Shown: positions 1-48,951 of the stretch, in pieces
How positions within the stretch are numbered: position 1 is the first letter of the stretch
Layout of the letters: each line of letters begins with the position of its first letter
From: Ignavibacteriales bacterium
Lineage (GTDB): Bacteria > Bacteroidota > Ignavibacteria > UBA10030 > UBA6906
NCBI GenBank assembly: GCA_037441705.1
Contig: JBBIRR010000032.1
Coordinates: 1 to 48,951 of the forward strand
Reading direction: 5' to 3'
Length of the DNA: 48,951 bases
Position numbers and translations under genes: made by a program
Notes under the pieces: model-generated
Databases searched by the model: none
Told to the model about the DNA's origin: nothing
What the model saw: the letters and a program-made list of their open reading frames with translations, nothing else

Positions 1-90
1 GGGCATCATCGCGAAGGGAAACAAACGGATCCACGCTAGAGGCGGAGGTGTGAAGCCACGGATACCAAGCAATCGTTCAACGCTAGCTTA

Positions 91-750
91 TCAACGCAAA
101 TTGTGAGAGAAAAAAAAACAGCGAAATCGAATGGGGCAGGTGTTGCAGAGGGGTCTTCGAGGCTTGCAAATGATAGACGCAAAATCAAGAAGAGCTAAGT
201 TTGCATCTCTAGGTTTCTTGCATTGGCTGTAGGCTTTGGAAAGACCAATGATTACCTTATCACGGCGCCCTTCGTTCCCTGTCTTCAAGTCAAAAAACCG
301 TTTGAAAAGCCTGACCACATTCGCATCAACGATCCACTCCTTCTTTCTAAAGGCAATGGACAGCACCGCGCCTGCAATGTAGTCACCGACACCTGGCAAC
401 AAAAGCAACTGCCTCCTCGTTCGTGGGACCCCGCCACTAAATTCGCGCATGAGCTCACGTGCCAGCAATCTGAACTTTGGCACGCGCCATCTTAAGCCAA
501 GTGGCATAAGTATCTTACGCACCGTAGCCGGGTTAGCCTTAGCGAGATGAGAAGGTTTCTTGAACTCTCGGAAGAAGTTTCTATAGACGTGCTCCACCTG
601 ATCAGCTTTCGTTCTCTGTAGCATCATTTCGGCAATGAGAACTTTCCATGGATCATGAGTTCGTCGCCACGGATAATCTCGTTTATTGGCTCTGAACCAC
701 CTTAAGAGTCGGCGGCGGACAAAACCAATCTTCGTCCGATCAACGATCAT
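91..750 (-). CDS. HhH-GPD base-excision glycosylase with FeS cluster (MutY/Mig-like, probable T:G or A:G mismatch glycosylase)
   Basis: PWR..DPWKVLIAEMMLQRT N-terminus, HhH motif LLLLPGVGDYIA, catalytic VDANVVR and C-terminal C-x6-C-x2-C-x5-C (CKPRRPLCNTCPIRFRC). Only 219 aa, so no MutY NUDIX-like C-domain. Overlaps the methyltransferase stop. Confidence 0.9.
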   Translation of the reverse strand: MIVDRTKIGFVRRRLLRWFRANKRDYPWRRTHDPWKVLIAEMMLQRTKADQVEHVYRNFFREFKKPSHLAKANPATVRKILMPLGLRWRVPKFRLLARELMREFSGGVPRTRRQLLLLPGVGDYIAGAVLSIAFRKKEWIVDANVVRLFKRFFDLKTGNEGRRDKVIIGLSKAYSQCKKPRDANLALLDFASIICKPRRPLCNTCPIRFRCFFFSHNLR

Positions 751-2125
751 ATATTTTCCTTAATTCAGAAAGCAGAACCTTGGCTACGGCGCGAGCCATT
801 CGTGGTGGCACAGCATTTCCTACCTGCTTGAATTGTTCTGTCCTCGGTCCTTCAAACAAAAAGTTATCCGGAAAAGACTGGCAGCGAGCTGCTTCCCTCA
901 CCGTAAATGATCGACACTGGTGAATGTCCGGGTGGATATAGTAATGACCGTCCTTAGCTATATGCGCCATCAGTGTGCTACTCGGTCTTGTCCACCACTG
1001 CACTTTGAATCTATCAATGAACTTGTCTAAGTGCTCATGGTCAGGTGTTAGCTCTGGCCTATCCCGCAGTAGGTCAGCCAATGTGGCGCGTTTGTCACCA
1101 TTCAGGTGATGCTCAATAAAAAACCTGTATCGATCAAGATCACTTTGCATATGGATCCGCGCACGATGGTTACAGACCCCTGCTGAATTCTTTCGCATCT
1201 GGGCTTGATAAGGTTTTACACCTTTGCTTGCAGGATATGGTCCAAACCATCGGTCACTGCCTTCCCCCGGCCTTAACTCAGGAAGATCACTAATGGCATC
1301 GTCAACATGCAGTTCAATGGATTGTTCTTGGTCTTTCAAGGCACGAAAAACATTCCTGACGGTTTGACTTTTCTTTGTCAGGGCTTTCCTGTAGCCAATT
1401 AGGAGAATGCGACGCCTTCGCTGTGGCACCAAGAACTTGGAGCTATCTAGGAGATAACCATGGGGGTTTGTACGGAATTCATCATAACTTGGGGCTACCT
1501 CATAAGCAGGGTGAATGGACGCAAAGTCTTTTAACATCCTCCCAAAAATATCCTTTCCTCCGGATACTGCACTGAGCAATCCTGGGACGTTTTCGAGCAC
1601 AAAAAAATCTGGCTGAAAACCTTCTAGAACGTCGAGATAGTATCTGTACAAGAAATGTCGATCATCGTTCTGCATGCGGTTGGGGTCTCGTGATCGGCCA
1701 ACGAGAGAATATGCCTGGCAGGGAGGACCGCCAAGCAGGATGTGTATTCGCTTAACACCTTGAGTCTTTAGCGCGATTCTTACGGAGGAAATGATCTGAC
1801 TGTACGGGTCCTTGCCGAATTCCCTTTGCACTACCTTGCACTCCATTTTATCCGATATATCTGAGAATGTCGTCCTGATGTCCTCACGTGAGACCTGCCC
1901 TCGTACGTAACGATGATACCAGGAGACCTTTTGCTTATTGGTAAGCGCATAAAACATTATCCTTGTGCGTAGACTTTCACAGGCCCATCGGTCTCGTTCA
2001 AGATAGGCTACCACATTAAAACCGGCGTTGGTGAATCCCTCACTCAGGCCGCCGCATCCGGCGAAAAGATCTACTGCTGTAAATCGATCATTCTCGCTGC
2101 TATCCCAAACGGCCATGATTTTCAA
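740..2125 (-). CDS. DNA (cytosine-5) methyltransferase
   Basis: Motif I DLFAGCGG, IV GGPPCQ, VI ENVPGL, VIII QRRRRI, IX RSFTVREAARCQSFP, X QVGNAVPP. Confidence 0.97.
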   Translation of the reverse strand: MKIMAVWDSSENDRFTAVDLFAGCGGLSEGFTNAGFNVVAYLERDRWACESLRTRIMFYALTNKQKVSWYHRYVRGQVSREDIRTTFSDISDKMECKVVQREFGKDPYSQIISSVRIALKTQGVKRIHILLGGPPCQAYSLVGRSRDPNRMQNDDRHFLYRYYLDVLEGFQPDFFVLENVPGLLSAVSGGKDIFGRMLKDFASIHPAYEVAPSYDEFRTNPHGYLLDSSKFLVPQRRRRILLIGYRKALTKKSQTVRNVFRALKDQEQSIELHVDDAISDLPELRPGEGSDRWFGPYPASKGVKPYQAQMRKNSAGVCNHRARIHMQSDLDRYRFFIEHHLNGDKRATLADLLRDRPELTPDHEHLDKFIDRFKVQWWTRPSSTLMAHIAKDGHYYIHPDIHQCRSFTVREAARCQSFPDNFLFEGPRTEQFKQVGNAVPPRMARAVAKVLLSELRKIYDR

Positions 2126-2134
2126 TTCTGTATA

Positions 2135-2845
2135 TTATCTGATCCATGGTTGGAATTCTTCGGGCAACAATGCGATGATTGCATCTGGAGTCATGGAATG
2201 AACATCGTAAGTCAGTTCTAACTGCTCAGCTACCTTCCGCAAACGCCTGAGGGTTCCTGCCCTGTTGCGATCTGTAGCTCCGCGCTTTGGTCTTTGAGCC
2301 TTTTCGTCCCAGTAGAGCTTATGAGCAACCTGAACCAGGGGAACACTGCTGATGAACCATTGGCGTGAGGCAATTTGCTCGATGAAGTCACTCAGCTCGT
2401 ATGGTACTCCCCACAGGAACAGTTTCGAATTCTGCTCCCCGAGCGATGAATAGATGTCATAGTTTGCAAGGATGTAATGGCGGTAATAATCGCGCCAATC
2501 GGTGCTGCAGATATATCTCGCAGTCTCATTCACTTTTCTCTTCCCATCTACTAGCGGGCAAATCGTGTCGAACCAGATGCATGCAAGCCAGGTCCACATT
2601 CCGTGATGCTCTACAACATCTCTCCTGCTCAGCCCGGCCCGTTCAAACACGCTGGATAGGTATCTCGCCATTTCGACTCTGCTTCTAAACTGTCGAGTCT
2701 CGTCTATTTCCACAGGGGTGAAAAACGGCCTTGAATCCTCAGCCGAATCCAACCTTATGGGCGGCAAATCAGGATGTTGTTTTACGGAAAGAATGTAATC
2801 TCTGTAGCGACGTATTCCTTGATCCGTAAGTTCCCTTAGTATCAT
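2135..2845 (-). CDS. Hypothetical protein (236 aa) in the methyltransferase operon
   Basis: Long ORF, 4-bp overlap with upstream gene, 9-bp gap to the methyltransferase; no motif recognised. Confidence 0.8.
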   Translation of the reverse strand: MILRELTDQGIRRYRDYILSVKQHPDLPPIRLDSAEDSRPFFTPVEIDETRQFRSRVEMARYLSSVFERAGLSRRDVVEHHGMWTWLACIWFDTICPLVDGKRKVNETARYICSTDWRDYYRHYILANYDIYSSLGEQNSKLFLWGVPYELSDFIEQIASRQWFISSVPLVQVAHKLYWDEKAQRPKRGATDRNRAGTLRRLRKVAEQLELTYDVHSMTPDAIIALLPEEFQPWIR

Positions 2846-3639
2846 GATTGCCTCTCTTCACCTTCGAGTTTTGAGATTAATTGAGGCCATTCTCTTCGCG
2901 AGGAACAGAATTCCTCAACGACGCTATTAATCCATTTTTCAACTTCCTCCTCATCAAAGTTTTCTTCGTCACGTGGGTCAAGAACGCGCGGTGGTGCGCA
3001 GCCGGAAAGGATCATCCTTGCAAACTGCAACCACTCGGCATGCCAGTCGGCTTCGGGGTCATCCACATCACTGATGCCATCAACGAAGACCATATGCGCC
3101 AACACTTCCCTGATTACCGCCGGATAGACAAAGAACAGGAAAAGAGGGTCTGACTTTGCAAAACTCTGGATATTCGGTAAGCTTCTAGTGACGTAGAGTA
3201 CTGGCGCTCCTCCATCTCCCGTATATTCAACCTTCCAGATCTGCTGCCCCAGATCGCGACTGAAATCCACAGGCAGGATTGGTTTTCTTTCTCCCTCTGG
3301 AATCGGACTTATCCGGTCTGCCTGAGCAAGAACCAGCCCGTACGTACCTCGTTCATCCACAACCAGCAGTCGAAACTTGAGATTCTCAGTGCGCGCAAGG
3401 TCTACAAGACTAGTGTCATGAGGGGTACTTTTTGCCCCGACAGTCCCGAAAGAATACCGCCTCTGATCGGTTCGATGATAAGCCTCAAAGTAGACTCTCG
3501 CATCGTTGGGAAGTTGAAACTCTGACAGGTCGAACGTTGCCGTGAACGATCTGGCAGCCCCATTTTTTCTGTTGAGAAGGACAGTGATCTTTCGACGTTG
3601 AATTTTTTGCCTACCCGTGAAGTTAAGACTGCGTTTCAT
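2842..3639 (-). CDS. Hypothetical protein (265 aa)
   Basis: ATG preceded by GGAGG on the - strand, overlaps both neighbours; no motif recognised. Confidence 0.8.
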   Translation of the reverse strand: MKRSLNFTGRQKIQRRKITVLLNRKNGAARSFTATFDLSEFQLPNDARVYFEAYHRTDQRRYSFGTVGAKSTPHDTSLVDLARTENLKFRLLVVDERGTYGLVLAQADRISPIPEGERKPILPVDFSRDLGQQIWKVEYTGDGGAPVLYVTRSLPNIQSFAKSDPLFLFFVYPAVIREVLAHMVFVDGISDVDDPEADWHAEWLQFARMILSGCAPPRVLDPRDEENFDEEEVEKWINSVVEEFCSSRREWPQLISKLEGEERQS

Positions 3640-5452
3640 AGGCTACCTCCCTTACATGAACTACCAGGTCGCGTTTCGTATCAAATCCTCTAATCTCCAG
3701 AGAGAAGTCCGAATTCGTCACCTCAAATTCAACTATGTTGCGCGTTGCACTTGATATGCTGCACCCTGAGTTTGCAATTCGTATTGCTCCAGTTGAAAGA
3801 TCAAAATCACTTGGCTCATACTGCTTGAACGGGTTGCCTCTTCGGACATCGTAAGCCAGTTTCAATACCCCTTTCGCCGGTAATTCCTTTTCTCTTCTTG
3901 CCAAGTTCAGTCTTACTCCATCTTCCAGTCTTGTTATCCTGAAAACTGTAGGACGTCGCTCAATCGGCGGTATATCTGTCTCCTTCGCACTTTCCTCTTC
4001 TTCTGGAACGTCAACTGGTCGAATTATGTAGAAAATATCTTTAAGGAAGTCTTTCTGCCTTTCCTTTGGGGGTAAATCCAGCAGGTTAACGAGATTCTCC
4101 ACGCTTTTCTTTATGAATCTCAGCAACGGAACGGCATTGGAGTACTTTTCCTTGAAGCCCTCGGTTTTGTCGTTCCATTGCGTGTGCGCGGGGGTTTCAC
4201 AATCACCCAAGAAAGCGTTAATGGCACTATCTTGAGCTATGAATAACGCTCGAACAGGTCTACTCTTAGGAGTTGACGCATCAACCACCGTAATGCCTGA
4301 CCTCACGTAATATTCCTGTGATTTTTTCAATGTCCCATCTCTCTGCAGGTAAACGTAAAAAAACGACCTCTCTCTTCCCCTTCCGACCTTTTCGACGTAC
4401 ACAGGCACCCTAAAAGCAACGAGTTCCCCGGACTGAAAATCTTCCCTCGATTGATTTATACTGTCGCCAAAAGAAGATTCGTCGATCACTAGACTCTCAG
4501 CACAGGATTCGGGTAACTCCACCCATTCATTTGTTGCGATACATTTCTGAATGAAGTTCAGAAAAACCCGCACATTTGTGTGTTTCCAGTCTGTTCCTTC
4601 CCAGTCCTCTTCTTCAGCGCATTGAATAAGATTGTCCGACTGCAATTGCACGGTTCCATCCTCGTCCTCAATTTCGATTTCGAGCTGGCCGGTCATGATA
4701 GCGTAAAAGTAATGGTAAATCGCGGAGCGAACCACAGAGCTTCTGTCTATTTCCCCATGAGGCATAGGAATGATGAGGGAGAAACCCGGTTCATTGCCGC
4801 GGCTAAGCCTGAAGGTCCTGGTGATTTTTGATATTCTCTCAGCATCTTCAATTGGCCTGAATCGATCGTCAACATAATAAGCATAGTAATGGTATGTCCT
4901 ATCGTTAAGTCGGTGACATTTCAGAAGTGCTTTACCCATCAGCAGCTTTCGTCCATCGTCATGTCTTACGGTTAGTCCCCAGAAAGCACGCAGGTTCGAC
5001 GCCATGTGGAAGGTCGTCTTTCCCAGTCCCCATCGGCCAGCTTCCTGGCCTTTTTTCGATGATTTCCCCTCACACCACCAGAAGTTATAAAAATTCTGCC
5101 TGTTGGTAGGCCTCAAATCCTCTCCTGTTTGTCCATCCAGTCCTGTTGTTCCGAAATCCTCGATGGCCATGTATGGCACTGAGTTGCGGTTGTTGTACTC
5201 ATCGTCCCGTATCCCACAAGCTCTTATGTGCTTCTTGAATTCCTCTCCAAGTAGCGTGTCCAAGATTCTCCCGTCGACTTCACGCAAGATGAATCGAACC
5301 CTGACCTTGTTGCTATCTCTGCGCTTGGCGTCAAGCGAATTCTGTATGAACTCGCGAACTATTGCCTCCGTAGCATTAGTTAGACGGAAGAATTCGGCCT
5401 CGTGAGGATCTCTTTCAGGTTCGCCCTGCCTGAGTTCAGTGAACTTCCACAT
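3623..5452 (-). CDS. GHKL (Bergerat fold; MutL/MORC/Hsp90-like) ATPase-domain protein with unknown C-terminal region
   Basis: N-box VREFIQNSLDA, G1 IEDFGTTGLDG, G2 SSKKGQEAGRWGLGK. Acidic linker (PEEEESAKETD) before a predicted beta-rich C-terminus. Confidence 0.75.
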   Translation of the reverse strand: MWKFTELRQGEPERDPHEAEFFRLTNATEAIVREFIQNSLDAKRRDSNKVRVRFILREVDGRILDTLLGEEFKKHIRACGIRDDEYNNRNSVPYMAIEDFGTTGLDGQTGEDLRPTNRQNFYNFWWCEGKSSKKGQEAGRWGLGKTTFHMASNLRAFWGLTVRHDDGRKLLMGKALLKCHRLNDRTYHYYAYYVDDRFRPIEDAERISKITRTFRLSRGNEPGFSLIIPMPHGEIDRSSVVRSAIYHYFYAIMTGQLEIEIEDEDGTVQLQSDNLIQCAEEEDWEGTDWKHTNVRVFLNFIQKCIATNEWVELPESCAESLVIDESSFGDSINQSREDFQSGELVAFRVPVYVEKVGRGRERSFFYVYLQRDGTLKKSQEYYVRSGITVVDASTPKSRPVRALFIAQDSAINAFLGDCETPAHTQWNDKTEGFKEKYSNAVPLLRFIKKSVENLVNLLDLPPKERQKDFLKDIFYIIRPVDVPEEEESAKETDIPPIERRPTVFRITRLEDGVRLNLARREKELPAKGVLKLAYDVRRGNPFKQYEPSDFDLSTGAIRIANSGCSISSATRNIVEFEVTNSDFSLEIRGFDTKRDLVVHVREVAYETQS

Positions 5453-5462
5453 GCGACCACCT

Positions 5463-5738
5463 CTAGTTTTCTTGGATTATTTCTTCTGCGATTTCACCGA
5501 GCAGCCAATCTTTGTTGGCGTCATCTTGTTCCTCAAAGCACTGCTGGTATCGTCGCAACAACTCCTCACGCGACATTTTCCTGAGACGTTTTCTGTACTC
5601 GTCGGCAACAATTTGCATCACAATCATCTTGAGGTCACCGTGATCACCACAATACTCTTCAATCAAATCATCGACAGCCCAAGGATTGCCGATCTCTATA
5701 GACCCTCTAATTTCTTTCTCAAGAGCGGCAACATTCAT
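5463..5738 (-). CDS. Small acidic helical hypothetical protein (91 aa)
   Basis: AAGGAG RBS before ATG; fills the gap between vapC and the GHKL gene. Confidence 0.6.
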   Translation of the reverse strand: MNVAALEKEIRGSIEIGNPWAVDDLIEEYCGDHGDLKMIVMQIVADEYRKRLRKMSREELLRRYQQCFEEQDDANKDWLLGEIAEEIIQEN

Positions 5739-5766
5739 ACTTTCGTCTCCTTATTCTTTGAAACTG

Positions 5767-6180
5767 CTATTCTGTTTCCCCCAACCACACAATCTTCTTC
5801 AGCTCTCGTGCGAGCGGTTTGAAGTCCCTGTCGCCGGTTACCAACACGGCTTTCATCTGCTTTGTCAGTGCGGCGCAAAAAGAGTCCACAAGCGAAATGC
5901 GATGGTCGGCTTTGAGCCGCGCAGCGAGTTCGGCAAGATCGCGGTCGATCTCCTTCACGGCAAGCGGAGTTTCGCGCTCGAATTGTCTTGCCGCCTTCAC
6001 ACCCTCTTCTCCCTGAATGCGTTGAACACAATGGAGAACCTCTGCCCAGTTCACTGCAGAGATGTAAACTTCCCGCTGTTGGTCGGCAGCGTGAGCAAGA
6101 ATCTGCTCGACCTGTCCGGCGGCGGGTTCATCAAACAGCAGCGCAAGCACTGCCGAGCTATCGAAGACCGTATTTGCCAA
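5767..6180 (-). CDS. vapC: PIN-domain toxin (VapC family)
   Basis: VFDSSAVLA, ISAVNWAEV, SLVDSFCAA and VLVTGDRDF carry the PIN acidic residues. Confidence 0.92.
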   Translation of the reverse strand: MANTVFDSSAVLALLFDEPAAGQVEQILAHAADQQREVYISAVNWAEVLHCVQRIQGEEGVKAARQFERETPLAVKEIDRDLAELAARLKADHRISLVDSFCAALTKQMKAVLVTGDRDFKPLARELKKIVWLGETE

Positions 6181-6439
6181 GTTTTTCCTCTTCTTTCTTC
6201 ACGTCTTCCCTGCGGCTCTCCAGTAACTGCTGCGTTGCCGGTTTCATGCCGGGTTTCAGTTTCAGAATGCCCCTGAATTTTCTCACGGACTCACCCGTGA
6301 TCGGCTTCAGGACAATTTCAAACTTCTCCTCATCAACCTCAAGTTTGAACCTCGTTCCTTCCTGGATGCCGAATTTCTTTCGGATGGATGCGGGGATAAC
6401 GATCTGACCTTTTGTCCTTGCGATGGTTTCCATTTTCAA
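6158..6439 (-). CDS. AbrB/MazE/SpoVT-family antitoxin (start may be ATG at 6433)
   Basis: TKGQIVIPASIRKKFGI swapped-hairpin motif; overlaps the vapC start. Confidence 0.9.
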   Translation of the reverse strand: MKMETIARTKGQIVIPASIRKKFGIQEGTRFKLEVDEEKFEIVLKPITGESVRKFRGILKLKPGMKPATQQLLESRREDVKKEEEKLGKYGLR

Positions 6440-6465
6440 TTTCCTTCTTAAAGGTGAGCGTGGGA

Positions 6466-6494
6466 AATATACTCTATCTCCTACCTAATGTCAA
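6466..6494 (-). promoter_or_regulatory. Sigma70 promoter for the TA-GHKL-methylase operon
   Basis: On the - strand: TTGACA (6494-6489), 17 nt, TATATT (6471-6466). Confidence 0.8.
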
Positions 6495-6680
6495 GAGTCA
6501 GAAACTATAGCAGTCGTCCGACTACTATCGTGAGGTAAGAAATAGATTCTGAGGGGACCGGCTTCCGGGAAACTTTGTAGAGCCTGCGGTCCGGGTTCGT
6601 TTGCCCGCCTCCCGCAAGCGGTGGCTTGTTCTTGTCGCCCGAGAGGTTGGGCGCCGAGGAGCGACTGGAGGTTATGGGGG

Positions 6681-6717
6681 GCAGAATTATTCTTGCAAGA
6701 TTGTTTATCTTGGACCG
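6681..6717 (+). repeat. Left copy of a 37-bp imperfect direct repeat bracketing the REP/transposase module
   Basis: GCAGAATTATTCTTGCAAGATTGTTTATCTTGGACCG matches 7842-7878 at 31/37 positions (hand alignment). Confidence 0.8.
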
Positions 6718-6723
6718 AGCTGA

Positions 6724-6982
6724 CATTCAACCCCTTTGGGGTTGGCTATCCCCGTGTCTGTTCTATTTCCGTCCGTCTCCTCACGGACGGTTATTCATGT
6801 TCAATCCCTTCGGGATTGACAGGATTGTTCGTCGAGCCTGACATGTTCAATCCCTTCGGGATTGGCCGGATTGCTTGTCACCATCGAGAGGGTTCAATGT
6901 GAGGATGGCAGTCTCACGTTCTGCTCTGATCCCTCGCTTTCATGGCGGGCCGTTAATCCTGTTCAATCCCTTCGGGATTGAC
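6724..6982 (-). repeat. REP-like hairpins, left group (4 copies)
   Basis: CAACCCCTTTGGGGTTG at 6728. GTTCAATCCCTTCGGGATTG at ~6799, 6845 and 6961. GTTATTCATGTT at 6790 is the reverse complement of the linker in the right group. Confidence 0.85.
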
Positions 6983-7011
6983 AGGATGGTTGGTCGATCA
7001 GGAAGGAGTCA

Positions 7012-7344
7012 ATTGTGCGAAGCACGGAGTCGACACAAGTAGCAACGCAAGCGTCAACCCCGAGGGGTTCAACATGAATAACTGCAGGGAGTCCAGAAGA
7101 AGACACCCAACACACCCATCAAACCCCGAAGGCGCATAACATGACTGACTGCGCGAAGCGCGGAGTCGATACCGGTAGCAACGCAAGCGTCAACCCCGAA
7201 GGGGCATAACATGAATGACTGGGCGAAGCATACAGCCGATCCCGGTGTGATCGTCAACCCCGAAGGGGTTCAACATGAATAACTGCACGAAGTGCAGAAG
7301 AAGACACCCAACACACTCAACAAACCCCGAAGGGGTTTAATATC
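7012..7344 (+). repeat. REP-like tandem array, right group (5 copies, ~64-69 bp period)
   Basis: Consensus AACCCCGAAGGGGTTCAACATGAATAAC at ~7053, 7120, 7189, 7253 and 7321. A second GAA-loop hairpin (e.g. CTGCACGAAGTGCAG) lies between copies. Confidence 0.9.
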
Positions 7345-7791
7345 ATGAGCACCTACACACAAATCCTATATCAAATCGTCTTCGGCACGAAGTATCACGA
7401 AAAGACACTCGTTGCAAGCGGGCGCGATGATCTCTTTCGTTACATCAGCGGCATACTAAAGAACAAGAAGTGTCACCTTTACAGGATCAACGGCGTGGAA
7501 GACCATCTCCACATCATAACGCATCTTCATCCATCAGTTGCACTTGCAGATCTCATCAAAGATATCAAGCTTGCTTCTACCGACTACATCAAGAAGAACC
7601 ACATCTTCCCCCGCTTCAGAGGCTGGCAAGACGGCTATGGAGCCTTTACATACTCCATCGAAGCCAAAGACCGATTGATCGAGTACGTGAAGAATCAACA
7701 AGAACACCATCGGGTGAAAACGTACAGAGAGGAGGTTGTAGAACTCCTGAAGGAGCACGGGATTGAGTATGATGAACAGTATTTGCTGTAG
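7345..7791 (+). mobile_element. tnpA: Y1 HUH transposase (IS200/IS605 TnpA, REP-associated RAYT-like)
   Basis: YQIVFGTK, HUH motif EDHLHI, WQDGYGAFTYS and catalytic Tyr in YVKNQ; no tnpB; adjacent hairpin repeats. Confidence 0.92.
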
Positions 7792-7841
7792 GCTCTGAGC
7801 TGTTTATTCAACTCGATTGCAAGCAGGGTCGGTAGATCTAT

Positions 7842-7878
7842 GCAGGATTATACTCACAAGTTTGTTTATCTTTGACCG
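7842..7878 (+). repeat. Right copy of the 37-bp direct repeat; may include a -10-like TATCTT for the downstream YciI gene
   Basis: GCAGGATTATACTCACAAGTTTGTTTATCTTTGACCG versus 6681-6717. Confidence 0.75.
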
Positions 7879-7918
7879 TCGTTCTCATCTCTTCGAAAGA
7901 CAATCGCGAGAGGAATTC

Positions 7919-8281
7919 ATGAAATACCTCTGCCTCATCTACCTCGACGAAAAACTCTTAGAGGCGATGCCCGCCGAGCAGTACAACGGCGTCGTGCGTC
8001 AGTGTCTTGAGTACGAAAAAGAGGTAGCGAAGAAAGGAGGGCTGCTCGCCGTTGAGGCTCTCGAGCCGACGCAGACAGCAACCACCGTACGTGTGCGCAG
8101 CGGCAAACGCACCGTCACCGACGGACCCTTTGCCGAAACGAAGGAGCAATTAGCGGGATTCTTCCTCATTGACGCCCCCGACCTCAACGGCGCCATCACC
8201 ATAGCCGAAGGAATGCCTCAGGCTCAAATCGGCAGTATCGAAATCCGACCGATCAAAGACCTGACGAAGCATCTAAAATAA
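7919..8281 (+). CDS. YciI/DGPF-family protein
   Basis: MKYLCLIY start after GAGG, VTDGPFAETKEQLAGFF. Confidence 0.92.
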   Translation: MKYLCLIYLDEKLLEAMPAEQYNGVVRQCLEYEKEVAKKGGLLAVEALEPTQTATTVRVRSGKRTVTDGPFAETKEQLAGFFLIDAPDLNGAITIAEGMPQAQIGSIEIRPIKDLTKHLK

Positions 8282-8294
8282 TTTTGAAACTCCC

Positions 8295-8323
8295 TGTCGA
8301 TTTTCCTCTCCCCAATTCGACTA
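8295..8323 (+). promoter_or_regulatory. Putative ECF42-type sigma promoter
   Basis: TGTCGA-N17-CGACTA upstream of a DGPF gene; same motif and spacing at 14323. Confidence 0.6.
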
Positions 8324-8375
8324 AGGAGTGAAGAGATCAGATCAGATTTTCCAGGCAAAACCAAAGAGAAAAGTT

Positions 8376-8810
8376 ATGCGATTCGTCATGTTTATGATTC
8401 CCGCCGTTTATCAAGGTGAACAAGGAAAGAAGGTCAGCCCCGACTTTGCTCCACCGGCTGATGGCGTCGAACGGATGATGAAGTACAACGAAGAATTAGC
8501 AAAAGCCGGTGCACTGGTTGCGTTAGATGGACTTCACCCACCCTCAATGGGTGCGCGGGTTACGTTCAAAGGAGGGAAGGCAACCGTAACCGACGGACCA
8601 TTTACCGAAGCGAAGGAGGTCGTGGGGGGCTACTGGATGATCAATGTGAAGTCGAAGGAAGAGGCGATCGAATGGGCGCGGCGCGTTCCGGCCGACGAAG
8701 GAGATGTGATCGAAGTGCGGCAGGTGTTTGAGGTGGAGGAATTCCCACCCGATGTGCAGAAAGCGGCTCAGAATCCGACGGTGGAAGCGGCGATTCAGAA
8801 AAAATCATAA
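8376..8810 (+). CDS. YciI/DGPF-family protein
   Basis: MRFVMFMIP start, TVTDGPFTEAKEVVGGYW. Confidence 0.92.
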   Translation: MRFVMFMIPAVYQGEQGKKVSPDFAPPADGVERMMKYNEELAKAGALVALDGLHPPSMGARVTFKGGKATVTDGPFTEAKEVVGGYWMINVKSKEEAIEWARRVPADEGDVIEVRQVFEVEEFPPDVQKAAQNPTVEAAIQKKS

Positions 8811-8942
8811 TAGACCTTCGAAATCGAGACTTCGGAAAATTCAAGAACTGGATACATCTCGCAAAGAAGACTACTTACTCAAGAATCAAACCTTGCTGCT
8901 CTTTGCGCCTTTGCGAGGAATAATACGCAAGAGGAACCGACC

Positions 8943-9344
8943 TTGAAATACATCTGCCTCTGCTACATGGATGAAACACAATGGGCGGCAATGACCGAAG
9001 AGGAACGGAACAAGCTCATGGACGAAGCCTTTGTCTATGATGAGGAACTCAAGAGAACCGGCCACTTGATCGGTGGTGAAGCTTTGCAGTTGTCCCAGAA
9101 CCCCGTAACGCTCCGCTATCACCATGGCAAGGTTTCGGTTACCGACGGGCCGTTCGTTGAGACGAAAGAACACTTAGGAGGCATCCTGTTGCTCGAAGCC
9201 CGCGATCTCAATCATGCCATTCAGCTCATGTCGAACCATCCTTCGCTTCGGATGGGAAGTATCAGGGAAATTCGTCCCGCAGCGGATTTGACGGAGATGA
9301 TTGCGGAAAGTGAGAAACGACGATTCGGAGCAAACCACTCATAA
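8943..9344 (+). CDS. YciI/DGPF-family protein (TTG start)
   Basis: KYICLCY...VTDGPFVETKEHLGG; GAGG RBS. Confidence 0.9.
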   Translation: MKYICLCYMDETQWAAMTEEERNKLMDEAFVYDEELKRTGHLIGGEALQLSQNPVTLRYHHGKVSVTDGPFVETKEHLGGILLLEARDLNHAIQLMSNHPSLRMGSIREIRPAADLTEMIAESEKRRFGANHS

Positions 9345-9352
9345 GAGATTGC

Positions 9353-9379
9353 TGTCGATTCACATTCAGTTCTTGCGTG
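9353..9379 (+). promoter_or_regulatory. Putative ECF42-type promoter
   Basis: TGTCGA-N17-CGTG upstream of the SRPBCC gene. Confidence 0.45.
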
Positions 9380-9409
9380 TGAAAGAAGAAACGTTTAAGG
9401 AGAAGACTC

Positions 9410-9853
9410 ATGGCGAAACAACTCGTTGTCAAGAAATCGATCAAGATACAAGCGCCCGCTGCCAGAGTGTGGAGCATTATCGCCTCGCCAGATACCTGGG
9501 ACCAATGGATGCTGGTGGTACCAAAAGTGGAAGATGGCAATCAGTTCCGCTTAGGCAGTAAAGTGTTCTGGAAGAATGAAGATGGCACGCCGTATCTTAC
9601 GGGAACTGTAACAGCCTTTGAACCAAAGAAAAAACTTGTGCTTGAGCTGGAAGACATAAGCTGGGCACGCAAAGCAAAGCCGGGAGAAGTTACGTATGCT
9701 CTCACACTTTCGGAAAAAGCCGGCGTAACCGGTGTCGAATTTTTTCTCGGCGATCTTTCCATTGACCCTGAGGCGCAACAGTGGTTTGACGCCTATAAGG
9801 AAAGCCGTGAATTAGACGAGATAAAACGGATGGCCGAGGAAACACGAGTATGA
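9410..9853 (+). CDS. SRPBCC/AHSA1-like domain protein
   Basis: KSIKIQAPAARVWSIIASP..W pattern; AAGGAG RBS. Confidence 0.85.
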   Translation: MAKQLVVKKSIKIQAPAARVWSIIASPDTWDQWMLVVPKVEDGNQFRLGSKVFWKNEDGTPYLTGTVTAFEPKKKLVLELEDISWARKAKPGEVTYALTLSEKAGVTGVEFFLGDLSIDPEAQQWFDAYKESRELDEIKRMAEETRV

Positions 9854-10299
9854 TCATTATCACCATTGCATTTGCCTGCTCCTTCGCCCTGATCATCCTC
9901 GGCGGAGGCCTTTATGAATTTCTGGTCGTCGATCCCGCCTGGCCGAAGCGCCTTGATCTGATTCAACCGGCTCAAGGTGGGATCAACCGCAAACGGTTCT
10001 GGGTACCGGTTCACGCTGCCTTCGAGTTGTCGCTCATTGCCGCTCTTTTCCAAGCGTGGTCGCTTGCCGATGTTCGCGTATGGCTTTGGGTTGCATTAAT
10101 CAGTCACGCCGTCATGCGCCTCTGGTCGGCATTCGATTTCATTCCAAAGGCGCTGGCATTCGAACGCGCTGATGCGTCAACAATCACCGAAAGCGCTGCG
10201 CGTGCTTGGACCCGTCGAAGCGTATTTCGGTTTCCTCTGGATCTTGTAACCTCCGGCGCAATGATAGCTGCCCTCATCGCCACAGGAGAGCGTGTTTGA
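9850..10299 (+). CDS. Membrane protein (4 predicted TM segments), function unknown
   Basis: Hydrophobic segments; 4-bp overlap with previous gene. Confidence 0.75.
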   Translation: MIIITIAFACSFALIILGGGLYEFLVVDPAWPKRLDLIQPAQGGINRKRFWVPVHAAFELSLIAALFQAWSLADVRVWLWVALISHAVMRLWSAFDFIPKALAFERADASTITESAARAWTRRSVFRFPLDLVTSGAMIAALIATGERV

Positions 10300-10437
10300 C
10301 GGTTTTATCTCAGGACCGAATGTCGCAATGTCAAAAAACAGATTCGAAGTCCGAATACGTACATCTCAATGTTGTTGGATGTCGTGGTTGAAATATATTT
10401 CCTGCTGCGACATCCGAATTCTATATAAGGAGACGAA

Positions 10438-10842
10438 ATGAAATACATCTGCCTTGGTTACATGGACGAAACCAAATGGGAAACCATGACCGAAGAAGAG
10501 CAGAACAGGTTCATGGACGAAGCATTCACGTATGATGAGGAGCTTAAGCAGAAGGGACACTTCACAGGCGGAGAGGCGCTTCAGCCGGCAAACACCGCCA
10601 CGACGCTTCGCTATCGAAACGGAAAGGTCGCAATGACAGACGGACCGTTCATCGAGACCAAAGAGCAGATCGGCGGCATCCTGATCCTTGAAGCGCGCGA
10701 CCTCAATCAGGCCATCCAACTGATGTCGAAGCATCCGTCGCTGCGGATGGGAAGCAGCTGGGAAATCCGCCCCGCCGCGGACCTTTCGGCGATGATCACC
10801 GAGAGCGAAAAGAGACGAACTGCAGCACGACGAACTGCATAA
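10438..10842 (+). CDS. YciI/DGPF-family protein, close paralog of 8943-9344
   Basis: [14 protein letters not shown]...[14 protein letters not shown]...HPSLRMGS. Confidence 0.92.
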
Positions 10843-10856
10843 CAAGGAGAATAATC

Positions 10857-11288
10857 ATGCGAGCCATTCATACCTATCTGAATTTTCCCGGTAACACTGA
10901 AGAAGCATTCAATTTCTATAAGTCTGTCTTCCGGGTCGAATTCCAATCGTTCCAGCGGTTCAACGACACGCCGGTGGCGGGAGAGCTTCCCGAAAAAGAT
11001 CGGAACAAAATCATGCACGTTGCACTTCCCCTTGGGAAGAATACGTTCCTGATGGCGACAGATGCGCTCGAATCTCTCGGGCAACAGGTCACCTTCGGCA
11101 ACAATTACTATATCACCATCGAGCCTGAGAGCAAAGAAGAAGCGGATCGGCTCTTCAACGCGCTCTCGGAGGGTGGGAAGGTCGAGATGCCGATGCAGGA
11201 TCAATTCTGGGGAGATTATTTCGGTTCGTTGCGGGACAAGTTTGGCGTGCAGTGGATGATCAATTACAGCAAACAACCCGCACAGTGA
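10857..11288 (+). CDS. VOC/PhnB-family protein
   Basis: YLNFPGNTEEAFNFY...IMHVAL...FWGDYFGSLRDKFGVQWMI. Confidence 0.9.
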   Translation: MRAIHTYLNFPGNTEEAFNFYKSVFRVEFQSFQRFNDTPVAGELPEKDRNKIMHVALPLGKNTFLMATDALESLGQQVTFGNNYYITIEPESKEEADRLFNALSEGGKVEMPMQDQFWGDYFGSLRDKFGVQWMINYSKQPAQ

Positions 11289-11405
11289 AGAAACACGCAA
11301 GTGGAATGAATGTCCGGTTCACTTTGCGCCTTGCCAGTGATATCGATGATAATCTCTCGATTCACGTAGACTCGTGGTTCGAACAACATTAGAAGGAACA
11401 AACCT

Positions 11406-11882
11406 ATGCCAAAACTCAAACACGCCATCACGCCGCATCTGTGGTTCGACAAGGAAGCAAAGGAAGCGGCGGAGTTTTACGTCTCCATCTTCCCCAATTC
11501 CCGCATCACCAACATCACCACACTGCACAACACGCCTTCGGGTGATTGCGACGTTGTATCGTTCAAACTTTCTGGTCAGCCGTTCATGGCGATCAGCGCG
11601 GGACCGCTCTTCAAGTTCAATGAAGCAATCTCTTTCATCGTCTATTGCGACACGCAGAAAGAGATTGATTACTACTGGAAGAAACTCTCCGCTGTCCCCG
11701 AAGCAGAACAGTGCGGTTGGTTGAAAGATCAATACGGCCTCTCGTGGCAGATCGTTCCGACGATCATGGACAGGATGATGGCGAAAGGAACGCGAGAGCA
11801 GATCGATCGGCTGACGCAGGCTTTCCTGCAGATGAAGAAACTCGACATCGCCGCGCTGCAAAAAGCATTCAAAGGAAAATAA
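11406..11882 (+). CDS. VOC-family protein (3-demethylubiquinone-9 3-methyltransferase-like/PhnB)
   Basis: ITPHLWFDKEAKEAAEFY...CGWLKDQYGLSWQIVP. Confidence 0.9.
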   Translation: MPKLKHAITPHLWFDKEAKEAAEFYVSIFPNSRITNITTLHNTPSGDCDVVSFKLSGQPFMAISAGPLFKFNEAISFIVYCDTQKEIDYYWKKLSAVPEAEQCGWLKDQYGLSWQIVPTIMDRMMAKGTREQIDRLTQAFLQMKKLDIAALQKAFKGK

Positions 11883-11886
11883 GATC

Positions 11887-11938
11887 ATGAACAACGACAT
11901 CCGCGCATACCACAAAGCCCTCTCTGCGGTGGACAGGC
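11887..11938 (+). pseudogene. 5' stub of a DUF1801 gene (duplicate of the start of 13302-13703)
   Basis: MNNDIRAYHKALSAVDR versus MHKDIRSYNKALSAADR; shared DNA GACATCCGC..CAAAGCCCTCTCTGC. Confidence 0.7.
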
Positions 11939-11982
11939 GTGACAAAGTAATCGACTGTTATTGGAAGGAATGCAATCGGCGG

Positions 11983-13194
11983 TTATACGATTTTCCACCA
12001 CGGAGCAGCAAGCACCCCTTCGGCGAGCCACATGACGGCATCTCCGGTATGAAGCAGCAGGCCAGGGAGCGCGGACTTGCGATATTCATTGCGGAACACC
12101 AACAGATGTTGAGCATCGGAAGGTCTCGGCCGTGCCGTCGCTTTCACTTCGACCGGCAACAGAGCATGATTCCATTCAATAACAAAATCAACTTCCTCTC
12201 CGGTCGTTGTTCGCCAGTACATGACTTCGGCACCGTTTCCCGTACCGCTCCAGGCAATGAGATCAGACAGCACGAGATTCTCCAGATGACAGCCGCGCGG
12301 CTGTTTCTCCCCGGCGAGATGCATCGCCAGACCGGTGTCAGTCCAATAGGCTTTAGGCGATTTGATGAGCCGTTTGGTCCGATTGACGGCGTACGCAGGA
12401 ATTCTTACCAACTGGTATGAGGCTTCAAGAGTATTGAGATGTCTCAAGACTGTGGGTTGAGAAATGCCCACATCACGAGCCAGGTCAGTCTGATTGACGA
12501 CATTCCCCAGCCGCAAGCACGCCGCTCTCATGAGCCGACGGAAGTCGACAAGCGATGCTACCGTTGCAAAATCCTGCAGGTCTCGCTCTAAGTATGTTCT
12601 GGTGTATCCGGCGAACCATGCTGCGCGGTCGGTCTCTTTTTCAATTTGGAGAGCGGGAACGGGATATCCGCCTCGCAACGCAATGCGTTTCCAATCTTCC
12701 TTCGGTGCTTCTTGATCATGGATGAATTCCATCCACTGATCCGGAGAGAGGGAAAAGAGATCTTCCCAAATTCCCGGCGCCTGCAAGCCCAGCGCTTCGC
12801 GTCGTGTCATCGGCATCAAGGAAAGGTACGCGGCGCGTCCGGCAAGGGTCTCGCCGACCCGTTTCATCAACAGGAGATTTGCTGAACCGGTCAGGATGAA
12901 TTTTCCGGCTACGCGTTTCTTGTCAACGGAGCGTTTGACAGCGAGCAACTAATTGGGAGAACGTTGAACCTCATCCAGAGTCATCCGGGCAGCTTGTTCA
13001 ACAATCCCATCGGGATAGGTGTGCGCGCGTTCAAGCGTGTCCACATCATCCAGCGATATGTACAAACGATCCTTCGCCACGTGTTGAACGAGCGTGCTCT
13101 TTCCTGTCTGCCGTGCCCCGGTGACGACAACAACAGGAAACGTCTTCAGGGCACGACTCAGCGCTGCCTCGAGGAAGCGGGGGGGTGTATGCAC
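11983..13194 (-). pseudogene. AAA_14 ATPase + DUF4143 protein interrupted by one in-frame TAG (12951-12949)
   Basis: Walker A GARQTGKS, Walker B LDEVQR, LTGSANL, GGYP, KSPKAYWTDTGL, EVDFVI..EVK. The two ORFs are in the same frame and separated only by the TAG. Confidence 0.85.
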
Positions 13195-13301
13195 GATTAT
13201 TCACGGCGTGAATGATAATCATTCATACAAGGAATAGCAAACCGGAATGCAATTGCTTATCTTTACGCTAACGTTTTCAAATGAGGAAATAGGATACAGC
13301 C

Positions 13302-13703
13302 ATGCATAAAGACATCCGCTCATACAACAAAGCCCTCTCTGCTGCAGATAGAGAGATCTGCGATACGCTCGCCGAGGAAATTGATCGCGCACTGCCGGAA
13401 GCGGAGAGCAAAATCTGGCACGCGCATCCTGTCTGGTTTCTGGATGGGAATCCCATTGTTGGTTACAGCAAAGAAAAGCGAGGTATCCGACTGATGTTTT
13501 GGAGCGGTGCAAGTTTTGACGAAGAAGAATTGCTACCAGGAACCGGAAAATTCAAAGACGCTTCGATATTCTTCAACAAAGCTGATGAAATCAATGCCAA
13601 AGATTTGAAACGCTGGCTCAAGAAGGCGAAAGCCATCCAGTGGGATTACAAGAACATCGTGAAGCGGAAGGGAACATTGGTGCGATTAAAACAGCGAAGG
13701 TGA
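13302..13703 (+). CDS. DUF1801 (YdhG-like) protein
   Basis: KIWHAHPVWFLDGNPIVGYSK...QWDYKNIVKRKG. Confidence 0.88.
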   Translation: MHKDIRSYNKALSAADREICDTLAEEIDRALPEAESKIWHAHPVWFLDGNPIVGYSKEKRGIRLMFWSGASFDEEELLPGTGKFKDASIFFNKADEINAKDLKRWLKKAKAIQWDYKNIVKRKGTLVRLKQRR

Positions 13704-13745
13704 TCACTCATCTTCGAGAAGAAAAACATTCGTGAGAAAAAATCG

Positions 13746-13866
13746 TGTAGAACTCCTTCGGAGTTGACAGACGTGAATGCTTATCCTGACTCCGTTAGGA
13801 GTCACATACTTGTAGAAACAGAAACAGCACAAAACACAAATCCAACTCCGTCAGGAGTTGAACATC
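13746..13866. repeat. Cluster of three REP-like hairpins
   Basis: AACTCCTTCGGAGTT, TGACTCCGTTAGGAGTCA, CAACTCCGTCAGGAGTTGAACAT. The last has the same GTTNAACAT tail as the tnpA-linked repeats. Confidence 0.65.
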
Positions 13867-13894
13867 ACAGTTAATATGAAGAGAAAGGAACCCC

Positions 13895-14260
13895 ATGCCA
13901 AAATACGTTGATGGCTTCGTCTTCTCCGTGCCGAAGTCGAAATTCTCCGCCTACAAAAAGATGGCACGAGAAGCGAGCACAGTGTGGAAGAAATTTGGAG
14001 CACTCGATTACAAGGAGTGCATGATCGACGACCCGAAACCGAAGTTCATCACCTTCACATTCCCCAAGATGGCGAAGACTAAGTCGAATGAGAAGGTCTG
14101 GTTCTCGTTCATCGTGTACAAATCGCGCAAGCATCGGGACGCGGTGAACGCAAGAGTGATGAAATATTTTGAAAAGAAGTACGGCGAGAACAACATGTCC
14201 ATGCCGTTCGACATGAAACGCTTGGCATACGGCGGGTTCACGGTGGTGGTGGAGATGTGA
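13895..14260 (+). CDS. DUF1428 (YbaA-like) protein
   Basis: YVDGFVFSVP...FSFIVYKSRKHRDAVN...MPFDMKRLAYGGF. Confidence 0.9.
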   Translation: MPKYVDGFVFSVPKSKFSAYKKMAREASTVWKKFGALDYKECMIDDPKPKFITFTFPKMAKTKSNEKVWFSFIVYKSRKHRDAVNARVMKYFEKKYGENNMSMPFDMKRLAYGGFTVVVEM

Positions 14261-14322
14261 AGACGATGAATCAGATCATCTTCTGCTCTCACGGAAAAAT
14301 CGAGACGTAGCCCAAACCGCGC

Positions 14323-14351
14323 TGTCGATTTCCCGTCGCCCCGAACGACTA
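14323..14351 (+). promoter_or_regulatory. Putative ECF42-type promoter
   Basis: TGTCGATTT...CGACTA with a 17-nt spacer, as at 8295. Confidence 0.6.
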
Positions 14352-14397
14352 CGAGAAGGCAGGTCATTTTCACCCATCATGTAAGGAGAACCCTGAG

Positions 14398-14844
14398 ACG
14401 CAGAAGAACATCCTTAAAAGCATCGGCGCCGTGCTGGCGGGATTGGTCTTCATTTTCGCCACACACACCGGAACAGACGCTATTCTTGAAGCGACCGACG
14501 TTCTCCCGAAGGGAAATCTATTCGTCGGCACGGGCTTGATCCTCGCCGTCATTGCGTACCGCGCTCTCTTCAGTCTCATCGGGTGCTACCTCACCGCACG
14601 ACTCGCATCACAGAATCCCATGAAGCATGCACTTGTGTTGGGTGGTATGGGCTTCCTCCTGAGCACCATCGGCGCGATCATGAATGCCACGATGCACTTG
14701 GGTCCTGACTGGTATGCATGGACGCTTGTGGCAATCTCGCTCCCAATTGCATGGCTCGGCGGCAAACTGCATGCGGCAAGATCCAAACCGACAATACGAT
14801 ATAACTCACCGATAACGATGAACCCCTTCAGGACAACGGTATGA
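14398..14844 (+). CDS. Membrane protein (4 TM); natural start appears to be ACG at 14398 (alternative GTG 14431)
   Basis: AAGGAG at 14383-14388, then in-frame ACG CAG AAG AAC ATC CTT AAA AGC ATC GGC GCC GTG; hydrophobic helices. Confidence 0.7.
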   Translation, partial: TQKNILKSIGAVLAGLVFIFATHTGTDAILEATDVLPKGNLFVGTGLILAVIAYRALFSLIGCYLTARLASQNPMKHALVLGGMGFLLSTIGAIMNATMHLGPDWYAWTLVAISLPIAWLGGKLHAARSKPTIRYNSPITMNPFRTTV

Positions 14845-15218
14845 AATACATTTGCCTTGCGTACGAAGATGAGAATACTCTCAACACCTTGTCGAAGAAT
14901 GAGTGGGAAACACTACGCCGTGAAACGCTTGATTACGTCGCCTACCTCCGACGCAGCGGGCATCTTCTTGCCGCCGAGCCATTGAAGAGTGTGAAGACCG
15001 CGTCCACGGTGAGAGTGAGAGCCCGCAGAATTTCCGTCACCGACGGTCCGTTTGCCGAAACGAAGGAGACGCTCGGCGGATTTTTCCTCATCGAGGCAAG
15101 AGATTTGAACGAGGCGATTCAGATTGCCTCGAAGTGGCCCTCCGCACAGTTCGGCAGTATTGAAATCCGACCAATCGAAGATGGATTGAGAGAGGATGGA
15201 CGGTATGAGAGTCTTTAG
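14841..15218 (+). CDS. YciI/DGPF-family protein
   Basis: MKYICLAY...VTDGPFAETKETLGGFF. Confidence 0.92.
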   Translation: MKYICLAYEDENTLNTLSKNEWETLRRETLDYVAYLRRSGHLLAAEPLKSVKTASTVRVRARRISVTDGPFAETKETLGGFFLIEARDLNEAIQIASKWPSAQFGSIEIRPIEDGLREDGRYESL

Positions 15219-15233
15219 GAAAGGTGCATAGCT

Positions 15234-15602
15234 ATGAAAAAGCTACAAGACATTGACCGCTACATTGCAGACTTCCCAAAACCGATTCAGCTAAGGTTGC
15301 AGCAGATGCGTTGGCTTGTTCGTCGTGCAGCGCGCGAAGCGCAAGAGATTATCAGCTACAGCATGTCTGCATACCGATTGCATGGTGTACTCGTGTTTCT
15401 TGGAGCGCACAAGAATCACATGGGCTTCTACCCCACGCCTTCGGCGATTCATGCGTTCAAGGGCAAGCTTGCAGCATATCAGACCTCCAAAGGCGCAATT
15501 CAGTTTCCGCTGGACAAACCGTTGCCCGCGCGCCTGATACAGGCCATGGTGAAGTTCAGAGTGAAGGAAGATGAAGTGCAACTAAAGAGGAGGAAGAAAT
15601 GA
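15234..15602 (+). CDS. DUF1801/YdhG-like protein
   Basis: IDRYIADFP...EIISYSMSAY...HMGFYP...KGAIQFPLDKPLP. Confidence 0.85.
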   Translation: MKKLQDIDRYIADFPKPIQLRLQQMRWLVRRAAREAQEIISYSMSAYRLHGVLVFLGAHKNHMGFYPTPSAIHAFKGKLAAYQTSKGAIQFPLDKPLPARLIQAMVKFRVKEDEVQLKRRKK

Positions 15603-15801
15603 GTGATGAGCGCTTCGCCCGCGGGCGGTTGTGGAGATGTGAAGACCTTGAAATCGGCAGATGCTATCAGATGAGCTTACCAAAGGAAAAAAGATGGAGA
15701 GAATTCTGCGGCAATGACCCATTTCACCGCAGGAAACAGGATTTGACTCGCACCACGCTAACAACTGCATTCACTAAATAACCATCAGAAAGGAATTCAA
15801 C

Positions 15802-16188
15802 ATGAAACGCGTGACCGGCATTGGCGGCATCTTCTTCAAATCGAAAGACCCCAAGGCATTGGCCGAATGGTACCGAGACCATTTGGGCATCAATATCGAA
15901 GACTGGGGCGGCGCCGCGTTTCGCTGGGCCTCTCCCGACAACCCGACCGGCGTCGGAACAACCGTGTGGAGTCCGTTCAAAGCCGACACGAAGTACTTTG
16001 AGCCGAGTTCAGCCTCTTTCATGATCAACTATCGCGTCGACGATCTGCACGCTGTGCTTGCGGCTCTGCGCAGCGAAGGTTGTGACGTCGTTGATAAGGT
16101 CGAGGAGTCGGAGTTCGGCAAGTTCGGCTGGGTCATTGATCCGGAGGGCAACAAGCTCGAGCTTTGGCAACCACCGGAGGGCCAGTGA
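15802..16188 (+). CDS. VOC/glyoxalase-family protein
   Basis: VTGIGGIFFKSKDP...MINYRVDDL...FGWVIDPEGNKLELWQ. Confidence 0.92.
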   Translation: MKRVTGIGGIFFKSKDPKALAEWYRDHLGINIEDWGGAAFRWASPDNPTGVGTTVWSPFKADTKYFEPSSASFMINYRVDDLHAVLAALRSEGCDVVDKVEESEFGKFGWVIDPEGNKLELWQPPEGQ

Positions 16189-16259
16189 TTGCTGGTTCGG
16201 ATTGTAATGCAGCGCGGCATCTTCAACGCCCGCGCTAAAATGATTAATGGAGATCAAAC

Positions 16260-17111
16260 ATGAAGACAACAGCCTTTATCCTGACGATGCTCCTGGCGGC
16301 TGTCGTATCAGCGCAGCAAAAACCAACTACGGGCTACGCGCCGGTCAACGGGCTCAAAATGTACTACGAAGTCCACGGCAGCGGCGATCCGGTGGTGCTG
16401 CTCCACGGCGCGTTCATGACCATCACCAACAACTGGACCGGCTGGATCGGCGAGCTCTCCAAAACGCGGAAAGTGATTGCCGTCGAAATGCAGGGTCACG
16501 GGCGCACGGCGGACATCCCACGCGACATCACTGACGAAAACCTCGCCGACGATGTGGCAGCGCTGCTCGATCACCTCAAAATCCCACGCGCGGACCTCAT
16601 CGGTTACAGCATGGGCGGCGGCGTCGCGATGCACTGCGCGATCCGTCATCCGGACAAAGTGCGAAAGGTGGTCGTCATTTCGTCCATGTTCCGCCGTGAC
16701 GGCGCGGTCAAGGAAGGGCTCGACGCGCTCGCGAACCTCACAGCGGACGTCTTCAAAGGCTCGCCCCTTGAAGACGACTACAAGAAGCTCAGCCCGACTC
16801 CGGAGGACTTTCCGAAGCTCGTCGAGCGACTCATGGCCTCGTCTTCGAAAGGGCAAGACATCAGCGCCGACCAACTGAAGGCCAGCACGGCGCCGATGTT
16901 CTTCATCCACGGCGACGCCGACGGAGTAAGGCTCGACCACATCGCGGAAATGTACCGCCTGAAAGGCGGCGACCTTCACGGCGACATTCGGCCGCACCCG
17001 GAATCCAGATTGGCCATCCTTCCCGACGCAACTCACGTCACGCTGATGGACCGCATGGCGATCATCGTCCCAATGATAAATGACTTTCTCGACGCCAAGC
17101 CGCCAAAGTGA
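16260..17111 (+). CDS. Secreted alpha/beta hydrolase
   Basis: Signal peptide, LLHG oxyanion motif, nucleophile GYSMGG, IHGDAD, ATH. Confidence 0.92.
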
Positions 17112-17138
17112 TAATGCGCGGCCTAACCAGGAGCTTCC

Positions 17139-17528
17139 ATGCACCCCGACACAGTTCAATACAACAAGTCACTGGCTCCGGCGGATCGCGAGATTTGCGA
17201 TCTGCTTGCCGAAACCATCGACCAAATTCTGCCGGAGGCGGAAAATAAAATATGGCACGCGCATCCCGTTTGGTTTCTGGATGGCAATCCCGTTGTCGGT
17301 TATAGCAAATTGAAAACGTGCGTCCGTCTGCTGTTTTGGAGCGGCCAGTCTTTTGAAGAGAAAGAATTGCAGAACGAAGGCAGCTTCAAAGCCGCGGAAG
17401 CGCGATATACAGACGCGAGCCAAATCAAGCTCACGGCGCTCAAGCGCTGGCTCAAAAAAGCGTGCGACATTCAGTGGGACTATAAGAACATCGTGCGTCG
17501 CAAAGGCAAACTGGTGCGGCTGAAATGA
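17139..17528 (+). CDS. DUF1801 protein, paralog of 13302-13703
   Basis: KIWHAHPVWFLDGNPVVGYSK. Confidence 0.88.
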   Translation: MHPDTVQYNKSLAPADREICDLLAETIDQILPEAENKIWHAHPVWFLDGNPVVGYSKLKTCVRLLFWSGQSFEEKELQNEGSFKAAEARYTDASQIKLTALKRWLKKACDIQWDYKNIVRRKGKLVRLK

Positions 17529-17782
17529 TTTCGTAGACAATTGCAGTCATGCGTTACGACTGAGGAGCAGAAAGTCACAGCAATCTTTGTTTGAGAGCAA
17601 TGACACAATACGAACAAGTCGCAGCCCAAAAGAAAGTTTCCAGCGGATAGAAAAACCCAACGGATGCAAGGAGCGTGATCAGTTGGGTTCTTCTATCCGT
17701 TGGAAAAATCTTTGCTCTTTTTGCACTGAATTGACTGTCGAGATACTAAAAGCGTTTAGAAAACAGAAAGGCAAAACCAGAA

Positions 17783-18345
17783 ATGCCAAAACCAAAAGCC
17801 CTGAACGCAAAACAACGCGAAGAACTCCTCAGCGCGTTGCAAGGCCGTTTTGAGAAAAACATGAACCGCCATCAAGGCCTGGAATGGGCAAAAGTAAAAG
17901 CCAGGCTGGAAGCGAATGCGGAGAAACTGTGGCCGCTCCATGAAATGGAAAGAACCGGCGGCGAACCGGATGTTGTGGGTCACGATAAAAAAACGGGCGA
18001 ATACATTTTTTATGATTGCGCCGCGGAAAGCCCTGCCGGCCGCAGAAGTCTTTGTTACGACCATGAAGCGTTGAAGGCACGGAAGGAACATAAACCAAAA
18101 GACAGCGCGATGAATATGGCGGCTGACATGGGCATCGAGCTTTTATCCGAAGAACAATATCGCGAACTGCAGCAGCTTGGCGACTTCGATACAAAAACCT
18201 CGAGCTGGATAAAAACGCCGGCGGTGATTCGAAAACTCGGCGGCGCGCTCTTTGTGATCGCCGCTACGATCACGTCTTCGTGTATCACAACGGCGCAGAG
18301 TCTTACTACGCCGCCAGAGGCTTTCGCGGCGCGCTGAGGGTCTGA
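17783..18345 (+). pseudogene. DUF4256 protein with a frameshift (1-nt loss) near 18251
   Basis: EMERTGGEPDVVG, ESPAGRRSLCYD, DTKTSSW. After LGGALF the family-like tail CDRRYDHVFVYHNGAESYYAARGFRGALRV continues in another frame to TGA at 18345. Confidence 0.8.
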
Positions 18346-18382
18346 ATTTGGACTTTGAATTTTAGCATTTCTTAAAATAAAT

Positions 18383-18520
18383 GTGCTCGAGATCGAAGAC
18401 CTCCCTGCCAACGCACAGAAAGCGGCAGAGAATCCGGTCGTAAAGGCGGAAGCCGGCGGCGAAGTTGAATTCGTCACGATTATGCTGTTTGATTCGCCGG
18501 CGGCTGTCCGTGATTTCATA
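18383..18520 (+). pseudogene. Fused gene remnants (YciI C-terminal piece plus ABM-like piece)
   Basis: EIEDLPANAQKAAENPVV resembles EVEEFPPDVQKAAQNPTV of 8376-8810, followed by GEVEFVTIMLFDS..AVRDF. Confidence 0.55.
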
Positions 18521-18529
18521 GAGGTTCGT

Positions 18530-18949
18530 ATGCATCCACAACCACTCATTTGCGTGCGTGATGTCGAAGCGAGCAGTCGCTGGTATCAGCGCCTGCTGGG
18601 TTGTCAAAGCGCACACGGCGGCTCGGAGTATGAACGGCTGGTTGCGCAGAGCAGGCTGGTCTTGCAACTGCACCGCTGGGACGTGGAGCACCATCATGGC
18701 CCCATCGGGAATCCCAATCTTAAGCCTTATGGAAATGGCGTGCTCCTGTGGTTTGAGATCGATGACTTCGATGCAGCCGCTGCCCGCGCCGAGGAAATGA
18801 ACGCTGAGATTGTCATGCCCCGCCATCGGAATCCTCCCGACGGCAACGGCGGCCCGAACCACTGGGAATTATGGCTGCGCGATCCCGAGGGCTACACCGT
18901 GGTTTTAGCCAGCCCGGACGGTTCTGCGGATGGAAATTGGAAACCTTAG
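18530..18949 (+). CDS. VOC/glyoxalase-family protein
   Basis: MHPQPLICVRDVEASSRWY...LLWFEIDDFD...LRDPEGYTVVL; GAGG RBS. Confidence 0.88.
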   Translation: MHPQPLICVRDVEASSRWYQRLLGCQSAHGGSEYERLVAQSRLVLQLHRWDVEHHHGPIGNPNLKPYGNGVLLWFEIDDFDAAAARAEEMNAEIVMPRHRNPPDGNGGPNHWELWLRDPEGYTVVLASPDGSADGNWKP

Positions 18950-18982
18950 CATCTTAAAAGATTAAAAGTGAAATCTCTGCTT

Positions 18983-19221
18983 TAAAAGCAAAAAAACTTT
19001 CACGCAAAGACGCAGAGCCGCAAAGGTACCGCAAAGAAAAGCTTTGTGGATTCTTTGCGTCTTCGCGTCTTTGCGTGAGGCTTTTTCTTTTTGGTTCCCG
19101 CTCGTCCGGCTTACGTCTCTTACAAGTGAACTGTGCATTATAAAAGCAAAAAACTTTCTCACCACAAAGGCACAAAGTTCACAAAGGTTTTTTCTTCGTG
19201 TTCTTTGTGCCTTTGTGGTGA
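18983..19221. repeat. Two tandem inverted-repeat (REP/MITE-like) elements
   Basis: TCACGCAAAGACGC (19000) / GCGTCTTTGCGTGA (19065) and TCACCACAAAGGCACAAAG (19159) / CTTTGTGCCTTTGTGGTGA (19203). Both are preceded by TAAAAGCA(n)CTTT. Related CTCGCAAAG/CTTTGCGAG at 8858-8917. Confidence 0.8.
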
Positions 19222-19254
19222 AGATTGTTTCCGGCTTGCGGAGGAAAAGAAGTA

Positions 19255-19413
19255 ATGAAAAAAACTGCTTCAATTTCAAAGCGCGCGCCCGCCAAAGAAG
19301 TCGGCGCATATCTTGGTTCGATGCCGGAAGAACTGCGGGCGTTTCTCAACGATCTGCGCACGGCCATCAAAGCCGCGGCGCCGAATACTCATCAAGACAA
19401 CAGAAAGCCGTGA
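19255..19413 (+). pseudogene. Truncated DUF1801 N-terminus
   Basis: EVGAYLGSMPEELRAFLNDLRTAIKAAAP, then the sequence diverges and stops; GGAGG RBS. Confidence 0.6.
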
Positions 19414-19530
19414 AAGTTTTTCTGCCAAACATTTTTCTTTCATTGTTCTCTTACAAAGTTAGTGACATTGGGCTTCCAGTCTGCAGGCGCGCACCAGTTA
19501 TTTGGCCACGCTTTTAAAAAGGAGCAACAC

Positions 19531-19908
19531 ATGTCCGAAAGCGAAATTGCAACCCTCGCAGCCGTTTCTGCGGCATGGGAGCAGGCTATGATCACCAACG
19601 ACGCCGAAGTGATCGGCCGCTTCATGGTGGATGATTGGGTCATTGTCTCGGAACGCGGCGTTACAAAAAAGCCGGACTTTCTCGCCGTGGTCGCCTCTGG
19701 AGGTTTGACACATGAAACTTTCAAGGGAGAAATCATTTCGATTCGCCAATATGGCGAGGCGGCGATTGTGGTGGGCCGCGTCCGGAACAATGGCCATTAC
19801 AAGGGCCGGCCGTTCAGCGCCGACGAATGGACCACCGACGTGTTTGTAAAACGCAACGGCACGTGGCTGTGCGTTCATAGCCATATAACGGCAGTCAAGG
19901 AAAACTAA
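19531..19908 (+). CDS. NTF2-like DUF4440 protein
   Basis: WEQAMITND...WTTDVFVKRNGTWLCVHSH; AAGGAG RBS. Confidence 0.85.
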   Translation: MSESEIATLAAVSAAWEQAMITNDAEVIGRFMVDDWVIVSERGVTKKPDFLAVVASGGLTHETFKGEIISIRQYGEAAIVVGRVRNNGHYKGRPFSADEWTTDVFVKRNGTWLCVHSHITAVKEN

Positions 19909-20011
19909 CTCTCGCGGTTCCCTGTTTTCAGCCAGAGTTGCAAGCAGTTTGACTGCGCGAGCTGAATCAATGAAAACCGGACATCCGAGCATACCCGAAA
20001 GGAGCAAAAAT

Positions 20012-20734
20012 ATGTATCGCCAGCAGTTGTTTTTGGCTAAAACGGCAATTGCCGTCATTCTTGTGTCGCAGAGCGTTTTCGCGCAAACGGACAAAGCCAG
20101 CATTGCGCAATTTGTTGTTTGGCAACAGAAGGAAAACCAGTTGCAAAATTTTGAAGACGGATATAAGCAGCATCTGGAATGGCACAAAGCGAACAAAGAT
20201 CCCTGGAGTTGGTATGGCTGGTATTTTATTTCCGGCCCGAGATACGGATGGTTCATGGATGCAACATTTGAGCATGCGTGGTCTGACTATGATCATGCCG
20301 TCAAGCCCGCGGAAGATGGGCGTGACAATCGCCTGCACGTTTTTCCGTTTGGCGACGTGCGCGACATCCGGAAGGCCTCTTTTCTGGAATCGCAAAGCAT
20401 TCACGCGGCGAACGGGCTGAAAGCGAAATATCTGAGAATGCTTGCCATGCGCGCAAACGATTTCAACCGGGCGCTCGCACTTTTTGACCGGCTCAAGGAG
20501 TTCGCAAGAGAAATAAAGCTGTACTCGTTCCTGGTGTTCAAGGTCGTTGATGGCGGGTACCTGAATGAATTCATGGTTTTGATCGGATCGCAAACCTGGG
20601 CGGATTTCAGCAAGGTTGATCTCTTGTTTTCCGAGATTTCAAAAATTGAATCCGGGCAGAAGTCAAAAATTTTTGAAAGCATTTCCTCGGAAACATTGAT
20701 CTATAGAGAGGATATGAGTTACTTCCCAGAGTGA
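20012..20734 (+). CDS. Secreted hypothetical protein (possible dimeric alpha-beta barrel)
   Basis: AAGGAG RBS, signal peptide ending VFA-Q, FEDGYKQHLEWH. Confidence 0.7.
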   Translation: MYRQQLFLAKTAIAVILVSQSVFAQTDKASIAQFVVWQQKENQLQNFEDGYKQHLEWHKANKDPWSWYGWYFISGPRYGWFMDATFEHAWSDYDHAVKPAEDGRDNRLHVFPFGDVRDIRKASFLESQSIHAANGLKAKYLRMLAMRANDFNRALALFDRLKEFAREIKLYSFLVFKVVDGGYLNEFMVLIGSQTWADFSKVDLLFSEISKIESGQKSKIFESISSETLIYREDMSYFPE

Positions 20735-20856
20735 AGTTTGGAGAAATTACGATGCCCCAGACTTTCCGATGAACCAGCTTAATTTCCTGCGCGCCATGCT
20801 GGGGCATGGTGTGCACAACCGAAATAACGCACAAAGATTTGCCAAGGAGGTCCAAG

Positions 20857-21309
20857 ATGGAGACACTTCATTTTTCAATCGTGATCAACGCGCCGAAGGC
20901 AAAGGTGTGGAACACGATGCTGGACGATGCGACCTATCGCGTCTGGACGGAGGCTTTTAACGCCGGCTCGCATTACGTCGGGGACTGGAGCAAAGGGAGC
21001 AAAATCCTTTTTCTCGGACCCGACCCCAACACGGGCAAGACGGGCGGCATGGTGAGCCGCATCGCCGAAAACCGCTTGCACGAGTACATCTCAATCGAGC
21101 ATCTCGGCATGGTGCAAGACGGCGTGGAAGACACGACCAGCGAGGCGGTGAAAGCATGGGCCGGCGCGCACGAGAATTACACGTTCAAAGAAAAAGACGG
21201 CAAAACCGAGGTGCTGGTGGATATGGACATCAATGAGGAATACAAGGAGATGTTCCAGGACATGTGGCCGAAGGCGCTGCAAAAGCTCAAAGAGCTGGCG
21301 GAGAAATAG
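20857..21309 (+). CDS. SRPBCC/AHSA1-like protein
   Basis: LHFSIVINAPKAKVWNTMLD...WPKALQKLKELAE; AAGGAGG RBS. Confidence 0.88.
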   Translation: METLHFSIVINAPKAKVWNTMLDDATYRVWTEAFNAGSHYVGDWSKGSKILFLGPDPNTGKTGGMVSRIAENRLHEYISIEHLGMVQDGVEDTTSEAVKAWAGAHENYTFKEKDGKTEVLVDMDINEEYKEMFQDMWPKALQKLKELAEK

Positions 21310-21338
21310 CAAGTTTATCTCATCATTTCGAAAGGAGC

Positions 21339-21442
21339 ATGATGTCAACACCACAAACACCATCCGCCTTCACAGCATGCTTTCGGCGCCGGCAGAGCGA
21401 ATCTATCGCGCGTTCCTGGATGCGGACGCGATGGCCAAATAG
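21339..21442 (+). pseudogene. SRPBCC N-terminal fragment (frameshifted and truncated)
   Basis: NTIRLHSMLSAPAERIYRAFLDADAMAK-stop; the RBS and ATG at 21339-21342 are out of frame. Confidence 0.65.
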
Positions 21443-21539
21443 CTTTCACCAAGGGATTCTTCGAGCAATAACGAAGAAGCCAATTGATGAAAGAGCATAT
21501 ATGCCAACAACATGTTAAGGTAAGTAAAGGAGAAGATTT

Positions 21540-21800
21540 GTGAACAATAAACAAGTGGTCGAAACGTACATTGATGGCTTCCGAACAACCGACCACGAAA
21601 AGATTCTCTCGTGCTTGACGGACGAAGTGGTGTGGGATATGCTCGGTTACTTCCATTATTAAGGTAAGGAGGGGTTCGACAAGAAGATTGAGAATCCCAA
21701 CGCAGATGGGAGCCCAAGCATCACCGTTACGCGGCTTGTTGAGGAAGGGAACATTGTCGTCGTGGAAGGAGCGCTGACCGCCAACCTGAAAAAAGATAAA
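21540..21800 (+). pseudogene. SnoaL/NTF2-like pseudogene with in-frame TAA (21660-21662)
   Basis: GTG after AAGGAG; NKQVVETYIDGFRTTDHEKILSCLTDEVVWDMLGYFHY*GKEGF...RLVEEGNIVVVEG. Confidence 0.7.
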
Positions 21801-22222
21801 ATATGCGACAACATGCCTGATGTTCCGCACGCAACAATAAGGAGCATACCATCAAAAATACTGTTTTTGCAATCAATATGGCAGTCGACGGTTGCTTCGG
21901 CCACGAAGATGGGATTCCAGACGAGACGTGTTAGTAATCTGACATCGCACCATGCCTTTGTTCCGATACCCATTACGCTCCCTGCGGAACAGTTCCATCG
22001 CTTTCTCCGCCCTTTTCGTTCCTACCTTTTCTTCCCCCTTTAAGGGATCTCTTTGAGACATACCAGCGTTGCACGCGAGCGGAAGCTCGTGTAGGCTTCC
22101 CCCCGATCAAGAAAATACCGCAGATGTGGTATTGAATTCCGTATCCCCGATGCGCACTTAGTCAAGTGCGATCTCATCAGCGAGAACTAGTTCAGTTTCT
22201 AAACACAAAAAAAGGGGAAAAA

Positions 22223-23680
22223 ATGAAGAGACGGATTCCTTTTCTCATCCTTCTTGTAGGTGTCTTGAGTCTGCAGCTCAATGCGCAAGGTACATGGAGT
22301 ACGCTTGGGACGGGCAGTAGCAATGGGGTCAACAATTTTGTCCATGCCCTTGTGCTGTCAGGGGATAATCTGGTTATGGGGGGGCGGTTCACCACGCAAT
22401 CGGGTGGATTGCCGGCGAACCGAGTGGTGCGTTATAATCTCACGACGAACACATGGCATAGCCTCGGCACGGGCGAAAACAATGGGTTGGATAATCAAGT
22501 CAATGCCATTGCGGTGTCAGGGGATAATGTGTTCGTAGGGGGTTTTTTCACTCTAGCAGGCGGCCAGCCGGCCAGTCGCGTGGCGCGTTTTAATCTCACG
22601 ACGAACACATGGCACACTTTGGGCACAGGCACAAGCAACGGGGTGAATTCTGGTGTCTATGCCCTTGCTGTGTCAGGGGACAATGTCTTTGTTGGTGGTT
22701 CGTTCACGCAAGCCGGCGGACTGCCTGCGAACCGCGTGGCGCGCTATAATCTTACGACCGACACATGGAGTTCGCTCGGCACAGGCACGAACAATGGAGT
22801 AAATTCCACTGTGACCACCCTTGCAGTATCAGGTGATGATTTGTTTGTCGGGGGCTTGTTCACGCAAGCCGGCGGACAGACTGCGAACTATGTGGCGCGC
22901 TATAATCTTACGACCGACACATGGAGTTCGCTCGGTACAGGCAGTAGCAACGGAGTAGGTCCTGCTGTTAATGTCCTTGCGGTGTCGGGGGATAATGTTT
23001 TTGTTGGGGGTGGATTTCAGCAAGCAGGCGGACTGCCTGCGAACCGCGTGGCGCGCTATAATCTTACAACGGGCACATGGCATAGTCTGGGGACAGGTAG
23101 TAGCGATGGAGTGAGTGCTGTTGTCAATGCTCTAGCGCTGGTAGGTAATAATGTTTTTGTTGGCGGAGGGTTTGACCAAGCAGGGGGGCAGACTACAAAC
23201 CGCGTGGCGCGTTTCAATCTTACGACGAACACGTGGCACACTTTGGGCGCAGGCACCAGCAACGGGGTGAATGCTACTGTCTTTGCCCTTGCTGCGTTAG
23301 GGAATAATGTGTTTGTGGGGGGCTCTTTCACAGGAGCAGGCGGACAGTCGGCTAACTATGTGGCGCGCTACACGGAACCCTTTACATCTGTAGACGAAGA
23401 AAACAGATCTATTCCTACTTCATACCGTTTAATGCAAAACTACCCCAACCCCTTCAACCCAAGCACCACGATTCGGTTCGAGGTTCCGCGTTCAGGGTTC
23501 GTGACTCTGAAAGTGTACAATCTGCTCGGCCAGGAGGTGGCCGTGTTGGTCAATGAGGTGAAGCAGGCCGGAAGGCATGAGGTGGTGTGGGAGGCGACAG
23601 GACTGCCAAGCGGAGTGTATTTCTACAGGATGCGTGCGGAAACATTCGACGAAACCAGGAGGCTCGTGTTCGCGCGATGA
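22223..23680 (+). CDS. Secreted beta-propeller repeat protein with T9SS-like C-terminal sorting domain
   Basis: Signal peptide; seven ~52-aa repeats (WxxLGTGxxNGVxxxVxALAVSGDNVFVGGxFTxAGG); QNYPNPFNPSTTI...LPSGVYFYRM. Confidence 0.9.
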   Translation: MKRRIPFLILLVGVLSLQLNAQGTWSTLGTGSSNGVNNFVHALVLSGDNLVMGGRFTTQSGGLPANRVVRYNLTTNTWHSLGTGENNGLDNQVNAIAVSGDNVFVGGFFTLAGGQPASRVARFNLTTNTWHTLGTGTSNGVNSGVYALAVSGDNVFVGGSFTQAGGLPANRVARYNLTTDTWSSLGTGTNNGVNSTVTTLAVSGDDLFVGGLFTQAGGQTANYVARYNLTTDTWSSLGTGSSNGVGPAVNVLAVSGDNVFVGGGFQQAGGLPANRVARYNLTTGTWHSLGTGSSDGVSAVVNALALVGNNVFVGGGFDQAGGQTTNRVARFNLTTNTWHTLGAGTSNGVNATVFALAALGNNVFVGGSFTGAGGQSANYVARYTEPFTSVDEENRSIPTSYRLMQNYPNPFNPSTTIRFEVPRSGFVTLKVYNLLGQEVAVLVNEVKQAGRHEVVWEATGLPSGVYFYRMRAETFDETRRLVFAR

Positions 23681-23699
23681 TTCAGTGCACTCGCTTGAC

Positions 23700-24660
23700 G
23701 AGACCCGAGCGAGCTTGACCCGTGTGAAGGAAAACAGAAAAGCGGTAGCTGTTGTCCTGATGTTGTTGCGTGTCACCCTGAGCGCAATCCCGCCGCTTTT
23801 CAGGCGGGACGGAGTCGAAGGGTGTTCTGCGCAAATGTGTAGGAGGCTGTACAAAAAGAAACCATTGTCATTCTGAACGGAGCGAAGCGGAGTGAAGAAT
23901 CCAGTAAATGGCTCGGTTCTGGATTCTTCGCCCCTGAGAAACGAGGCTCAGAATGACGTGGTACTACTTTTTGGTCAGCCTCTGAAGTGAGGAATGCTGA
24001 ATGCTTGCGTTGACGATGCGCGGTGTCTGCACGCTTCCAGCAACAATCATGTTCGCCGGGTCTGGATGCTTCGCGCTTGGAAGGCAGCGCTCAGCATGAC
24101 AGTGTTGGCCAGTGCACTCTCCGCGTTGCGCAATCGTGGGGTCACGTAGTGACCTCACGACTATAGCCCGACCTTTCAAGGTCGGGATACGAATCATACG
24201 CATCATCACACCCGTCGCATCGCGACGGACTGAAAAATTTGGTGATCAGGAAAGAAACGTCGAACGGAGTGTCAAGGCGGCAAGCCAAAACAGGTCGCCC
24301 CTACGGGGCTTGCGTTCGTTTGGGCATCGTCAATACTATAAACAGGTCGTCCCTACGGGACTCAGGTTGGTCGCGCATGCTTGGCAACAGCTCGCCCTCA
24401 CAGACTCACGCAGGCAACGCCCGCTCCGTAGGAGCGGAACTGTTTGTAGAACTAAACCGCAAAGACATCGGGCAAGCCCCATCGGGGCGACCTGATTTTG
24501 TTCCGATCCGTGAATCCTGAATCTTGCATCCTGCATCCTGAACCCCGAACCTCAAACCCCGAACCTCGAACTGTGCATCCGCGATTGAACATGGTCGCGC
24601 AGAAGCCGTGACGGCCGAACGAACCCTGAGTCCTGCTCGGCATGACGCGGCTCCGATCGC
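23700..24660. repeat. Non-coding cluster of several palindromic repeat families and 7-mer tandem repeats
   Basis: GTCATTCTGA/TCAGAATGAC (23867/23948) nested in GAGGCTG..CAAAAAG/CTTTTTG..CAGCCTC. GTCACCCTGAGCG at 23772. CCCGACCTTTCAAGGTCGGG. GCCCCTACGGGGC, GTCCCTACGGGAC, GCTCCGTAGGAGC, GCCCCATCGGGGC. TGAATCC/TGCATCC/GAACCCC heptamers at 24511-24571. Confidence 0.8.
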
Positions 24661-24670
24661 CGTAGTGGGG

Positions 24671-26488
24671 TCAGTTCACTCCCTGATACATCCTATCAAT
24701 CAGGTGAGCATATTTTTCTTCTACCACCTTGCGGCGAATCTTCTGGGTGGGAGTGAGTTCTCCTTCTTCGATCGTGAAGGGTTTTGCGAGCAGGATGAAC
24801 TTTCGGACACGCTCAAAGTTGGCTAAGTTCTTTTGCAGCTCGTCTATGTCTTTCTGGATAAGAGCATGGATGTGCGGATGGCGCACCAGTTCGTGGTTGT
24901 GCAGCGGCCCGATGCCGTTCTCGGCAGCGTATGCTTTCAGCGCATCAAAGTCGGGCACAACAAGCGCCGTGCAGTACATGCGCCGGTCGCCGATAAGGAC
25001 GAACTGCTCGATGTACTTGCTGGAGAGAAAGAGGTTTTCAATCGGCTGCGGGGCGATGTTCTTTCCGCCCGAACTGACAAAGAGATGTTTCTTGCGATCG
25101 GTGATGCGGATGAACCCGTCGCTGTCGATCTCGCCGATATCGCCGGTGTGGAACCACCCGTCGGGGTCGATCACCTCGGCCGTCATCTCCGGCAGGTTCC
25201 AGTAGCCCTTCATGATGTTGGGACCGCGGGCAAGAATCTCGCCATCGGGGCCAATCTTCACCTCCACGTTCGGAATAGGCTGCCCAACGGTGCCGAACCG
25301 ATAGTTGTTGATTCTGTTCACGGAAATAACGGGCGACGTCTCCGTCAGGCCGTAGCCTTCCAGGATGAGTATGCCGACAGCTTCGAAGAACTCGCCGAAC
25401 TCTTTGGGCAGGGCCGCGCCGCCGGACACCATGAATTTGATTCTTCCGCCGAGCTTCGCCCTCAACTTCCTGAACACTAACCTGTCGGCCACGAGATGCT
25501 TGAGCTTGAGAATGGGGTCGAATCGCTTTGCCTTACGCGCAGCGGCGTAGCGTTTCCCAACATCCAATGCCCAGAAGAAAATTTTTCGTCGTTGTGGCGG
25601 GGCGGCATCTATTTGTTTCATCACACGACTGTGCATCCGCTCGAAGAGCCGCGGAACGGTCGTCACGACGTGGGGGCGCACCTCCATCAGATTTACCTGG
25701 ACCGTTTCAATGCTTTCGGCGTACGCAATGGTCGCCCCGCATGCCATGGCCGTGTAGTTGCCGGCCATTCGTTCGAACGAATGACTCAGAGGCAGGAACG
25801 AAAGGAGAATATCGTTCTCTTCGATGTTGATGCAGGTTGCAGCGTCTATAATGTTCGTGCAGAGGTTGGCATGCGTCAGCATCACGCCCTTAGGATTGCC
25901 CGTGGTGCCCGAGGTGTAGATGAGGGTGAGAAGATCTTCGGGCCGGACGTTCCTTCTCGACTCATCCAGAACGCCGGGGTTCTTGCGCTCGAACTCCTCG
26001 CCCAGCTCGAGTAGTTTGCTGAAGGACATGACCCGCTCCTCCGAAGCATCTACATTCTCGTTCATCATAATAATGTGTTGGAGCGATGGCACCGAGTCCA
26101 AGGTCTTGAGAACCTTGCTGAGCTGAAATTGATTCGAGACCACGACAGCTTTGACCCCCGCATCGTTGAAGATGTACTCGTTCTGCTTGGGGGTCATTGT
26201 GGGATAAACGGGGACGCTGATTGCGCCGAGCGCGGCAATTCCCTGGTCGGCATACACCCATTCGGGCCTGTTTTCTGCAATAATACTCACGCGGTCGCCT
26301 CGCGAGATTCCCAGCGACGCCAAACCGAGAGCCGTCAGGTCAGCCTTTCGCCGAACTTCGTCGTAGCTGATGGGTTGATACGTGCCTTCTCTCTTCGCCA
26401 TAAGAAACGGACGTTGGGAGCCGGAAAAGCGGTTCGTAATGCCGACAAACATCTCAGGGATTGTCGAGAAATGGATCAGGACAGGCAT
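24671..26488 (-). CDS. fadD: Long-chain fatty acid--CoA ligase (AMP-binding)
   Basis: YTSGTTGNPKG, EGYGLTETSP, WFHTGDIG, ITDRKK, ELTPTQK. Confidence 0.93.
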   Translation of the reverse strand: MPVLIHFSTIPEMFVGITNRFSGSQRPFLMAKREGTYQPISYDEVRRKADLTALGLASLGISRGDRVSIIAENRPEWVYADQGIAALGAISVPVYPTMTPKQNEYIFNDAGVKAVVVSNQFQLSKVLKTLDSVPSLQHIIMMNENVDASEERVMSFSKLLELGEEFERKNPGVLDESRRNVRPEDLLTLIYTSGTTGNPKGVMLTHANLCTNIIDAATCINIEENDILLSFLPLSHSFERMAGNYTAMACGATIAYAESIETVQVNLMEVRPHVVTTVPRLFERMHSRVMKQIDAAPPQRRKIFFWALDVGKRYAAARKAKRFDPILKLKHLVADRLVFRKLRAKLGGRIKFMVSGGAALPKEFGEFFEAVGILILEGYGLTETSPVISVNRINNYRFGTVGQPIPNVEVKIGPDGEILARGPNIMKGYWNLPEMTAEVIDPDGWFHTGDIGEIDSDGFIRITDRKKHLFVSSGGKNIAPQPIENLFLSSKYIEQFVLIGDRRMYCTALVVPDFDALKAYAAENGIGPLHNHELVRHPHIHALIQKDIDELQKNLANFERVRKFILLAKPFTIEEGELTPTQKIRRKVVEEKYAHLIDRMYQGVN

Positions 26489-26733
26489 GATGTCTTTCGT
26501 GATTGTTGTTGGATGATCTACTGGCGCATTTCCGTGACGAACTCACGGGATGGTGGGGGTGGAATGCATTTGCCGAATGAATATAGAATGGATTGCTACA
26601 AAAATCAACGGCGCGTCTGCAACCGGCGCCTTCGCACGAAGAGGGGGCGTCCGTCGTGAATCCGTCGCAGGATTTTTCAGTTACTCTAACTCGTTGTCAT
26701 CATTGAAGAAGATTTTTTCATCAAAATTTTAAC

Positions 26734-26762
26734 TTGACTTCGCTTTGTTATCGTATTATATT
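26734..26762 (+). promoter_or_regulatory. Sigma70 promoter upstream of nrdJ (long ~250-nt leader)
   Basis: TTGACT-N17-TATATT. Confidence 0.7.
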
Positions 26763-27014
26763 TTCGGCCGATAATCTTGTGTAATGATGTCTGCTCAAAG
26801 TCAGATCCGAGCAGACATTTGCGTTACAGGCGAAAAAACGGCAATTCCTCCCCTAATGAAAGCCGGAAGTTTGTAATGCCCATAGCCCGAGCCTGCCAAT
26901 GGCTCGTTCGTTACCATCTCTCGAAGAGTCCGCTCATAGATAGCTCAAAGGACTTTTCGTTGCTCACAGAATCCATAAGCATCTAAATCAACTCAAACAA
27001 GAAGGGACAGGCGA

Positions 27015-29378
27015 ATGGCTCACAAGGAGATTTCCCCCGCTTCTACTTCCTTTGGACATCCCGAAGAAGGCAAGGGTGTTCCCGGCCTGAATCCACAGGT
27101 GATGGATTTGGCGCTGAACACACGCGACTATTACGGCGACAATGATCTGGCGGCCGACGTGCTACGTTCGAAGTATCTTGCCCCCAACGAGCAGGGGCCT
27201 ATGCACATGTGGAGCCGCATTGCCAGGGCACTTTCCTCGGTCGAAGCAACCGAAACCGACCGCGAGTTTTGGTACGACCAGTTCCTGAAGCTCTTGTTTG
27301 ATTTCAAGTTCGTGCCCGGCGGACGCGTGATGCACGGAGCCGGACGAGAGGAAGCTCGACGCAGGCCGACACTCTCGAATTGCTACGTCATTCCCATCGA
27401 AGAAGACAGCTTAGAGGGTATCTACAATTGCATCACGGAATCAGCGATGGTGTATCGCACCGGGGGAGGCGTGGGCACCGACCTTTCGATTCTGCGCCCG
27501 GAAGGCGCGCCGGTGAACGCGACCATCGATCATTCGCCCGGCGCGACGGCGTTCATGAACCTCTTCAGCGAAAGCACGAACACCGTTTCGCAGGCAGGTC
27601 GCCGCGGCGCGCTGATGCTGACGCTGCGCGTCGACCATCCGGATATTGAAAAATTCATCACCATCAAGAACGATCCGCTGCGCCAGAAGGTTAAACACGC
27701 CAACATCAGCGTCCTCATCACGCATGAGTTCATGAACGCGGTCATCAACGATCAGGACTTTGCCCTGCGCTGGGGCGGGAAGGTGTACCGCAAGGTGAAG
27801 GCAAAAGAATTGTGGTTCAAGATTATCAAGAACGCACACGCCTCCGCCGAACCGGGCATCATCTTCTGGGATACGATGAAGGACTACCACAACGTCGAGT
27901 ATGCCAACCCGTTGACGAGCACGAATCCCTGCGGCGAACAACCTCTGGCCTCGTACACGGCGTGCAACCTCGGCAACATCAATCTCAGCAAGTTCGTTGA
28001 TGAGAACGGCGTGTTCGACTACGAAGAACTTGCCCGTGTTACGCGTATCGCCACGCGGTTCATGGACAACGTTATTGATTACAATATGGAGAACCATGCG
28101 CTGGAGAAGATCAAGAAAGCCGTCGCATCTGATCGGCGCATCGGGCTGGGAATCACCGGTCTGGCGGACGCGTTGGTGATGATGAAAATCAAATACGATT
28201 CTCAGGCGGCGCTCGATGCGACCGAGAAGATGATGCGCGTGATTCGAGACGAAGCCTACAAGACCTCCGTTGAACTGGCAAAGGAGAAAGGCCCCTTCCC
28301 ACTCTTTCAATGGGAGGGATACTCCCGAAGCAAGTTCGTGCAAAGCCTGCCCCAAGAGATTCAGGATATGATCAAGAAGCACGGCATCCGCAACAGCACG
28401 ATTATCACCGTGCCGCCGGTTGGTACCGGCTCGATCGTTGCGCAGACAAGCTCAGGCATCGAGCCGATTTTCTGCACGAGCTACATCCGCAAGGTGAAGA
28501 ACCAGGACGGCGATACGTACACCGAGTATAAGGTGTACCATCCTCTTGTCAAGAAGTTATTTGGCGATGATGAACACCTGCCGGACTACGTCCGGACGGC
28601 GCACGACATTGACCCGTACTTCCGCGTGAAGATGCAGGGTGTGATTCAGAAGTATGTTGACAGCTCGATCTCGTCAACCGTCAACTTGCCCGAAAACGTC
28701 AGCGTCGAAACCGTTGCCGATATCTACATGACGGCATACAAAGCGGGACTGAAGGGCATCACGGTGTATCGTGAAGGAAGTCGGGAGGGGATTCTGCAGA
28801 CCGAGGAATATGCAAAGAAGCAGGAAGCCGGTAAGCTTTCCTCTCCCGTCAAGCAGAGCGGGCCACGCGACCGACCTCGGATCACCTTCGGCTTCACGGA
28901 ACGCATACGCACTGGCGAGGGCAATCTCTACGTTACGATCAACGAGGACGACAACGGCATTTGCGAGGTGTTTTCGACGATCGGCAAAGCCGGAGGAAAC
29001 GCTGCCGCGCAAACCGAGGCCATCAGCCGACTGATTTCGCTCGCGTTGCGCTCGGGCATCGAGCCGCGGGAGATCGTCAAGCAGTTGAAAGGCATTGGCG
29101 GACCCCTGCCGGTGTGGGATGGCAACGGCGGCCAGATTCTTTCTACGCCCGACGCCATCGGCAAAGTGCTGGAGCGCTACATCGAACAGCGCGAGCGCGA
29201 AGGCATTCGTCTCTATCGTGAAATCGGACCACCCGCGCCGAAGGTGATGACCGGCGTCCCGAGGAAGTCAACGGAAGCAACGCCCCACACGAGTGTGGCG
29301 TGCCCCGAATGCGGCTCGAACATCGAACATGTCGGCGGATGCGTGATGTGCAAGAATTGCGGCTGGAGCAGATGCTGA
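27015..29378 (+). CDS. nrdJ: Adenosylcobalamin-dependent (class II) ribonucleotide reductase with C-terminal TSCPD/Zn-ribbon
   Basis: TLSNCYV, GGGVG, RRGA, TNPCGEQ, CNLGNINL, PVGT, SSGIEP, GLKGITVYR; C-terminal CPECG...CKNCG; no nrdB nearby. Confidence 0.93.
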   Translation: MAHKEISPASTSFGHPEEGKGVPGLNPQVMDLALNTRDYYGDNDLAADVLRSKYLAPNEQGPMHMWSRIARALSSVEATETDREFWYDQFLKLLFDFKFVPGGRVMHGAGREEARRRPTLSNCYVIPIEEDSLEGIYNCITESAMVYRTGGGVGTDLSILRPEGAPVNATIDHSPGATAFMNLFSESTNTVSQAGRRGALMLTLRVDHPDIEKFITIKNDPLRQKVKHANISVLITHEFMNAVINDQDFALRWGGKVYRKVKAKELWFKIIKNAHASAEPGIIFWDTMKDYHNVEYANPLTSTNPCGEQPLASYTACNLGNINLSKFVDENGVFDYEELARVTRIATRFMDNVIDYNMENHALEKIKKAVASDRRIGLGITGLADALVMMKIKYDSQAALDATEKMMRVIRDEAYKTSVELAKEKGPFPLFQWEGYSRSKFVQSLPQEIQDMIKKHGIRNSTIITVPPVGTGSIVAQTSSGIEPIFCTSYIRKVKNQDGDTYTEYKVYHPLVKKLFGDDEHLPDYVRTAHDIDPYFRVKMQGVIQKYVDSSISSTVNLPENVSVETVADIYMTAYKAGLKGITVYREGSREGILQTEEYAKKQEAGKLSSPVKQSGPRDRPRITFGFTERIRTGEGNLYVTINEDDNGICEVFSTIGKAGGNAAAQTEAISRLISLALRSGIEPREIVKQLKGIGGPLPVWDGNGGQILSTPDAIGKVLERYIEQREREGIRLYREIGPPAPKVMTGVPRKSTEATPHTSVACPECGSNIEHVGGCVMCKNCGWSRC

Positions 29379-29403
29379 GGCGCCTCTCTCAGGCACGTCG
29401 AAG

Positions 29404-29437
29404 AAGCCCCGTCAGAGAAACCTGACGGGGCTTTTCT
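29404..29437. terminator. Intrinsic (probably bidirectional) terminator
   Basis: AAGCCCCGTCAG-AGAAAC-CTGACGGGGCTT followed by TT, between convergent genes. Confidence 0.85.
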
Positions 29438-29446
29438 CTTGGAATC

Positions 29447-30199
29447 CTACCCTCCGGCCAGTCGTTTCAAAAAGTCACCTTTGCGACGCTCCGAGACTTC
29501 AACCTCCGAGTTGTCAATGAGCTTCACATAGCCGCCCTTCCCTCTGTTGTATTCCTTCACGTATGCGAGATTGACAAGGTGGGAGTTGTGCACGCGGAAG
29601 AAGTTGTAGTCGTCCAACATTTCAGCGAATTCTTTGAGCGTCTTTGCCACGATCAGACGTTTGCCGTCTTTCAAGCAGAGCGTCGTGTAATTCCCCTCGG
29701 CTTCGCAGCGAATGAGGTCGCTCACCTGCACGTACACGAAGCCCGCCATCGTCGGAACGCAGATGCGCTTCGACGGTGCCTCCAGGGTCTTCAGGTTGTG
29801 AAAGAGCGTGTCGAATTTTCGGGTAAGGTCTTCACGGGAGCGCTTCGCTTTCAGTTTGTCCAGCGCCTGCAGCAGGTCATCGGCGTCAACGGGCTTCAGC
29901 AGGTAGTCAATCGCGCAGACTTTGAACGCCTGCACCGCGTACTTCTCGTACGCCGTCGTAAAGACAACGTCAAATGCTATGGTGGAAAGCTGCTGCAGAA
30001 GGTCGAAGCCTGTCCTGTCGCCGATCTGCACATCGAGAAAGACCGCATCCGGCTGCAGCTTCGTGATCGCCTCAATACCTTCATCCACGGTGCGGGATGT
30101 TCCTATCACATCAACCAAGCCGGCGTGAACGTGCGCAAGCAGGTCGCGCAGCCGATCAATGCAGGTCTGCTCGTCATCAATAATGATGGTTCGGATCAT
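29447..30199 (-). CDS. LytTR-family response regulator
   Basis: IIDDE, FLDVQI, TTAY, DYLLKP receiver domain; FFRVHNSHLVNL LytTR domain. Confidence 0.95.
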   Translation of the reverse strand: MIRTIIIDDEQTCIDRLRDLLAHVHAGLVDVIGTSRTVDEGIEAITKLQPDAVFLDVQIGDRTGFDLLQQLSTIAFDVVFTTAYEKYAVQAFKVCAIDYLLKPVDADDLLQALDKLKAKRSREDLTRKFDTLFHNLKTLEAPSKRICVPTMAGFVYVQVSDLIRCEAEGNYTTLCLKDGKRLIVAKTLKEFAEMLDDYNFFRVHNSHLVNLAYVKEYNRGKGGYVKLIDNSEVEVSERRKGDFLKRLAGG

Positions 30200-30207
30200 C
30201 GCGTCTC

Positions 30208-32181
30208 CTAACAGGCGGCGGCAAACGGGAGTTTCACCTCCACGCGCGTACCTTCGGGCAGGTCGGTCAGCTCCACGGTTGCGTTCGCCTGTTTGATTTG
30301 ATTGAGGATGTCGATGCGTGCTTTCGTAATCTTGATGCCGAAGGATGGTTTCCTGTCCGCGGAGAGCCCTGGCGGCGTGTGACTTCTTCCGACGCCGTTG
30401 TCTTCCACGGTGCAGCGAATCATGCCGTTCTCTTTTTGGATCCGAATCAGGATTCTCCCATCGCCCTCTTTGTTGGCGAGGCCGTGCCAGATGCTGTTCT
30501 CCACAAATGGCTGCAAGATGAGCGGAGGGACGAGCGTGTTTTCCCGATCGAGTGCGTCATCCACTTTGATATCGTACACGAACTTCTTGTTCAGTCGCAT
30601 TGCTTCCAGCTGCATGTACAGCTCAAGCGCTTTCAGGTCATCCGTCAGCGGCACTTCTCGCTTCTCGGAATTCTCCAGAATGAGACGCATCAGCTTGGCA
30701 AATTTGGTGAGATAGTAATCGGCAGCGGCGGTATCATGCTTCGTGATGTAGTCGCCGATGGAGTTGAGTGAGTTGAAGATGAAATGCGGGTTCATCTGTG
30801 CGCGCAACGCCTTCATCTCGGTTTCGGTGACGCGGGCACGCAGTTCTGCTTCCTTCCGCTGCTGCTCGGCATCAGCCCGCTTCTTGTACAGAAGAAACGT
30901 TGTCACCCCGCCGATGAGCAGCAGCGCTGCGCCGCCCAGAACGGAATTGTTTTGCATGCGCTGCTGCTTCAGCTTCTCGAACGCTATCTCCTGTTCTCGT
31001 TGATGATCGGCTTTCAGCAGCGCTTCTTTCTTTTCAAATTCAAACTGCATTGTTCTGCCGGCGATTTCGGATTTGTTCTCGGCGTTCATGATGCTGTCAC
31101 GCAGGGCCACCGCTTTCTTGAACGCCCGAAGGGCGTTCGCATGATCGTTCTTCGCTTCATACACGGCACTCAATTCTTCCCACGCAAATGCTTGCCTGTC
31201 CAGCGCGCCGATTTCCGTCGCGAGGTTCAACGCCCTCCTGCAGTAGGAAAGCGCCGACGCGTAGCGCATCGAGGGCTGCACGCCGCGCTCCAGCAGAAAC
31301 CCATCGGGGGCTTTGCGGTACAGCTTGCCGATCTCCATCAGCGCCACGGACATGCTGTTCTTCTCGCCGAGCTGTTCGTAGAGACGCAGGGACTTGTGCA
31401 GGAACTCCTCAGCCTTTGCGTAGTCACCCACGCCGCTGTAAATGATGCCGATGCTGTTGAAGTTGTTGGCGACACCTTTCAGGTTTCCGATGGCTTGATT
31501 GATGGCGATTGCCCGTCGGTGAAAATCGAGTGCCGGCGCAGTGCTGTCGAGATCGTCATACGCATTGCCGATGTTCGCCAGCGTGTTGGCGATCCCGCGC
31601 CTGTTGCCCGACGATTCGTAGATCGTCAGCGCGCGTTTGTAATAGTCGAGAGCCTTTGCCGGCTCCGCCAGATTTTTGTAGATGATCCCGATGTTGGTGT
31701 GGATGTTTGCCAGCTTCCTATCCCCTGATTGCTCGTAGATCGGCAACGCCTTCAGGTAATAGTCCAGCGCCTTCTTGTAGTCTGCAATGGAGTAATACAC
31801 CACGCCCATGTTGTTGTAGGTATCCGCAATGCCGAGCTTATCGTTTGCGGCATCGTACTGCTTCAATGCGAGGGCGTACAGTTCGAGCGCACGCGCGTAC
31901 TGACTCTGCGCCCAAAGGTTGATTCCTTTGCTGCGATAGGAGTAGCCGAGTTTTTGAGGGTTGAGGATTTTTTGTGCGAGAGCGATCGCTTCGTCCGCCA
32001 TTTTCATTCCTTCCACGGGATCGCTGTAGGGGTAATGCCGGTAGGCAAGTTCGGTGAGGAGATCGAGCCGTGTCGTATCGTCGAGGGAATTCTTCAATGC
32101 AGTCGCAAGGGAGTCGAACTCTGTTTGTTGAGCAAGACCGAGATGACTGCACAGTGCCGCGAACAGCAGAATCCTCTTCAT
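30208..32181 (-). CDS. LytS-type histidine kinase with extracytoplasmic TPR sensor
   Basis: Signal peptide, multiple TPRs, TM helix, LRAQMNPHFIFNSLN, QPFVENSIWHG, VEDNGVG. Confidence 0.93.
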   Translation of the reverse strand: MKRILLFAALCSHLGLAQQTEFDSLATALKNSLDDTTRLDLLTELAYRHYPYSDPVEGMKMADEAIALAQKILNPQKLGYSYRSKGINLWAQSQYARALELYALALKQYDAANDKLGIADTYNNMGVVYYSIADYKKALDYYLKALPIYEQSGDRKLANIHTNIGIIYKNLAEPAKALDYYKRALTIYESSGNRRGIANTLANIGNAYDDLDSTAPALDFHRRAIAINQAIGNLKGVANNFNSIGIIYSGVGDYAKAEEFLHKSLRLYEQLGEKNSMSVALMEIGKLYRKAPDGFLLERGVQPSMRYASALSYCRRALNLATEIGALDRQAFAWEELSAVYEAKNDHANALRAFKKAVALRDSIMNAENKSEIAGRTMQFEFEKKEALLKADHQREQEIAFEKLKQQRMQNNSVLGGAALLLIGGVTTFLLYKKRADAEQQRKEAELRARVTETEMKALRAQMNPHFIFNSLNSIGDYITKHDTAAADYYLTKFAKLMRLILENSEKREVPLTDDLKALELYMQLEAMRLNKKFVYDIKVDDALDRENTLVPPLILQPFVENSIWHGLANKEGDGRILIRIQKENGMIRCTVEDNGVGRSHTPPGLSADRKPSFGIKITKARIDILNQIKQANATVELTDLPEGTRVEVKLPFAAAC

Positions 32182-32404
32182 GTCAAAGATCCTCCAGCTT
32201 GAACATCAGGGCATCTCGCGCAACGTCTTCATCGGGATGCGGTGTGCCGCGTCGTTCCGTGCAGAAACGTTGGTCGACCGTCCTGCGCGGCGGCACGAAT
32301 AATAAGCCACCGCCCGCGAACAATCAATCGTGGTAGCGAACGCTATTGTGCCACTGTATATTGGTACCCGTCAACACACCCCCACCAATTCACAAGGAGG
32401 CGTT

Positions 32405-32992
32405 ATGAACAACAAGTACCTCGAGTTTTACAAACCGTTTCTCGAATACATTGATTCGGGAAAGCTTTTCCGCACGCCGTTTGGGTGGCTGTATGCTGCC
32501 TTTGCAGGCTTCAACCTCCTGATCCCGCTGGTCATTCTCTATGTTGCGATTGATAACCAGCTTTTCAGCATGGGAGCGGCGTTCTTCTTTGCGTTCCTCA
32601 TTCTCTGGCTTGTGATTGTGGCTGCCAGTTGGCTTGGCTGTCAGATTTGGTGGAACCGCCGTCAGGTGCTGGCAGCGCAAATCCCGCAGGATACCGACTT
32701 CGTAGCAACGCCCGTGTTTGCGCACTTCGTGCAAACCGCCGGCGAGTGGTGCGGCAGCTGGATCGCTATAGTCGGCGCAGGCGCCGGATTGGTGACAGGA
32801 ATCTTCCTGCGTGATGGCGGTGTCGGGCAGATGCTGCCGATTGGCTTCCTCTCCAGCGGTGGCTTTGTTTCCGTCATCATCATGCCCATCATCGGCTTTC
32901 TCGAAATCGTCGCTTCGCGGGTTACTGCCGAGCTGATCAGGGCATTGGTGGCCATCGCAATCAATACAAAACGGACGACATCTGCAAGTTGA
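32405..32992 (+). CDS. Membrane protein (4 TM), function unknown
   Basis: AAGGAGG RBS, hydrophobic helices. Confidence 0.8.
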   Translation: MNNKYLEFYKPFLEYIDSGKLFRTPFGWLYAAFAGFNLLIPLVILYVAIDNQLFSMGAAFFFAFLILWLVIVAASWLGCQIWWNRRQVLAAQIPQDTDFVATPVFAHFVQTAGEWCGSWIAIVGAGAGLVTGIFLRDGGVGQMLPIGFLSSGGFVSVIIMPIIGFLEIVASRVTAELIRALVAIAINTKRTTSAS

Positions 32993-33035
32993 AATTAATC
33001 CACGTACACATTTCACAATCTCAAGGTGCACGACG

Positions 33036-33356
33036 ATGAAGGCAAGACCATTTACATTCGTTGCAGCGCTGGCTGTAGCTCTCATATTCACCCTCCCTTC
33101 CTGTGACAGCGGCTTGAGCGGCACGTACAAACCCGACGGTAATTCCCTCTACGGAAATATGATTACAAGCCTGACCTTCAAGCCCGGCTGGAGAGTGGAG
33201 GTATTGGCAATGGGCGTGACGCAAGAGGTTCCCTACGAACGGGAGGGAAATAAAGTCAAGATCATGACCGAGGGTAAGTCGGCGACGATCTTTACGATTG
33301 ACGACAAGGGGTGCCTCGACGGCGGCGAGATGATCGGCAAGTTCTGCAAGAACTGA
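33036..33356 (+). CDS. Small lipoprotein
   Basis: Signal peptide with LPSC lipobox. Confidence 0.75.
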   Translation: MKARPFTFVAALAVALIFTLPSCDSGLSGTYKPDGNSLYGNMITSLTFKPGWRVEVLAMGVTQEVPYEREGNKVKIMTEGKSATIFTIDDKGCLDGGEMIGKFCKN

Positions 33357-33420
33357 TTTTCTTGCGCTCAATCAACCGATGGTTCACAACAATCCCCAAC
33401 AAACGATAGGAGTAAAGGTA

Positions 33421-35592
33421 ATGAACGGGAGACGGTGGCTGTTCTTATTCATAGCACTGATCGTGCTGCTCCGGCAGGGGCAGGTCCGGGGCCAATGGAT
33501 TCAAACCAACGGTCCGTACGGCGGACAAATCACCGCCATCAGTGTGAATCCGAGCGCACCCGGCGGCACTACGATTTTTGTGGGCACACTCGGAGGCGGC
33601 AACTTCCGCTCAACGAACAACGGGGCAAGCTGGACTGCCGCCAATGAAGGGCTGAGCTTTATCGGGTTCTACGCGGGAGCCAATGGGTTGGCGGCCAAGG
33701 GCACCAGCATGTTCGCTGCAACAAGTGCCGGTGTGTACGTCACCACAAACAACGGCACTACCTGGATGCAAATGAACACCGGACTCACCAACACCGGCGG
33801 GCAAGCCATCATTGTCAGCGGCAACACCATCTACGTCGGCACACTGAACGGCGCCTTTCGCTCGACCAATGATGGCCAGTCGTGGACTGCCATCAACACG
33901 GGACTCACCAATGCTGATGTTCGGTCGCTTGTCGCAGCAGGAACCACGCTCATTGCCGGTACGAACGGTGGCGGCGTGTTCCTTTCCACCAACGGTGGTG
34001 CAAGCTGGACGCAGAGCAACTCCGGTCTCACCAACACAACCGTGCCGGCACTTGCGTTCACAGGGACCACGCTGTTCGCAGGAACACTCGGCGGCATCTT
34101 CCGGTCCACGAACAACGGTGCATCATGGACGAACGTGAGCACGTTCATCACCAGCACGTTGTTGGTGAACGGCTCCAGCATCTTCGCGGGTGGCGTGTCC
34201 GGAATGCTCATCTCGACCGATAACGGAACAAGTTGGACACCCATCAACAACGGATTGCCGGGAGCACTTCCGTTTGTCATGGCATTGGCCGCAAACGGCT
34301 CGACAGTTCTCGCAGGCGGATTGTACTTCGGCGTGTTCGCCTCGACCAACAACGGTGCAAGCTGGAACGAGACCAACGCGGGTATCACCGCGTCCGATAT
34401 CCGCGCGCTTCTGGTCAATCCCGACGGGAGCGGCGGCTACGATGTGTACGCCGGAACGAACGGCTACGGCGTGTTCCGCACATCGAACAACGGCACCACG
34501 TGGGTCGCCGCCAACACCGGGTTGGGAGGCATCAGCATCTACTCGATGGTCTTCAGCGGTACAACACTCTACGCGGGAGCCATTGGAAGTGTTTACCTCT
34601 CGACCAACAGGGGAGCCACATGGAGCATCAGCTCGACGGGCTTGCCGCCTACCGGCACTGTGAAGGCTCTCGTCTCAAGCTCTTCGGGAGTGATCGCAGG
34701 AACAGCCGGGGGGGTGTTCATTACAATCAACAACGGCGGAAGCTGGACGGCGCGCAACAGCGGCCTGAGCAGCACATCTGTCAATGCGTTGCTGCTCGAT
34801 GGAAGCGCGCTCTTCGCCGGAACCAGCAACGGCATCTTCGTCTCTACAAACGAAGGACTCTCTTGGGCCGCCTCCGGCAGCGGGTTGACGAACACGAACG
34901 TCAATGTCATACGACGGGCCGGTGCAGATCTCTTCGCCGGGACTGCCGGCGGTGTCTTCCGCTCCACCAACAACGGCGCGTCATGGAGTGCGGCCAGCAC
35001 CGGAATACCGTCATCAACAGTGTACAGCTTGGCTGCGCTCGGAACGAATCTCCTCGCGGGAACATCCGCCGGCATCTTCCTCACGACCAACGCCGGAACG
35101 AACTGGACAAGTGTCGGGACAGGATTTCCGAGTTTCTTCAACATCCTCTTTCCTTCAATCCTATCGCTCGCGACGGTTCCAACCGGTACAGGCGGAACGA
35201 CCATTCTTGCAGGAACATTTCTCCTGGGCGCGTGGCGCCGTCCGGCATCTGAAATCACCAGCGTCCAGATCACCTCCTCCGACCTGCCTGACGCGTTTCG
35301 ACTCGAGCAAAATTATCCGAATCCGTTCAATCCGTCCACGCGCATTCCCTTCTCGGTTCGAGGTCCGGCTTCGCTCACCACATGGTTCGTGACGTTGAAG
35401 GTGTACGATATTCTCGGTCGTGAAGTGGAAACGTTGGTGAGTGAGAATCTTCAGCCGGGAACGTACGAAGTGACATTCGATGGAAGCAGTCTGGCAAGCG
35501 GGGTGTACGTCTACAGGTTGTCAGTCTCAGCAAGTGGGGATGGGCAGGCGGGCGTGTTCACGCAAACCAGAAAGCTCGTGCTACAACGATAG
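33421..35592 (+). CDS. Secreted BNR/Asp-box beta-propeller protein with T9SS-like C-terminal domain
   Basis: Repeated GxFRSTNNGASW...GL units; QNYPNPFNPST...LASGVYVYRL. Confidence 0.9.
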   Translation: MNGRRWLFLFIALIVLLRQGQVRGQWIQTNGPYGGQITAISVNPSAPGGTTIFVGTLGGGNFRSTNNGASWTAANEGLSFIGFYAGANGLAAKGTSMFAATSAGVYVTTNNGTTWMQMNTGLTNTGGQAIIVSGNTIYVGTLNGAFRSTNDGQSWTAINTGLTNADVRSLVAAGTTLIAGTNGGGVFLSTNGGASWTQSNSGLTNTTVPALAFTGTTLFAGTLGGIFRSTNNGASWTNVSTFITSTLLVNGSSIFAGGVSGMLISTDNGTSWTPINNGLPGALPFVMALAANGSTVLAGGLYFGVFASTNNGASWNETNAGITASDIRALLVNPDGSGGYDVYAGTNGYGVFRTSNNGTTWVAANTGLGGISIYSMVFSGTTLYAGAIGSVYLSTNRGATWSISSTGLPPTGTVKALVSSSSGVIAGTAGGVFITINNGGSWTARNSGLSSTSVNALLLDGSALFAGTSNGIFVSTNEGLSWAASGSGLTNTNVNVIRRAGADLFAGTAGGVFRSTNNGASWSAASTGIPSSTVYSLAALGTNLLAGTSAGIFLTTNAGTNWTSVGTGFPSFFNILFPSILSLATVPTGTGGTTILAGTFLLGAWRRPASEITSVQITSSDLPDAFRLEQNYPNPFNPSTRIPFSVRGPASLTTWFVTLKVYDILGREVETLVSENLQPGTYEVTFDGSSLASGVYVYRLSVSASGDGQAGVFTQTRKLVLQR

Positions 35593-35711
35593 GTGTAATG
35601 CCATTCGCCGCGTGGATTAGCGGTACGGACAAGAGCAAGAAGATATCCTAACTCTTTCGAACAGATTTCATTCGTGAAGAACTCATCACACAAACAAAAG
35701 GAGACACTGCC

Positions 35712-36272
35712 ATGAAGAACACTCTCTTTGCCGTTGTAATGCTGACGCTGCTCAGCACGGCGAGCTTCGCCAAAAGCGCGTATGACCCAAACGCAAAGAT
35801 TGCGCAGTTCGGCATCGGGCTGGGTGGGCTGGGTGGATTTTACGGATCGTCGAATCTGCCGGTGTTGTCTGCTGGCGCAGATTTCGGTATTGACAGGATG
35901 TTTTCGGCTGGCGGGCGTATCGGCTACACTTCATCCAGCTTCGAGTCGCCGTACTTCATCGGCTTCACGCGTTCGCTGTACCGCTGGAAGTACACATACA
36001 TCACGATCGCGGCCCGCGGCTCATATCATTATCCCATCGAAAACAACAAGCTGGATCTCTACGGCGGTCTCGACCTCGGCTACAATATCGTGTCGGCGAA
36101 ATACGAAGGTGACGTCACGGGGCGCACGTTCGCTTCCGCTGCGTCGGGCAGTTATATGTTCTTCGGTGTCCATGTTGGTGGGCGGTACTACTTCTCGGAA
36201 ACCTTCGCCGTGTTCAGCGAGCTGGGATATGGCTTCGGCATTCTGAACGTCGGCATTTCGATGAAGTTGTAG
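35712..36272 (+). CDS. Outer-membrane beta-barrel protein
   Basis: Signal peptide, alternating strands (GGRYYF, FSELGYG, LNVGISMKL). Confidence 0.82.
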   Translation: MKNTLFAVVMLTLLSTASFAKSAYDPNAKIAQFGIGLGGLGGFYGSSNLPVLSAGADFGIDRMFSAGGRIGYTSSSFESPYFIGFTRSLYRWKYTYITIAARGSYHYPIENNKLDLYGGLDLGYNIVSAKYEGDVTGRTFASAASGSYMFFGVHVGGRYYFSETFAVFSELGYGFGILNVGISMKL

Positions 36273-36277
36273 GAGCG

Positions 36278-36900
36278 GTCAGATTTTGGAATTTGGAGTC
36301 AAGGTTCAGTATGCGAGATACAAGATTCAGGGTTCAGGTTGATCCTCATTGTGGATTCGTCGCCTCTGAGAAGCGAGGTTCAGAATGACGAAGCGCCCGG
36401 ACGTCACGGCTTACAAGCCCTACACCCCGTGCCGTGACGGAAGGGCGGGAACGCGAGCGTGTAGAGGCGCGGGTCGGTTCGAGGTTTGATGTTTGAGGGT
36501 CAGGCTCCAGGATGCAAGATGCAGGATTCAGGTTGATTCTCGTTCTGGATTCTTCGCTCGCTGCGCTCGCTCGGGATGACGCGGCAAGACCCGCGCCCGC
36601 CAAAATCGTTGTGCGGATGCGGTGGGAAGATTCAATCGAAGGGGTTACGTCTCGGTGAGCGTGCACACCGCGTTCGGACAGCTACACGCTCTCCCACCGA
36701 AACGTACGGCACGCGGGTGGCGATTGAATCGTGCGTTACGATTTTGGATGTTCTCCTGGTTACTTCTCTTCCAAAGAGAAGTAACAACAAGTACCGGGAA
36801 TGCGCTCAGGGTGACACCGCGTTCGGCCGTCACAGCTTACACGCCCTGCACCCCGCGCGGTGACGGAAGGGGGAGGCGGACGACCCCCTCATGCTGGGCG
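36278..36900. repeat. Second mixed repeat cluster sharing motifs with 23700-24660
   Basis: GGATTCGTCGCCTCTGAGAAGCGAGGTTCAGAATGACG (36353) versus GGATTCTTCGCCCCTGAGAAACGAGGCTCAGAATGACG (23921). GTCACGGCTTACAAGCCC...GTGACGGAAGGG at ~36403 with a variant at ~36829. TGCGCTCAGGGTGACA is the reverse complement of the 23771 motif. GGTTCAG/GATGCAG-type heptamers. Confidence 0.8.
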
Positions 36901-37094
36901 TTGCCTTGCAAACCCGGAGCATCTAGAACTCCCGCCCTGTGATTTTTTCCTTCCAGCCGGAAAAAATAACCGCCCGGCACTGCATGTCTGTTCACAACAG
37001 CGGCGACAGAACCACCTCCTTCGGTGGCAGAAAAATTGCGCCTTCTTCTTCAAACCACAAGAACCGATAGGCAGATCAGGAGCAGGTTGATGAA

Positions 37095-37460
37095 ATGAAG
37101 AACAGTAGAATAGCACTCTTTGCAGTCACCCTTTTGGCAACGATGGCGTTGGGCTGTGACCACTCGACAAACAGTCAGGACCCGCCGGCGGGAAGCGAGT
37201 TCGTAATCGAAAGCCCGCGCACGCAATCCGTGGTCGAAGGATCGGTGACCATTTCCATACGACCCGCCGGGTTCGATCCCGCGCGGGTGGAGTTTTACGT
37301 GGATGGAAATCTGATCGGGACGAGTACGGAACGTCCGTGGCAGTATGTGTGGAATGCATCTGCATCGCCTTCCAACAGTTACCACACAATCAAAGCGCGC
37401 GCATATAACTCGAACAACTCCTACAAAATGTCACCGGAAGTTGTCGTACGAGTGAAGTGA
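37095..37460 (+). CDS. Lipoprotein with bacterial Ig-like domain
   Basis: ALGC lipobox; RVEFYVDGNLIG...PWQYVWN...HTIKARAY. Confidence 0.82.
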   Translation: MKNSRIALFAVTLLATMALGCDHSTNSQDPPAGSEFVIESPRTQSVVEGSVTISIRPAGFDPARVEFYVDGNLIGTSTERPWQYVWNASASPSNSYHTIKARAYNSNNSYKMSPEVVVRVK

Positions 37461-37486
37461 GGCTGAAGGTTCGGGTTCGTTCGGAG

Positions 37487-37516
37487 AAACGCTCCTGCTT
37501 TGAGGGGCGTTTTTCG
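37487..37516 (+). terminator. Intrinsic terminator
   Basis: AAACGCTCCT-GCTTTG-AGGGGCGTTT followed by TT. Confidence 0.7.
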
Positions 37517-37551
37517 TTCTACGCGCCAGTTTCCCGCCGACGCGGCTTACC

Positions 37552-37580
37552 TTGACAAACGGCCTTAGAATCGTTATAAT
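37552..37580 (+). promoter_or_regulatory. Consensus sigma70 promoter of the hrcA operon
   Basis: TTGACA-N17-TATAAT, perfect consensus. Confidence 0.9.
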
Positions 37581-37612
37581 TTTGATGCATTCTTAGCAAG
37601 TTCCTGAGAAAA

Positions 37613-38653
37613 ATGGCCGAATTGACCGAACGCGAGCGGACGGTTCTGCGGTATGTTGTACACGATTTCATCGAAACCGCAGTGCCGGTCGGCTCACGTT
37701 ACATATCGAAGCGACACGAAGACGAGTTGGGCTTGAGTGCGGCAACGATCCGCAACGTCTTGTCCGACCTGGAATATCTTGGGTATATCAACCATCCACA
37801 CACGTCCGCCGGACGTGTGCCCACGGACCTCGGCTACCGTTTCTATCTTGATTGCTTGATGGAAAAGGAAGCCCCGTCCGAGGAACAACAGAAACAGATT
37901 CGTGAGAACTTACAATCCGCTGAGGAAGAGGAAGAGCTGTTCAAACAAACATCCAAAATCCTGAGTCGGATCTCGCAGCAGCTGTGCATCGTTACATCTC
38001 CCTATCTGCGGCGGGGGGTTTTCGATCGACTCGAGCTTGTGCAGATCAGCACGACGCGGCTCATGGTCATCATCTCGCTGAAGATGGGTCTGGTGCGAAC
38101 GCTGATGATGGAAGTTGCGAGCGAAATCCCCCGCGAGCGGCTCGAGCAGATCACGCGCTTTCTGAACGAACGCCTCTCCGGCCTGACACTCGATCAGATC
38201 CGAGAGTCCTTTGCCGACCGGGTGAAGGATGTCAGCGAAGAGAGCGGCGGCCTTATTCGCCTGTTCATCGACTCGGTGGATAAGCTCTTTCTGCCGGGGA
38301 AGGCCGAGCGTCTGCATATTGCCGGAACGGATGCCATTGTTGAGCATCCGGAATTCGAGGATCCGAAAAACTTCCGAAGCGTCATCGAATTGATCAGCAA
38401 CGAAGAGATCATCATCCACGTTCTCGAGAAGAACGTTCAACCGGAAGGTGTCAAGGTCACCATCGGGCAGGAGAACAAGGATGAGAAGCTGAAGGACTAC
38501 AGTGTTATCACAAGCACGTACACGGTCGGAACGGTTCAAGGAACGATCGGCGTCATCGGGCCGAGACGCATGCAGTACGCGAAGACCATTCCGCTGGTCG
38601 ACTATGTCGCCAAAACGATTTCTGAAATGTTTTCTCATAGCTACAGGGCATAA
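37613..38653 (+). CDS. hrcA: Heat-inducible transcription repressor
   Basis: PVGSR, SAATIRN, HPHTSAGRVPTDLGYRFY, GVIGPRRMQY. Confidence 0.97.
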   Translation: MAELTERERTVLRYVVHDFIETAVPVGSRYISKRHEDELGLSAATIRNVLSDLEYLGYINHPHTSAGRVPTDLGYRFYLDCLMEKEAPSEEQQKQIRENLQSAEEEEELFKQTSKILSRISQQLCIVTSPYLRRGVFDRLELVQISTTRLMVIISLKMGLVRTLMMEVASEIPRERLEQITRFLNERLSGLTLDQIRESFADRVKDVSEESGGLIRLFIDSVDKLFLPGKAERLHIAGTDAIVEHPEFEDPKNFRSVIELISNEEIIIHVLEKNVQPEGVKVTIGQENKDEKLKDYSVITSTYTVGTVQGTIGVIGPRRMQYAKTIPLVDYVAKTISEMFSHSYRA

Positions 38654-39252
38654 TGGCTGACGAGCATACACCACACGACGGAACCGAACAACCCACAGAT
38701 GGAGTGCCGACGGAGGAATCGCCGGCACCTCCGTCCGAACTCGATCAGTTGAAGCAAAAGATTGATGAGCTGCAGAAGCTGGCCGATTCGTACAAGGATC
38801 AGTTTCTGCGCAAGGCGGCGGAGTTTGAAAACTACAAGCGCCGCACGGAAGCGGAGATGATGAGCCTTGTCCGCAACGCGAACGAGGGACTGATTACCGC
38901 CCTCCTCCCGATCCTCAATGACTTCGTTCGCTCGTTGAAGGCAGGAGCCGAAAACAAGGACTACGACGCCTTCTACAAGGGAGTAGAGTTAATCTACGGA
39001 AAGTTCTCCAAGCTGCTGGAAAGCCAGGGCTTGACGCCGTTCGAGAGTGTCGGCAAGCCGTTCGATGTCGAGTACCACGATGCTCTCTTGCAGGTCCCCC
39101 GGGACGACGTCCCTCCTCACACCGTCATTGAAGAAGTCGAACGCGGGTATAAGCTCAACGACAAAGTGCTGCGACATGCGAAAGTGATCGTGTCGGCTGC
39201 GCCATCACCCGAAGAACCCGCAACGACATCGCAGGAAGAAGTCAAGGCATAA
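38653..39252 (+). CDS. grpE: Nucleotide exchange factor
   Basis: AEFENYKRR, FDVEYHDA, GYKLNDKVLRHAKV. Confidence 0.97.
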   Translation: MADEHTPHDGTEQPTDGVPTEESPAPPSELDQLKQKIDELQKLADSYKDQFLRKAAEFENYKRRTEAEMMSLVRNANEGLITALLPILNDFVRSLKAGAENKDYDAFYKGVELIYGKFSKLLESQGLTPFESVGKPFDVEYHDALLQVPRDDVPPHTVIEEVERGYKLNDKVLRHAKVIVSAAPSPEEPATTSQEEVKA

Positions 39253-40437
39253 ATGGCACGAAGAGATTTCTACGAGATTCTTGGCGTTCCGCGAACAGCC
39301 TCAGCCGAGGAAATCAAGAAGGCGTACCGGAAGCTTGCCATGCAGTATCACCCGGACAGAAATCCGGGCAACAAGCAGGCGGAAGAGAAGTTCAAAGAGG
39401 CCGCGGAAGCCTACGAGGTGTTGAGCGATCCCGAAAAACGTCGCCGGTACGATCAGTTCGGCCACGACGGGATGCGGGGTACGGACTTCCGTCCGTTCAC
39501 CAACGTCGAGGATATTTTCAGCACCTTCAGCGACATTTTCGGCGGGGCGGGCTTCGGCGGTTCGGTGTTCGATGAAGTGTTTGGCCGCACAACCGGCAGC
39601 ACGCGCCAGCGTCAGCGTAGCACGCAGGTGGGGCAGCCGGGCTCGGATTTGAAGGTGCGACTGAAGCTGACACTCGAGGAAGTTGCCTCGGGCGTCGAAA
39701 AGAAAATCAAGATCAAAAAGATGATCGTGTGCGAAAGCTGCAGAGGCAGCGGCGCAAAGTCATCCAGCTCTCGCATCACGTGTCCTGTCTGCAGCGGCAC
39801 GGGCGAACTCCGCCAGGTGTCCCGCTCCGTCTTCGGGCAGTTCGTCAACATCACCACGTGCCACAACTGCGGCGGCGAGGGACGCATCATCAAAGATCCG
39901 TGTCCGACATGTAAGGGTGAAGGGCGGGTGCAGGGTGAATCAACGGTGAAGATCACCATTCCGGCGGGCGTGAGCGACGGGAACTATCTCACCTTGCGTG
40001 GAGAGGGCAATGCAGGCATCCGCGGCGGCCCGGCCGGCGATGTGATTGTGCTGATTGAAGTGGAGCCGCATGAGGTGTTCACACGCAACAATGATGATGT
40101 CATCCTCGACCTTCTCATCAGCTTCCCTGAGGCGGCTCTCGGTGCCGAGGTGGAGGTTCCGACACTCAGCGGTCGTGCAAAGCTGAAGATCGAACCGGGA
40201 ACACAATCGGGCCGCATCCTGCGCATGCGCGAGAAAGGAATCCCCCATCTCAACAGCTACGGCCGCGGCGACCAACTTGTCCGCGTCAACGTGTGGGTGC
40301 CGACGAAGTTGAACGCGCAGGAGCGAGCGCTTCTGCGTCAGCTCGAAGAATGCGAGAATATCAACCCCAAGGAAGGCGACAAGTCCGCACACTCCGATAA
40401 GAGTTTCTTCGATCGGATGAAAAAAGCATTCTCGTAA
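39253..40437 (+). CDS. dnaJ: Molecular chaperone DnaJ
   Basis: HPD J-domain, G/F region, four CxxCxGxG repeats. Confidence 0.98.
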
Positions 40438-40492
40438 CTCACGTTTGCAGTGTCTTCTCTATCCGGGGGGAGTGTATCTCCACTTTTTTGTT

Positions 40493-40960
40493 ATGAAGCC
40501 GCTGAACGCCCTTCAACAGAAGGGGGGACTTACGCGCAAGGAGGCGCTTGCAGTCCTTACGCTTTCAGCGGCATTGCTTGTGGGGATGGGCATCAAATGG
40601 TGGCACGCGGACCGTCAAGCGAATGTTCCCATCCCGACGTTCGATTACACGCGCAGCGATAGCCTCTACGCCGCTCTTTCACGGGCGGCTCGAGAACGAA
40701 ACGATAGCATACCACGTGCAACGCAACAAACCAGGCGCCGCCCTTCTGCCACCCCCATCAACCTCAACACGGCGACCAAAACTCAACTCATAACGCTTCC
40801 GGGCATCGGTCCTGCCTATGCCGAACGCATCATTGCCTATCGTGAACAGACCGGCGGCTTCACGTCCGTAGATGAGTTGTTGGCTATAAAAGGGATCGGC
40901 AAGAAGAAGTTGGAGAAGATTCGCCCGTACGTGTACGTTCGCTCTACGACGCATCCCTGA
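40493..40960 (+). CDS. comEA: ComEA-like helix-hairpin-helix DNA-binding protein
   Basis: N-terminal TM helix, INLNTA..L..LPGIGPAYAERII.YR...F...L..IKGIG. Confidence 0.85.
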   Translation: MKPLNALQQKGGLTRKEALAVLTLSAALLVGMGIKWWHADRQANVPIPTFDYTRSDSLYAALSRAARERNDSIPRATQQTRRRPSATPINLNTATKTQLITLPGIGPAYAERIIAYREQTGGFTSVDELLAIKGIGKKKLEKIRPYVYVRSTTHP

Positions 40961-41053
40961 TGAACCCCGCGTTCTCGTTTGTAACTCCCTCCGCCATTTG
41001 ATATATTGCTCAAGTCATTCAGCACTCTCGTATTCAAGAATCGGGATCACGCG

Positions 41054-41860
41054 TTGCGTCGGTTGGTTCTCCTTTGTTTGTTACTGCTCGTTCATCACAC
41101 CGCTCGCGCAGAAGATACGTCTTCAGCCTTTCGCTTCTTTCCTTCGGCAAAAATCTTTCCTCTGTTCACCGCCGATGGCCTCGCGCATCAGCTATCGCTT
41201 TCACGGGTGACGGAGAACAGAGATTGGATCGGAGCTGTCGGCGGTTCGCTTCCGGCAGTGCAGCTCGATCTTCCCGGCGCAACGCTGCAAGCAAGTGTGG
41301 CAGTGACGGTGTTCAATCGTCTCGTCAAGACGCCCGGACATCTGGAGGTGTACACGGTTGATTACAAAGTGGACTTTCCCATTGATGTTCGGTTCGAGCA
41401 ACTTGCGTTGCGCGTCGGACTTGGGCACCTGAGCTGTCACTTTGCCGATGACGCGTTAGAGTTGTACGGCAAGCGCTCCATCCAGCATGTGAACGATTAC
41501 GTAACGCTCGCGGGGGCATTGGACATTCCGCTGATCGGTGGATACGTGTACGCCGGCACAAACTATAGTTACGGCACGCAGCCCATTCAGCATCGTCCGT
41601 GGCTGTTGCAGGCAGGCGCGCAGTTCGGCAACATCGTCGTGCACGAGCTGGTGTCGCTCTACGGTGCGGTGGACGTCAAAGTCAAGCAGGAAGTCGGCTG
41701 GGGATCGACGCGCAGTATTCAGGTAGGCGCCCGATTCTTTCCGCACGAGCCGCGCGGTGTGCGCATTGCCTACACGCTGCGAATGGGGTTCGAGGATCGC
41801 GGACAGTTTTATCTGAACACGACAACACTCAATCTTCTCTCCCTCTTTATTGACTTTTAG
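41054..41860 (+). CDS. Putative outer-membrane protein (DUF1207-like); start uncertain
   Basis: Signal-like LRRLVLLCLLLL, HLSCHFADD, terminal Phe. TTGTAA-N17-TATATT at 40979-41007 argues against the 41006 start. Confidence 0.65.
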   Translation: MRRLVLLCLLLLVHHTARAEDTSSAFRFFPSAKIFPLFTADGLAHQLSLSRVTENRDWIGAVGGSLPAVQLDLPGATLQASVAVTVFNRLVKTPGHLEVYTVDYKVDFPIDVRFEQLALRVGLGHLSCHFADDALELYGKRSIQHVNDYVTLAGALDIPLIGGYVYAGTNYSYGTQPIQHRPWLLQAGAQFGNIVVHELVSLYGAVDVKVKQEVGWGSTRSIQVGARFFPHEPRGVRIAYTLRMGFEDRGQFYLNTTTLNLLSLFIDF

Positions 41861-41866
41861 GGGAAT

Positions 41867-42724
41867 ATGAAAAAGGCCGTCGTACTTCTGCTACTCGTCT
41901 GCTTCTCCTGCGGCTACGCGCAAGATAGCATTCATGTCACGGATGGTTTTCGCAGCGATCCCGACTTTGGCGGACGCAAGATCGTGGCGACGAGCGCGAT
42001 CGGCGGCCTGTTAGGACTTTCGATCTATTGGTGCTATGACAGTTGGTGGCGGGACTCGAGTCGGAAGTTTCATTTCATCACCGAGGGCTGGTGGAACGAC
42101 TATTCGAAAGGAATCGACAAGCTTGGCCATTTCTACACGTCCTATTTCTATTTCCATCTCTTCCGCAACATCATGCTCTGGGGCGGATACGAAAACTCCA
42201 CCGCCGATTGGTGGGCTTTGGGCAGCTCGGCGGCTTTCGCCGTCATCGTCGAGTTGGGAGACGGGTTTACACCAAAGTACGGATTCGACTATCAGGACCT
42301 GACATACAACTTCAGCGGACTCGCGTACGGGTTCTTGCAGTCACGCGTACCATTTCTGAAGAACTTCAATTTCAAATGGAGTTATGTGCCGAAAGACGGC
42401 TACCGTTTTCCCGTGCGTCTCGTTGAACACTATGACGACCACACGTACTGGCTTGCCGTCAACGTCAACAATCTTCTGCCTTCAACACTGGAGCCGTACT
42501 GGCCTGACTGGCTTCAGCTTGCCGTCGGAATGGGAGTGGATGATGGCTGGACGAAGCGGGAATTTGTGTTCGGGTTCGACATCAGCCTCGAAGCAATCTT
42601 TCAACCGCAGAGTCAAGATTGGCTGCTTCTGTACAGAACACTCGACAAGTTTCACATCCCTGCGCCCGCCGTCAAGTTCACGGAGCGGAAGGAGCCGAAT
42701 TACTACTGGTTTCACAAGAACTGA
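41867..42724 (+). CDS. DUF2279/YfiM-like protein
   Basis: IDKLGHFYTSY, ELGDGF, DLTYNFSG, YDDHTYWL. Confidence 0.7.
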   Translation: MKKAVVLLLLVCFSCGYAQDSIHVTDGFRSDPDFGGRKIVATSAIGGLLGLSIYWCYDSWWRDSSRKFHFITEGWWNDYSKGIDKLGHFYTSYFYFHLFRNIMLWGGYENSTADWWALGSSAAFAVIVELGDGFTPKYGFDYQDLTYNFSGLAYGFLQSRVPFLKNFNFKWSYVPKDGYRFPVRLVEHYDDHTYWLAVNVNNLLPSTLEPYWPDWLQLAVGMGVDDGWTKREFVFGFDISLEAIFQPQSQDWLLLYRTLDKFHIPAPAVKFTERKEPNYYWFHKN

Positions 42725-42786
42725 CGAGCGCTCGGCGTTCGTGATCGCCGCAACGGGTGAAGCCGCTGCACGCCACCATGGTTGCT

Positions 42787-43662
42787 CTACGCCTCCGTCG
42801 TGCGCATGAAGCGCATGATGGAAATGATCGCGCCAATCAATCCCAACACCACGCCCGCCCCAACGACCAGCATGTAGAACGGCGCGGACATGATGAGATA
42901 GGAAGCGAACTCGTGCGCAAGTGTGCGGGCGGCGAGTTCCAAAAGGCCGTACAGCATGCCGGACGCAAGCAGCCCCCCTAACAGCCCCTGGATCATGCCC
43001 TCGATGAGGAACGGCAGACGAATGAACATCCATGTTGCGCCGACCAACTCCATCGTGCGGATGATTTTGCGCTTCGCGTAGATTGCCAGACGAATCGTGT
43101 TGGAGACAAACAGGATGGCCGAAATACTGATGAGCAGACCAAGACTCAGCGTTACGTTGTTGACGGCGGTCGTGCGTTCGTCGAGTAGCTTCAGGAGTTC
43201 CTTTCGGTATACGATTTCATCAATGCCCCGGAGGTGTGCCAGACTGTTGTACACGCGGTTCACGCCCTCGGAGGATTGATGGGATAGTTTCAAGAAAATT
43301 TTAAAGGATGGCGGAAGAGGGTTGAAGTCGAGCACCCGATTGATGTCTTCACCAAATTCCTTCTTGAAGATCTCTGCCGCTTCATCCTTCGAGATGACGA
43401 CAAGGCTATCCACGCCTTCCACCGCACGCACTCGATCCGCAAGGTTCCGAATTTCTTGCCGCGAGATCGGCTCCTGAAGGAACACTTCCAACACCACCTT
43501 CGCTCGCAGCATGTCAATGAAGCGCGCAGTGTTAATGGTGATGACGGCAAAAATGCCGAGGAGAAGCAGCGAAATGCTGATGGTAATGACGGAAATGGTG
43601 GTGGAGAGCTTTGCGCGTGTAAATCCCGAAAAGCTTTCCTTCAGCGTGTACGAAAGGCTCAT
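42787..43662 (-). CDS. ftsX: Cell division permease FtsX
   Basis: SKDEAA, NPLPPS, NTIRLAIYAKR...MELVGAT..FIRLPFLIEG. Confidence 0.93.
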   Translation of the reverse strand: MSLSYTLKESFSGFTRAKLSTTISVITISISLLLLGIFAVITINTARFIDMLRAKVVLEVFLQEPISRQEIRNLADRVRAVEGVDSLVVISKDEAAEIFKKEFGEDINRVLDFNPLPPSFKIFLKLSHQSSEGVNRVYNSLAHLRGIDEIVYRKELLKLLDERTTAVNNVTLSLGLLISISAILFVSNTIRLAIYAKRKIIRTMELVGATWMFIRLPFLIEGMIQGLLGGLLASGMLYGLLELAARTLAHEFASYLIMSAPFYMLVVGAGVVLGLIGAIISIMRFMRTTEA

Positions 43663-43671
43663 GGTGTGCCG

Positions 43672-44181
43672 TCAGAAGTTCGATTCATCCCGCCAGCGCA
43701 CGATCTTCCACGGCGATGACGGGGTGGGCCTGCTCATGGTGATGTTTGCGTATCCGTCAATGCGAATGATGTCGCTGGGATTGAACGTGACGGTAAGATT
43801 GAACCCTCGGACGATGGTCGTGCGGACCTGCGCCGAATCGCTGCGCGAAAGGATGTTGTTCCATATCAGGTCGAGCCGCTGCGTGTCCATGAACAGCCCG
43901 TAGGTTGTGCGCAGCTCGGTGTCGCGTCCCCACGTCACGTCAATGCCGCCGTTGTCGTAGTCGCGCCAGACAAACACAAACGACTCGTCCAGAAGCGGGG
44001 CATACACCGTCGTGTCGCGAAATGTGTAAGCGACCTGCATGCACTGGAACACGCCTTCGGGTGTGGTGGGATCGCAGGAAGCTTGCGCGGGCGAGGTGTC
44101 GAGCTTGGGCGCAAAGGGATTGATGCAGCTCCAACTGCCGAGCAGGAGGGGAAACGCAACAAGGGCCGGGACGCTCTTCAT
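43672..44181 (-). CDS. Lipoprotein, NTF2-like fold suspected
   Basis: WSC lipobox then NPFAP; C-terminal WKIVRWRDES. Confidence 0.75.
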   Translation of the reverse strand: MKSVPALVAFPLLLGSWSCINPFAPKLDTSPAQASCDPTTPEGVFQCMQVAYTFRDTTVYAPLLDESFVFVWRDYDNGGIDVTWGRDTELRTTYGLFMDTQRLDLIWNNILSRSDSAQVRTTIVRGFNLTVTFNPSDIIRIDGYANITMSRPTPSSPWKIVRWRDESNF

Positions 44182-44182
44182 A

Positions 44183-44785
44183 TCAATTACTGAACTTCCC
44201 CTTAAAGCTGCTCCAGGTGAGGCTGGGTGTCGTCTTCAAGTCCACCCAGTGGGAGATGGTCCATTCGCTGTTATCGTTCACGAGCGTAAACTGCAGCGTG
44301 CCTGCGGCTGTGTGGGTGAAGCCCGGTTCGGTATGTTCGAACGTGAACGTGTAGTCATAGCTATACGTGCGCATGTCGTTGCCGCTGATGACGGAATCTT
44401 TCGGCGCGAGATCGAGTCGTGAGATGCCGACGGGTTGACGGCGCTTGGCCACAAGATTCTGAAAGTAATCCTGTTCCTGCCGGTAGGTCCAGTTCCGCAG
44501 GACGGTGCCGTAGATTTCCGCTGCGTCTGCGGAGGGGACGAACGTGAACGTGTAGCGAGATCGCGTCGAATCGGTGAAGCAGGCAATGTAGCCGGCGACG
44601 TCTTTCTGCTCAACGGCATTCTGAAGATTGAACACGACATTGGCGGGGAGCGTTCGCGGAAGATACTGAAAGCCCGATTGCGAGGGCGCTTCGGCATCCC
44701 GCGGCTCGAACAGACCGCAGCCGGCGTGCAGAGCCGTCACACACCACAGCGCACTCACCAATATCGTCTGAGGCTGAATCTTCAC
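44183..44785 (-). CDS. Lipoprotein, NTF2-like fold suspected (GTG start overlapping the recR stop)
   Basis: HAGC lipobox then GLFEPRDAE; WTISHWVD. The longer 45130 start overlaps recR. Confidence 0.72.
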
Positions 44786-45378
44786 AAGGCAATGCGTCCT
44801 TCCAGCGCTCGTGTCAGTGTCGCTTCGTCGGCAAACTCGAGGTCTCCGCCCACCGGAATGCCGCGAGCAATGCGGGAGACCTTCACCCCCAATGGCTTTA
44901 ACAATTTTGTCAGGTACAAGGTTGTCGCTTCTCCTTCCACATTCGGGTTGAGCGCGAGAATCACTTCCGTTACCTCGCCGCTGATGCGCTGCAGCAGCTC
45001 CCGGATCTTCAAATCGTCGGGGCCGATACCATCCAGCGGCGACAGCGATCCGCCCAGAACGTGATACAAGCCTTTGAACTCGTTCGTCTTCTCCACCGCC
45101 ATCACGTCGTTCGGCTCTTCGACAACGCACAGGATCGAGCGATCACGTTTCGGGCTTGCACAAATCGGGCACGGGTCAATCTCGGTGATGTTCCAGCAGG
45201 AGGAGCAATAGCGAATCCTATCCTTCACATTCACCAACGCTTTCGCCATCTTCACCACTTCCTCCCGCGGTTGTTTGAGAATGTACAGAGCCAGTCGCTG
45301 CGCCGTCTTCCGCCCGATGCCCGGGAGACGGGCGAACTCTTCAATCAATTGTTGCAGTGCTTCCGACGTATAGAGCAT
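44782..45378 (-). CDS. recR: Recombination mediator RecR
   Basis: [14 protein letters not shown]4 zinc finger, TOPRIM CVVEEP, YHVLGG, EGEAT. Confidence 0.97.
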
Positions 45379-45408
45379 GAATCGCGCGCGCCTCGATGCG
45401 TGTCTCCG

Positions 45409-45735
45409 TTACAACGTCAGGCCCGGGATATTGGGCAGGAGGCCGCTGGTGGCTTTGGCCATCTCTTCCTGCGCCATGCGCGATGCATCCTCGAGCGCTT
45501 TGTTTGTCGCTGCCAGAAGCAAATCCTCTAACATCTCCACATCGTCCGGGTTGACGACTTCTTTTTCGATCTGAATCTTTACCACCTGCTGTCGGCCGTT
45601 GGCAGTCACTTTCACCATTCCTCCTCCTGCTTCGGCGGTAACGGTTTTCTGTTCCAGCTCCTGCTGCACCTGCGCCATCTTCTCCTGCACCTTCTGCACC
45701 TGCTTCATCATTCCCGCCATATTTGGAATGCCCAT
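45409..45735 (-). CDS. ybaB: YbaB/EbfC nucleoid-associated protein
   Basis: [30 protein letters not shown]; upstream of recR. Confidence 0.95.
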
Positions 45736-45909
45736 CGTTCGTCCTTTCGAAGTTGTCATGGGGAATTTCGTTCGCCAACGGCTGAAAAAATATACCCTTA
45801 TGTTGAAGGAAAGTCAACGAATCGTCCGGCCCGGATCACGTGTGCTGAGGAACGCTTGCAATTAACGCGAAGACTCATAGCTTCTTGTTGCCAGATACGG
45901 GAGACGTCC

Positions 45910-47622
45910 ATGGGCATGAGTGAAAAGTACACGACCTCTTTTGCGGCAGTAGCCGTTCTTGCCTTCACGTTTCTTCTCTTCAGTCCGACCCTCACGTTCG
46001 ATTTCGTGAATTGGGATGATGATGTCTATGTATACGATAATGTGAGGGCTTATGAGTTCACGCTCACCGGCCTGCTGTGGTTTTTTGTTAATCCCTACTT
46101 CCATTCCTACACGCCGGTAACGATGGTCTCGCATGCGGCAGATGTCGCCTTGTGGGGATTGAAACCCGCGGGGCATCACCTGACGAATGTGCTTCTTCAC
46201 GCTCTCAATGCGTTGTGGATGTTCGTGCTGTGTTTGCAGGTGACGAGCATTGCATTGGCTCAGCGTATCGAGAACCTTCAGAGAACAACGGTTGCCTGTT
46301 TCATTGCCAGCGCACTGTTTGCGTGGCATCCACTGCGCGCCGAATCGGTAGCGTGGATTTCCGACCGAAAGGATTTGCTGTGCCTGTTCTTCCTTCTTCC
46401 TTCTGCTTTCAGTTACATCGCATCGCGGCAAGCAACTGCTTCCGCGCAGCGATCTCGCCGGTATGCCGTTTCCCTCATCCTGTTGCTCTTAGCGTGTCTG
46501 TCCAAGCCGGCCGCGGTTACCTTCCCGCTGGTTCTGTTGGTAATAGATTGGGTGGTATTGAAAAGAAGCGGGTTCGCTGCGCTGGCAAAAGAGAAACTCC
46601 CGCTCTTTGTCGTTGCTGCGGCCGTTTCCGTAACTGCGGTCGCCGTTGCACCTCCGACATCGGGAAGCGACATGTTCGCCATCCTCTCGCCGCTGCAGCG
46701 GATTCTTCTCCCCTTTTCCAACATCATCACATATCTCGAAAAGACGTTCGTGCCCGCAAACCTTTCCCCCATCTACCCGCTGGAAGGGGAAGGAAGGATG
46801 GCGGTTTCGTTCGCGCTGTTTGGTCTCATCACCACAGCGGCAGTGTTCGCCGCAAGAAAAGGCAAGCGGGCTGCGCTTGCAACGTGGGCAGCGTTTGTCA
46901 TGCTGCTTCTTCCGTCGAGCGCAGCGGTGCAGGCAGTGATGCAAACAACTGCCGATCGCTACACCTATCTTCCGTCGGCTGCACTTTCCGGCGCAGCAGC
47001 AACAGGGCTTGCGGTGTTGTTGGATCGGTTTCGCAGAACCTCCGAACGCCGCGTAGCGACCGCAGCGTTGCTCGTCGTCGTCGCGTTTCTTGCCTTTCTC
47101 ACGGAGCGACAGCAAAGAATCTGGGCGAACTCGGAAACCCTCTGGAACAGAGCCATCGCCCTCTATCCGACGATGCCGCTGCCGCACAACAATCTCGGCC
47201 TTGCCTTGCAGACGCGCGGTGAGCTTTCTCGTGCGAAGCAGGAATACGCGCGGGCGATCGAGCTAAAGCCCGACTACGTGGAGGCGTATGTGAATCTCGG
47301 CAACGTTCTTTTTAGCGAAATGAATTGGAAGGAAGCCGAGCGTATGTTTCACCGGGCGGCCGAGCTTGCGCCGCGACGGGGTGAGGTGTACAACAATCTC
47401 GGAATTCTGGCGAACGCTCAGGGCAATTCGCTCGACGCGCTGTACTGGTTGAGAAAGAGTGTGGAAGTGGATTCAAAATACGCGCAGGGGTATTTCAATC
47501 TTGGCGCGCTCTACGCCAGGATGGGAAACACGGCCGCGGCTATCGAGGCACTGCAGCAGGCCGCGCGGCTCGGTCACCTTGAGGCACAGGTGCGTCTCAA
47601 ACAAGAAGGCGTGAACTGGTGA
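45910..47622 (+). CDS. TMTC-like GT-C membrane protein with C-terminal TPRs (putative protein O-glycosyltransferase)
   Basis: FVNWDDDVYV, HLTNVLLH, HPLRAESVAWISDRKD, ADRYTYLP, WANSETLW, TPRs. Confidence 0.85.
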   Translation: MGMSEKYTTSFAAVAVLAFTFLLFSPTLTFDFVNWDDDVYVYDNVRAYEFTLTGLLWFFVNPYFHSYTPVTMVSHAADVALWGLKPAGHHLTNVLLHALNALWMFVLCLQVTSIALAQRIENLQRTTVACFIASALFAWHPLRAESVAWISDRKDLLCLFFLLPSAFSYIASRQATASAQRSRRYAVSLILLLLACLSKPAAVTFPLVLLVIDWVVLKRSGFAALAKEKLPLFVVAAAVSVTAVAVAPPTSGSDMFAILSPLQRILLPFSNIITYLEKTFVPANLSPIYPLEGEGRMAVSFALFGLITTAAVFAARKGKRAALATWAAFVMLLLPSSAAVQAVMQTTADRYTYLPSAALSGAAATGLAVLLDRFRRTSERRVATAALLVVVAFLAFLTERQQRIWANSETLWNRAIALYPTMPLPHNNLGLALQTRGELSRAKQEYARAIELKPDYVEAYVNLGNVLFSEMNWKEAERMFHRAAELAPRRGEVYNNLGILANAQGNSLDALYWLRKSVEVDSKYAQGYFNLGALYARMGNTAAAIEALQQAARLGHLEAQVRLKQEGVNW

Positions 47623-47640
47623 ATCGAAGCGGAAACATCC

Positions 47641-47669
47641 TTGCCTCCGCCTCGCAACTTTCGTATCTT
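47641..47669 (+). promoter_or_regulatory. Sigma70 promoter of tRNA-Pro
   Basis: TTGCCT-N17-TATCTT. Confidence 0.6.
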
Positions 47670-47704
47670 GCGATGCGTCGAAACGCACTCGACGCGTGTT
47701 TTAT

Positions 47705-47779
47705 CGGGGCGTAGCGCAGCCCGGCTAGCGCGCCTGCCTTGGGCGCAGGAGGTCCCGGGTTCAAATCCCGGCGCCCCGA
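47705..47779 (+). tRNA. tRNA-Pro(TGG), CCA not encoded
   Basis: Acceptor CGGGGCG/CGCCCCG, anticodon arm CCTGC-CTTGGGC-GCAGG, T arm CCGGG-TTCAAAT-CCCGG. Confidence 0.96.
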
Positions 47780-47878
47780 CAAGCAGTGAACGCTCCCGCA
47801 CCACCAAGCGGTGCGGGATTCGCATTCCGACGGATGCGTTTGGCTTCACTGCGTTCGCCAAACGCAGTCGGAATGGAA

Positions 47879-47957
47879 CTTGGGCGCAGGAGGTCCCGGG
47901 TTCAAATCCCGGCGCCCCGACACCAATGAACGCTCCCGCACCACCAAGCGGTGCGGG
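47879..47957 (+). repeat. Duplicate of the tRNA-Pro 3' half plus trailer
   Basis: 47879-47922 is identical to 47738-47781. TGAACGCTCCCGCACCACCAAGCGGTGCGGG occurs at 47787 and 47927. Confidence 0.92.
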
Positions 47958-48182
47958 TGCAGAATCCTCTCATGTGCGCTCATACGCCGACACACCTCAT
48001 CCGCTGCCGGCAACTTTGTGCAAACCCTCTTTCAATCCTACAACACGCACCACGAGAATTCGCCTTCTGCACCCTCCATTGCTCAAAATGACCCATCACC
48101 TGACACGTTCCAACTTTGGCACAGGAAGGGCCGCACCGAGAGCAACACGCAATACATCATTAACAACATCTGTGGGGGTCTC

Positions 48183-48668
48183 ATGAAATACGCGACGTTG
48201 GTGCTGACTATCGTTGTGGCACTCGGCATTGTCGGCTGCGCCGAGCATTCAACCATCAATCCCGTTGTTGGATCGGATGAAGTGCTTGTTCCATCCAACC
48301 CGAACAACGGTACACTCAAGTTCGCTCAGGAACTGGTAGCAGCCGGTTCCGGCAAGGCATACAAAGTAAGCGGCAAGATTGACTACATCTACAAAATCCT
48401 GGAGGATTCAGAATTCGAATACAAAGCGCTCATCACGTCAACAATCGAAGATCTGAGTGATCCGCAGAGAGTGTTCAACAAAACGGAAAAAGTCTCTCAA
48501 CGAGATAACATGGACGTCGTCAAATCCACATCGGAAGTGCTCGCTATCTCGGGAATGACAAACGGCTATCTGACGCTGTATTTCCACGTGGATGGAAAGT
48601 TCGAGCTTGCTGAGGTGGAACTGGGTGAAGGCAATTCGTACCAACCCGGTTGGCAAGGAAAACCGTAA
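48183..48668 (+). CDS. Lipoprotein of unknown function
   Basis: MKYATLVLTIVVALGIVGC lipobox; followed by a terminator. Confidence 0.78.
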   Translation: MKYATLVLTIVVALGIVGCAEHSTINPVVGSDEVLVPSNPNNGTLKFAQELVAAGSGKAYKVSGKIDYIYKILEDSEFEYKALITSTIEDLSDPQRVFNKTEKVSQRDNMDVVKSTSEVLAISGMTNGYLTLYFHVDGKFELAEVELGEGNSYQPGWQGKP

Positions 48669-48693
48669 ACCTGAACACATTGCCACACTTTGC

Positions 48694-48727
48694 ACAATGC
48701 CCTGAGTCTCTCAGGGCATTGTTGTTT
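48694..48727 (+). terminator. Intrinsic terminator
   Basis: ACAATGCCCTGAG-TCT-CTCAGGGCATTGT followed by TGTTT. Confidence 0.8.
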
Positions 48728-48854
48728 GAAGCATGGACGTCTCGAGGTCTCTACCGCGGCCGCGACATTCGTTGCATGAGAGAACGAAAACGGGTATATT
48801 GAAGACGCCTTCTTGATCGCCGCCCAATGCGGTCCCTGCGTGCATGCGCCAAGG

Positions 48855-48951
48855 ACCCGCCCAAAAAGCGGGCGAGGTTTCGCAGCATGGTGAAAAGGCG
48901 CCGTAGCTCAACCCGCCCGAAAAGCGGGCGAGGTTTCGCAGCATGGTGAAA
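48855..48951 (+). repeat. 41-bp direct repeat with 56-bp period, running off the window end
   Basis: ACCCGCCC(A/G)AAAAGCGGGCGAGGTTTCGCAGCATGGTGAAA at 48855 and 48911, separated by AGGCGCCGTAGCTCA. Confidence 0.85.

Follow-up and report, generated by a model that had tools for sequence, protein, structure and literature searches.

Five tightly packed genes on the minus strand of an Ignavibacteriales contig (positions 91..5452 of the 48,951-nucleotide stretch analysed here, which we call the window) probably form a restriction-like defence system. They encode a predicted GHKL ATPase (A), two proteins that match no family in the libraries searched (B and C), a C5 cytosine DNA methyltransferase (M), and a predicted mismatch glycosylase (G). 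On the strength of the sequence comparisons described below, we consider it an evenly balanced proposition that these genes make up a self-contained mobile cassette for defence or addiction, linked to methylation, with an A-B-C core that would be sister to PDC-M33, a three-gene "phage defence candidate" of PADLOC-DB v2. An earlier note on this DNA had proposed an undescribed ATP-driven restriction module; that A, B, and C form a module is borne out, but "undescribed" overstates the case, as A is homologous to PDC-M33 component A and C probably to DUF6339/PDC-M33C.

Organization and Origin of the Cassette

All five genes were found as open reading frames of the minus strand, in the order A (3623..5452; 609 aa), B (2842..3639; 265 aa), C (2135..2845; 236 aa), M (740..2125; 461 aa), and G (91..750; 219 aa). 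Adjacent frames overlap by 17 nt at A/B, 4 nt at B/C, and 11 nt at M/G; the widest gap is the 9 nt between C and M, in keeping with the earlier description of five co-oriented genes coupled by overlaps or gaps under 10 bp. The base composition of the cassette is foreign, with a GC content of 0.479 against 0.540 for the remaining window, and none of the 153 equal-length windows elsewhere in the stretch has a GC content as low. Third-position GC ranges from 0.47 to 0.53 in the cassette genes, compared with 0.69-0.73 in those for NrdJ, DnaJ, HrcA, and FadD. The AT-richness previously noticed by eye is thus real, and the cassette was horizontally acquired.

The same genes, A-B-C-M-G, are all present in identical order on a contig from a Nitrososphaeria archaeon (L001), where they share 44% (A), 55% (B), 51% (C), 55% (M), and 49% (G) identity with their counterparts in the window. 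That all five genes keep their order across the two domains, at 44-55% identity, indicates that the arrangement goes beyond chance. Upstream of A in L001, we read a tyrosine-recombinase remnant from the translation, which no tool matched. The window ends 3' of G, as does the L001 contig; thus, further components may exist on that side.

At the downstream end, a weak terminator-like hairpin on the minus strand (30..46), 45 nt beyond G and consisting of five pairs (three of them G-C) with a T-rich tail, possibly marks the end of the operon; it is a consensus match only, and the scan that located it returned 11 such sites against 7.3 expected. At the other end, a 91-aa acidic ORF (5463..5738, minus strand) lies 10 bp upstream of A, and its membership in the cassette is uncertain. 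Its GC content of 0.446 is cassette-like, that of the PIN gene being 0.556. No significant family was found for it in Pfam, NCBIfam, PADLOC, or PHROGs, with two Pfam rows falling under the cut-off (E 0.03 and 0.067). A counterpart is absent upstream of A in L001, and the ORF is unlike the short gene (~75 aa) conserved ahead of A in four loci of PDC-M33 type (L004-L007). The window also contains neighbours of a mobile or defence kind, namely an IS200-type transposase and a PIN/AbrB-MazE pair. The host of the cassette is a bacterium that encodes T9SS sorting domains.

The GHKL ATPase

Protein A is a GHKL (Bergerat-fold) ATPase with an ExxxH middle region and a clade-specific C-terminal domain spanning residues ~460-609. 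The Bergerat motifs recognized earlier by inspection occupy alignment columns that do not vary among 118 homologues, namely E34/N38/D41, E98-D99..G104..G107, and G139-R-W-G-x-G-K145, and the ATP-motif positions among them (E34, N38, D41, D99, G104, G107, G139, G142, and G144) are invariant in all 118 sequences. The ExxxH motif, E419-x3-H423, is likewise invariant, as are D549 and D595 in the C-terminal region, where D535 and D591 are nearly so. A relative was detected in 1006 proteins at E<=0.001 among 8000 candidates scored, and nearly all of the 120 matches listed are about 600 aa long.

The sole library match to A is the PADLOC profile PDC-M33A (3.6e-30), which aligns residues 20-264 with profile positions 24-270 of 627. 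Comparison with six plasmid PDC-M33A proteins by hhalign extended this relationship (99.9%, E 4.5e-31) to residues 3-462, with the ExxxH motif included and the last ~150 residues of A unaligned. A matched no Pfam family, and in NCBIfam it gave a single, non-significant row (0.036; 14.5 bits against a 50-bit cut-off); a profile search of PDB sequences also returned no match. A is thus related to PDC-M33A up to about residue 460, and its intact ATP motifs predict a competent ATPase.

Proteins B and C

Protein B has a beta-sandwich at its N-terminus followed by a helical domain, and belongs to no family in Pfam, NCBIfam, PADLOC, or PHROGs. A sequence search yielded 92 homologues, and no relative was detectable beyond this family. 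Neither PADLOC (no match at E<=0.1) nor hhalign (E 0.11-0.15, level with cross-controls) connected it to PDC-M33B. Its AlphaFold2 (AF2) model has a pLDDT of 91.1 and a pTM of 0.65.

Protein C is mostly alpha-helical and equally lacks a family in the same four libraries. Its profile retrieved 1836 representatives at E<=0.001, of which 712 scored at E<=1e-30. Although HMM searches against DUF6339/PDC-M33C reached just E 0.005-0.55, hhalign with extended profiles aligned C colinearly with DUF6339-type proteins (64%; E 6.7e-5 local, 2e-5 global), compared with E 0.03-0.43 for four cross-controls. C is therefore probably a distant homologue of DUF6339/PDC-M33C, as judged from these alignments. In C, D214 and E230 are invariant, and H123, D153, E156, and K187 are nearly invariant.

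The earlier note had suggested a cryptic nuclease in one of these two proteins. This idea found no backing: the folds are confidently predicted (for C, pLDDT 94.9 and pTM 0.89), yet neither model has a PDB fold neighbour at E<=0.001.

The Methylase and the Glycosylase

M is a complete C5 cytosine DNA methyltransferase, as had been recognized from the letters. It matches PF00145 at 8.3e-50, exceeds the cut-off of TIGR00675, and carries the FAGCGG, PPCQ, ENV, QRRRR, and GNAVPP motifs in its translation. The top PADLOC profile is DrmMII (PDLC02649, 1.5e-134), and matches to DrmMII or DruM are confined to this protein.

G was likewise correctly recognized as an FeS HhH-GPD glycosylase. Among PDB sequences, it best matches 1kea (221 aa; titled "Possible G-T mismatches repair enzyme"), with residues 10-214 aligned at E 1.3e-42. 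The Pfam HhH-GPD and HHH families score above their cut-offs, the FeS-loop family PF10576 falls under its own (16.4 versus 20.5 bits), and a Cx6Cx2Cx5C pattern is present at the C-terminus. The NCBIfam models for MutY and Nth are both under their cut-offs, and the 219-aa protein lacks the MutY C-terminal domain. In PADLOC, G matches the REase_II profile, named "Type II nicking endonuclease", at 1.2e-44. By fold, length, and cysteines, G is of the Mig type, the thymine glycosylases of G-T mismatches, with its specificity predicted.

Related Loci and the Link to C5 Methylases

Eleven triad loci were compared, three of the window type and eight of the M33 type. In a Rhizobium locus (L002), A is 26% identical to the window protein, and hhalign matched B (97%, 5.3e-11) and C (99.4%) to their window counterparts. 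As an indirect sign, 27 of the 91 matches to B lie on contigs equal in length to that of a listed match to A, and 13 of the 35 matches to C on contigs equal in length to that of a match to A or B. By these comparisons, A, B, and C are a conserved module in which B and C travel with A.

The association of this core with C5 methylases, which the earlier note had proposed to examine, holds in part. A C5 methylase lies within 5 kb of A-B-C in eight of the eleven loci (the window, L001, L002, L004, L005, L006, L007, and L010), as a raw count, and in three of the eleven (the window, L001, and L010) it belongs to the tightly packed operon of the triad itself. In L010, a single operon encodes A, B, C (DUF6339), an HNH protein, and a C5 methylase of 340 aa. 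Because the methylases near triads belong to different subtypes (M and the methylase of L002 share just 29% identity over 164 columns), we read the joining of triad and C5 methylase as a repeated, independent event.

M33-type triads also occur free of a methylase, which tempers this association: three of the eight lack a C5 methylase and are accompanied by an AIPR gene (L003), AbiG (L008), or N6 methylases (L009). In L004, L005, and L007, the adjoining C5 methylase has its own annotated nuclease, and in the latter two it is encoded on the strand opposite the triad; the neighbourhood of these triads may thus reflect only the clustering of defence islands. Together, the methylase-free triads and those beside nuclease-equipped methylases mean that the core needs no dedicated methylase. 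A Mig or Vsr gene stands beside the methylase in the window, L001, L004, and L006, with Vsr following dcm in the last two.

Proposed Function and Alternative Explanations

In the proposed mechanism, M would methylate a specific cytosine motif of host DNA. A would dimerize upon binding ATP, in the manner of MutL, MORC, and topoisomerase VI-B, and clamp or loop DNA together with B, a putative adaptor, and C, a putative DNA-contacting or effector subunit. The resulting complex would target DNA that lacks the mark of M. G, for its part, would excise T from T:G mismatches arising by 5-methylcytosine deamination and so offset the mutagenic cost of M, as do Vsr or Mig beside other C5 methylases. Searches of family libraries, a PDB profile search for A, and fold comparison for B and C revealed no nuclease, helicase, or known DNA-binding domain in these three proteins, and the earlier statement that PD-(D/E)xK, HNH, Z1, AIPR, and helicase families are missing from A, B, and C holds in Pfam, NCBIfam, PADLOC, and PHROGs. 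If DNA is cut, candidates are the C-terminal domain of A, through D549, D595, D535, and D591, and protein C, through D214, E230, H123, D153, E156, and K187. It is unlikely, in our estimate, that A-B-C instead acts as a nuclease-free, MORC-like device that senses missing C5 methylation and blocks replication or expression by ATP-driven clamping or compaction, with B and C as new folds for DNA reading and assembly. If true, such a device would represent methylation-guided, non-cutting immunity common to both prokaryotic domains, and would offer an ancestor-like model of mechanism for MORC silencing in eukaryotes.

The methylation-linked cassette must be weighed against other readings of the same genes. 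That A-B-C is an autonomous, methylation-independent defence (e.g., abortive infection or sensing of phage products), as PDC-M33 would be elsewhere, sharing an operon with an orphan methylase and glycosylase pair, is possible though doubtful. The three M33-type loci devoid of a C5 methylase (L003, L008, and L009) speak for it, as do the three further loci whose methylase has its own nuclease, the lack of a detected nuclease in the cassette, and the definition of PDC candidates, in the available part of their description, through embedding in other systems rather than through a methylase partner. The coupling in the window, where each gene overlaps the next or, at C/M, is separated from it by 9 bp, points the other way, along with the recurrence of their exact order in a bacterium and an archaeon at ~50% identity and the independent joining, in L010, of an M33-type triad, an HNH nuclease, and a C5 methylase in one operon.

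A role as a repair accessory, in which A-B-C would be a MutL-like ATPase complex aiding G (elsewhere Vsr) at T:G mismatches that arise at methylated cytosines, appears quite improbable. MutL stimulates Vsr in E. coli, A belongs to the MutL/MORC radiation of GHKL ATPases, and a Mig or Vsr gene goes with the methylase of four loci (the window, L001, L004, and L006). A MutL parallel is also drawn in the available text of Iyer et al. (2008; PMC2292703). Such a role is harder to reconcile with the sporadic distribution, horizontal transfer, and foreign composition of the cassette, with M33-type triads that adjoin AbiG, AIPR, Shedu, and type I/MmeI genes with neither a C5 methylase nor a repair gene, and with the L010 triad, which has an HNH nuclease and no repair gene. 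Less probable still is that G is itself the DNA-damaging effector, steered by A-B-C to unmethylated sites in the manner of PabI. The PabI proteins are restriction glycosylases unrelated to G. PADLOC does place the family of G under "Type II nicking endonuclease", and the cassette shows no other nuclease; against this, G aligns end to end with a solved Mig-type repair glycosylase (1kea, E 1.3e-42), a methylase with an overlapping repair gene is a standard layout (as with Vsr in L004 and L006), and M33-type triads exist without such a glycosylase. The preferred reading thus remains the methylation-linked cassette.

Comparison with Known Systems

Mza, DISARM class 2, Druantia, and Tiamat share with the cassette a C5 methylase, a GHKL-type ATPase, or both, encoded in defence loci of several genes, and PADLOC v2 includes models for all four. 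At E<=0.1, however, A, B, C, and the 91-aa ORF match no other component of these systems in PADLOC, and searches of the cassette with Pfam, PADLOC, and NCBIfam gave no Z1, AIPR, helicase, DUF1998, PLD, or PD-(D/E)xK family. Mza was rejected because its set of MutL-like ATPase, Z1, and AIPR has no PADLOC or Pfam match in the cassette, and Druantia because PDC-M33A, matched by A, is the only PADLOC profile that the triad hits. For DISARM class 2, the methylase alone matches, and the DrmA helicase, DrmB (DUF1998), and DrmC are missing from the scanned proteins of a window that ends at position 1. Tiamat, described in the available account as a GHKL ATPase that carries a fused PD-(D/E)xK (DUF3883/NOV_C) nuclease at its C-terminus, was set aside because A has no Pfam or PADLOC match to that nuclease. 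The earlier judgement that the layout departs from Mza, DISARM class 2, and Druantia therefore stands. Classical type II restriction-modification was also rejected, as neither the triad proteins nor the 91-aa ORF matched a nuclease family (Pfam, NCBIfam, PADLOC, and PHROGs) and the models of B and C have no fold neighbour in the PDB.

The overlapping M and G genes match known pairs of a C5 methylase with a repair enzyme (Dcm-Vsr, or a methylase with a Mig protein such as 1kea). Those pairs have an ordinary type II endonuclease or no partner, whereas in the window three coupled genes precede the pair. For these genes, the published description of the paraMORC families offers a parallel. In the available text of Iyer et al. 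(2008; PMC2292703), these families are linked to C5 methylases, Vsr, and nucleases, an ExxxH motif is given for paraMORC2 from restriction-modification contexts, and a likeness to MutL in mismatch and very-short-patch repair is pointed out. As so described, paraMORC2 shares with A an N-terminal GHKL region with intact ATP motifs and a later ExxxH; the ExxxH of A aligns with the PDC-M33A motif and may lie in an S5 domain. Both paraMORC proteins and the cassette are sporadic in bacteria and archaea and lie near C5 methylases and short-patch repair genes. The partners stressed in that text are helicases and nucleases, none of which was detected in the cassette; B and C proteins and a Mig glycosylase partner are not described there, the word "glycosylase" occurring 0 times in the main text.

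The closest relative is PDC-M33, a name that, like DUF6339, is absent from the literature searched. PDC systems, according to the available part of their description, were drawn from genes that lie inside BREX, DISARM, and type I RM systems. PDC-M33 and the window both have co-oriented, overlapping triads in the order A-B-C, with alike protein sizes (A ~610-670 aa, B ~260-295 aa, and C, which is Pfam DUF6339 in PDC-M33, ~235-275 aa), and both lie in defence or mobile contexts. A is homologous between the two and C probably so, whereas B has no profile similarity, and the PDC-M33B and PDC-M33C models of PADLOC are unmatched by window B and C. The ~75-aa gene upstream of A in PDC-M33-type loci L004-L007 is missing from the window. 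Unlike PDC-M33, the window triad is joined in a single operon to a C5 methylase and a Mig glycosylase, and it lacks a recognizable nuclease. Judged by these sequence relationships, the cassette is not wholly undescribed, but is a divergent, methylase-fused variant of a paraMORC-kind candidate system.

Organization and composition of the cassette

The cassette consists of five minus-strand open reading frames: A, a GHKL ATPase (5452..3623, 609 aa); its partner proteins B (3639..2842, 265 aa) and C (2845..2135, 236 aa); the C5 methylase M (2125..740, 461 aa); and the glycosylase G (750..91, 219 aa). In the ORF listing, three of their junctions overlap, by 17, 4, and 11 nt, and the fourth is a 9-nt gap, in exact agreement with the positions claimed in the earlier note. 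The same note's impression that the block is richer in AT than the housekeeping genes was borne out by measurement. The GC content of the cassette is 0.479; outside the cassette the window averages 0.540, and 0 of 153 stretches of equal length there are as GC-low. GC3 is 0.47-0.53 in the cassette versus 0.69-0.73 in four housekeeping genes. The same window encodes T9SS sorting domains, NrdJ, HrcA, and DnaJ, and from the known occurrence of T9SS the host is read as probably a bacterium of the Bacteroidota-related (FCB) group. The block looks horizontally acquired. Among the forms found here it is the most compact, with the A-B-C triad hard-wired to one methylase and a repair enzyme and no other nuclease in view.

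Several genes near the cassette deserve mention. On the upstream side of A, at a distance of 10 bp, is an acidic 91-aa ORF (5463-5738, minus strand) with a cassette-like GC content of 0.446. It gave no significant family match and has no counterpart in the archaeal locus described below. Comparison showed no relationship between this ORF and the small gene found upstream of A genes of the PDC-M33 type, a three-gene phage defence candidate in PADLOC. Directly upstream of the cassette, on the same strand, lie a PIN-domain gene (6180..5767, minus; PF01850, 7e-20) and an overlapping AbrB/MazE-type antitoxin gene (6439..6158, minus; PF04014, 7.7e-11), which constitute a VapBC-like pair. The top promoter-like site of the region (6494-6466, 11/12 matches) is located at this pair. 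Further out, a gene-poor repeat stretch (6768-7343) adjoins an IS200-type Y1 transposase gene (7345-7791; PF01797, 2.9e-21). The repeats fall into several families of 38-85 nt, direct and inverted, arranged around a CCCTTCGGG / CCCGAAGGG hairpin core, and resemble REP-type elements next to their transposase. A tandem run of three paralogous YCII-domain genes occupies 7817-9344 on the plus strand (PF03795, 1.7e-23 to 7.9e-19).

Protein families of the A-B-C triad

Searches of Pfam, NCBIfam, PADLOC, and PHROGs with A, B, C, and the 91-aa ORF yielded PDC-M33A as the only library match for A (PADLOC, 3.6e-30, residues 20-264) and otherwise sub-threshold noise. Neither Pfam nor, at a significant score, NCBIfam places A in a family, and no Pfam match of A, B, or C exceeds a curated cut-off. 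PDB sequence searches with A, B, and C, and with the A profile, returned nothing usable; ESM Atlas returned only unnamed look-alike clusters for A and no usable named match for the homologue P0220.

All three families occur in bacteria and archaea, and the source listings seen give them no functional name. Of 8000 candidates scored with A, 1006 proteins match at E<=0.001. Among the 120 matches listed, almost all are ~600 aa long, every name given by the source is 'hypothetical protein', and the hosts include Thermoproteota, Methanosarcina, Archaeoglobales, Syntrophomonadaceae, WOR-3, and Cloacimonetes. Across 118 aligned homologues, the GHKL motif columns E34, N38, D41, D99, G104, G107, G139, G142, and G144 are invariant, as are E419 and H423 (the ExxxH motif), D549, and D595. 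One homologue, P0025, is 1013 aa long and carries Pfam TPR repeats inside its first ~390 residues.

For B, 92 homologues were found. For C, a word-indexed search found 36, and a profile run against the exhaustive library recovered 1836 representatives (50% clustering) at E<=0.001, 712 of them at <=1e-30. AF2 gives confident models of both, with a helical domain after a beta-sandwich in B (pLDDT 91.1) and a mostly helical fold in C (pLDDT 94.9). Foldseek comparison of both models with the PDB gave no neighbour at E<=0.001; the top sub-threshold matches, at TM 0.1-0.25, were to generic beta-sandwiches and to helices of kinases or nuclear receptors. Fusions occur in the C family: in P0301 and P0310 a long linker connects the C-family domain to a zinc ribbon behind it (PF13240, 1.9e-7 and 7.9e-8), and in P0382 and P0390 C is fused to ~300 and ~130 further residues, respectively. 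These last two tails match no Pfam family and no PDB sequence, and the guess that they form a DNA-binding barrel found no support.

The methylase and the glycosylase

Judging from the motifs visible in its translation, M is a complete C5 methylase (PF00145, 8.3e-50; TIGR00675, above cut-off). Its top PADLOC profile is DrmMII. When plasmids were searched by tblastn with M, the 25 records listed out of 50 contained only relatives of 37-38% identity. For G, a PDB sequence search gave a full-length alignment with the solved 1kea, whose name is 'Possible G-T mismatches repair enzyme' (E 1.3e-42); in the same search, MutY and endonuclease III structures scored lower. G has a Cx6Cx2Cx5C loop and lacks the MutY C-terminal domain. 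A methylase gene with an overlapping deamination-repair gene is the usual layout, and dcm followed by Vsr was seen in two of the plasmid loci (L004 and L006).

Conservation across genomes and association with C5 methylases

A genome-contig search with a single-sequence query found one locus, L001, from a Nitrososphaeria archaeon. It has the identical five-gene order with equally tight spacing, and its proteins share 44% (A), 55% (B), 51% (C), 55% (M), and 49% (G) identity with those of the window. About 260 nt upstream of A in this locus, a short ORF (4392-4544) with an HSLRHSF-type motif is read as a probable tyrosine-recombinase remnant; beyond it, still upstream, are genes for a radical-SAM protein and a metallophosphoesterase/RNase H-like protein. 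Contigs of equal size suggest, indirectly, that at least 27 of 91 B matches are on the contig of a listed A match, and that at least 13 of 35 C matches occur alongside an A or B match. These counts are lower bounds because only 120 A matches were listed and many contigs are short.

A more distant A-B-C triad was found on a plasmid of Rhizobium (L002), the only genus that tblastn of plasmids with C retrieved. Its A is 26% identical to window A over 97% of the length, and its B and C align with their window counterparts (hhalign 97%, 5.3e-11, and 99.4%, 1.7e-21). The triad is followed, 2.6 kb downstream, by a C5 methylase whose subtype is different. Within 10447-12613 of this locus, an SPFH/Band 7 gene (8.2e-22) separates the triad from the methylase, and the opposite strand has an ORF whose ART-PolyVal match falls short of the cut-off (2.6e-6, 28.7 vs 31.2 bits); the record is unannotated, and its high GC content produces many spurious ORFs.

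Plasmid tblastn with window A and an Arthrobacter A homologue as queries retrieved 20 distinct records. Eight of these, one per genus, were examined together with one phage-collection scaffold; the others were one further Priestia record, six Ligilactobacillus, and five Lactococcus. Triads with an A of 628-667, a B of 235-295, and a C of 252-276 aa are present at seven plasmid loci and on the scaffold. The A of L006 is split and the C of L005 truncated in the records' own annotation, and both were left out of alignments.

A C5 methylase lies within 5 kb of the triad in 8 of 11 triad loci (window, L001, L002, L004, L005, L006, L007, and L010) and in the same tightly packed operon in three (window, L001, and L010). 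In L010 (MT837792.1), an unverified 'phage' scaffold with a PDC-M33-type triad, one operon at 296-5715 reads A-B-C (DUF6339, 1.5e-39), HNH_2 endonuclease (4.1e-11), and a 340-aa C5 methylase (4.5e-53). The methylases of L004, L005, and L007 come with annotated nucleases of their own, and those of L005 and L007 are on the opposite strand. No C5 methylase was found in L003, L008, or L009, which adjoin an AIPR gene, AbiG, and type I/MmeI-type genes, respectively. Because methylase subtypes differ between triad loci (including the 340-aa enzyme of L010), the pairing is read as a repeated association rather than one inherited block; clustering within islands is a live alternative explanation for the proximity.

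Proposed function and alternative explanations

The best-supported explanation is that the cassette is mobile and restriction-like. M would mark self DNA, G would pay the cost of deamination, and A-B-C would be an ATP-driven module acting on unmarked DNA. The clamp cycle of the GHKL protein, the roles of B and C, and the sensing of methylation are suggested by family knowledge and by context. No nuclease was found in the cassette. Candidates for such an activity are the clade-specific C-terminal part of A and the polar residues conserved in C; A-B-C might instead act by a non-cutting mechanism.

Among the rivals, A-B-C could be an autonomous module merely travelling with a methylase-repair pair, a reading favoured by the three loci lacking a C5 methylase and opposed by the three with the methylase in the operon; we consider it possible but doubtful. 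That the triad is a MutL-like repair accessory, as a GHKL ATPase encoded near a repair glycosylase might suggest, appears improbable; triads lying beside AIPR, AbiG, or type I/MmeI-type genes speak against it. Least credible of all is G as the effector: PADLOC's filing of its family under 'Type II nicking endonuclease' speaks for this, and its best PDB match, the putative mismatch repair enzyme 1kea, against it.

The window cassette offers a clean construct for asking whether C5 methylation is recognized by GHKL/paraMORC modules, which of the components is the damaging one, and what the candidate PDC-M33 does. Its interest lies in large unnamed families, two predicted folds without a solved neighbour, and a compact cassette open to experiment.

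Relation to PDC-M33 and paraMORC2

In PADLOC, the three proteins of the Arthrobacter triad hit PDC-M33A, B, and C (3.5e-82, 6.4e-30, and 1e-31), and its C belongs to Pfam DUF6339 (3.9e-34). In profile-profile comparison, the window A family aligned with M33A over residues 3-462, including ExxxH (99.9%, E 4.5e-31), and the window C family (with L002) aligned with M33C (with L010) at 64% (E 6.7e-5 local, 2e-5 global); four cross-controls gave E 0.03-0.43. The window B family showed no signal against M33B (E 0.15). Window A is thus clearly and window C probably homologous to its M33 counterpart, and B is equivalent by position and size only; the window triad therefore appears to be a divergent sister clade of PDC-M33. 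The clades also differ in a small gene of 62-76 aa, present immediately upstream of A in 4 of 8 M33-type loci (L004, 5699-5926; L005, 5812-6000; L006, 5744-5974; L007, 5641-5871) and absent from the window clade. Its copies are mutually 39-57% identical (BLAST E 3e-13 to 1e-24), and it may be a fourth PDC-M33 component.

PDC systems are 145 candidates recognized through 'guilt-by-embedding' in systems of the BREX, DISARM, and type I RM kinds (Payne et al. preprint). No paper in the literature library searched mentions 'PDC-M33' or 'DUF6339'. The paraMORC2 proteins are described as combining GHKL and S5 with a conserved ExxxH and as belonging to restriction-modification settings, in the company of C5 methylases and Vsr (Iyer et al. 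2008, PMC2292703). Window A appears to fit this published description, and the likeness is one of description only. The accessible text of papers on 'paraMORC' contains no description of this cassette, and searches combining GHKL with restriction-modification, cytosine methyltransferase, or phage defence returned only the Tiamat preprint and unrelated papers. The earlier note's interpretation is partly supported. Its view that the layout is not that of Mza, DISARM II, or Druantia held, and Tiamat can be added to that list. Its description of the system as a candidate undescribed one needs dividing: the core is a divergent relative of the catalogued candidate PDC-M33, and the methylase-fused form is new. 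The cassette is thus a new methylase-fused form of a catalogued PADLOC candidate of the paraMORC kind.
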